NCBI RefSeq assembly: GCF_048593235.1
Contig: NC_133620.1
Location: 228,099,929 to 228,163,928 of the forward strand
Direction: 5' to 3'
Length of the DNA stretch: 64,000 nt
From: Sminthopsis crassicaudata
Taxonomy: Eukaryota
The position numbers and the translations under genes were made by a program. Below the pieces are notes generated by a model. That model saw nothing but the letters and a program-made list of their open reading frames with translations. It was not told where the DNA came from and ran no database searches. Below are positions 1 through 64,000 of this stretch, piece by piece (within the stretch, counting starts at the first letter, position 1; every line of letters starts with the position of its first letter).

Positions 1-493
1 TGAGGTAAAAATATAGTTAGAATCCAGTTTGCTTTTTGTACTAGTCTAAAATTATCAAGTTGATCCATTTCTAAATAGAAATAAAGCATTATTGCCTTTC
101 TAATTAAAGAAATAAATAGGAAATTTTTGTTATAACATGGATGATATATAACACAATATACAAATTTACTTTGTGGGAAAAAAAGCATTTTTATTCTCTC
201 TTTATACTCTCCTAAACCTAAAATTAAGGTCACAACTTTTATTAGGGGTCATTCAGTCTTCTTCAGTGACAATATCAACAATCCATTATTGTGGGGGAAA
301 AAAAGATCAGTATGTGGTTCACTTTGTATGTTTCATTATCTATAGGATGTATGTCATTAGGGAATACAAGGTACTATAATTATACATTTCTGTGCATAAC
401 ATTGATTCAACATATTCACATAACATTGATTCAACATATTCACTATTATTTAAACTCTTTTACCTTTCTTGCTGCATAATGGATAATCCATAG

Positions 494-577
494 ATGCTTT
501 TGGAAGCAGTGTTTCTGAACCCCAACCTGCAACCCAGGCTGTTTCTAGTTCCTCAGCTTCGGCCGACCTACTAGCTG
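494..577 (+). CDS. SNAP91: SNAP91 (AP180) coding exon, phase 1-1, DAFGSSVSEPQPATQAVSSSSASADLLAG
   Basis: ccatag| acceptor at 492-493 and G|gtaatt donor at 578. The translation matches the recalled mammalian AP180 C-terminal region (DAFGSSASEPQP...ADLLAG). Confidence 0.95.
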
Positions 578-1609
578 GTAATTAACTTAAAATTTTTAAA
601 TTAAATTTTGCTTTATGGAAACTTAAGAAGGAAATTCATAATATGATGTGTGTTTTGCCTTTCTCATTGATTTCATAGAACTGAAAACAAAGTGATATGA
701 CCAAAAGCTACTCATTATATTCTTAAATGAATTTCATTGCATTTTATGAAACTAGTTTTAAAATCCTGTTATATACAAAACTATCCTTACCATATAGGTT
801 ATTGTGATCTCCTTTCCATTAGGTTATTTTCTTTATTATTCTTCTAAAAAGATGCTTTAATAAATCTGGACTATTACTCTTGCCTTGAGTTTCTCTTTTG
901 TGCCAGCAATTTGACATTGGTTAAAGAAGCATATGAATTACATGAGGAAAATTATTACTGACTTCTCTACTTAGTCTGAAGCTTATTATATGTTCTGCTT
1001 CCATAAGCAATATAGTTTTTTTTCTACAATTAATTCCAGTCCACCATGTTTGTATAATAGAAGACATACCAATAAATTATAAATGATTAATTTCTTTTGC
1101 TAAATGAGTTAAGGAGAAAATTTTGAGAATTTTAATCCTTTACTAAAGAAAACGTAAAGAGTCTTCATAACTACAGGGGAATTTTCTATGCCAGAATTTG
1201 GTGGTGATTTATGTTCTCCTCTTTATTTTACTAGAAGAAATGATCCTTCTCCATAATTATCCCTGCCACTGCTTAAGTTTGTTCTGGCAATTATTTGGCT
1301 ACTAATGCTTTACTTTATTTCAATGACTGGGTGAATTTTAACTGGATAATCCTACTTTCAAAGGATTTCAGGCTTAATCATTTCATCAGAGCTTCATAAA
1401 CACTGCTGCTTGTGGTGCTTTTGAAGCAAAAGTTTGATTATGCAGTGAAGATACGGGGATGAAAGGAGTGGCTGTACCAAGTTACAGGTGGCAACTTTGA
1501 AGGAAATTTAGCCCAAGTTCTGGCCAAGGAGTTTCTGTCAAAAGTTACATGGCAAATGAAAATTACCAAAGAAAAAGGCCCAGTTACAATATGGATGGCA
1601 TCTCAATTT

Positions 1610-2040
1610 ACCACCCCAGTTAGGTGCTGAGCATCAAGGAAGATCAGAGCTTAAATCTGGTCTCAGATACTGACTAGCTATGTGACTCAGTTTCCTCATC
1701 TATAAAATGGAAATAAGACTAGCATTTACTTCAGAGTTGTGAGAATTAAATGTGATAATATTTATAAAGTTTTTAGCATAAGTGACTAACATATTTTGGT
1801 GTTAAGTTGATTTTCAATCATATCCAACTCTCTGTGACCCCATTTGGGGTTTTCTTGGTAGAAAAACTAGATTGGTTTGCCATGTCCTTCCCCAGTTTAA
1901 TTTATAGATGAGAAAACTGAGCTAAACAGAATTAAACCCGGGGTCACACAGCTAGTAAGAGCCTAAGGCTGGATCTGAATTTAGGAAGACTTATCTTCCT
2001 GACTCCAGGCCCAGCAGTCTCTCCACTCTACCATTTAATA
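1610..2040. mobile_element. MIR and Mar1-type SINE pair (representative; similar copies at ~15160, 21150, 28075, 39010, 39230, 43060, 47850, 49850, 51480, 51870, 57000, 61400)
   Basis: CORE-SINE motifs CTCAGTTTCCTCATCTATAAAATGG / TTTTACAGATGAGGAAACTGAG; Mar1-type TTTTCTTGGCAAAGATACT head. Confidence 0.75.
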
Positions 2041-2196
2041 AGCACTGCATAAATGTTAACTATAATAATAACAATTATTATTACTATCTCTTCCTTCCCC
2101 CCACACCCAACCTCTGTTGCCTATAGTGGTTTTTGCAAAGCTGGAAAACATTTGGCATGTATTTAATTTCTTTTACATAAAGACTGAAGTTCTGAC

Positions 2197-2486
2197 TGGG
2201 AATTGAATGTAAACTATTAGCACTACTGCCTATCTACCCAGGTTACTTATACCTTCAGAATCCAATACTTAACGTGCAACAAGAAAATTGGATTTACACA
2301 CATATATTGTATCTAGGTTATATTGTAACACATGTAAAATGTATGGGATTGCCTGTCATCTAGGGGAGGGAGTAGAGGGAGGGAGGGGAAAATTTGGAAA
2401 AATGAATACAAGAAATAATGTTATAAAAAAATTGCTCATGCATATATACTGTCAAAAAAATTATAATTATAAAAATTAATTTAAAA
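2197..2486 (+). mobile_element. Young 5'-truncated L1 3' end
   Basis: G-rich 3'UTR tract and A-rich tail; perfect 18-bp TSD AAAGACTGAAGTTCTGAC (2179-2196 and 2487-2504). Confidence 0.85.
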
Positions 2487-4537
2487 AAAGACTGAAGTTC
2501 TGACAATTAGAATTATTCTTAAATAGAAAGAGCTGATTCAGAAGATAGTGATTTCCCCTCTTCTGAATGTCCCTATTTCTACTCAAGACAGCAGCATCCT
2601 TCCAGTCTCCCAAATTTGAAACCTTAGCATTATCTTTGATTTCTCCTCCTCCCTTAATTCACAATATCCACATGTTAAATATTATTGTCCCTGCCTCCAT
2701 ATCATCTCTCTCAACCTACTTCTTTTACCTACTTTTATAGTCTCTACCCTAATTTATATCCTTATAATCTTTCACTTCATGTATTACTGTAGTCTGCTAA
2801 TTGATCTTTCTACATGGTTTCCCCCCCTCTTCAATTCATCCTTCATACAGTTACCAAAGTGATTAGGAACAAATCCAATCATGACATTTTCCTCCCTAAT
2901 TATTCAACTCCTGTGGCCCCTTTTCTTCCTAGCATAAAAAAAGAAACTACTCCGGCTTTCAAAGAGATTCACAACTTGGTCACCTTTTCCAAGCTTATTA
3001 TACATTTCCTTTTGGTTGCTGACACACCAGTACCCCTCCCAGCCCCCCGCCACACTTCCCAAAAGTAGGATGTTTTCAAACCTTGATGTTGCCTCTTACT
3101 GTGTGATTTTAAGAGCAAATCCCTTAACCTTTTTCTGGGCCTCAGTTTCTTCATTATTAAATTGGGCAGGGTATGGATTAGATGATTTTTAGTCATTTCC
3201 AGGTTTAACTTTAAGATCCTATAAAAATGTATGACTATGATAAACTAGAAGTCAGTAATAATTCACTGGACTACATCATATATTTATGGACATTTTTTAA
3301 AAATTGAATAAGATTATATAATCTTTATTCAAAGGATTATAAAAGTTACCTGGGATATTAGAAATTAGTAAGTATTGCCTCTGTAACAACTCATTTTGAA
3401 TAATACAAAAAAAAAAAAAAAATCCCTAGGTACTATAGCAAATTTAATCAGTTTTCTTTGGGGGATGGAGAAGGCAATAGATTTCTGGTTTCTTTTCATA
3501 CATTATAAATTGTCTTAGAAGGCAAGAAGATAAGATTAAATAAGTACTTCTCTGAAAGACAGGCATGATCTTATTTGAGAATGATAGAACATAGCAACAT
3601 CTCACATTTCCAGATGATACTTAGCTCTTCAAGGAAGAAAGCAGTAAAGCTTTTAGACATGGAATATTTATTTTGCAAGTACACTTTCTCTTCTTACCTC
3701 ATTGAATTTCAGAGTTAGCTGGGACTAGAGTAGAAAGGTTAAATGGTTCATTTCCTATCCAAATCATGAATTATGACTGCCCTAGGGAATATAGGACATA
3801 TGATCAACCTCATTAAAGGAATGACTTTCTGAAGTCATCAACCCAATGTATTGCATGTCTAAAAGAGCAATAAAACTCTAGATAGTATCAAAAAGGAGTG
3901 TTGGAGAGAAAATATAAACTATTATCCTATTCTATAACCCATCCATAATGACACTAAAGCCAATCCAGAGTAAGGACAGCTAACTTATTAGGCTGAAACT
4001 GGGTGATTTTATTGGTGTCAGGAGATGTCCCAAATGAGGAAACTCCTTTTATAAATACAGACTGGCATCTTGAGTTGATAATTAATTGTAAATTATGTTC
4101 CTTGATCTTTGGGACAGTTATGTGACTTCTAGGGTCCTCTTTTTGCATCTTATTTCCTGCTATTGTCTTTATACTAGATATTAATACATTTACTTACTAT
4201 ACTGACTACAAAGGCAAGGGGCAGTCAGGGGGTACCAGTAACATAATGTTTTAAATATATGACTCCGCTACAAATTATAGAGTGTTGCTCAGGGCCAGGA
4301 GTGGCTAAGTAATTTGCCTGGGATTATACAACCAGTTGGTGTCAGACATAGCACTTGAATCAGGTCTTCCAGTTTTTGAAGCCAGCTGTCTTCTCCACAA
4401 AGCCATTTCTCTATCCACTGTGCCATATTACCTCATAATACTATGTTATTATAAACATAATTATGGGTTAATATGGGAAAATCATTTTAGCTTTCAGCTT
4501 CTTTTCATCTATAAAATGGAAATATCCATACTAGCAG

Positions 4538-4540
<3 letters not shown>

Positions 4541-4605
<65 letters not shown>
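4541..4605. repeat. (TC)n microsatellite, ~32 units
   Basis: Seen directly. Confidence 0.98.
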
Positions 4606-4612
<7 letters not shown>

Positions 4613-4613
<1 letters not shown>

Positions 4614-4764
4614 TTTTTTTCTTTTTTTTCTGAAGCAATTGGGATTAAGTGGCTTTCTCAGGGCCACACAGTTAGGAAGTGTTAAGTGTCAAAAGTCAAA
4701 TTTGAACTCAGGTCCTCCTGACTTCAGAGATGGTGTTCTGTGCACTGCACCACCTAGCTGCCCC
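4613..4764 (-). mobile_element. WSINE1-like tRNA SINE with (TC)n at its tail
   Basis: Reverse complement GGGGCAGCTAGGTGGTGCAGTG...GAGTTCAAAT...CCCAATTGC..A-tail. Confidence 0.85.
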
Positions 4765-6162
4765 CTCTACCAGCATTCTTAAGCAAGTATTTTGTACACT
4801 GTGAAGGTCAGTATAAATATGAGGTCTCAGTTAACTTGTAAGTAAAAAAAACTTTAATTCTTAAAATTTGCTTACTATTCATAGTTTCCCCCAAAAAAAT
4901 ACTAAAACTTCTTGATTAATGTGGCAAATTGCCATAGATATACATATCTACATATCATTTTTGATCTTTTATAAGTCTCTCATAATTTAAGTTTCTATTA
5001 TGCACTAGACTTCTTTTTCAAATTCCTTTTAAATTTTATAATTCTATAGGAATTTCTGCTCTTAATTCATAGCAGAGAATAATTTTTACATTTTTCTTTT
5101 ATCAGTCTAATAGATTCTTTGAGTCATAATCCACTAGAGATAGTAAACAGTAAAATATTGAATATTTTTCACTTGTAACTTTCTTCACCTTAGAAAAAGG
5201 GACTTCAGGTATTTTACTTTTTTTTTCCAGATATATGTTTCATCCATCCCAGAAGTAACGGATATAAAATTCATGTCTATATAGCTATTTTAATTTTTTA
5301 ACAGGTGAAAAAGATAAAAGAATGAGGAGCTGAATTTACTCAGATAGACTGGGATAATTTCTTGGCTTTTCTACTATCAAAAAATAATCTATTAAATTAT
5401 AAGATCCTCAAGGACAGGAACTACCTCATTTTTACCTTTATATCTCCTTGTTCTTACTGAAGGACCTGAGTATAGTAGGTACTTAATACAGTTTGTTTGC
5501 ATTGTTGAACATTTTGTTTAACCTTCATTTTTAATTATTTAACATAGCAGAACTGTTACATATAATTTGCCACAGTCAGTTCACTTCATTTTTTGCCTTA
5601 GATTGTATTTAAATGATATTGAAGGAAAATTGTTCATTAAAAAGTCTAATAGTGGAGTAACAACTATTTTTCATTCATTTACATGCAATCTAAATTTTGA
5701 CATGGGAAAGGAATAGAAGATCCCAATTAGTCATGTTAATAACCCTACATTCAAGGCTGAAACAAAATTTCAATTTTTAAACTATATTCATTTCAACAGA
5801 AATAGAAATGGGCCAATTCATATGTAGACTCCTCTAACATAGGGTTGGATTTTTAAGGTCTAAAATTATCAAACCAATAGATACTACTCTTTGAGCTCTT
5901 CATAAGAACCTAAAATGTAAAAGAGAATTTCATACATTTCAGGGTTCAAGGACTTTTTTTTTTGTTTGCATAGGACAGGGCAGACAAACGTTTAACTGAA
6001 CTATATATGTTATATGTGACTTACAGGTTACCCTTTTTGCAATTTTACTGCCTGCTATTGCCTTTATACGAGATATTAGTAAATTTACTTACTACACTGA
6101 CTAGAAATAGCTATTCATTCTACTTCTGTTAAAAGATGAATTCTGTTATTTGTAGGTAATAC

Positions 6163-6657
6163 TGTAATACTGGAGAAACTGAGCAAGATAGAGATTAGAG
6201 AACAATTAATAATTTATTAAATGGGAGAGATTTACTGGGACCAAATGGATCCATGGTTTGGTCCCAGGGCTGAATAAAACTATTGTTTCAAAAAATCCAG
6301 CCATGAATGTCAGATACAAGACTCTTTTGTAGGGTTACAAGAACGATGATATTAAGGGGGAGGTACCTGGATGGAGATGACCTAATGGGGGGAGGAACCT
6401 AGGATGACGATGACATAATGGAGACAGGCACCAAGGATGACATAATGGAGGGAGGTACTGGAGAGACTCCTGATATTCTAATGTTGTCTAAAATGGATAA
6501 AGACCTTTATCCCATCAAACATTAAGAGGAAATGATTATAGTGTAAGGTCTGAGATATAAGACCTTTATCCTAACATTAAGAGGGAATGGTTATAACCCT
6601 AAGGCAGAGTAACTGAATAGGACAATTAAGGAAACTGGGTCAGGACACTGTGGTACA
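6163..6657 (-). mobile_element. Probable older solo LTR in a SNAP91 intron
   Basis: TGT...ACA ends, a minus-strand AATAAA ~50 bp from its 3' end, and internal tandem duplications. The TSD is not cleanly resolved. Confidence 0.55.
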
Positions 6658-8009
6658 ACATTATGTAGTGCTTTAAGGTTTACAAAAAACTTTCTATATG
6701 TTATTTTATTTTGTCCTTCCAACTATTGCTATTATTTTTCCCATTTTGTAGATGAGAGAATTAGGGCTCAGAAGGCCACACAGCTAATAAGTAGCTTATA
6801 AGTAGGACTAATTTAGCTCGGGTTTTTCTGAAATCTAAAATTGTGTAATACTACTACCTCTCTTTGCAAAATAAAGATTAAACAATTGAAAATGTGCCAT
6901 GGAATATATAGAATTCTGTTTTTTATTGAACTCGGGATTCCATAATTTGTTGATAATTATATCTGGCATATGTTGATTTTAAAATTGAGGGTTGTGAAAT
7001 TTGGTAAAAATGGCTTTTAAAAAGTAAATTCTTTGATTCATCACTTTTAATACTTTAAGTTCTTAGACTTAATCAAGAAGAAACTATGGATTAAAAGTAT
7101 ATTGTAAGAAAAATGAAAACCCTGAGAGAAGATAGAATTTCTGAATAATTAATAATCAACATTTTAATTGTTCTAGCCAGCATTCAGTAAATTAAGGATC
7201 AATGGTTTCTCTCAGCAACCAAAGAAACAAAGTTAGATCCTAAAACACTTTAAATCCTTTCTAAAAAGAAATTCCTTTGACAAGTAAAACTCCACCCTGA
7301 TTAGCAGAGATTTAATGAGGAGGTAGCTCAAACTCTTTAGCTTCTCCTGCTTAGAATATGGCTTGATCTTGAGACTCAGAAACCTCAAGGCTGGGCAAAT
7401 GGAAACCATCTTCAATCAGATCTCTCTAGCTAGTTTTTTCCTTTAAGAGCTGAGTTTCTCTAATCTAATGGAAGAGATTTAGAACACCTGGGGTTCCTCC
7501 AGGTTTATTCAAATTAGATTCTATTTAGACACTAAACAAAAATTAAGTCTGTTGGGTGTGTCTCATTCCTTGAGGGCTAGAAACAAATCTCATCACTCAA
7601 CCAGCCCTTTCAAAGATAACTGACTTTTTCAGAAGATAGGTTTCAACTGAAATAAGAGGAGAAAGGGTAGATCATAAATTAATAATTATTAATGTAATGG
7701 TATAATTTTAATTTCTCTCAATTGTTATTTCTTAACATTAGGATCAAAAGATTTTTTGAATCCTAAGAATTTGTTATTCCAAGGGGGTTGTTGGACTATT
7801 ATTTCCTCTGATATTGTAGCTTCATGATTTGTGTAGTATTTTTTTTTCTAGTAGACTATTGTACAAACTATTAAACTATTAGATCCTTAAAGCAGAGTCT
7901 TTTGTCTTAGCATCCCCAGAATTTAGCACAATGCTTGGTCATGTAATATATACTCAATAACTATTTATTGACTAAAAAAAATTTTTAACCTATACGCTTT
8001 TTTAATTGT

Positions 8010-9470
8010 ATCACTTTAAGAATTACCCATAAGTCTTATGTACAAAAATATTTATACCACTTCTTTTTGTGATAGATAGCAAAGACCTGGAAACTAAAAA
8101 TATGCCCATAAAATGAGGAATGGATGACTAAATTATGGTATATGAATGTAATGGAATACTATTATGATGTAAGATATAATGAAGAGATTTTTAGAGAAAG
8201 GAAGACTAGTATGAATTAATGCCAGACTTAAGCAAGCAAAACCAAAAGCACACAATGACAAATAACACTGTAAAGATGAATAACTTAGACTTAAAAATTC
8301 TGATCAACTCAATGACAAATTATGATTCCAGAGGACTCATGATGAATTAATTGTACTACCTACCTCCCACAGAAGTGATTGATTCGGAGTATAGATTGAG
8401 ATTTATTTTTTAGACATGATAACAGGAAATTGTTTTGCTTAACTAAATACATTTACAAGAGTGGTGGATTTTTTTCTTTTTCAGAAAGGATTTGGAGTAA
8501 AGGAAAAGAAAGATTTTTGTTCATTGGTGGGGGAGGGGTTAAATTTAAAAGGAAAAAGAATTACCTCTCTGAAAATATCCATATCCTTTGACCCAGAGAG
8601 TCCTACTGCCAGGCCCCAAGAAGGCAATAGACAAAAAGAAAGGAGCTATATTCACAACACTTGGAGTTTTTTTGTTTTGTTTTGTTTATGATAACAAAGA
8701 ATTAGAAACAAAATAGATGTCCATACTTGAGGAAAGGTCAAACAAATTATGGCATATGAATGTAATCGAGTATTAGTGAATTTAAGAAACAGTGTATACA
8801 TTGAGCAACAATGATCTACCACAACTCCAAAGGACTTCATAAAGAAAAAAATCTATCCACCTACAGATGGAGAATTAATGAATATATATTGCAGATTGAA
8901 GTATATTACTTCCTTAGGTTTTTTTTTTTCCCACTCCAAAACATGGCTAATGCAAAAATATGTTTGACACAATTTCATATGTATAATGGGTATCATATTT
9001 TTTGCCTTCTTTTTGAATGGGGGAGAGAATGGAAGAAGGGAAAGTATTTGGAAAGGAAAATAACTAAATGCTTAAAATTAACAGTGAATATGAGGAATTC
9101 AAACAAGTTTAAGAAGAATGCACAGGAAAATAAGTAAAACAAAGAACAGAATATACCCAACTATAACAATGTAAAAGGAAAGGAAAAGCAAGTGAAAAGT
9201 GAATACCGTATAATTATAATGGCCAAATTTGTCCCCAGAGAAAAACTAAGAAAATGTACCTCCCTCTCTTCTTTGCAAAGGTAAGGAACTATGGGTATAG
9301 AATAATGCATATGCTTCTGGACATGGTTGATATGTTTGATATATTCTCACCCCCCTCATTTTCAGTCTTATATAGGGTAGCTCATTGAATGGATAAGGGA
9401 TATATATTCAGAAATTATTGTAATATAAAACAGTAATTGTAATATAAAAATAGTATCAGTAAAAATAACA
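8010..9470 (+). mobile_element. Cluster of old L1 3'-region fragments
   Basis: Repeated L1 ORF2-end/3'UTR motifs (AAATTATGGTATATGAATGTAATGGAATACTAT). Confidence 0.7.
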
Positions 9471-10416
9471 CTTTAAAAATATTACCAATTCCATCTTAGT
9501 GGAATGCTAATTTTTTTTCCATTTTATAGCTAGTAAACAATTTTTAACTTTTTTGTATTCCTAAATATTTGTTGCATTCATCTTTTTCTCTCTACTCACA
9601 TATTGACCACTTTCTTTCAGGCCTTCATCAATTATATCCTGGACTACTACAACAATTTATTAGTTGATCTCCTATCTTCACCCCTCTCCATTTTATTTTC
9701 TAAAAACTGTCCAAATGATACTCTTAAAGCAAGTCTGACTATGCCATTCCTTCTCTTTCTATTTCATCTTTAATCAAATCCAAATTTTTCTGTTGGGAAT
9801 TTAAAACCTCACACAACCAGTTTCTAGCCTGGTGTTGTTCATTCTTGAGGCCAACCTCAAATTGGCCTATTGGTTGATCATTACATACACATTCCATTTA
9901 TACTTCCTCCTTATCCCCATTTTACAGGATCCCTACAAAGTTCAGCTCGGGAATCATGTATTATATGAAGCCTTTCCTAATCTCCCCAGTTATACAACCA
10001 GCTACACTAGTCTCCTTCCTGAAATGAACTATATATTTACTTAAATGTGTACCTGTATTCTTTCTCAAGAATGGAAGCACCTTGAAGACAGAGACTTTCA
10101 TTTTTCTCTTTGTATTCCCAGAGCATTGCACAGTGTCTTGAAAACAAGTACATAGTGAATATTCATTTGATTAGTGGTTAAAGAATAGAAACTTAATTAA
10201 TACATACAGAAGTTAAGTTGCAATAAGAGAATTGGGAAACTCTAAAAAATCAGTTTATTTGGTTCTTCTGACTTTTTATCCATTGTTAATTTAAATATTT
10301 TTTTTGTATCTGTATTCCTCTAGCTCCTGTTTACCACAATATTTGTACATAATATATATTTGTACGTAATATTGCTTTAAACATTTTTTTTTTAAACTTT
10401 TCAACTGTTTTTCTAG

Positions 10417-10551
10417 GTTTTGGAGGTTCTTTCATTGCACCTTCTCCATCACCAGTAACACCAGCTCAGAATAACTTATTGCAACCTAATTTTGAAGCAG
10501 CTTTTGGAACATCACCATCAACTACTAGCAGCAGCTCCTTTGATCCATCAG
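10417..10551 (+). CDS. SNAP91: SNAP91 coding exon, GFGGSFIAPSPSPVTPAQNNLLQPNFEAAFGTSPSTTSSSSFDPS
   Basis: ttctag| acceptor and G|gtgagg donor; 135 nt, in frame with the previous exon; AP180 sequence recognised. Confidence 0.97.
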
Positions 10552-12146
10552 GTGAGGAAATAAATTGCACTTTTCATATAACTTATTTTGAATTCATTTA
10601 AAAATTACTTATTTATATTTTAAACTATCAAGAAATTAACAAATATTGGGTATTGAGACCCTTACATTTCAAACTGATCTTTTATTCTGTATTTTTAAAA
10701 TACTAATTTTAATTGTTACTTACAATTAGTACATTTGTGGGTAGCATTAGGAATAATCTACAAACCCTCTCTGAATCTATTTTTTAATTTTTAGCAGAAA
10801 TCTAACTTAACATGCACATCATCTCTTTGCATGTGCTTATCTTTGCATGAGTTTTAGAACTGAAAGGAAAACAAATACTTTGTACCATATAGTCAGTAAT
10901 CTGAATATACTCTCACTGCTGTTGGCAGGGAGAGCATGCCAGCTTGCATGGCACTCAGTTTTTCAAAGTTGAGATACAAATACAGAGTGTTCTTTGCCTG
11001 CCTTTAACTTTTCATCCCTGCTGTCATTTTGTTTGTATTCTCTTCCATTCTACTCTTCCTATGCTGGGTCCTTACTACAAATTTACAATTGGTGAGTTTT
11101 TGGCAATTAAGTGAGTTTAAAAAGCACCCTAATTCTATTCCTTGCCTGATGATTCAGTTGCTTCTGTAATTAGTGCATAATTGAATGCTATATTTTCCCC
11201 AATTTAAATTATAGTATTGCAATATTTATGATAGATGTCTAGCAAATATTACTTGTATTGGATTTTAGCAATACAATTTTCTATAACTAAGTATATGGTA
11301 TCAACAAATCCTACTGTGAGAATGTATTTGGAATGGTCCGTTTTGGACAATTGAAACTTCTCAAATGGTATTTTGCAAGACAAGCTTTTAAGAATCATTA
11401 GATAAATCTGTATAGGGCCAAATTTTTGTTTTAAAATTCCTATGGTAATTATGGTGTTTTAGGTGTGATCTTAAAGATGTAAGAAAATGTTGTTACCTAA
11501 AATAAAAAAATAAGAATCACAGTTTTTCATATATACTTAAAATATAGAATAAGTGTAAATTTATTCACTATGAATATTACTTGTTAAGTGTTACTATTTG
11601 ACATTCATTTCATCTAGTATGTGAGAATAAACCATTTATTCAAATTCAAATACTCAAAATTCATAGGATTTGTTGCTGTTTTAGAACAAAGAGTTTTGAC
11701 TTGCATTTATATTCCTAGGTTACATGATTCCTAGATTCAGTGATTGTTTAGATGTTCATTAAACTTATTTCAGCTTTGAGAGATCTTTGTTTCTGCACTT
11801 TAAAAATTAGGAGTTAACTCTCTCTTCATTTATCTTCTTGCCAACAGTAAAATACTTGTACTTTTTTTTTTTTTTTGTAAAAGTATATTATTTACTTGCA
11901 CTCACAATTTTAGTTAAAGTAATTTCAATTACAAGCAACTCTGATAAATCTATAAATGATGGGAGAAATATCCATCACTACTAGTAAAGTGAATTTCCTA
12001 ACTGGGAGTTCTGTTAACCTATGAAATAAAAAATCCAACTTCCCCATTTACCCCCACCCCATCAAGAAAGAAATAAAAGAAGCAACTCAATTCTGTTGTT
12101 ATTTTAAAAATATATATATTCTGAACCTGGTCTTTTTGAATTCTAG

Positions 12147-12296
12147 TGTTTGATGGACTAGGGGATCTTCTTATGCCTACTATGATTCCTGCTGGTCAGC
12201 CTGCACCTATTTCAGCTGTAACACCTGGCCCTGCTATGTCAGCAAGCAAAGCCCTTGGAAGTGATCTTGATTCATCTCTTGCAAATTTAGTAGGCA
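12147..12296 (+). CDS. SNAP91: SNAP91 coding exon, VFDGLGDLLMPTM...SDLDSSLANLVG; alternative internal acceptor at 12160-12161
   Basis: ttctag| acceptor and A|gtaagt donor; 150 nt, in frame; contains the DLL and DLDSSLA motifs shared by AP180 and PICALM. Confidence 0.97.
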
Positions 12297-12514
12297 GTAA
12301 GTAACATAATTGGCTTTTAAATTAAATAAAATTATTTGATGAAAGTTATTTTTGTTTCCAATATTCTTCATCTGATGTTTGTATTCATAAGACCAAGAGT
12401 AAGTAGGATTATCCAATGAATATAAATGTTTTTCCTAGTGGGAGTCCATAATTATTAATTCAATTCAATTCAATTCAACAGCCTTCAGTCCTTCTTTATA
12501 TGGTTTTTATTTTA

Positions 12515-13145
12515 TTTTTTTGGGAAATGATGAAAAGAAGTAAGGATGAAAAAGGACTAGTATTTCCAAACTTCAGACTTTATCATAAAGCAAAAATAAG
12601 ATAAATCATCTGGTATTGGTTTTAAAAATGTAAAGATAAATCAACAGAACAGAACAGACAAAGGAAAGTAAAAAACAATTGAACTCAATAGCCTAGTGTT
12701 TGATAAAGTAAAAAAATGTAAATTATCAATAAGGAGAAAAAAACTTCATTTAATTAAAAATTGTCATGAAAACTGGAATGCAGTCTGGCAGAATTTAGGC
12801 TTAGGCCTATATATTGTGCTATGTATTATTCTAAATTGATACCTGACTTTAATATTAAAGATCATTGTAAGAATAATTTAACATGGAATATTTATAGCAG
12901 TACTTTTGTGATAACAAAAAGATGGAAATAAAGTAAATCCCCATTGATTGGGGATTAGCTAAACAAACTGAAATATTTTGTAAGACATTAATGTAATGGA
13001 ATATTATAATACTGTGACATAAGAAATTCTATATGTGTTAAATATAGAAAAGCATTAAAATATCTACATGAACTTTTACAGAATAAAGTAAGGAGACCCA
13101 TGAAAACAATATACAACATAATTACAGTGATATAAATGGAAAGGA

Positions 13146-13183
<38 letters not shown>

Positions 13184-13480
13184 CTAAAGTGAGTGTAGCA
13201 AAAACTATAAAGATCAAGCATAAATAGATTGAAGACTTAAGAGAGTACATACCCAATATGTTCCTTGGTAGAGTTAGTAAGTTCATAGGTGTTACATATG
13301 CACATATTTTCAGATATTTTCCAATATATTCATCAGTTTGCTGATTGTTTTCCTCTTTTCTTTTTTGTCTTTTAAAAATACTATTTGTTATCTGGGATGG
13401 CTCTCTGGTTGGGAGAGAAAGGAATACTGGGGATAACTATGGTAATATAAAAAAAAAAAAAGATCAATAAAAACTTTAAA
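12515..13480 (+). mobile_element. Old L1 ORF2/3' fragment containing an (AC)n repeat
   Basis: Decayed L1 motifs (CTTCAGACTTTATCATAAAGC..TGGTATTGG; AAAACTGGAATGCAGTCTGGCAGAA). Confidence 0.7.
13148..13180. repeat. (AC)n microsatellite, ~16 units
   Basis: Seen directly. Confidence 0.98.
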
Positions 13481-14139
13481 AAACACTAAAATTCATTGTC
13501 CATTCTCTACATATTAGTATATACATTTTTCTTCTTGAAAATTGGTTTATGCAACTTGTCTTCTTTCTCTCACTTATGTTCTATTTGGTATCTGATGTAA
13601 TTATTACTGCCTCTTCATATTTGATTTAAAGACATCTTAGATCAGCAAATCTCTAGGAAATTCTTTTCAGAATCATTTTATCTCTATTCAATAGTTCCTC
13701 ATTCATCTTGAATCATAGATAAAAAAACTAAATTTCATGTCTTTATATTACTTTATTACCCAGCTGTTAATTTTCCCTATTCTCTTTGTTTTTGTAGTAT
13801 GTCTCCCAATATCTAATATATCATTTTGAAATGATGCTAAAAAGAATACCTGTACTCCAGAGTCAGTATCAGTTTTGGGATATTCTTTGTCATTTTCTAA
13901 GTGGATGGCCTGAGAATTCAGTAAAACTCCTGATTTGCCTTTTTTAGCCATACCTATAGCTGATTCACCTCCCTTCCACCTCAATGAATAATATATTTTT
14001 TTCCTTCTTGAAATTAGTAAAAGGTCTCTTTGAATTTACTGACATTTGTGGATACTTCTCATTTTGCATAGTAGGGAATTTCTGACTTCATCTGGAGAAC
14101 TACATGTATGCCTTAGAGAAAGAGTCAAAGCTAATTCAA

Positions 14140-15030
14140 GGTTCCTCTTTCCTTTTTATAAAATCTTTCTACAAGAGAATCAGGAAACTGGGGGAGATAA
14201 CATTTGCAGCCAACTTCTCTCAAAAGGTCTCATTTCAAAGATATATAGAAAACTGAGTCCAATTTATATGAATAAAAGCCATTTCCCAATTGATAAGTGG
14301 TCAAAGGATATGACACAACATTTTTTTTCAGATGAAGAAATTCAAGCTATCATTAGCTATAAAATAAAATGTTATAACTCATTAATGATTAGAGAAAAAT
14401 AAATAAAATAACTCTGAGGGTTGCTACTTCATGCCTGTCAGATTGGCAAAGATGATAAAAAGGGGAGAAACAAGTACATTGTTGCAATATTGGTAGAGTC
14501 CATTCTGGAAAGCAATTTGGAACTACTGCAAACCTATTATACTCCGTAATATCACCACTATATCTTTATCCTAGAAAGATGAAAGGAAAAGAGGTAATAT
14601 GCACAAATATATTTATAGCAGCTCCTTTTATGGTACTAAAGCTTTGAAAAATGAAAAATGCCTATCATTTGGGGAATGGCTGAACAAGTTCTAGTATATG
14701 AATACAGTGGAATATTATTGTGCTATAAGAATGGATAAAGGAGACAGTTTCAAAAAAACCTGGGGAGAATTTAATATGAACTGATGTAAAATGAAGTGAA
14801 AAAACTAGGAAAATAATTTATGCAATATAATGTAGAGATAGTTAATTTTGCTTTATAGAGAGACAGAGGACTTTCCTTTTCTTTTTTTTGGTGCAATAAG
14901 GAGAGTAGGGAGTAGGGCATGGTTAATGTGAGAATTTGTTTTGGTGATTCTACATAATTTATAAGACTTTATGTTGTTGTTTTGGGTTTTGCTAGGGGGG
15001 AAATGAATTTGATCTTATAGTTTAAAAAAA
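14140..15030 (+). mobile_element. Old L1 3' fragment
   Basis: TCTCAAAAGGTCTCATTTCAAAGATATATAGA..; CATTCTGGAAAGCAATTTGGAACT L1 motifs. Confidence 0.7.
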
Positions 15031-15439
15031 TTTTTTTTCCTTGTTTCATGTTGGAATATTTTTATTATAAAACTGAAATTTCTTTTCTACCATTTCCTCA
15101 TAAAGAACATTTCCTTCTTTCCATAAATCCTTTCCTCTTTATTCTTAGTCTTTATAAATTATGTGGTTTAGTGGATAGTGTCAGATTTAATGCCACAAAG
15201 ACCTGTGTTCAAATCCTGCCTCAGACATTCTCTAGCTGCATGGCCTTGAGGCACTTAGCCTTTCTGTGCCTCAGTTTCCTTATCTATTAAACTGTCATAA
15301 TAATAGCACCTACCTTCCAAGATTGTGAGAATATTATATCCTTTTCAACTTTTAAAATGCTATATAAACACTAGTCATTAGTAACTATTATTATTATTCT
15401 CTTATTATTCTTGTGGATATGATGAAAAGATGTGGGCTA

Positions 15440-15915
15440 GATGATAATACAGTTAGATTCAGAGCTGAAGGCTGGATTTGAGTACTAATTAATAGTTCAA
15501 TGCTATTATGATAGAAGGCCTATCGTAGAATATCTTAGGGATCTATGCTTGACCCTATGCTGCTTAATATTTCTTTTTTTTTTTTGGGGGGGAGACTTTG
15601 ATAAGGTCATACACAGCCTGTAAAATAGCAAAAAGCAGAGAGGAGATAGCTAACACACCCTGATGACAGAATCAAGATTTTAAAAGTTCTTGACAGGATA
15701 GAACCCTAGGTTGAATCTTATAAGATTAAAATTTATTAGGGAGAAATGTTAAAGTCTTATACTTGGATACAAAAAAATCATAAATATAAAATAGTTAAAT
15801 AGTATTTGGTCTAAAAAAAAAGTTTGGAGTTTTTAGTCAACTACAAATTAAATAAGTCAGCAGTTTATTGTAGCCACGAAAGCTAATGTGATCTAGGGAT
15901 GCTTTAAGATAAGCT
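15440..15915 (+). mobile_element. CR1/L3 LINE fragment
   Basis: CR1-RT-like segments (GATGACAGAATCAAGAT.., AAATGTTAAAGTCTTATACTTGG, AAAGCTAATGTGATCTAGGGATGC). Confidence 0.65.
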
Positions 15916-16384
15916 TGCAGGAGTCTCAACTAAGATTCCACATTCTGGAGAAAGGCTTTCATAATCTTCCAACTGTTAGTGCCTTTCCTTCTGAGATTAT
16001 CTCCCCTCTGTAAATATTTTGTATGTATCTAGTTTTTAGATGTTTTTTCCTATATTAGAATGTGAGCTCCTTGGGGGCAAGGATTGTTTTACCTTTCTTT
16101 GTATCCCTGAAATTTAGCACACACAATGCTTGGTATATAGTAAATACTGAATGCTGTATTTTGATGGAAGGGTTGAGGAGAAACTTGTCTAGCCCAAATA
16201 TTGGTATTAATGTATGACTGGGATTACAGTAGCCATAGATCATGGTTCTAGTATCAGTAATGTAGTAAAGAGATGTATCTAGCATACTATTTATTATAGT
16301 AATCTAGTATATTCAGATACAAAATTTATTTTAGTAAATTTCACATCTAATTTTTAGAGTTACTTTTAAGAATAATATACCTTT

Positions 16385-16845
16385 TTAATATTTTATTTTT
16401 CCCATGTTTTTACATTTATTTTTAAAACTTTGAGTTCCAAATTCTCTCCCTTCCTCCCTCTTCACAGCCCTCTTCATTGAAAAGACACATGTGAAGTTAT
16501 GCAAAACAGTTCTATAAAAGTCATGTTGCGAAAGAAAACATAGACCCCCCCCTCCAAAAATTTTTTTTTCAAGAAAAATAAATTTTTTGAAATTATACAT
16601 CAGTCTGTATTCAGACATAATTAGTTCTTTCTCTAGGTATGGAGAGCATTGTTTATCATAGGTCTTTCAGAGTAATCTTAAATTTTTGTATTTCTGAAAA
16701 TAGCAAAGTCATTCACAGTTGATCATCCCACAACATTTGCTATTACTTTGTACCAAGTACAGTTCACTTTGCATGAGTTCTTGGAAAACTTTCTGAAAGT
16801 TTTTCTGAAAGCATCCTAGTCATCATTTCTTAAAGAACAATAGGT
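16385..16845 (-). mobile_element. L1 3'UTR fragment
   Basis: Reverse-oriented marsupial L1 3' end with a T-rich tail and a CT-rich tract. Confidence 0.7.
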
Positions 16846-17333
16846 AAGAATGGCATTCCTTAAAGCACAGTCTATTTCATGTATTTAGGCATTAATCAAT
16901 ATTTTCAGTATGCCTTGATTAATTCAGGGAGAGGAGAAATTATCTTAGATTTACATCATTACAAAATTGCCTTTCTCTGTAAGTCAATCACAGTTGACTC
17001 AAATTACTTATGGGGTTGATATTCTTTGACTTCTTATAAACATCTAGTCCTATTTTATATCATAAATTGGCAAAAAATAAGATTAACAGTCATTAATATT
17101 GCAGCTAATTATTTGGCAATAATTAAACAGAATAGCGTTTTGAGAATAAGTTCTGAAAACTTGGGGAAAAAATCCATCTAATTAAATAATATGTTTTATA
17201 ATGAAGTTCTGTGGTGATTTGAAAGCAATCTTTTCCTCAAAGTAAAGTAATAATCTCTGAAGCTGTTTTAAATCATCCCATTAAACTTTTTTTAAAATAA
17301 ATGTAAATATTTTATGCTTTTATCTAATTGCAG

Positions 17334-17364
17334 ATCTTGGGATTTCTGGTACCACATCAAAAAA
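17334..17364 (+). CDS. SNAP91: SNAP91 31-nt coding exon, NLGISGTTSKK
   Basis: ttgcag| acceptor and AA|gtaagt donor; phase 1-2, which fits the neighbouring exons. Confidence 0.95.
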
Positions 17365-18082
17365 GTAAGTGCTATAAACCATACTTTTTTGTCTTTTATC
17401 AAACTGAGGGGTGGAATGGTAGTGTTGAAGCAGTTTTCTTGCAAAACCATTGTCTACAATTAATTCAGCTATTCATTATAAAATACATAAACTGTTATGG
17501 GGAACTAGCAAAATTAATTCCTGGTTTTTTGTTTGTTTGTTTTGTAGATTAAATATTAATGTGAAGTAGTCATTTTTTTTTTAGGGTGAATGTGAAATTT
17601 ATTAATTCTAAAATATAAGATTGGAAAAATATTATTTACCTTATAAATGTGTACTTTATAGGAATAAAATATTGACTTCTTTTCAATTATCACTAAAATA
17701 TATTTAGGATTATTTAAAAATATTTGGTTTTGTGATTGGAAGTTAAATGAGTTATTTTTACTTTAAAATATTTAGTTTCATTTTGAACTACTAATTTTGA
17801 GTGCTAACCATTGAACAGCAAATATACAATATTTTCTATAGTTGTTTTGTAATATTTATAATCAATGAAAGATATGAACATGTAGTTTTAATTAACTGGC
17901 AAATTGGAATAGCCTGAAGTAGGAAGTAGAGATCTTATACTTTTTTTTCAAGCTACTAATTTACCTTATACATCATAATAGATACTTAATCAGGATTTTC
18001 CTTGCTCAAAGATTTAGCATATTTCAAATTTCAATTATAATTATTTTCTGATTAGCTTATTCCATTTGCACATTTACTTTAG

Positions 18083-18194
18083 GGGAGATCTTCAATGGAA
18101 TGCTGGAGAAAGGAAACTGACAGGAGGAGCTAACTGGCAACCGAAAGTAGCACCAGCAACATGGTCTACTAGTGTCCCATCAAGTGGCCCTTTG
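18083..18194 (+). CDS. SNAP91: SNAP91 coding exon, (K)GDLQWNAGERKLTGGANWQPKVAPATWSTSVPSSGPL
   Basis: ctttag| acceptor and TTG|gtatgt donor; contains the KLTGGANWQPK motif conserved in AP180/PICALM. Confidence 0.97.
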
Positions 18195-18579
18195 GTATGT
18201 AATAATGTGTCCTCATCCAAACCTATGATTTAGTGGGATATTTGCAAAATATAGATGATTATATTTCCCTTTAAATTCTTTCATGCAATATTCTGCCACT
18301 TTTCATCCATGAAATATAAATGAATGTGAATGATCTTTAATTCACTAGCAACTTTAATTATTTTATTACATATTTTTATTTAACAAGGAAAAATAATGTG
18401 GACATAGTAGTTTATGTTAAATATAATATTTTAAATAGAGTTAAACATTGAAACGTTTATATATTGGCAAAGCTTTCTGGAAGTCGTTTTGTAGGTTTCA
18501 TCATTTTGGAGGTGTTGTAATTAAAACTTGAGCCCAGGATTCCTAGATTCTTCACGATCTCTTAACCCCTATGTCTAAC

Positions 18580-19127
18580 ATGGTGTTGCCAAGGCCTGTT
18601 GACTTCACTTTTAAAGTATCAAATTCACCCCTCTCTCCTATAGTATTGCTACCACTCTAGTTCAGGCCCTCATCAGTTCTCACCTAGACTCTTGTAATTC
18701 TCCCCACTTCAATCCATCTACCATTCCTCCACCTAAGTGATTTTCTTAAAGGTCAATTCCAGTCACATCATCCCTCTATTTAGTAAATTCCAATGGCTCT
18801 TGTCACCTCCAGGATCAAAAGCAAAATCTTCTATTCAAAGACTTTCGCAATTCAGCACCTTCCAACTTTTACAATCTCCTTTTGTTCACCATGTAACTCC
18901 CATGACATAGCCTCTTGGCTATACAGAAACAAAACCTCCATCTCTCTCTTTTAGGCCTTTTCTTTGGTCATCCTTCATGCTTGGGATGATCTTCTTCATC
19001 TCTATCTCATGGCTTCCCTGATTTCTTTCAAATCCCAGTTAAAATTCTATTTTCTATAGGAACCTTTTTTCAAACTCTTTTGATTTTTGTGCCTTCCCTC
19101 TTTAAGTATTTCTTATTTAGCATTATC

Positions 19128-19170
<43 letters not shown>

Positions 19171-19295
19171 TATTGTCTCCCCCATTAGATTATGAGTTTC
19201 TTGAGGACAGAGACTGCCTTTGCCTCTTTTTGTATCCCTGGTTTTTAGCATAGTGTCTCAAACATAGTAGACATTTAGTAAATATTTATTGACTG
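18580..19295 (+). mobile_element. L2 LINE 3' fragment (representative; others at ~2540-3060, 9570-10170, 15940-16165, 26000-26600(-), 40430-40660(-), 62940-63310, 63700-64000)
   Basis: L2 3' motifs ..TTAGATTATGAGTTTCTTGAGGACAG..TAGCATAGTGTC..AAATATTTATTGA. Confidence 0.7.
19129..19164. repeat. (TG)18 microsatellite
   Basis: Seen directly. Confidence 0.98.
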
Positions 19296-20090
19296 TCTAC
19301 ATACCAGCTTTTAAAATTATTATTAGACAGTTTAAATTCAGATGATATATCAAGAATAGGGGATAAATTAAATCTAATAACACTTATTCATATCCCTTTA
19401 GAAAAGTTAATGCTTAATTTAGTTCTCCAACTAATAGCTTTTACTTTCTTAGTGTCCTATTTTGTGAGATAACTTTTGTAATCTATTATATAAAAATAAT
19501 ATTCCTAAATATTATTTTGAAAAGGGAATTTGATTCTTTCCAGATACAAAAAGATTTTCATCAAAGTTAAAGACATACAGGTATAATTTAGGTAGAAAGG
19601 TAGGCTTAATAAATAGAGAAAATGGTAAAGTTGGATTGAAGACACAAGTGAAAGCCTTATCATTAAATGTCAAGCCCAACACCAATCTGAGCATATGGTG
19701 AAGTGGGAAAAAAAAAGACATTCTTTAGAAAGCTTTCAGGTATTCACAGGAGAAGAAAAAGGTTTAAGTTGGACAGGTTGGGGCAGGACAAATATATGAA
19801 GTGAAAAGGTTGAAATTAACTGGAAAGGAGTTGTAGAAGTGATATATGTGATTATGAGAGGGGAGAAAAAGCTAGTGAGAAGGTGCTACATGACAGCTGG
19901 TGACATGATGTTGTATATCATCATACCCTAAGAGTAGTAACCCTTTTTGCTGTTGGGTCTTGAGTTGTCATATTTACTTATGAAGTGGGGGAGGGGGAAT
20001 AAAACATAAAATTCATATGCTATGAACACACTCATTTAAAATTATATTCTATGAGCTTTAAAAATGGTGTGCTTATTTTCATATTTTCAG

Positions 20091-20174
20091 CAGGGAGCTG
20101 TACCTCCGGCTAGTACGGTTCCTTCTGTTGCTGGTGCACCATCTGTTGGACAGCCAGGAACAGGATTTGGAATG
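20091..20174 (+). CDS. SNAP91: SNAP91 coding exon, QGAVPPASTVPSVAGAPSVGQPGTGFGM (NAGNAG acceptor)
   Basis: tttcag|CAG acceptor and ATG|gtaaga donor; 84 nt, phase 0. Confidence 0.95.
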
Positions 20175-20251
20175 GTAAGAAATCACCATAATTAAATTTC
20201 TCTATATAAAAGATTCAGTTTCATGTTCTCAAGTTTTAAATGGTATTTCAG

Positions 20252-20356
20252 CCTCCTGCTGGAGCGGGTGTACCCATGATGCCACAACAGCCAGTCATGT
20301 TTGCACAGCCCATGATGCGGCCACCATTTGGAGCCGCCCCTGTTCCCGGTGCACAG
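20252..20356 (+). CDS. SNAP91: SNAP91 coding exon, PPAGAGVPMMPQQPVMFAQPMMRPPFGAAPVPGAQ
   Basis: tttcag| acceptor after a 77-nt intron and CAG|gtatgt donor; Met/Pro-rich AP180 C-terminus. Confidence 0.96.
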
Positions 20357-21821
20357 GTATGTTTTTGTTATTTGTTGGTAAAATAGTAATATAAAGTTGT
20401 AAGAATATTAATTTCCATTCAGACAGTTTAGGAAATATCCCAGATCTCTTCTTATAACTTCAAATATAAGATAACCTGACAGCAAGGATAAGAAGGACAT
20501 TTGAGAATATTTGGAGAAAAGTGCATAAATAGTGTCAGAATTGCACTTGATTCAAACTTTCCAGTTTTCAGTTTTACAAAGTTTCCAGTTTTCTAAAAAT
20601 GTCCACATTGTAAGCAGCAACAAAGTTGCTAATTTGGAGATTATGCATTAATATAATCCTACAGAAAAGAGCATCATCCCTTTGTAGCTCACAATATGTG
20701 TTCTCCATCTACAAAAACAGAATAACTGTCCTTGGAGCTGTTTTTCAAGAGTGGGTTCTGCTTAATTCCATGTCCTTCATGAATGACATTCTGCATTTGC
20801 AAAATGTTGAACTAGAATAAAATTAACACTCGAGTTTAATCTTCTCTATATCTAGCTAACTAGAAAAACCTTCAATCTTAGCCTTTTTAAGTATCATACT
20901 CCATCTAACAGAACTTATTGAGTTAAAAAAAAAAAAAAAAACCTGATAGAATTAAATTCAGCACTTCTTAAGCCATTACCAAGGGCAATTAATTTGCTAG
21001 ATATTGGAGGTACAAAGACCAAAAAAAAAAGCAATCTCTCCTCTCAAGAAGTTTATACTTTTATACTACATATGCATGCATACATGTATATGTTTATATA
21101 TCAATACGTATATATGTATATGTATTTGGAGAGATGAAAAATAATAACTAGCAAACATTTATATATTACCTATTGTGGTTCATCACTGTGCTGAGTGCTT
21201 TACAATTATTTTCTCATTTGACCTTCTCAGCCACTCTGGGAGGGAAGTGCTAGTTTTATCTCCATTGTAGAATTGAGAAAACACAGAGTAAGATGTTCTG
21301 GAAGTAACATAGCCAAGACTTAACATCTGATTAGTTTGATGGCATGGGACAAAAGGAAAAGCCAAAGATAGCGCAAGTGTTGTGAAACTGAGTAACTTAG
21401 ATTGTGGATCCTCAAAATAAATAGGAAAGTTTAGAGAAGGCATGGATCTTGAGGAAAATAACAAATTGTGCTTGACTAACTAGTTAAGCATGTTCACCTT
21501 GAGATGTCAATGGGATATACAGATATAGATGCATGGAGGAAGTTGGTGATTCAGGAGAATGATTAGGGCTGAACATACACTTGTGGAACTTGTTTATGTA
21601 TTGAAGATGCTTGAATTTAAAAATCTGCAATTAAATTCATCCATGATTGGGCTTAGCAAAGGAGATAGGAAGAAAAAGCCTTGGCCCAGAAGCCAAGAGA
21701 GAACAGCTATCTATTTTTTGATATAACATGTAAAACACATCTAACTCTGTTGTTCCCCATGACAAAAGTTATAAAGCTATGTAAATATCATTTAGCATAC
21801 TTGTACTTTACAAATAAGGAG

Positions 21822-21824
<3 letters not shown>

Positions 21825-21856
<32 letters not shown>
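21825..21856. repeat. (TG)16 microsatellite
   Basis: Seen directly. Confidence 0.98.
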
Positions 21857-21858
<2 letters not shown>

Positions 21859-22697
21859 CCTTTTAACAAAAAAGAAAACAAAAAACTACCAAGTTTCTGA
21901 ACCCTTATCTCTGGTCAAGGCATTATAAAAATGACTTAAATGGTAGCTGAACCAAAACAGAGTCCAGCTTTTTCTTTCAAATTCTATATGGATATTTGCC
22001 CATGTAATTAAGAAACATTCATTTTACTGTCAATAATCAACTTTACCTGCTTCTGTCTTAAAGGAAAACCAAAATTAACCTGCCAAGAGATAAAGTAAAT
22101 TGCTTTTAGATACAAGATTTATCTAGATAAGTTTATCCAATTAGAATAAACTTTATTATTTTTGATTAGCACTTGTTAATATGAAATCTGAAGTACATTT
22201 TACTAACCACTGAATAATTCTTAAACAATTTTCTGCAAACTCATTCTCATTATGTAAAATCCATTTAACTTCCTTAGCTTAGTGGTATTAATATTTTGAT
22301 ATAAAAATTCCTTTATGTAGAGAAATGGATTTTGACTATACATTTTTGATGTGTGTGTCTTACTAAACTAGACTAGTTGGTCACATCATCCTTACAATGA
22401 CTGAAGTTTTGTTCTACTACCAAAGTCCTCAATTTTTTTTTAAACCCAATATTGAGGTTTTATTTTTTCAATCTCAAATCAAATTTCATATTTTGACTAA
22501 GTAGAACATTGTAAACCTTGTTTTTGTTTGTTTGTTTTGCTTTGGATTTGTTATTTTTTTGTTTTGTTTTGTTTTTGTAATCTTTAGGCATCTAATCTTT
22601 TCCATGTTTGTTCTGTGTAGTTTGTGTTCTTGTGTTCTACCTAATGCTTGTATATTCTTCTTTGCCTTCATTCTTTGGCTGGCTTTTCTTCCAATAG

Positions 22698-22790
22698 CTT
22701 TCTCCAAGCCCTACACCTGCCACTCAGAGTCCCAAGAAACCTCCAGCAAAGGACCCACTAGCGGATCTTAACATCAAGGATTTCTTATAA
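22698..22790 (+). CDS. SNAP91: SNAP91 last coding segment, LSPSPTPATQSPKKPPAKDPLADLNIKDFL-stop (exon continues to 22801)
   Basis: caatag| acceptor; TAA at 22788-22790; AP180 C-terminus DPLADLNIKDFL; donor AAG|gtatat at 22802. Confidence 0.97.
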   Translation, partial: LSPSPTPATQSPKKPPAKDPLADLNIKDFL

Positions 22791-25098
22791 ACAATTAAAA
22801 GGTATATGATATTGAGCTTGTTTGTGGGTTTGCAGTAATCACCCAGTGCTTAACTATTTCTTGTGTTCAAATCATTACATTTAATTGAAGAAGAAACCCA
22901 TAGAATATTCTGAAAGGCTAATAAAGCTTAAAATTGAACTAAGACTTTTGGAACATTTTGTCTAATATATTTATATTGCTACGAAAGATCCATGATTCAC
23001 TGGTAGGAAAAGTCCCTTTAACTATATAGATCATACTCTTACCAGGCTTTAGAAAATATATTTTTCATTTCATGTTAATGGTTATTTCACTGTAACCAAA
23101 AATTTCATCACCCTGTGACTATTCTATTAGTAAAGAGTCTTTCTGCACTAAATAAGACTGATCTTCAAATACTAGACACTCAGCCTGTCACTAGTGGGAG
23201 CTAAGAGGCCATGTAACCACTAGAATAAATTTCTAGAACCCAGAGGTACTTTTATGCCATAGTAGGTATTGAAGACTTTGGAATAGAATCTTACCAAAAT
23301 TGTCAATGAATTATTTAACTTTATTTAATTTAAATAATAAGGGGTTCATTCTCCAGCTTTTATACTCCGAGATTACATAGATAAAAGCATAAATGATATT
23401 TTCCACAAGTTTTTTTTAATACTTCTTTGATCTTAATCACACATTTGACTTAGAAATTACAGAAAGTTAAAATTTATGTTATACTTAATACATTTTATTC
23501 TAAAATATAATTATTTTGAGTGAATATAATGGATTTTGAATGATCTTATTTTCATTTTAGCAATCATAACTTTAGAAGTCTCCTCTAAAATTTCTTCAAG
23601 AATATTTAGATCATTTTTAAAGCATGGAAAATTAATTATGGACATTTGCACCTTGTTTAGAAAAAATGTTTATTAAAAATTCTTTACTATATGTTGTAAA
23701 TTTTCAAGGATTGAGGGTGCTCCTGGCTAATGTTTTCATGCATTCATGGTTCTTTATTTGGAGTCTTAATTCTGTACCTAAATTCTTCAGTCACTTGACA
23801 AAGTAATAACCAGATTTGCTACCCATAAGTATCCAGGTATTGTTTCCTCTAGTTTTCCTCTGAGGACAGTTATATGTGCCTCCCTTTATAATACCATTCC
23901 TTCTGACAGGCTTTGTATTACATTGAGATTTGGTGCAAAGACTCACTTTGCTTTGTCACTTGTCTTAGTTCATAGCCCTCTTTTATAATAAAACTGAATG
24001 GAATGGAAGAAGTAGTTATATGTTTGTGGTTTTTTTTTGGGGGGGGGTTAACAAATGTACTTAGTTTTAGAAGTAAAATATTCAAAACTAAGCTAGATAA
24101 TAATAATCTGAGATTTTCAAATAATTTATATTTGAAAACTTCCCCAATATATTTTCTGAAGAATTTTTTTTAATCCAAGTTGTAATTTTTTTCCTGCTCA
24201 TTCTTATAATTAAGAATACTAGTAGAGCTTTTGAGCTTTTTGAGAAATTTTCAACAATATATAAATTCAAAGGAAAAGAAACTATTTCTTCATTTGCAAA
24301 ATGAAAGATGTTGAACCTCCCATTCTAGGCCTAAATCTGTGATCTAAGAGGAATATAGATTTTGGTTTAGCTACATTGAAGTGAGACTTTGAGGAAAAGT
24401 AATTAAATCTGAAGTGTGCCTTGGAAGAGACTATTTCATCATACTTTCTAATTGAAGTTTTGTTTTATTTTTTTTCTCCATAGCTGCAGTTTTTGTGACT
24501 GAGTAAAGGGGGGAAAGTGAGTTTGGAGACTACAAATAAGTTTGATGCTCAGAGTTTCAAAGTGAGCCACCAGTACCAAACCCAGTGCTTCTTCATATCT
24601 TCTCTTCCAAAACGTGTAGCCCAGCTGTGAAAGTGAACATTAGGAATGTGTACTACCTTAGCTGTTATCCCAACTTTCTCACTTTTAGTGTATTGGGGTT
24701 ATTTGTGTGTTTTACAATTTAAACAATGGATGTATGTTTCTGATGCCTTTAGTGCTTTTCTGAACCTCCTGTGGGACAGATTATGCAGTTGTTGTATGGT
24801 AAGCTGTTTGGAACGATGTGTCTGTGTTTTTTGAAGGTTTCAATGTATATAACTTTTGGACAAACCCTAAAACTTTCTCCATAAGTTCTGTTTCCTTCTG
24901 TATCTCTGTTACAAGGCATATGTGATAATATCAGATGATAAGGAAAACACTCTTAAATATACAAAAGTCTTTTTTTTGGGTGTGGAGTACATTTTTCCAA
25001 TCACAGGAATTTCAATTGTTGTGAAAAATGTTTATTTTTGTGGCACTGTATATGTTGAGAAATATTATAATTTAAAGAAATATAAAAGTTAACTTCAT

Positions 25099-25104
25099 AA
25101 TAAA
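25099..25104 (+). terminator. Candidate proximal poly(A) signal of SNAP91
   Basis: AATAAA in mid-3'UTR; usage is not demonstrable from sequence. Confidence 0.45.
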
Positions 25105-25922
25105 CACTTCTCCTTGAAGCTACCTTACCAAGAATGAAGAATCATATTGGAAAGAATACCATATTTATCATTGTTATATTTTAAAAATATGTATTTTAAT
25201 CATATTTGACAAGTTTTGCATCTAAATTGGCTCGTTTATTCAACTATGCTTAAAAGCACTGAAGATTAAGTAAATGGTCAATGTTATTCTTATGTAGTTG
25301 GAAAAAAAGCAACCATAATTGTGCTCTCTCATAAGGGGTTTAAAGTGATTGTGGAGGCATTCTTTGATATGTAGGTAGTCAGAATATTACTGCAAAGATT
25401 GTTATTTTCATTTCATCTTTTATGTACATCTGTTCAGTAATTGTGTGTGTGTGTGTGTGTATGTGTGTATCATAGACTAATGTTTCTCCATTCCCAAAAT
25501 GAACTCTATGTAGGGTTTTGTTTTTTTTTTTGTACCATTTATAATTAGGATTTAAACTAATTCAATGAATATGCTCTTTCACTGTACATATTGTATTTTC
25601 CCCTTTTTTGTTTATTTTCATACTGTTTGTGCTGATGGCTTGGCTGAAGATTTCAATGCATAAATGAGGTCACTGTTGATCAGTGTTACAAGTGGCTTGG
25701 CAGCTCTATGTGAAAGCATATGGGTTGGAAAGATGTTCATCTAAGTCTTTCAAATTATTTAATCGATGTATGGTACCATTTACAAGTGGTTGTTTCTGAA
25801 TTTACTGTGGGGATAACATACACTGTAATGGGGGAAAAATAACATAAAGCTAATTTCAAAATGGCTTTCCTTTGTATTTTGGTTTAAAAACCCAGTGCAT
25901 GTATGTATGCCCTCTGAGATGC

Positions 25923-25928
25923 AATAAA
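25923..25928 (+). terminator. Distal poly(A) signal of SNAP91
   Basis: AATAAA preceded by tandem TGTA elements and followed ~35 nt later by a T-rich tract. Confidence 0.85.
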
Positions 25929-26595
25929 CACCTTGAACAAAGAAAATGCAAACAGAATTCATGTTTCTTTAATTTTATTGGGGGAGAGGTGACATAGAGA
26001 AAGACTGTTGCAAATTGAACTATAATTACTGGAATTGAGTTTGGGGTACTAGAATATAGAATGTATGAAGGAGGATAATAGAAATTAAGTCTAGAATGAA
26101 GATGGGATCTAGAATGTGAATAGCTATTTTATCACAGAGATATTAGTGAGCTACTGAAGAATTTTTAGTAGAGAAGTTAAACTGGTTTAGGAATTTAACT
26201 TTGGAAATCAATTAGAAGATGGGTTAGAAAGGAAAGACTAGAATCTAGCAAGGAGACTAATTAAGAGAACAACTGGTTCAGAAAAGGTAAGAGTTGATAA
26301 AGACCTGAACTAAGATAATTATTTTAGTAGAGAGGAAGTGCAAGGTATATTATGGTAAATCTTGAACAAGGTTAATGTGTAGCTGGCAAGGGAGGTGTGA
26401 GAGAGGTACGATTCAAGAATGACACCTACAAACCAGAATAACTAGAAAGATGTTGGTTTATTCTATAGAAATAAGGAAATTTGGAGAAAAAATAATGAGT
26501 TACATTTTGGAAGTGCTGAGTTGAGATACCAATGAGCCATTTAGGTAGAGATATATAAAAAGCTATTGGTTATATGTACCCATTGTTTGTGTACC

Positions 26596-26646
<51 letters not shown>
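26596..26646. repeat. (GATA)12 microsatellite
   Basis: Seen directly. Confidence 0.98.
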
Positions 26647-27670
26647 GTAATTGAATGGCTGGAAAGGAGGCAGAATAGACTTCTCTAGTCTCTTCTCCCC
26701 TCACCTTTTTCCATGGGAAACTTGCCAGGAAAAGGAGCGGGAAGTTGGGAGTGGAAGCTACTCTGTTCTCAGAGAAAGGGGAGATTGGGATAAAATTAAT
26801 CTATCAGCTCCCTTAAATATCCTTAAGTTTAGTGAATATGATCAGGTCCAATCTAAACTTTGTCATTAGCTCTATGCCCAAGATTTAATCCCTTTCATAC
26901 CAAATACCAATTCCACAATGAACACATAGCAAATGGCAAAAAAACCCATTTATCAAAATCATAGCAAAACAAAAATCAGAGAAAGTATACATAGAAGAAT
27001 ATATATCAAGCAATTCAAAATGAAAGAGCTTTCCTATTGGAAACTCAACCAAGAAAGAGTGTCATTGATCTCATCCAAGGAGGAAACCCCCTAAAACATC
27101 TTATATACATACCACTGTAGGGATAGGGATGTGATAAAGAGTGCCAGCTCTTTTCATGTTTTCCCAGAGTATTTTCCTTCAGCAACCTGAAATGGGATTG
27201 ACCTCTTCCAACTTCTTTCTTGAAGCTGGAAGCCAGAAACACCTGAATGGACTCAAATCTCAGGAAGTATTATTGAATACCAATCAAGAACTGAAAATCT
27301 CTTGGGTTCTCAACAACTCTGCCTCTCATGGGGGTTGGAACTTATTTCCTCCATTAAGGAAAGAATCCCATACCAATGGGCTCTGGAGCAGGAGTTATGT
27401 ACATATAATATTCAGAAAAGATTAAACCTATAAGTTTAGGAATCACACTTATAGACACTGTTGAGCCAAGAGAAAAGAAAAAATGCCCAGAATAGACACC
27501 CAGAGTTGGAGAGGAATATTGATCTGACAAAGGAGAGTGACTGATCAAACAGGTGGAAAGGAAAAAAAAAAAACAAGAAAGTAGTTCAAGAGAACATGTT
27601 CAACATTTCTAACAAACTGCAGAGATGGGTTAAATGTCATGGACCACTGAATTTAGTATTTTAATCATTT

Positions 27671-27831
27671 TTTAAAATTTCATTCATTTATTTATTGCTG
27701 AGGCAATTGGGGCTAAGTTCCTTGCCCAGGGCCACACAGCTAGGAAATGTTAAGTGTCTGAGACCAGATTTGAACTCAGGTCCTTCTGATTTCAGGGTTG
27801 GTGCTCTATCCACTGTGCCACCTAGCTGCCC
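27671..27831 (-). mobile_element. WSINE1-like SINE
   Basis: Same consensus; A and B boxes recognisable. Confidence 0.85.
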
Positions 27832-28439
27832 TTAAAATCACTGTTAAACTTGGAGTGAGCAGTTTCAGTAGAATGATGGGGTTGGAAAAATAAATTGCAA
27901 TGTATTGAGAAATAAGGAAATGAAGGCAATAAGTATAAAAGACTCTTGAAGATTATCTTTGAAAGATATTAGTTTCAGGGGGTGACAGAGTAAATGAAGT
28001 GAAGGCTTTAGAAATCAAAAGTCAACAACAATTTGAATATAGCTGTAGAAACCTGACACAATGATTATCAGCTATAGGCAGGTCAGTGGAATAATGGGCA
28101 GAGTGCTAGTGTGAAATCAGGAAGACTTGAATTCAAATCCAACCTCAGATACTAGTGACTCTGGACAAATCTCTAAACTCAGTTTTTTCCCCTGTAAAAT
28201 GGAGATAACATAAATTGAGGGTGGTAGTAGTTGTTTATTGTATTTAATAAACTTAACATCTTGTAAAAAAAAAAAAAAAGCCCATTATCTACCTCATAGA
28301 GTAGGATATGATGATATCCTGATGAGGATAAAATGAGATATTTGTAAAGTGCTTAGAATAGTGTCTGGCACAGACGAGGTGCTTTTTAATGTTATTTCCT
28401 TCCCTCCCTCAAAGCATCCCTCCAATATGACTAACTGAA

Positions 28440-28593
28440 GCTGTAAGTCAGAACATGATGACCCTTGGAAGGGTGTTTATGAAGTCAAAACTATTTTCGT
28501 AACAAAATTTTTAATTTCTAGTATTGTACCTATCAATAGATATATTTTTAAGAACATAAAGGTATCCTAAGCCCAAAATATTTAAGAACTGCT
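28440..28593. mobile_element. hAT-Charlie fragment
   Basis: GAAGTCAAAACTATTTTCGTAA motif and a terminal TTTAAGAACTGCTG resembling Charlie ends. Confidence 0.4.
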
Positions 28594-30269
28594 GGGTTGG
28601 TCTTCATGGCCCTGACACTACTGCCAGATGCATTACAGGAGCTGAAAGAAATACACCCCAGGCCAATTAAAGAGCAAACCTAGAAGAGATCCTGCTGATA
28701 GGGAAATTGGAGTATTTTTTAAAAGAAGGCTTTAACTCAGGAATTCTGTCACACTGGTGTGGTGCGGCAGTGATTCAGTTTCTCTCTTGGGGAATATAAA
28801 ATAGCTCTGAATGTGTGCATTTTAAAAAATATATATATATAAAGACACTTTCTTTGGGGAGAAACTTTTCAGCAATTTGGAGGGAAAATGACTGATGAAA
28901 CTACCTAATGGAAATTCATTGGATGATCAACAGGTGGCAGCAATAGCATTACAACGGAGAAAGTGATCCAGCTGATGCCATGGTTATCACTGTGGGGAAA
29001 CACGTCAATATGGAAATAGTCTCTAAATCTAGGAAGCAATTTTAAGCTCATGAGTTTTTCAGACTATAAAAATTCCCTCTCCTATCTTTGGTATTCCTTC
29101 TCCAATCTATGGGAGAATGTGCTCCTGTATATGGAAGGATTTTTGCTATTTTTCTAATGAGCTGGTCTGATAAAGGTAGCATCCTCTGGGAGGTGGGGAA
29201 GACCTCCATGAGCAATGGTTTTGAATAGACAAAGACCCACTGAGTACCATAAACCTACATGTAGTTTTCAGAAAACTATCTTGAGAATAACCTAGAGAAT
29301 GTAAATATGGAGTAAAGGAGGAGAAATTGAAGATGAGCTAGAAATGAAATAATGAAGGAGAAGCAAAAACTAAGAAAAAAAAAAAAGAACAAAAGTTAGA
29401 GGGAGTAAAAAGTGCCTCCCCATTATCCCCATTAACAGCCACAAAAATAATTTTACCTTCACCCAAATGATTTCATTTCTAGAATTTCATTCCCTCAAAA
29501 CATCCTAAAAAGGAAATATTGGTACAAAAATATTTACAGTGGCTCCATTAAAATTAGTTAACTAAAATTTTTAAAAATGAAAGCAACTTTTTATTTTCAA
29601 CATTTGAAGTCCTACAAATTTATGACAAGATCTTTTTGAAGTAATTCAAATCAAAATCAGACCTGTATATAGATTGACTATGCTATAAAAAGGGAAAAGG
29701 AAATAAAATTAAATGTAGCAAAACATCTGGCCCAATACCCTAATTTTATAAATGAGAAAATTAAGGTTTGGTGATGTTATGATTTGCTCAAGATCACATA
29801 TAATAAGCATAAAAGGTGAAATGAACCACAGTCCTCTATAGAACCAGGACTTTTTTTTTTTTTCCCACAGTCCATGAATTCCACCAATTCCCTTAGATTT
29901 TTACATTTGTTTCTGCCTTCTTAAATAATTAGTTTGTTTAACGTATCCTTCATTTTGATAATGTAACAAGCCACTAGAAAATGTCCACTAGTGGATAAAA
30001 ACCTCAATTCCCATGGAACTCCCCTGACTTTGTAACAGATTGGGGACAAATTAAGACTTACAAACAGAGAATAATAATGATAATCTTCACAGGATTGTTA
30101 TCAAAACCAAATGACATAATATATGTAAAACTTAAATCAAAGGAGAACCAATGAGATAATATATGTAAAGCACATTGCAAACCTTATACCATATAAATTC
30201 TAGCTATAGTGGTGATAATGATGATGATATTATAAATATGATTAACAGTAATTTTGGCAACATCAGTGG

Positions 30270-32420
30270 TAGTGCATCAAGAGATGTTATTTTCTCAGTT
30301 GTTACACTTAGCACATTTACCAAATTTGACCATGTATTAGGTAAAGTATAAAATTCCACAAACAAAGCAGAAACATTAAATGCCCCTTTTACTGGCCATG
30401 ATATTGAAAACTTACATTCAAGAAAATGTTCTTGAAACAAATAATGACAAATTAATTAGAAACTAAATAATAATCTTGAAGAATGCCTGGACCAAAGAAC
30501 AAATTTTAGAAATAATAACTTAATTCATTTGTAATTAAATATAATTACAAAAAGACACAATATGCCAAAATTTATGGGATGCAACAAAGAAGTACTTAAG
30601 GAAAATGTTCTATCACTAAATTCCTTCATGAATAAAATGAGAGGTAGAATAAATCAACAAATTGAACAACTGAAAAACTGAAAAAAAAAGACAAAAATTA
30701 TAACCCCCAAAATATAAAACCCCCAATTAAACACCAAATATAGAAATTTTGAAAACCAAAAGATTTTAACAATCATGGGAAGCTTAGGTCCAGATGGACT
30801 TACAAGTAAATTTTACCAAAAATTTAAAGAACAATTCATTCTAATTGTATGAAAACTATTTGGGAAAAAAAAAAAAAAAAAAAAAAAGGAAAGAAGTCTA
30901 CTAAAACTCCTTCTACAATACAAATAAGATCTTGTTACTTAAATTAGAAACAATCAAATAAAGAAAACTAAAGACTAATTGTCACAAATAATTCAAATGA
31001 AATAATAGCAAAGAGGCTGTAGCAACATGTCACAAAGATTATACATGATGAAATGGTTGAATTTATGCCAGAAATGCAGGGTGGTTTGTTATTTTTAAAA
31101 AACTATAAACACAATTGCCTGGATTCATCACAAAGACATGAAAAATCTATATGAATAGAAACAGGAAAATCTTATGACAAAATATAATACCCATTCCTGT
31201 TTTGTTTTTTCAAGAAATTGTTAGGGAACATAGGGATAAATAGATCTTTGCTTAATCTAAGCAATATCTAAAACCAATATCCAGAGTTAAATGTAATGAA
31301 AAAAAACTGAAGTTCTTTCCAATAAGATCAAAGGTAAAACAAGGAGGTCTGTTATATCAATACTGTTTGATGAAGTGTTAGAAAAAACTTGAGAGAATAA
31401 GTATAGGCAAAAAGAAAATAAAATATCCTTTTTTGAATTTGATATTATTATCTATTTGATAAGTTTAGAGAGTCAACTAAAGGATTAATTGAAACAATAA
31501 CTTCAGCAAAGTTTCAGCACATAAAATAAACCTAGATAAATCATCAGCATTTCTGCAAGATTCCAACAAAATTTAGTAGGAAGAGGTAAAGAGAAAAATA
31601 CATTTAAAATAACTATGGAATCCATGAAATACTTGAAAGATTACTTGCTAAAATATTCATGAACTATAACGGAACAATTCTAAAACTCTTTCAAGAAATA
31701 GAGACATCCTCAAGTAATTGGGAAAATATTAATTGTTCATTGGTAGACTGAGCCAATGTAAATAGTGACAATGCCAATGTCATGTAAAGTAGTTTGTTAT
31801 ACCAACCAAACTAAGCAAGGATTACTTTATAGATTTAGAGAAAATAACCATATTTATCTGGAGGAACAAAAGGTGAAGAATCTTTTGATATTTAATGAAA
31901 AAAGGAAAGAAAGATGACTAGCAAAACTAGATCTCCAATTACATTATAAAGCAGAAATAATCAAAGCCATTTGGTACTGGTTAAGACATAGTTGAATGGC
32001 AAAACAAATTTTGTAGTTGATATACTAAAAGAGAGCAACCTAGTTGTTTGATAATTCTAAAGATACCAAATACTGGGGTAAGGATTCACTATTTGACAAT
32101 AGCTGCTGGGGGAAAATGGATAGAAGTCTGGCAAAAACTAGATATATACCAACATCTCATACCATATACCAAGATAAGCTCTAAATTATTACATGATACT
32201 TAAAATAATATATCATAAATGAACAAAAAAGACATCACCTTTCAGGTATATGGATAGGGAAAGAACTTATGAACAAATAATAAAAAGAATCACAGAAAAT
32301 AATATTTCATTACATAAAATTTAAAAAAAAATTTCCTATAAAGCTAAAGCAGCTAAAATTAGAAGAGGCAATTAGGAAAAATCTTCATAGCATGTTTTTC
32401 TTATAAAAGTTTCCAAGATA
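30270..32420 (+). mobile_element. Old L1 ORF2 remnant with internal deletions
   Basis: Decayed endonuclease end (F.KFDHVLG), GPDGLTSKFYQKFKEQ, later RT and C-terminal motifs; many stops. Confidence 0.8.
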
Positions 32421-34334
32421 GAGGATAGAGGAGTGACATAGTGATATGTCAAAAATCCCACAGCTAGCAAGTTTCTGAGGAGACCCAAGCCTTTCTGATT
32501 CCAGGCACCAGTACTCTGACCATTATGTGGCACTTCCTTTCCTATGCAAAGTTAATGACCAAAAAAATTATCATTTGATGAAGGCCTGAGTCAATTCAAA
32601 TACTTTGGAAAATTTTCCTATATTTTATGGATTAAATATCCTCTTTCTCTCCTCTTTCTGGTTTTTCCATCATTATAAATACACAAGCTAATGGTGAATA
32701 GAGAATTTTCACATGGGTCCATAATAAAGCAAAGCATTAATCAGAAGAGAAAGAGAAATGATTCCTTTTTTGTCTTTTTTATTTAAATTCAAAATGAATT
32801 TAAAGTGTGGAGAAAATGATTTTTAAAATGAAATTATCTTCACTGAGCCAATTAGGTGACTCATTCATACTCAATTGGGATCTTCTAATTATAAAATTCT
32901 TCACATCTATTTCAATTTAAAATTATAATAAATTAATGCTTGGCAAGCATTTACCTTGAGGATTTCTTAAAACAGGTTTATGGGTTGTCTGCTACATATG
33001 TATAATCTATGTTTGAAATGGCTTAGATTTTTTTCTTTTGCAATTTTTTATCTTCTTAGGTACCAGAAAAGATCAGAAAATATAGGGCTGGAATATGAAT
33101 TGTCTGGCTCATTTGACCTCAAAGTAGCTACATAAAGTGATTTTATATGTAGACTTTCAAAAAGAAAGATTGGGTCTCTGTGCCGTATAGAAAACATGAC
33201 CAAGACAAAACATGGCACACCTACAGCTAATACTCACCAGGCAATTACTCCATTTAATTGATTTAAGGACCCTAGGATAGCCCTAAAAGATGACTCCCAG
33301 TCATCTAATCCTAAGCATGGACCAATGACTTCATCTGGCAATTGATCAGGAAGCAAATGCCATCCCTACAGGTATTTGGGAACACATAAATGTTGCCTAC
33401 CATATGAGACAGTGTTAGATGATTTTGGGAAAATTAAAGGTAGTTCCATGCCCTACTCTTTGACTTTTAAGCCTAAAAATGCTTGAGGGTTAATCCCTCC
33501 ACCAAGACTAAATGAACTCTTGTTAATTTCCAGTTCCTAATCTCTTATAATGTTTCTGAACTGTGTCCCACATTTTCCAGAGACAATTAAAATTTAACTG
33601 GAGGTGTTGCTTCAGGGAAAATAAATGTTTAATTTTCTTTTAAAAGAAATGTTTAATTTCTTTTAAAATTTAAAATTTAATTATAAATTAAATTTTATTA
33701 AATTTAATTTAATTTATTAAATTTGTTAAAATTTAAAATTCTTTTAAAATTTAAAATTTAAAAGAAATGTTTAATTTTCTTTTAAAGCCCAGTTTTCCGA
33801 ATATCCTTTCCCCTTCTGTTTTATCAAAGAAGTATACTAAATAATATGCCTATTTTTTTCTGGAGCAAGTTTCAGAGAAGAAAGGTAATTGTTGCTGCCA
33901 CTGAAATGTCAATTTGGATCCAATTTAGGGTCTGTAATGAAGAATGGAAACCCCTGCATGCAAAGTCCTTTAGTGCATGAAAGTATAGCTGAAAGTCTGA
34001 TATTTACATCAGTGTATATCAACTTTATTTAACTGAATTGATTCTCCTTACCTCATCTGTCTTTAAATGACTGTCAATGGGAAGTGTAGAACAAAAGGTG
34101 AGGGACCAAACTTTATTCCCTTAAGGGCATCTTACCATTTAGAAAATGGAAAAAATTGTAGCTAAGCAATAGAGTAATATATTGTACTATAAATGCTCCT
34201 CCACATGGCACCAGGCAGTTGACAGAATGCAAGACATTTCCATCTATGTCTATGAAAATATTACATAATGATTTTGGACGATGATATCTCTAGAGTTCTT
34301 AACTGGGGCTAAACCATATCTATTGACCCAAAAT

Positions 34335-34777
34335 TGTAAGGGTTAAAAAGCCTCTAGAAGCAAGGAATGCAGTTCAAGGCATGTGGGAGGACCTGAGGGT
34401 TCCTAGGCATAGGCGAGTCCTACGCGGAGGTGGGGCACAGCCTCATGAGGCGTGTCTGAGTCCAGGTACCACGCCTCCCTCCTTAGTGCTCTCAAAGCCT
34501 AGCACGCCTCCCTCCTTCTTCTTGGGCCAATCCCATTATGCCAGGTTCCTAGAGGACCTCCCCCTTCCCCCAGATCCTCAGGGGGGTATAAATATATGCT
34601 ATCTAAGAATAAAGTTCTCTTTCGCTTCACCCCTACCTAATGGTGGTCTGTCTCTATGGGATCCGGGTTGGTGCCTGAAGACAGGTAAGTGTGGCCTAGC
34701 CATGCCTTCAATGGACTGGCATTAAGAGTAGCTCTAAGGGAAGCTACCAGGTTAGAGTAGTCCATAGGGGTGTAACA
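34335..34777 (+). mobile_element. Solo LTR of a second ERV family (443 bp)
   Basis: TG...CA termini, 5-bp TSD AAAAT, TATAAATA at 34587, AATAAA at 34608; CpG-rich relative to its flanks. Confidence 0.9.
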
Positions 34778-36686
34778 AAAATAACAACAGATGTCAGGAA
34801 AAGATGTGTCACTTGTACTGTGTTTTCAAAGAAAAGTATTCATAATGCAATCATAATATTAATGAACCCAAATTAAATCAAGTTTAAGGGCATAATGTGT
34901 ATGACATTTTTATCATATTTTATCATTTTTTATTTTATAACCAGCATCTTAATTATGACAAACTATTTCATGCGGCATATAGAATCATTACCACTAGAAA
35001 CCAAAAAAGCCTATAGTTGCTAAGGAATTATGGGAGAGAAAAACATTTCTCTGTAGACAGCTTCACTGCCATGATCAATTCTGTCCAATTATAAAGAATT
35101 TAAACCCAAAAAGACACAGATTTTGGAAGGAACTAAGAAGTCTATATAATTATATGTCCTTTTTATCCCAGGTTGGAAGAGATAATTTTAGAAGCCAGAG
35201 AGGTATTAAAAGTCTCTCCTGCTCATTCCTCCTGACATTTAGCCACAAATGAGTAAAAAGTGAAAGCAAAGGTTAATGCATAGTTTATATATGAGTGAAA
35301 GATACAGGATAGCTTAATAGGTCCTGAAACAATGAGTAAGAATAATGGAAGATGACTCTAGGGTGTCTCCCTGACCTATGATAACTTTACATGTCTTATT
35401 AGCTTTTATAACTGTAGAAGGTAGATTGCCCTCTGATTATCAATTCTCTAAACTCCAGCTCTAATTTCCATAATTATCAGCATTTTTTGAGTTTTTATCC
35501 ACTATAATAATATTTATTGCTTTTCTATCTTGAATAATATTCTTTTTAGCAAAACAAAACAAAAAAAAATGAGTTATATATCTACTTTTTCTTTAAATGT
35601 CAGCATTATCTGATCTTCCCACAAGCAGTGAGCCTACTTTCTTCTTGCCCTAATATATATATTTTGGGGAAGGCAGTTGTGATTAAGTGATTTGTCCAAA
35701 ATCATGCAGCTAATTAGTAGCTGAGGCCAAATTTTAATTAATGTCCTGATTCCAGTAACAGGGGTTTATCCACTTCATCACCTAGCTATCCTTTGCTCTG
35801 AATGTTTTTTAAAAAATCTTTCTTCATGTTATTAGGCCAAAATTAGCACAAGTGGTAAAGAATTGATCCCTCCTTTGTTGCAACGCAGCTTCAGAAGCTA
35901 CATTGAGTGCAAAAAAAATCATGCATTAACACTCCCTTCACCTTAGTCGTATCTTATAGCCTTTTCAGGCTACCTTCACAGGAAATATTTTTATTTTATT
36001 GGCTGAGAAATTAGACATATCCTTGGGCTTACATGAAAGGGTGTAATAGCTTAATGTAATAGCATAGAATTTGGCAATTCAATAGTAAAGGAGTCAAGCT
36101 CTGGGAGTTTCCAGGCTCAAGGCATTTGAGATGGCCACTTTGCCTCCTTTTGCCACTAACAAGCTCTATGACCTTGGGCCAATCACTTAAGCTTCCCAAC
36201 TTTCCATTTCCTCATCTATAAAATGCAAGGGTTGAACTGGATGAGTGCATGGCTCAGAGCAATAGAGATACTTTGAGAGAGCCACTCATCTAGTTTAAGC
36301 TGTTGTATAAAAGAGAGATGAAGACGGACCACAAAGGACCTAAACAGTGATAGAGCTTTATAAAGATTGTCATATTCCGAGCCCCTATCTAATATGCTTC
36401 TCATATGAGTCAATTAATTAATAGCTCAATTAATAGCTAAGTAAGTTACCTAGTAAAGTATAAAAATTGGGCAAAGGAAATTCTAAGGCCAATTGGTATC
36501 TATAGCAGATACCTATCAAATGCAGAACTATCCTGGACCAACAGTCACTGAAATATTAGAACCCCTGAAAACAAGAGATTTATGGTTGAATTGGCTGAAG
36601 AGAAACTTATTTATAGCCAGATGTCATATAGCATAGGGGATAGTGACCAGAATAAATTACTAATGCAGAGGTTGATGGGTTTTCAT

Positions 36687-37137
36687 NNNNNNNNNNNNNN
36701 NNNNNNNNNNNNNNNNNNNNNNNNNNNNNNNNNNNNNNNNNNNNNNNNNNNNNNNNNNNNNNNNNNNNNNNNNNNNNNNNNNNNNNNNNNNNNNNNNNNN
36801 NNNNNNNNNNNNNNNNNNNNNNNNNNNNNNNNNNNNNNNNNNNNNNNNNNNNNNNNNNNNNNNNNNNNNNNNNNNNNNNNNNNNNNNNNNNNNNNNNNNN
36901 NNNNNNNNNNNNNNNNNNNNNNNNNNNNNNNNNNNNNNNNNNNNNNNNNNNNNNNNNNNNNNNNNNNNNNNNNNNNNNNNNNNNNNNNNNNNNNNNNNNN
37001 NNNNNNNNNNNNNNNNNNNNNNNNNNNNNNNNNNNNNNNNNNNNNNNNNNNNNNNNNNNNNNNNNNNNNNNNNNNNNNNNNNNNNNNNNNNNNNNNNNNN
37101 NNNNNNNNNNNNNNNNNNNNNNNNNNNNNNNNNNNNN
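36687..37137. other. Assembly gap (451 N) next to a purine-rich GA repeat (37138-37270)
   Basis: Seen directly. Confidence 1.
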
Positions 37138-39334
37138 GAAGAGAAAGAGAGGAGAAAAGGTAAGTGGGGGGGAAAGGATGGAGGAAGGGAGGAAGAAAGG
37201 AAGGAAAGAAGAAAGGAAGACAGGAGGGAAAGGGAGAGGGAGAAGGGAGGAAGAAGAGACAGAGACAGAGAACAAAACAAATCATTGCTCTGTTTTATGC
37301 TCCAATAATAAAGGAAAGGACTTGTTTCTCATTGTGCCAATGAGGTTAATCATAGGTGGTTGATTTGTTTTGTTTTATATTTTTCCCATTTGCTCCAATT
37401 AGTTTTGAGAAAAATTCTAAGCCTTGACCCAAATCAAAATTCTGACCTTAACCATCTGTCTCATAGAATGCCTTCTGTCGCAAAGAAGTTTGGGAACAAA
37501 TGCAGCCTCTACCCTACAGACAGTGGATCAAGGTTTTTAATTCATTCATAGAATTGGGGAATACATGTGCATTTGCTATTATTCCAGGGGAGATGGACAC
37601 ACTCCTCCAGAGGTATGTGGTGGAAAAGAGTTTTCTGCTGGAAGTCAAGAGGCTTGGCTTCTGTGCCTGTATGACCACAGGCAAATCATTCTGCTTTTCT
37701 TGGTTTTAGTGTCTTCAGATTTGTAAAATGAAATGATTAGGTTAGACTGAACTCAATTCAATTGACCAATACATACAGAATCATATAGTTGGCAAGTAAC
37801 TCAGATGTCATCTAGTCCAATCCATACCTGAATGAGAGTCCCCTCTACCTGAAAAGTCCTTGCTTAAAGACTTCCAATGGGGAAGAACCTGTTAACTCTT
37901 AAAGCAATTTCTTTTTCTTCTGGATAGCTCCAATTTTAGAAAGTTAAACCTAAAATGAACATCCATGACTCCTGATTTTGCTCTCTGGGGACAAGTAGAT
38001 CAATATTCCACCAATCTGTTTCAGTTTTGGAATTTAAAAAGCTTAGCTTGAATCTCTAACAGTCCTTCAAACATCTGATGACATCTCTATTGTCTATCCA
38101 AGCCTTGTCTTCTCTAGTCTAAACATTGCTAGTTCCATCAAAGACATTCTCTTATGTCAGGAGTTTTAGGGAATAAAAGTCACTTCTATTTCAATCTCAT
38201 GTTCTTCCAGGAAGCATTTATGCAGGCTTTATTTTTTTTTAAAACCAGGATCTGCTTGATGTGAATACTCTATTGCCAAGGGAAAAGTAGAACTGATTAA
38301 ATACTTCGAAGGTTGGTTTTGAAGATGACACTAAATTTTGAATTTACCACTGAACTTAGAACATATGCTGAATAAAACCATCATTGTGGTTGGAAAAATG
38401 GCATATACTAACTAAAGTCTTCAATTTGATTCTTGTCATTTAAATCCAGAGCAATATTTAACCAACGTGGTTCCATCAACAGATATAGAAAGTGAAATCA
38501 GTCAGGCAGTCTGCAAAAATTGCAAGGTTCCCACCTATCTCATTGAAATTAAAGACATATATTTGGTGACTCAAAGGTAGCATGATGCCATGTGGACAGT
38601 CTTAGTTTATGAGCCAATCCTTGAGCCATTCACTGTTTAGTCTAAATGAAACAACAACTCTTTGATCATTATCCAATTCAGACTGCTTTTTTGAAGCATT
38701 CAAATTCTCTCACTTCTGTTTAACCACATATTGCATTTAGATATAGAATTTCCAATTTTAACCAATTTGTGGGCACAGTAGCCAGTGCCTAAGGAAGCCA
38801 GTGGTCTAGAGCATCATTCTTCCTGAAGATTTGCTGGCCACTATGCTACAGTAAATGGAAGAGTGGGTCTAATTCAAAGTAGGATTGGAGCTAGTGGTGG
38901 GGAGCCCTGTCCAGAATATCACTCAGTCAGTAAGTCCTGGAATATCGCTTCATTGGAGAAAGGTTAGGGCTCAGTTATATTAATGAGGCAGATTAGCCAA
39001 AGGGCAAATAGATGGCACAGTGGATAGAGTTCTGGACCTGAATTCAAGTCTGGTCTCAGATACCTACTAACTGTATGATCCTGGGAAAGTCATTCATCTA
39101 TAAAATTAGCCGGAGAAGGAAATGGCAAACCACTCCAGTATTTTTGACAAGAAAACTCCAAATGGGATCATCAAGAGTCGGACATGACTGAAAAATGACT
39201 GAACAACAAACCACAGATCAGCCACAGATAAAAAATAATAATAGCTAGCATTTATATAATACATTAAGGTTTGTTAATCACTTAATATATTATTTAAATT
39301 ATCTTATCGCAACAATCCCTTGAGAGGTAGGTAC

Positions 39335-39660
39335 TGCTGGAACTCTGTCTTTCCACGAAATCAGCCAGAGTCAGGATTATCAAAAGTCTTTATTCTTGGT
39401 CTTTTGGGGTCGCTGTGAGGGGATTAGATCTAGCAAATACCTCACCTTCCTCTCTCCCCACTGCCAGGAGAATGCCTCAATTTCCTCCTCCTACTCCACC
39501 CACACACATCACTTCCCCTTCTTTGTCTCACCAATCGAGCCAGCACAGAATAGTTGGGGAGGGTCATCCTTCAAACATGTTATTAGAGAATTGTCCAATT
39601 GGCAATTAGTCTCACGTGCTCCATTATCCAAGTGCATTTGCTCAGTTCTAGCCCTTTACA
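39335..39660 (-). mobile_element. Solo LTR related to the provirus LTR, nested in a MIR
   Basis: The reverse complement begins TGTAAAGGGCTAGAACTGAG and ends GAGTTCCAGCA; perfect 6-bp TSD AGGTAC (39329-39334 and 39661-39666). Confidence 0.95.
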
Positions 39661-39820
39661 AGGTACTATTATTCTCATTTTACAGATGAGGAAACTGAGG
39701 CTAGGAGAAGTAAAGGGCTTTACCAAAGTCATAGTAAATATATGAGGCAGGATTTGAATTTACATTTTCCTGAATCCAGGGCCAGCACACCACTGTGCCA
39801 CCAAATAGCTGCTAATTTCC

Positions 39821-39971
39821 TTTTTTTTTTTTTTTTTTTTTGGCTGAGGCAATCTGGGTTAAGTGACTTGTCACACAATTAGGAAGTGTTAAGTGTCTAA
39901 GGTCAAATTTGAATTCAGGTCCTCTTGACTTCAGGGTTGGTGCTGTATTCACTGTACCACCTAACTGCCCC
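39821..39971 (-). mobile_element. WSINE1-like SINE
   Basis: Poly-T tail; ~14-bp TSD AGCTGCTAATTTCC / AGCTGCCAAATTCC. Confidence 0.85.
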
Positions 39972-41825
39972 AGCTGCCAAATTCCTAAAGCAAAACTCCC
40001 CTTCATTGATGGGGAGGTGAGAATTGTGCATTTTGTTAATTCATTTACCTTGTAATATGATATATGGATACAGTGAGGTTTTGCATTAGTTACTGGAAGG
40101 TTTAATATTGCAAAGTAGGAAAGGTGGGAATCAGTAGAGTGAAGGAAAGAAAAAAACTATTTTCTTAGTTTTTGTGTATTCTTAAGTTCATTTGCATGCC
40201 AATTCGGGGAGGATCTTTGAAGCAAAGTGAACTTTCTAGTGACATGTAAGCTCTGGCCCTTTATTATGTGATAAGTAGGACTCCTGGTTGGTCCTTTAAT
40301 CACCATAATGTAGGAAGTAGATGATTGTTTCTCTCCTTTTAGTATTTTAGATAAGGGATTGAGAAGAATGAGATTACTAAACAACAAACCTGCAAAGTGG
40401 ATATTTCCAACTTTAGCAGCTATCTTGCCAGCTCCAATCAATCAGTAAACAATTATTAAGTGCCTACTATGTACCAGGCACTCTGCTAAATGCTAGGGGT
40501 ACAAAAATAGTCCCTGCCTTCACAGAGCTTACAATATAATAGGGAAGAAATATAAATACAAATATAAATAAAGCAAGCTCTAAAATTAATAAAGAGGAAA
40601 TAATTAAAAGAGGAAAAGTACAGCAATTAAAAAGGGTTGAGGAAGATTACCTGTAGAAAGAGAGTCATTGACTTGGATCCTGGTTGCTTAGTGAGAAATA
40701 TTCCATCTAACTATATCCTTTTCATAGAACAAAATGAGTGTTACATCATTCCTGGACTAGAATAAAATGCAGACTTAGAGTTATTGTTTGAAAGTTTAAA
40801 TTCCAAAGTGAATGAAATATTTATTAGTCCTGGTGAATGGAGGAAATGGACTATATGTTTTAAATATGCATCAAAGCTCACTTGAAAGTCTTTCGTGGTT
40901 TAAGCATGATATCTGATATCTGCTAGTTTATTCATTGAATAGCTTTTTTAGAAGGGACCTTATTAATATCATTTGGGGAGATAATAAACATGAGTCAAAC
41001 TTATGCTTTATTTAAGAGATTTCTCCATGACTGTGGAAGAAGTAGGTATTATTGCATATGTATGTGTACAAGGATATACATAAATTCATACATGCATGTA
41101 TGTGTGTGCACTTAAACGTGTGTATATGTATGTACACACATCTGTATGAGCCTGCTCATCACAAAATAGCTGGTAGCCTCCATTAGTAATTACTCTGCAG
41201 CTTTCCTTCTCTAGATTTTCAGTGATCTTAAGTTCTATATTACTTAGCTCTGCTAGACTTATAAAAAAGATGAAAACATTCCAGGTGCATCGACAAATAA
41301 CCTGGCTCCAAACTGCAGCTTTGCCTCAATAGACCAGCATTTTATTCTGTAGCAGGAGAATTGGACCAGAAGAATGGAAGGGTGATGTACATGGAGCCAG
41401 TTACAGCACAGGACCAATATCCATGGAAACATTCAGAGGTGGGGAGCTGAGACCACAGTGTAGATTCATTCTCTGACTGAAACACTCTTTCCAGTGAATG
41501 AATCTCTCTTATTTTTAATAGGGGACAAAAAGATAACTGCCATAAAAGGACAAATAATAACAAAAAATGCATTTACAAAAATGTGCATATATGTGCAAAC
41601 ACACATGTAACATATACATGCACGAATATATTCATTTACATATTATGTGTGTACAGACATTATAGTGTGTGCGTGTATCTACATACACGTTTGAGCATAT
41701 ATATGTATATGTTTATATAACTATGCATATGTATTTGCATCTAATGCATAAAAGTTGTTTCTTAGAACAATTTTAAGTACTATTAAAGCTTAAAATTGCA
41801 CTAACACTTTTTGGATACTGTAGAC

Positions 41826-41873
41826 ATATATACACCTAAATATATATATATATATACACATATATATATATGC

Positions 41874-41907
<34 letters not shown>

Positions 41908-42015
41908 CTTCTATGCATATATATGCATACACAAATATATGCATAGAAGAAGGGAAAATATGTGGGTCTTTTATGTACATATTAATAAATATTTATATAT
42001 GTGTGTATATATAAA
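41826..42015. repeat. Degenerate (TA)n/(TACA)n low-complexity tract
   Basis: Seen directly. Confidence 0.9.
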
Positions 42016-43245
42016 TACATGATCCTTCAACCAACTGAGCTTAACAGGTGAGGCAGTGGACTACTTACTTTATAAAGGACATGATTATGGAATCTCTTTC
42101 TCTGAACATATTTTTTAAATGCAATGCAGGCTTTTCACCACAGTGGATTTTTGTTTCCTGTAATAAATCCAAAGGTGACCATAAGTATATATTGTGAACC
42201 TCCTGAGGGGATTTGAGGTAAAAAGAGTAGGTGACTCAAACATGGTTTTGCCACAAATTATACTGTATCTCTTGAGGTCTTTCCAGCCCTTATGATAGCC
42301 AATATTTTAAACAAAAAAAAGCACAGAAAAACATAATGTTGTGGGGAATGAAGCTAAGAATCAGGCACAGGGAGATGAGGAGAGAAATAACTTTTATTTC
42401 TACGTCTGTTGCTGTGATTATCTATAAAAGTTTAAACCAGACAGTTTTAGTGAAATTCAGGTTTTCAGGTATTGTTAAAGAATACAAAGGCTAATGGATA
42501 GTTACTGGGGGAGGTTTCACCATAGTGACAGTTGGACGTATTACTTTTAATGTAGGATTACTCACTAAATCCAAAAAATAATTGAGAAGAGTAATGGAAT
42601 GTGTTCCAATGTTCCTTTCTGCATCTGTAATGATTTTACATGCTTCATTAGCTTCTATATCTGTAGATGGCAGAATACTCTCCATTAGCCCTTTAACCTT
42701 GAACTCTAATTTCATTATTATTAATTCTCTTAACTTGAGCTAAATTAACATATTGAATAATGTATTGCAATGGAAAGTGCCCTAGATCTGAGTCCAAATT
42801 CTGGCTTTGTGGTTTCCTACCTCTTTGACCTCTGGTAATCAATCAACAAGCACTTATTTATAATGTGCCTATTATATTCCAGGCACTGGGCAAGTCACTT
42901 ATAGACAACTAGAAAAATGCTGACTTTATTGATACATCTCCTGTCTTTGGATCACACAGGCTTAATTGTAGGGTCTCTTTCACAAAAACATATAAAAATC
43001 AAACAGTATATTTCAGCTCCTTGATCAATATATCAAGGATCTATGATTTTATCAGTGTGAGAACTCTCTCCCCCAGGGTAAATCATAACCTAGTTATAAA
43101 AATTAGGCAACTTTTATAAGACCTATAAGATTAGGATGACTTGTCCATATGTCACATAGCTAGAAAGCATCAGAAGTGGGATTTGAACTCAGTCTTCTTT
43201 AATTGAAGTGCAGCATTTCATTTACTGTAAAGGGCTAGAACTGAG

Positions 43246-43629
43246 ATGATGACAGTCACCCACATTCTGACTCCAAGCAGCAAAACCCAGGAATATACTT
43301 GACAGCAGCTGTGACAGCTGACTGACCTATGCTCACCATCTATATAAATGGCATATCATTAGAAGGACTGGTGGACACAGGTGCAGATCACACAATCATT
43401 AGAGGTGCCAACTGGCCCAGTCACTGGCCAAAGACTAAGGCAGACACCTAAATGTCTGGGGTAGGAGAAGCAATAGCAGCTGAAGTAAGTGCTATACCTT
43501 TAAGATGGATATTTGAAGGTGAAACAGGAGTTTTTACTCCTTTTATACTTGAAAAAAATCCCCATCAATCTATGGGGAAGAGATATTTTACAACAATTAG
43601 GGTTAAAAATGAGTACTTCGGTTTTTTAG
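43246..43629 (+). pseudogene. ERV protease (pro) remnant
   Basis: ...PMLTIYINGISLEGLVDTGADHTII...WPSHWP...; DTGAD at 43374-43388; ends [15 protein letters not shown]...F-TAG. Contains internal TGA and TAA stops and a +1 A in the run at 43552-43558. Confidence 0.9.
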
Positions 43630-46269
43630 GCAGGGCTGCTGTTGAAGGCCTGCCACCACTTTCACCTGTTCCTATCCAATGGAAAACCAATACACCAGTG
43701 TGGATAGAACAGTGGCCCTTAGGTAGCGATAAAATTCAGGCCTTACTAGATATAGTACAGGAACAACTTGACCAAGGACACTTACAACCTTCTCTAAGGA
43801 ATTCCCCAGTATTTGTTGTAAAAAAGAAATCTGGAAAATGGAGGATATTGACTGATTTAAGAAAGGTAAATGAACAGATGGAAACAATGGGAACTCTTCA
43901 ACCTGGACTTCCATCTCCTACTCAGTTGCCAAGAGAATGGCCTCTATGGGTTATAGACATTAAGGATTGTTTCTATTCTATCCTTCTAGATAAGGAGGAT
44001 ATGAAAAGATTTGCCTTTTCAGTGCCCAGTGTTAACTTAGCTGAGCCTTATAAAAGATATGAATGGACAGTTTTGCCACAGGGAATGAAAAACAGCCCTA
44101 CTATGTGTCAAATGTATGTTGCTGCTGCTCTTACTCCAGTAAGAAAAGCATTTCCAAAAGTAATGTTATTACATTACATGGATAATATCTTGGGGTGTGC
44201 ATTTGAGGAACAAATGTTAGAAGCATGTCTACAAAAAAACCATAGAAACACTAAGGAATTATAGATTTACATAGCTTCAGAAAAGATTCAAAAACATGCT
44301 CCTTTTCAATATTTAGGACATGAAGTATATCCTAAGGTGCTTACAGTAAAAAACTCTCCTTAAGAACAGAGAAGCTAAACACTTTAAATGACTTCCAGAA
44401 ATTGATAGGAGATATCCAATGGATGTGTCCCATGCTAGGCTTGACTACCTGTCAATTGCAAACATTATATGACATTTTAAGGGGAGACAGTGCTTTAAAT
44501 TCACCACACCAGCTTACAAAAGAAGCTCAAGAGACTCTGAGACAAGTTGAACTGGCTTTATCCAGTTGGTTGAAAGAGTTACTCAAAAACCCTTGGAAAT
44601 ATCAGTTTTTGCTACACAAGAGGCACCCACAGCAGTCCTTCATCAAGGAGACAGTGTGATGGAGTGGGTGAACCTCCCAGCACAACCAGAACAAAGCCTT
44701 ATTCCTTACCCAGTGCTTGTGGCTAGAATTTTATTAAAGGCCATTAAGCATACAGTACAATTATTTGGGATAAGACCTGACAAGATATACACCCTTTATA
44801 CTAATGCACAAATTAATGTGTGCTGTGAAGCCATCCCAGAGTGGCAAATTTTATTAGCCATGGCTCCAAATTTTACACATGGGTCTCCATTAAAGATAAC
44901 CAGACTGTTACATAATTGGCGATGGATTCTTGAAGAAAAGGTTTCTAAAGTTCCTCTTAAAGGACCAACTATTTTTACAGATACATCCAAACATAATATT
45001 TGCGCTGTATATTCTCGTGACTTAACTATAAAGAGAGTAATCAGAACTCCTTTTCAGTCCACTCAGCAGAATGAATGGTATGCAATCATTCTGGCTCTTG
45101 CTTATTATCTGGGAGAAATAAATATAATATCTGATTTGGCCTATTTGGTAGGTGTGGTACAAAGAATTGCCACAGCCCAAATAAAATTTGTAGCCTCCAA
45201 TATATATCAGCTCTTTAAGGAACTTCAAGAGCAAATGAGAAAGCATCCAAGTAAGATTTATATTTTGCATGTCCACTCTCACAGGGGACTTCCAGGTCCT
45301 ATTTTTGATGGTAATTCAAAGGCAGATAGCCTTCTAACCATGTTGGCCAATATTCCTTTATTTCAAGAAGCACAAGAATCTCATTCAAAATATCATCAGG
45401 CTGCCCAAGCTTTACGTTTGCAGTTTGGAATAACAAGAGAAGAAGCTAGGAGCATAGTAAAAGCCTGTACAGCTTGCCTTCCTTTCCATGGTCCTACACT
45501 CCCTCCAGGGAAGAACCCTCATGGTTTGAGACCTAATGAAATTTGGCAAATGGATGTGACCCATTATAAATCTTTTGGTCGTCTGTCTTTTATCCACATC
45601 ATGGTAGACACCTTTTCAGGATTCACATTTGCAATGCCAGCAGCAAAAGAGACAGCCTGAGTGGTCATTGAATTCCTTATACAAGCATTTGCAATTATGG
45701 GTGTGCCACAAGCAATAAAAACAGACAATGCATCTGCATATACATCTAAACATTTTACATACTTTTGTGCACAGTATAAGATTTTACAAACCACGGGCAT
45801 ACCCTTTAATCCTCAAGGGCAGGCAATAGTAGAGAGAAGAAATAGAGATATTAAGACACTCCTCCAAAAACAAAAGAAAGGGGGAGCCACGGGTAACCCT
45901 AGAGAACTTCTAAATTTAGTTCTCTATACCATTAATTTTTAAATTTTTGACAAAGATGCACTGGCTCTGGCAGACAGGTTTTATAACCCACCAGAAGGGC
46001 AGTGTCCAGTGTGAGCAGCTCCACTGTCTTTAGATAATCGCCAGGTGATGTGGAGAGACCCAGAAAGTGGTGAATGGAGGGGACCAGATAGGTTAACTGC
46101 TTGGGGGAGAGGGTTTGCTTGTATCTCCACAGATGGAGAAGGAATCAGATGGGCGCCAACGAGCCGTATTCGCCTTGTCTATTGGAGACAGACACAGCAG
46201 ACCCTTGAAATGAAGGAGAAGACCCAAGAAACATTGGGTGGTTCCATTGCTGACTGTGCCCACCACTGA
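43621..46269 (+). pseudogene. ERV pol (RT-RNaseH-integrase), disrupted by stops and frameshifts
   Basis: RT: [32 protein letters not shown] (YMDD mutated). RNase H: IFTD..QQNE..IISD..HVHSH. IN: H..H..C..C, WQMDVTH, KTDN, GQAIVER. These motifs are typical of betaretroviruses. Confidence 0.95.
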
Positions 46270-46317
46270 AAGAACCTGGAGGTTATGGCGTTTGACCCAT
46301 GGAGATCAAAAACTGTT

Positions 46318-46475
46318 GGACTTGAAAATCCTCAGGAATCATTGGATTCTCTGAGACATCATAAGACTATTGTAGGACTTGAAAGCCCTCAGGAATTACT
46401 GGCTTCTCTGAGGCATCATAAGACTGTTGCAGGACTTCAAAAACTTGTGGGGATCATTGGATTCCCTAACATGTT
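46318..46475 (+). repeat. 57-bp tandem repeat (~2.7 copies) inside the provirus
   Basis: GGACTT unit starts at 46318, 46375 and 46432. Confidence 0.9.
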
Positions 46476-46480
46476 AAGCA

Positions 46481-46640
46481 ATGGACAATAGATTGGTTTT
46501 GGACTATTTCTTGGTTGCTGAAGAAGGGGTATGTGTGTCTGGTGTTTACATACCCTCCTTCTAGGACTTCTGGAAATCTTTTACAAAACTGTGTTGATTT
46601 ATATTGTTTGTTAAATCACCACTTGTATGTACAATTCATG
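46481..46640 (+). pseudogene. env transmembrane-subunit remnant with gamma-type immunosuppressive domain
   Basis: 46481-46534 translates MDNRLVLDYFLVAEEGVC, compared with the consensus LQNRxxLDxLxxxxGGxC. A hydrophobic stretch follows in another frame. Confidence 0.7.
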
Positions 46641-46918
46641 TTTGTTACACCACATCGAGCCTGCACTGACTGTAAGGAGAGTCATCCCTAATAGCCTCTG
46701 TGTTATTGCTATGTGCTTGTGTAATAACTCTCATGCTGATGGGTTTGTGCATTCTTGTCTCTAATAAGACCCTTCAACCCAGAAACCCGCTAGCAATCCC
46801 CACTTCTCTTTGGTGCTTTTCATCTCCCTTCCTGAGATGTCAGGGGGGGCATGATCACCTCCTTTTTGGGGTTCTCACCTCCCTGAAAAGTCAGGGATGG
46901 CGTGACTACCTGTGGTCT

Positions 46919-46939
46919 AAAACAAAAGAAAGCAGGAGA
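46919..46939 (+). promoter_or_regulatory. Polypurine tract of the provirus
   Basis: AAAACAAAAGAAAGCAGGAGA directly abuts the TG of the 3' LTR. Confidence 0.85.
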
Positions 46940-47286
46940 TGTAAAGGGCTAGAACTGAGCAAATGCATTTGGATAATGGAGCACGTGAGACTAATTGCCA
47001 ATTGGAAGGTTCCCTATTAACTTGTTTGAAGGTTGACCCTCCCCAGCTGTTCTGTGCTGACTTGATTGGTGGGACAAAGAGGGGGAAGTGACGTGTGTGG
47101 GAGGAGTAGGAGGAGGAAGAAGAGGAAATTGAGACGCTCACACTCAGTCTCTCCTGGCATTTGAGGGAGGAAGGTGTGTGTGAGGTTGCTAGGTTTAAGC
47201 CCCTGACCTTGACGGTAAAAGATCAAGAATAAAGACGTTTAGTGATCCTGACTCTGGCTGATTTTTGGGAAGACAGAGTTCCAGCA
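46940..47286 (+). mobile_element. 3' LTR of the provirus (347 bp)
   Basis: TGTAAAGGGC...GAGTTCCAGCA; AATAAA at 47228-47233; several CpGs retained, including a CACGTG E-box. Confidence 0.95.
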
Positions 47287-49005
47287 ATTTACTATTTCAC
47301 ACTGCATCTAATTAATTCCAGTATTTTACATTAAGAAACATGAAAAGTCTTTGTGGTGCATAATATTTTTTCAAAATTATCTGGTACTTACATGAATGAA
47401 ACCCAATGGTAATGAACAGAGTAACACTATTATCCATTCTGGCTTAACAGAAAAACCAAAAAGCTTTCCATGAAGATTGAACAATCAATATGCAGTGAAC
47501 AGACTTACTGATTTATGTAAATACAAAACTTACAATATATAATTTCTATTTTTCTTATCTTACTTTTTTAATGACTGGATATTTTCCTGGTGAAAATAAA
47601 CATTTCAAAAACATTATTGAGCTTTGTACATAAGCACATGAAAGTGTCAAGAACCCTGATCCTGGCATTATATAATTATTATATAAAAATTACCAATTCT
47701 TTTTTAATTAAGAAAGTAAAACCTTAAGAAATACATTAGAAAAGTGAGTGGGAGGAATATAGAATAACTGTAACCCACCTCTACAAGGAGGAGAGAGAGA
47801 AAGGAAGAGAGTTCACAGAATTGTGAGATTTAGAGCCAGAATCAATCAATTAGCATTTATTTAGTGCTTACTACGCATGTACCTAAGCACTGCAAGAGAT
47901 TACCTAATCCAATTCTCTCATTTTACAAGTGAAGAAAATGAGACCCTAGTGAGATGAAGTAATTTGTCTAAGATCATTAGTAAATAAGCGTTTATTAAGC
48001 ACCTACTGTGTACTAACACTGGTGATTTTTTTTAAAAAGGCAAAAAAAAAAAAATTGAACTCATAGTCTAATGGGCAGTAAAAGGCAGAGGAAGGATTTC
48101 CACCTAAGTCTTCTAATTCCAAACCTAGGACCCTCTTTACTAAACTAGGGGATTCCTCTGTATGGTTTGACAAAACAGAAACAGAATAGAAAATACTGGA
48201 AAAAACTTTCACTAAAGTGGATAAAACGTTGGTCTTATCACAGAATGGAGGTGACCCTGTTTTCACAAAGACTATAGAGAGGCTACTAACTTCTATCAAG
48301 CTCAAAAAACTTTAAGTATGCACCTGTTAACGGACTACCCACCACTCTGTTACGTGAGGACCAGTTTACTTAAGTTCAGGGTTCATGACTGTGATTAGCC
48401 ACAGCAAAGTTATCAGCTAAAGCATCTATCATCTGATATCTGTGTGATCTTGGACTTGCCTGGTTCACAAGATTCTGATTTTCTCTCTTATTCTTCAGAT
48501 TCCTTATCAAATTAAGAAGTTTCTATAATGTCCCCTTTGGCTCCTATAGAATGGAAGATCCTTATGGGAAAAGACTGTTTTGCTTCTGTCTTTACATCTA
48601 CTAGCACAGCTTTTGGGACATTATCAAGCACTTGATGAATACTTGCTAACTGATTGATTGCTTGTTAAATCTATGAGCCTATGATCTATGAGCATGTGGG
48701 GAATCCCAGTTCACATTATTGGAGAGAATATCTTGCTTGGTGAAATCACAGGTCTTTTAATCATGAAAAACCTCCAAATCAAAATGCGAAATTGTCTTTT
48801 TCAAAAAAGAACACAACTCAGGGCTTTAGTGACATTAAAATGGATGACAGATTCAAGCTAAATAAAAAAGCCATTCAAAATGTTTACTTGTGCTTTTTCC
48901 CCCAATTGAAAGTGTGAATTTTAGTGACCATATATAAATCAGACTGTAGAGTAACAATCAATTACAAATTGATAATAACTAATTCCAATGTTATATATCT
49001 ATATA

Positions 49006-49062
49006 CAAGGTGGCCCAAAAGTATTAGTGTAGTTTTAAGCTATTAAGCTTAAAGATATCTTG
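49006..49062. mobile_element. Tc1/mariner-type palindromic mini-MITE fragment; a second copy lies at ~41745-41820
   Basis: TA-flanked CAAGGTGGCCCAAAAGTATTAGTGTAGTTTTAAGC..GCTTAAA; the copy at 41.8 kb carries the complementary arm AAGCTTAAAATTGCACTAACACTTTTTGGATACTG-TA. Confidence 0.5.
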
Positions 49063-49211
49063 TATTATACATGTGTGTATATACATATACATACATACAC
49101 ACATCATATGGGCCTCCATATCTCATTCAGACTCAAATGCAGAAGCCATTCACTGGTCCACTTCTAATATTAATTCATGTAGAAGCTTTAACCTGCCATA
49201 TTTTTCTTTCC

Positions 49212-49392
49212 TAAATTGATTTACTCCTTTTTAGGCAACCTGGAAGCTCTTTGCTCCCATGGGTTCATGCTGGTAGTGCCGATCTTAGCTTTGGCTTTAG
49301 CTGTATTGTAGTTTAGACTTCCTAAACTTAACCATCCACCAGCCTCAACCTCGCCGTAGTAGGGATTACAGATATATCCCACCATTCCTGGT
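49212..49392 (-). pseudogene. 7SL (SRP) RNA-derived retrocopy, 5' ~180 nt, diverged
   Basis: The reverse complement aligns to 7SL landmarks: ..CTGTAATCCC..GAGGTTGAGGCTGG..GGAT.., ..GATCGGCA.., CCAGGTTGCCTAA. Confidence 0.85.
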
Positions 49393-49538
49393 TTCAGTTT
49401 TATATGGAAGTTGGGTTTTAATCCCATGTTACATGGGTGGAACTAATAGGTAAATAGGGAAGTAATTTTAAAGGATATGCATGTGATCACAAATTCTTAG
49501 AATTGCAAGGGATCCAAAATTTCAAGGGTTATCTTGTC

Positions 49539-49731
49539 CAAAGCTTCTTGAACTTTTCCCACTTGAGACCCCTTTTTGCCCAAGAAATTTTTACATGACC
49601 CCAAGCATATAATTATATAAAAAAGTTATCAAAATAAACATTTACTGATAATAATGCATAATTTTGTGACACCCACATTTATAGTTATGAGACCCCACAT
49701 GGGATCTTGAACCACAGTTTAAGAAGCTTTA
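49539..49731. mobile_element. hAT-Charlie-type MITE (193 bp)
   Basis: Terminal inverted repeats (TIRs) CAAAGCTTCTTGAACT / AGTTTAAGAAGCTTTA match at 14/16; 8-bp TSD ATCTTGTC / ATCTAGTC matches at 7/8. Confidence 0.85.
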
Positions 49732-50091
49732 ATCTAGTCTAAATTGTATGTTAGCAGGATTCCCTTCTATTACATGCCTAAATTTCTAACTCTTTACTTG
49801 AAGACCTAAAGTGATAGAAAATTTCCCATGTCCCAAAAACCACTACAATAATAGCCAGCAGTTATAAAGTTCTTTAATACATGTTAACTTTATATATATT
49901 TATGTTATATATGTTATCTTATTTGATTTAATCTTCATAACAACTGTAAGGTAGTAGCTGTCATTTACTGTCTTTTTCCAAATAATAATACTGAGGCTGA
50001 GATGGATCAACTGAATTGCATAGTCATATAAGTCATAAGTGTATGAGGAAAGATTTGAATTCAGATCTTCCTGACTTCAATCCAGCATTTT

Positions 50092-50246
50092 TTTTTAATT
50101 TTTTATTTTTTTGCTGAGGCAATTGGGATTAAGTGAGTTGCCCAGGGTCACACAGCTAGGAAGTGTTGTGTCTGAGACCAAATTTGAACTCAGCTCCTCC
50201 TGACTTCAGGGCTGATGCTCTATCCACTGTGCCACCTAGCTGCCCC
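50092..50246 (-). mobile_element. WSINE1-like SINE nested in a MIR
   Basis: TSD TCCAGCATTT on both sides. Confidence 0.85.
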
Positions 50247-50792
50247 AAGTCCAGCATTTTATCCACTGTGATAACTAACTGACTACATTTTACTCTGGGA
50301 TAGATCTAGTTATTAGGAAATATTTCCTCATATCTAATTCAAATAATTCTCCATGCAAATTCTACTCCTTCAAGCAAACTCTAAACTTTCTTATACATGA
50401 TATCCCATAAAAAATATTTAATGTCAGCACATATATTTCTTGTAAGTTTTTTTTTCCTCCAAACAAAATATTCCTAGTTCCTTCAACAAAACCTCAAGGA
50501 GCAGAGTTTCAAGTGAGTGAACCATCTTGATTACCCTCATCTTTACCAGTTGATAAACTTTGGCTATGTCAATAGACAATGTCAAAGACATTAATAAATG
50601 TCCTTCCTATATTAAGACACTAGAAATGGACCATATATTCTAAATGTGGCATTATTACAGTGATACAACTGATTCCCTTTTTCTGAATCCCATACTGAAT
50701 TAGCCTAAATAGACAAAAACTCACTGATGCTCCTGCTAATGCAATTGGCCTATGATAATGGCATTAGCCCAACAATAAAGTACAGTGCTCTT

Positions 50793-50937
50793 CCCCCCCC
50801 TCCCCTGAGGCTGGGGTTAAGTGACTTGCCCAGGGTCACACAGCTAGGAAGTGTTAAGTGTCTGAGACCAGATTTGAACTCTAGTCCTCCTGAATTCAAG
50901 GCTGGTGCTCTATCCACCGCACCACCTTAGCTGCCCC
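50793..50937 (-). mobile_element. WSINE1-like SINE with a G-rich tail
   Basis: Perfect 12-bp TSD TACAGTGCTCTT. Confidence 0.88.

Positions 50938-64000: not shown

What the first reader, a model, noticed from the sequence alone, without database searches (positions are those of the whole stretch)
46481..46640. Betaretroviral pol paired with a gamma-type env relic: a recombinant, env-collapsed ERV lineage
Pol and the 6-bp TSD are class II, but 46481-46534 encodes MDNRLVLDYFLVAEEGVC, matching the immunosuppressive domain of gamma-type envelopes. Canonical beta-type envelopes (MMTV, JSRV, HERV-K) lack this motif, while D-type viruses such as MPMV acquired gamma-type env by recombination. Only ~670 bp separate the pol stop from the LTR, so nearly all of env is gone. 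Env loss is the known route to intracellular retrotransposition (IAP, MusD). This may represent a little-described marsupial beta/gamma recombinant family that became a retrotransposon.
Basis: partly seen in the sequence, partly recalled or inferred. Interest (0 to 1): 0.7.

Follow-up and report, generated by a model that had tools for sequence, protein, structure and literature searches.

The report
Dead copy of known marsupial retrotransposon
This is a broken copy of an already published marsupial retrovirus family (MEBrv 3) whose envelope gene has shrunk to a small gamma-type scrap shared by thousands of copies; older copies in the same genome keep more of that gene and suggest it was likely lost in steps and likely came from a local class I retrovirus lineage.

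Summary
46481-46534 encodes MDNRLVLDYFLVAEEGVC, 670 nt separate the pol stop from the 3' LTR, the TSD is 6 bp, and pol is class II. The peptide is a true gamma-type TM relic. Its DNA occurs at 4,239 places in this genome, and the same internal env deletion at 645 or more.

The family is not new. It matches MEBrv 3 of Harding et al. 2024 (PMC11334065), already described as a beta-pol, env-less, IAP-like dasyurid family with a class I ISD relic. This copy is dead: the 5' LTR is a 20-bp stub, gag is gone and pol is broken.

Additions not in that paper's text:
(1) The relic is wider: HR1 end, ISD and membrane-span remnant, about 46421-46637. The 57-bp repeats are duplicated HR1 DNA.
(2) Older relatives keep a ~120-codon TM-only stub, and one degraded copy keeps an SU-like region, which points to stepwise loss.
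(3) The nearest env is MEGrv 2-type class I, against the paper's '<32%' statement. A short TM tree did not confirm this.

The scan's earlier notes held nothing on this.

The parts
43220..43225 (+). left 6-bp target-site duplication ATTTAC
   Evidence: sequence
43226..43245 (+). 20-bp stub of the 5' LTR, joined directly to pro; the rest of the LTR, leader and gag are deleted
   Evidence: identical to 46940-46959; the junction pattern has 1 hit in the genome at <=2 mismatches, this one
43246..43617 (+). C-terminal part of pro (LVDTGAD motif), interrupted by a stop and a frameshift
   Evidence: by eye matches the Pro of the MEBrv 3 record
43620..46269 (+). class II pol (RT about 43818-44240, RNase H about 44968-45333, integrase about 45370-46266), broken by several stops and frameshifts
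46314..46427 (+). two 57-bp tandem repeats; duplicated DNA of the TM heptad (HR1) just before the ISD
   Evidence: 46318-46359 matches the HR1 DNA of older copies at 79-92%; 4-22 repeat motifs in 20 young loci
46421..46537 (+). env relic 1: end of HR1 plus ISD (core 46481-46534); a stop lies two codons before the ATG
   Evidence: 74-83% nt to the TM stub of older copies
46538..46549 (+). junction of a family-wide deletion of about 102-105 nt that removed the CX6CC loop and HR2
   Evidence: offsets against L112, L114, L127; alignment; 645 exact junction hits
46550..46637 (+). env relic 2: membrane-proximal and membrane-spanning remnant, with stops
   Evidence: 70-78% nt to the same part of older copies
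46760..46915 (+). segment resembling U3 of the older subfamily's LTR, now internal and duplicated; contains hairpins
   Evidence: short matches to positions downstream of the PPT in older copies; 46640-46925 folds at z -3.5; no Rfam hit
46918..46939 (+). polypurine tract
   Evidence: sequence; matches the PPT of older copies
46940..47286 (+). 3' LTR, 347 bp, TG...CA
47287..47292 (+). right target-site duplication ATTTAC

Best explanation
The window holds a dead, 5'-deleted copy of the published MEBrv 3 family, a class II (beta-like) provirus with a gamma-type env scrap that thousands of copies share, and the family likely spread by copying itself inside germ cells after losing its envelope. 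Likely history: (1) a beta-like gag-pro-pol ancestor captured a class I env related to the MEGrv 2-type env still in this genome (inferred from similarity; tree unresolved). (2) SU and the fusion peptide were deleted, leaving a ~120-codon TM-only stub right behind integrase (stub shown; the order SU-bearing to TM-only is inferred). (3) A ~105-nt deletion removed CX6CC and HR2, HR1 DNA expanded into a tandem repeat, and the LTR was replaced (anatomy shown; collapsed copies nest inside the older ones on the integrase tree). (4) This collapsed form amplified to thousands of copies. The scrap cannot form an Env and is most likely a passenger. This particular copy then lost its 5' part by a private deletion (likely after insertion) and decayed.
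For: By eye against the paper's MEBrv 3 record: 125 of 131 RT residues and 51 of 54 ISD bases identical, same repeat array and same post-ISD junction; that record's exact junction also occurs in this genome. ISD DNA has 4,239 matches at <=2 mismatches, control 0. 40 of 40 examined copies (chosen by likeness to the window) are collapsed; 15 of 20 young loci have LTR pairs 97.7-100% identical. An independent CX6CC pattern gave 81 hits (control 4) and led to older relatives. Of the top 30 loci for the L101 stub, 19 have window-like integrase within about 150 nt of a TM-only stub, 1 has a 460-nt spacer, 3 lack or duplicate that context, and 7 are class I MEGrv 2-type. The L101 stub hits TLV_coat at E 3.9e-13 and syncytin-2 at E 2.7e-14. 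Integrase tree: all copies form one clade against the other class II family (UFBoot 100); the collapsed copies form a clade (99) nested with old TM-only copies (97). Old LTR pairs are 72-76% identical in L101, L145, L150 and L151. L144 has the same pol lineage (77-79% nt) and about 1.0 kb between integrase and HR1; that stretch matches only MEGrv 2-type SU (E 5.5e-9 and 1.8e-6; best MLV-like or ERV3-like 0.07-0.09). Over 28 aa the window ISD is 14/28 identical to the MEGrv 2-type env and 9/28 to the MLV-like env.
Against: The TM tree (72 columns) did not group the relic lineage with the MEGrv 2-type envs; it placed MLV-like envs next to it with weak support, 90/50. The clade test could not be run. 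L144 is not basal on the integrase tree, its place is unresolved, it is the only SU-bearing copy found, and its SU has no Pfam or meaningful PDB hit. A third MEGrv 2-type query (L149) matched it only at E 0.029. L145, which also lacks CX6CC, does not join the collapsed clade, so that loss may have happened twice. The window LTR (347 bp) differs from the 469-bp LTR of the published representative. The paper states that the MEBrv 3 ISD is <32.1% like other marsupial ISDs and closest to SMRV and FeLV. Intracellular transposition is inferred, not assayed. The MEBrv 3 match is by eye.
Confidence: 0.85

Rival explanations
1. Same family, but the env donor was a D-type or MLV-like gamma env (the paper's nearest ISD matches were SMRV and FeLV), and the likeness to the MEGrv 2-type env is shared ancestral state.
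For: Paper statement. The TM tree puts MLV-like envs beside the relic lineage at 90/50. PDB hits include MLV p15E.
Against: Old stub versus MEGrv 2-type: 45-52% identity over 61-74 aa; versus MLV-like: 38-40% over 50-52 aa. The SU-like region of L144 matches only the MEGrv 2 type. By eye the paper's own two records share 17 of 28 residues over HR1 end plus ISD. The PDB copy holds few env types, so its ranking says little about the donor.
Confidence: 0.15
2. The env scrap is kept because it works, either as a short ATG-started ISD peptide (27 codons) or as an RNA element for export or packaging in the 3' region.
For: At least 150 loci encode the identical 27-aa peptide. The ISD survived two deletions. 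46640-46925 folds better than 200 of 200 shuffles. Family RNA covers the relic, mostly on the strand expected for sense transcripts, in three RNA-seq runs of a related organism.
Against: Identity among young copies is expected from recent amplification, and they were picked for it. HR1 and ISD are out of frame in 20 of 20 young loci and a stop follows the ISD in 19 of 20. Synonymous:non-synonymous counts in the ISD (40:74) lie between those of two integrase parts (79:93, 42:94), which is uninformative. There is no Rfam match. The fold is partly explained by duplicated LTR-derived hairpins.
Confidence: 0.12
3. The family spread by reinfection, borrowing Env from intact gamma-type proviruses in the same genome, rather than by purely intracellular copying.
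For: The genome holds many uninterrupted gamma-type env frames of 640-710 codons, some in young class II proviruses (L156, LTRs 99.6%).
Against: Copy number in the thousands fits the env-less superspreader pattern (PMC10536682 passages; PMC11334065). Nothing here shows co-packaging.
Confidence: 0.1
4. The peptide is a chance look-alike, or the deletion is private to this copy.
For: The window peptide alone has no Pfam or PDB hit.
Against: Older relatives continue the same DNA into CX6CC, HR2 and a membrane span; 645 exact junction hits.
Confidence: 0.01

Closest known systems
MEBrv 3, marsupial endogenous betaretrovirus 3 (Harding et al. 2024, PMC11334065)
   Same: Pol about 95% identical over 131 RT residues by eye, env-less, class I ISD after pol, same repeat array and junction, massive amplification.
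   Different: This copy lacks most of the 5' LTR and all of gag, has a broken pol, a different and shorter LTR (347 versus 469 bp) and only 2-3 repeat units. The paper's text describes neither the TM-only and SU-bearing older relatives nor an MEGrv 2-type donor.
MEGrv 2 (class I ERV, same paper)
   Same: Its env is the closest env found to the relic lineage, in TM and in the SU-like region of L144.
   Different: Class I pol (26-31% RT identity to the window) and long env frames; it is a candidate donor relative, not the same family.
Type D betaretroviruses (MPMV, SMRV; MEBrv 1 and 2)
   Same: Class II pol with a gamma-type env gained by recombination (PMC3758190 passages).
   Different: They keep full env. 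The in-genome class II family with MLV-like env is only 53-54% identical in RT and lies outside the clade. The paper places MEBrv 3 pol basal to mammalian betaretroviruses.
IAP env-less class II retrotransposons of rodents (MusD recalled as a parallel)
   Same: Env loss followed by high copy number. IAP lineages that gained gamma-type env are known in guinea pig and shrew.
   Different: Independent lineage; functional analogue only.

Membership tests
MEBrv 3 | Class II pol matching the representative record | tested here: met
   125 of 131 RT residues identical, counted by eye; no machine alignment to the record was run
MEBrv 3 | No env ORF; ISD beyond the pol end | tested here: met
   51 of 54 ISD bases identical by eye
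MEBrv 3 | Very high copy number | tested here: met
   4,239 ISD-DNA matches
MEBrv 3 | Young copies with near-identical LTRs and long open frames | tested here: met
   for the family, not this copy: 15 of 20 loci with LTR pairs 97.7-100%; 10 of 20 hold a 907-codon open frame, 6 of these also a 618-codon frame (inferred pol and gag)
MEBrv 3 | 469-bp LTR of the representative | tested here: not met
   window LTR is 347 bp and unlike it by eye; read as an LTR subfamily, since the paper defines the clade by pol and LTRs vary among copies here
MEBrv 3 | Dasyurid host | tested here: inconclusive
   inferred from the family match and copy number; the assembly was not identified
Gamma-type TM | ISD directly before the first cysteine | tested here: met
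   definition in PMC3758190
Gamma-type TM | CX6CC motif | tested here: not met
   deleted in the window copy; present in older relatives, so the relic descends from a gamma-type TM but is not a working one
Gamma-type Env | SU with CxxC motif and fusion peptide | tested here: not met
   absent in the window; a degraded SU-like stretch with CWVC exists only in L144
Type D betaretrovirus | Pol in the type D clade and D-type env | tested here: inconclusive
   no named type D reference was available; outside the in-genome MLV-env class II family; the paper places MEBrv 3 elsewhere
Intracellular LTR retrotransposon (IAP-like) | Replication without an extracellular step | not testable with these tools
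   inferred from env loss, copy number and young LTR pairs

The most novel reading that the evidence does not exclude
The genome preserves a full staircase of envelope loss in one beta/class I recombinant lineage (SU-bearing, TM-only stub, collapsed ISD scrap with an HR1-derived repeat). The SU-less TM stub with ISD, CX6CC and membrane span was a maintained product of an amplifying subfamily, and its ISD core is still retained by selection in today's copies. The staircase and the MEGrv 2-type donor alone are likelier (about 0.7) but of modest interest (about 0.4).
Probability: 0.1. Interest if true: 0.6.

Novelty: already known. Interest (0 to 1): 0.27.

Why it matters
The headline claim is published, so the finding mainly confirms MEBrv 3 in one more locus. 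The useful extras are for ERV specialists. Intermediates of env loss are seldom seen in one lineage, and here older TM-only copies and one SU-bearing copy allow the virus-to-retrotransposon transition of the dominant dasyurid ERV to be ordered and dated. A donor related to MEGrv 2 would correct the paper's statement that the MEBrv 3 env is unlike other marsupial envs and would place the recombination among local viruses.

Tried and rejected
No Pfam or PDB hit for the window peptide alone or read through its stops; it is too short, and relatives were needed.

The top 30 TLV_coat loci of the genome (30 of 82 matches fetched) are MLV-like envs with no DNA match to the relic, so they were rejected as intact relatives.

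Two searches of the large protein collection for longer homologues of the relic and of the L101 stub found nothing (weak evidence).

The post-ISD frames showed no significant match to MLV-like envs; the membrane-span remnant was recognised only by DNA match to older copies.

L105, L106 and L107 carry other class I TM types (L107 ERV3-like, label recalled) and were not shown to belong to this env lineage.

The selection test was uninformative. Rfam gave nothing. The TM clade test was not run. The protein atlas was unavailable. Magiorkinis 2012 was not held under its DOI and is cited only through other papers. PMC4408412 passages did not describe this family.

In RNA reads no spliced joint into the relic was among the listed joints, but the splice donor region is deleted in this copy, so the test is weak. 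This copy cannot be dated by LTR pair.

Full report
Observation. Window 46481-46534 translates to MDNRLVLDYFLVAEEGVC. The integrase C-terminal frame stops at 46267-46269 and the 3' LTR (46940-47286, 347 bp) begins 670 nt later. The element starts at 43226 and is flanked by ATTTAC on both sides. Pfam finds RT, RNase H and three integrase domains spread over broken frames. RT's best solved relative is 7sr6 (E 2.9e-72; recalled as HERV-K RT), far ahead of HIV-1 RT (about 1e-34), and named protein hits are ERV-K-like Pol. The 5' end is a 20-bp LTR stub joined to the end of pro. This junction occurs once in the genome, so the loss of gag is private to this copy, which cannot replicate.

Is the peptide env? 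Alone it hits nothing. Against three in-genome gamma-type envs it aligns on the ISD; 6-9 of 2000 shuffles score as well for the 18-mer, 1-7 for the 47-aa stretch, and 0 for a sister copy, L008. The L008 frame hits 6 PDB sequences at E<=10, all gamma-type TM. A pattern for an ISD followed by CX6CC gave 81 hits against 4 in the control; four of these resembled the relic's DNA. One, L101, continues into CX6CC, HR2 and a membrane span in a 122-codon frame that hits TLV_coat (E 3.9e-13) and syncytin-2 (E 2.7e-14). ISD plus CX6CC define the gamma-type TM (PMC3758190, passages). The relic is therefore real, and wider than reported: HR1 end and ISD at 46421-46537, a deletion of about 102-105 nt, then membrane-span DNA at 46550-46637. 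The two 57-bp repeats at 46314-46427 match HR1 DNA of older copies at 79-92%.

Is the collapse shared? The post-pol DNA had 4,928 candidates; all 40 scored matched over most of its length, a few in pieces. The ISD DNA has 4,239 matches at two mismatches or fewer, control 0, and the exact collapsed junction has 645. The 20 nearest loci and 20 loci picked from those with the identical peptide are all collapsed, though both sets were chosen by likeness to the window. Of the latter 20, 15 have LTR pairs 97.7-100% identical and span about 6.6-7.1 kb; 10 hold a 907-codon open frame. The window copy is 95-96% identical to them in RT and integrase. Family RNA, mostly on the strand expected for sense transcripts, is abundant in three 2026 RNA-seq runs of a related organism; the reads are mostly 88-95% alike, so they come from other copies.

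Known family. Harding et al. 2024 (PMC11334065; main text parts 1-5 of 7 read, supplement parts 1, 3 and 4 of 12 and two searches; figures not seen) describe MEBrv 3. It has class II gag-pro-pol, no env ORF, a class I-like ISD behind pol, IAP-like amplification, and makes up on average 67.5% of dasyurid ERVs. By eye its record matches the window at 125 of 131 RT residues and 51 of 54 ISD bases and has the same repeat array and junction, but a different LTR. Searches for 'MEBrv' with 'marsupial', for Dasyuridae terms and for dunnart terms found that paper and reviews or unrelated papers only. So the family is known, and these searches found no follow-up on its env history.

What the genome adds. 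Searching with the L101 stub gave 164 matches; the top 30 were fetched. Nineteen have window-like integrase (blastn to the window's pol end mostly 70-85%) within about 150 nt of a TM-only stub. One has a 460-nt spacer, three lack or duplicate that context, and seven are a class I family. LTR pairs of four old copies are 72-76% identical, so they are far older than the young burst; no rate was applied. On an integrase DNA tree of 37 rows the lineage is one clade (UFBoot 100) against the in-genome class II family with MLV-like env. The 19 collapsed copies form a clade (99) nested with two TM-only copies (97). A fusion-peptide-like fragment in L104 led to L144 (3 matches), a degraded provirus with pol 77-79% identical to the window and about 1.0 kb between integrase and HR1. 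That stretch matches the SU of the class I family (E 5.5e-9 and 1.8e-6; a third query only 0.029) and not MLV-like or ERV3-like envs (best 0.07-0.09). By eye the class I family is the paper's MEGrv 2. The window ISD region is 14 of 28 identical to it and 9 of 28 to the MLV-like env; L101 is 18 and 11. The paper's own two records share 17 of 28 by eye, against its statement of <32.1%.

Results against this reading. The TM tree (36 rows, 72 columns) did not join the relic lineage to MEGrv 2-type envs and put MLV-like envs beside it at 90/50; the clade test was not run. L144 is a single copy, is not basal on the tree, and its SU has no Pfam hit. L145 lacks CX6CC but falls outside the collapsed clade. 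The selection test on the ISD was uninformative. The 3' segment folds well (z -3.5) but has no Rfam match and contains duplicated LTR-like hairpins.

Mechanism. Shown: class II pol, gamma-type TM origin of the scrap, family-wide collapse, older TM-only copies, nesting of the collapsed form, death of this copy. Inferred: capture of a class I env related to MEGrv 2 (about 0.8), loss of SU before loss of CX6CC and HR2 (about 0.75), spread by intracellular retrotransposition as in env-less IAP (PMC10536682, passages; about 0.85), and that the scrap is a passenger (about 0.85).

Verdict. Observation confirmed; interpretation right in biology and wrong in novelty. Already known family, interest 0.27, carried by the stepwise-loss series and the candidate donor. 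The scan's earlier notes on this genome gave one unrelated finding.

Noticed in passing
window 39335-39660 (-): Solo LTR related to the 3' LTR (80% over 350 nt, 90% over the first 186 nt), with its own 6-bp TSD AGGTAC.
   Followed up: yes
window 46760-46915; L112, L115, L121, L130 about 1950-2060: The pre-PPT segment resembles U3 of the older subfamily's LTR, which suggests an LTR replacement that left old U3 internal and duplicated.
   Followed up: partly
L104:7600-8150: A second, internally deleted family fragment right behind an old provirus keeps a fusion-peptide-like stretch of TM; it led to L144.
   Followed up: partly
L107 (G000:C5 about 239.34 Mb): Pol pieces 77-83% identical to the window lie between two ERV3-like TM regions (label recalled). 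This may be a separate env capture or nested insertions.
   Followed up: no
window 45362-45882, RNA runs X21-X23: Many reads jump back from about 45882 to 45362-45374 inside integrase, with a threefold depth rise. This could be circular RNA or a tandemly duplicated copy in that organism.
   Followed up: no
G000:C5 244-249 Mb and C6 126-137 Mb: Many near-identical MEGrv 2-type env motifs cluster here in alternating orientation, as if amplified with a larger repeat.
   Followed up: no
PMC11334065 supplement, MEBrv 2 record about 9800-11106: By eye the tail of that record is a reverse-strand MEBrv 3-type segment with ISD relic and repeats.
   Followed up: no
L057: The HR1-derived repeat array reaches about 22 motifs (2.2 kb between integrase and ISD), so it behaves as a VNTR.
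   Followed up: no
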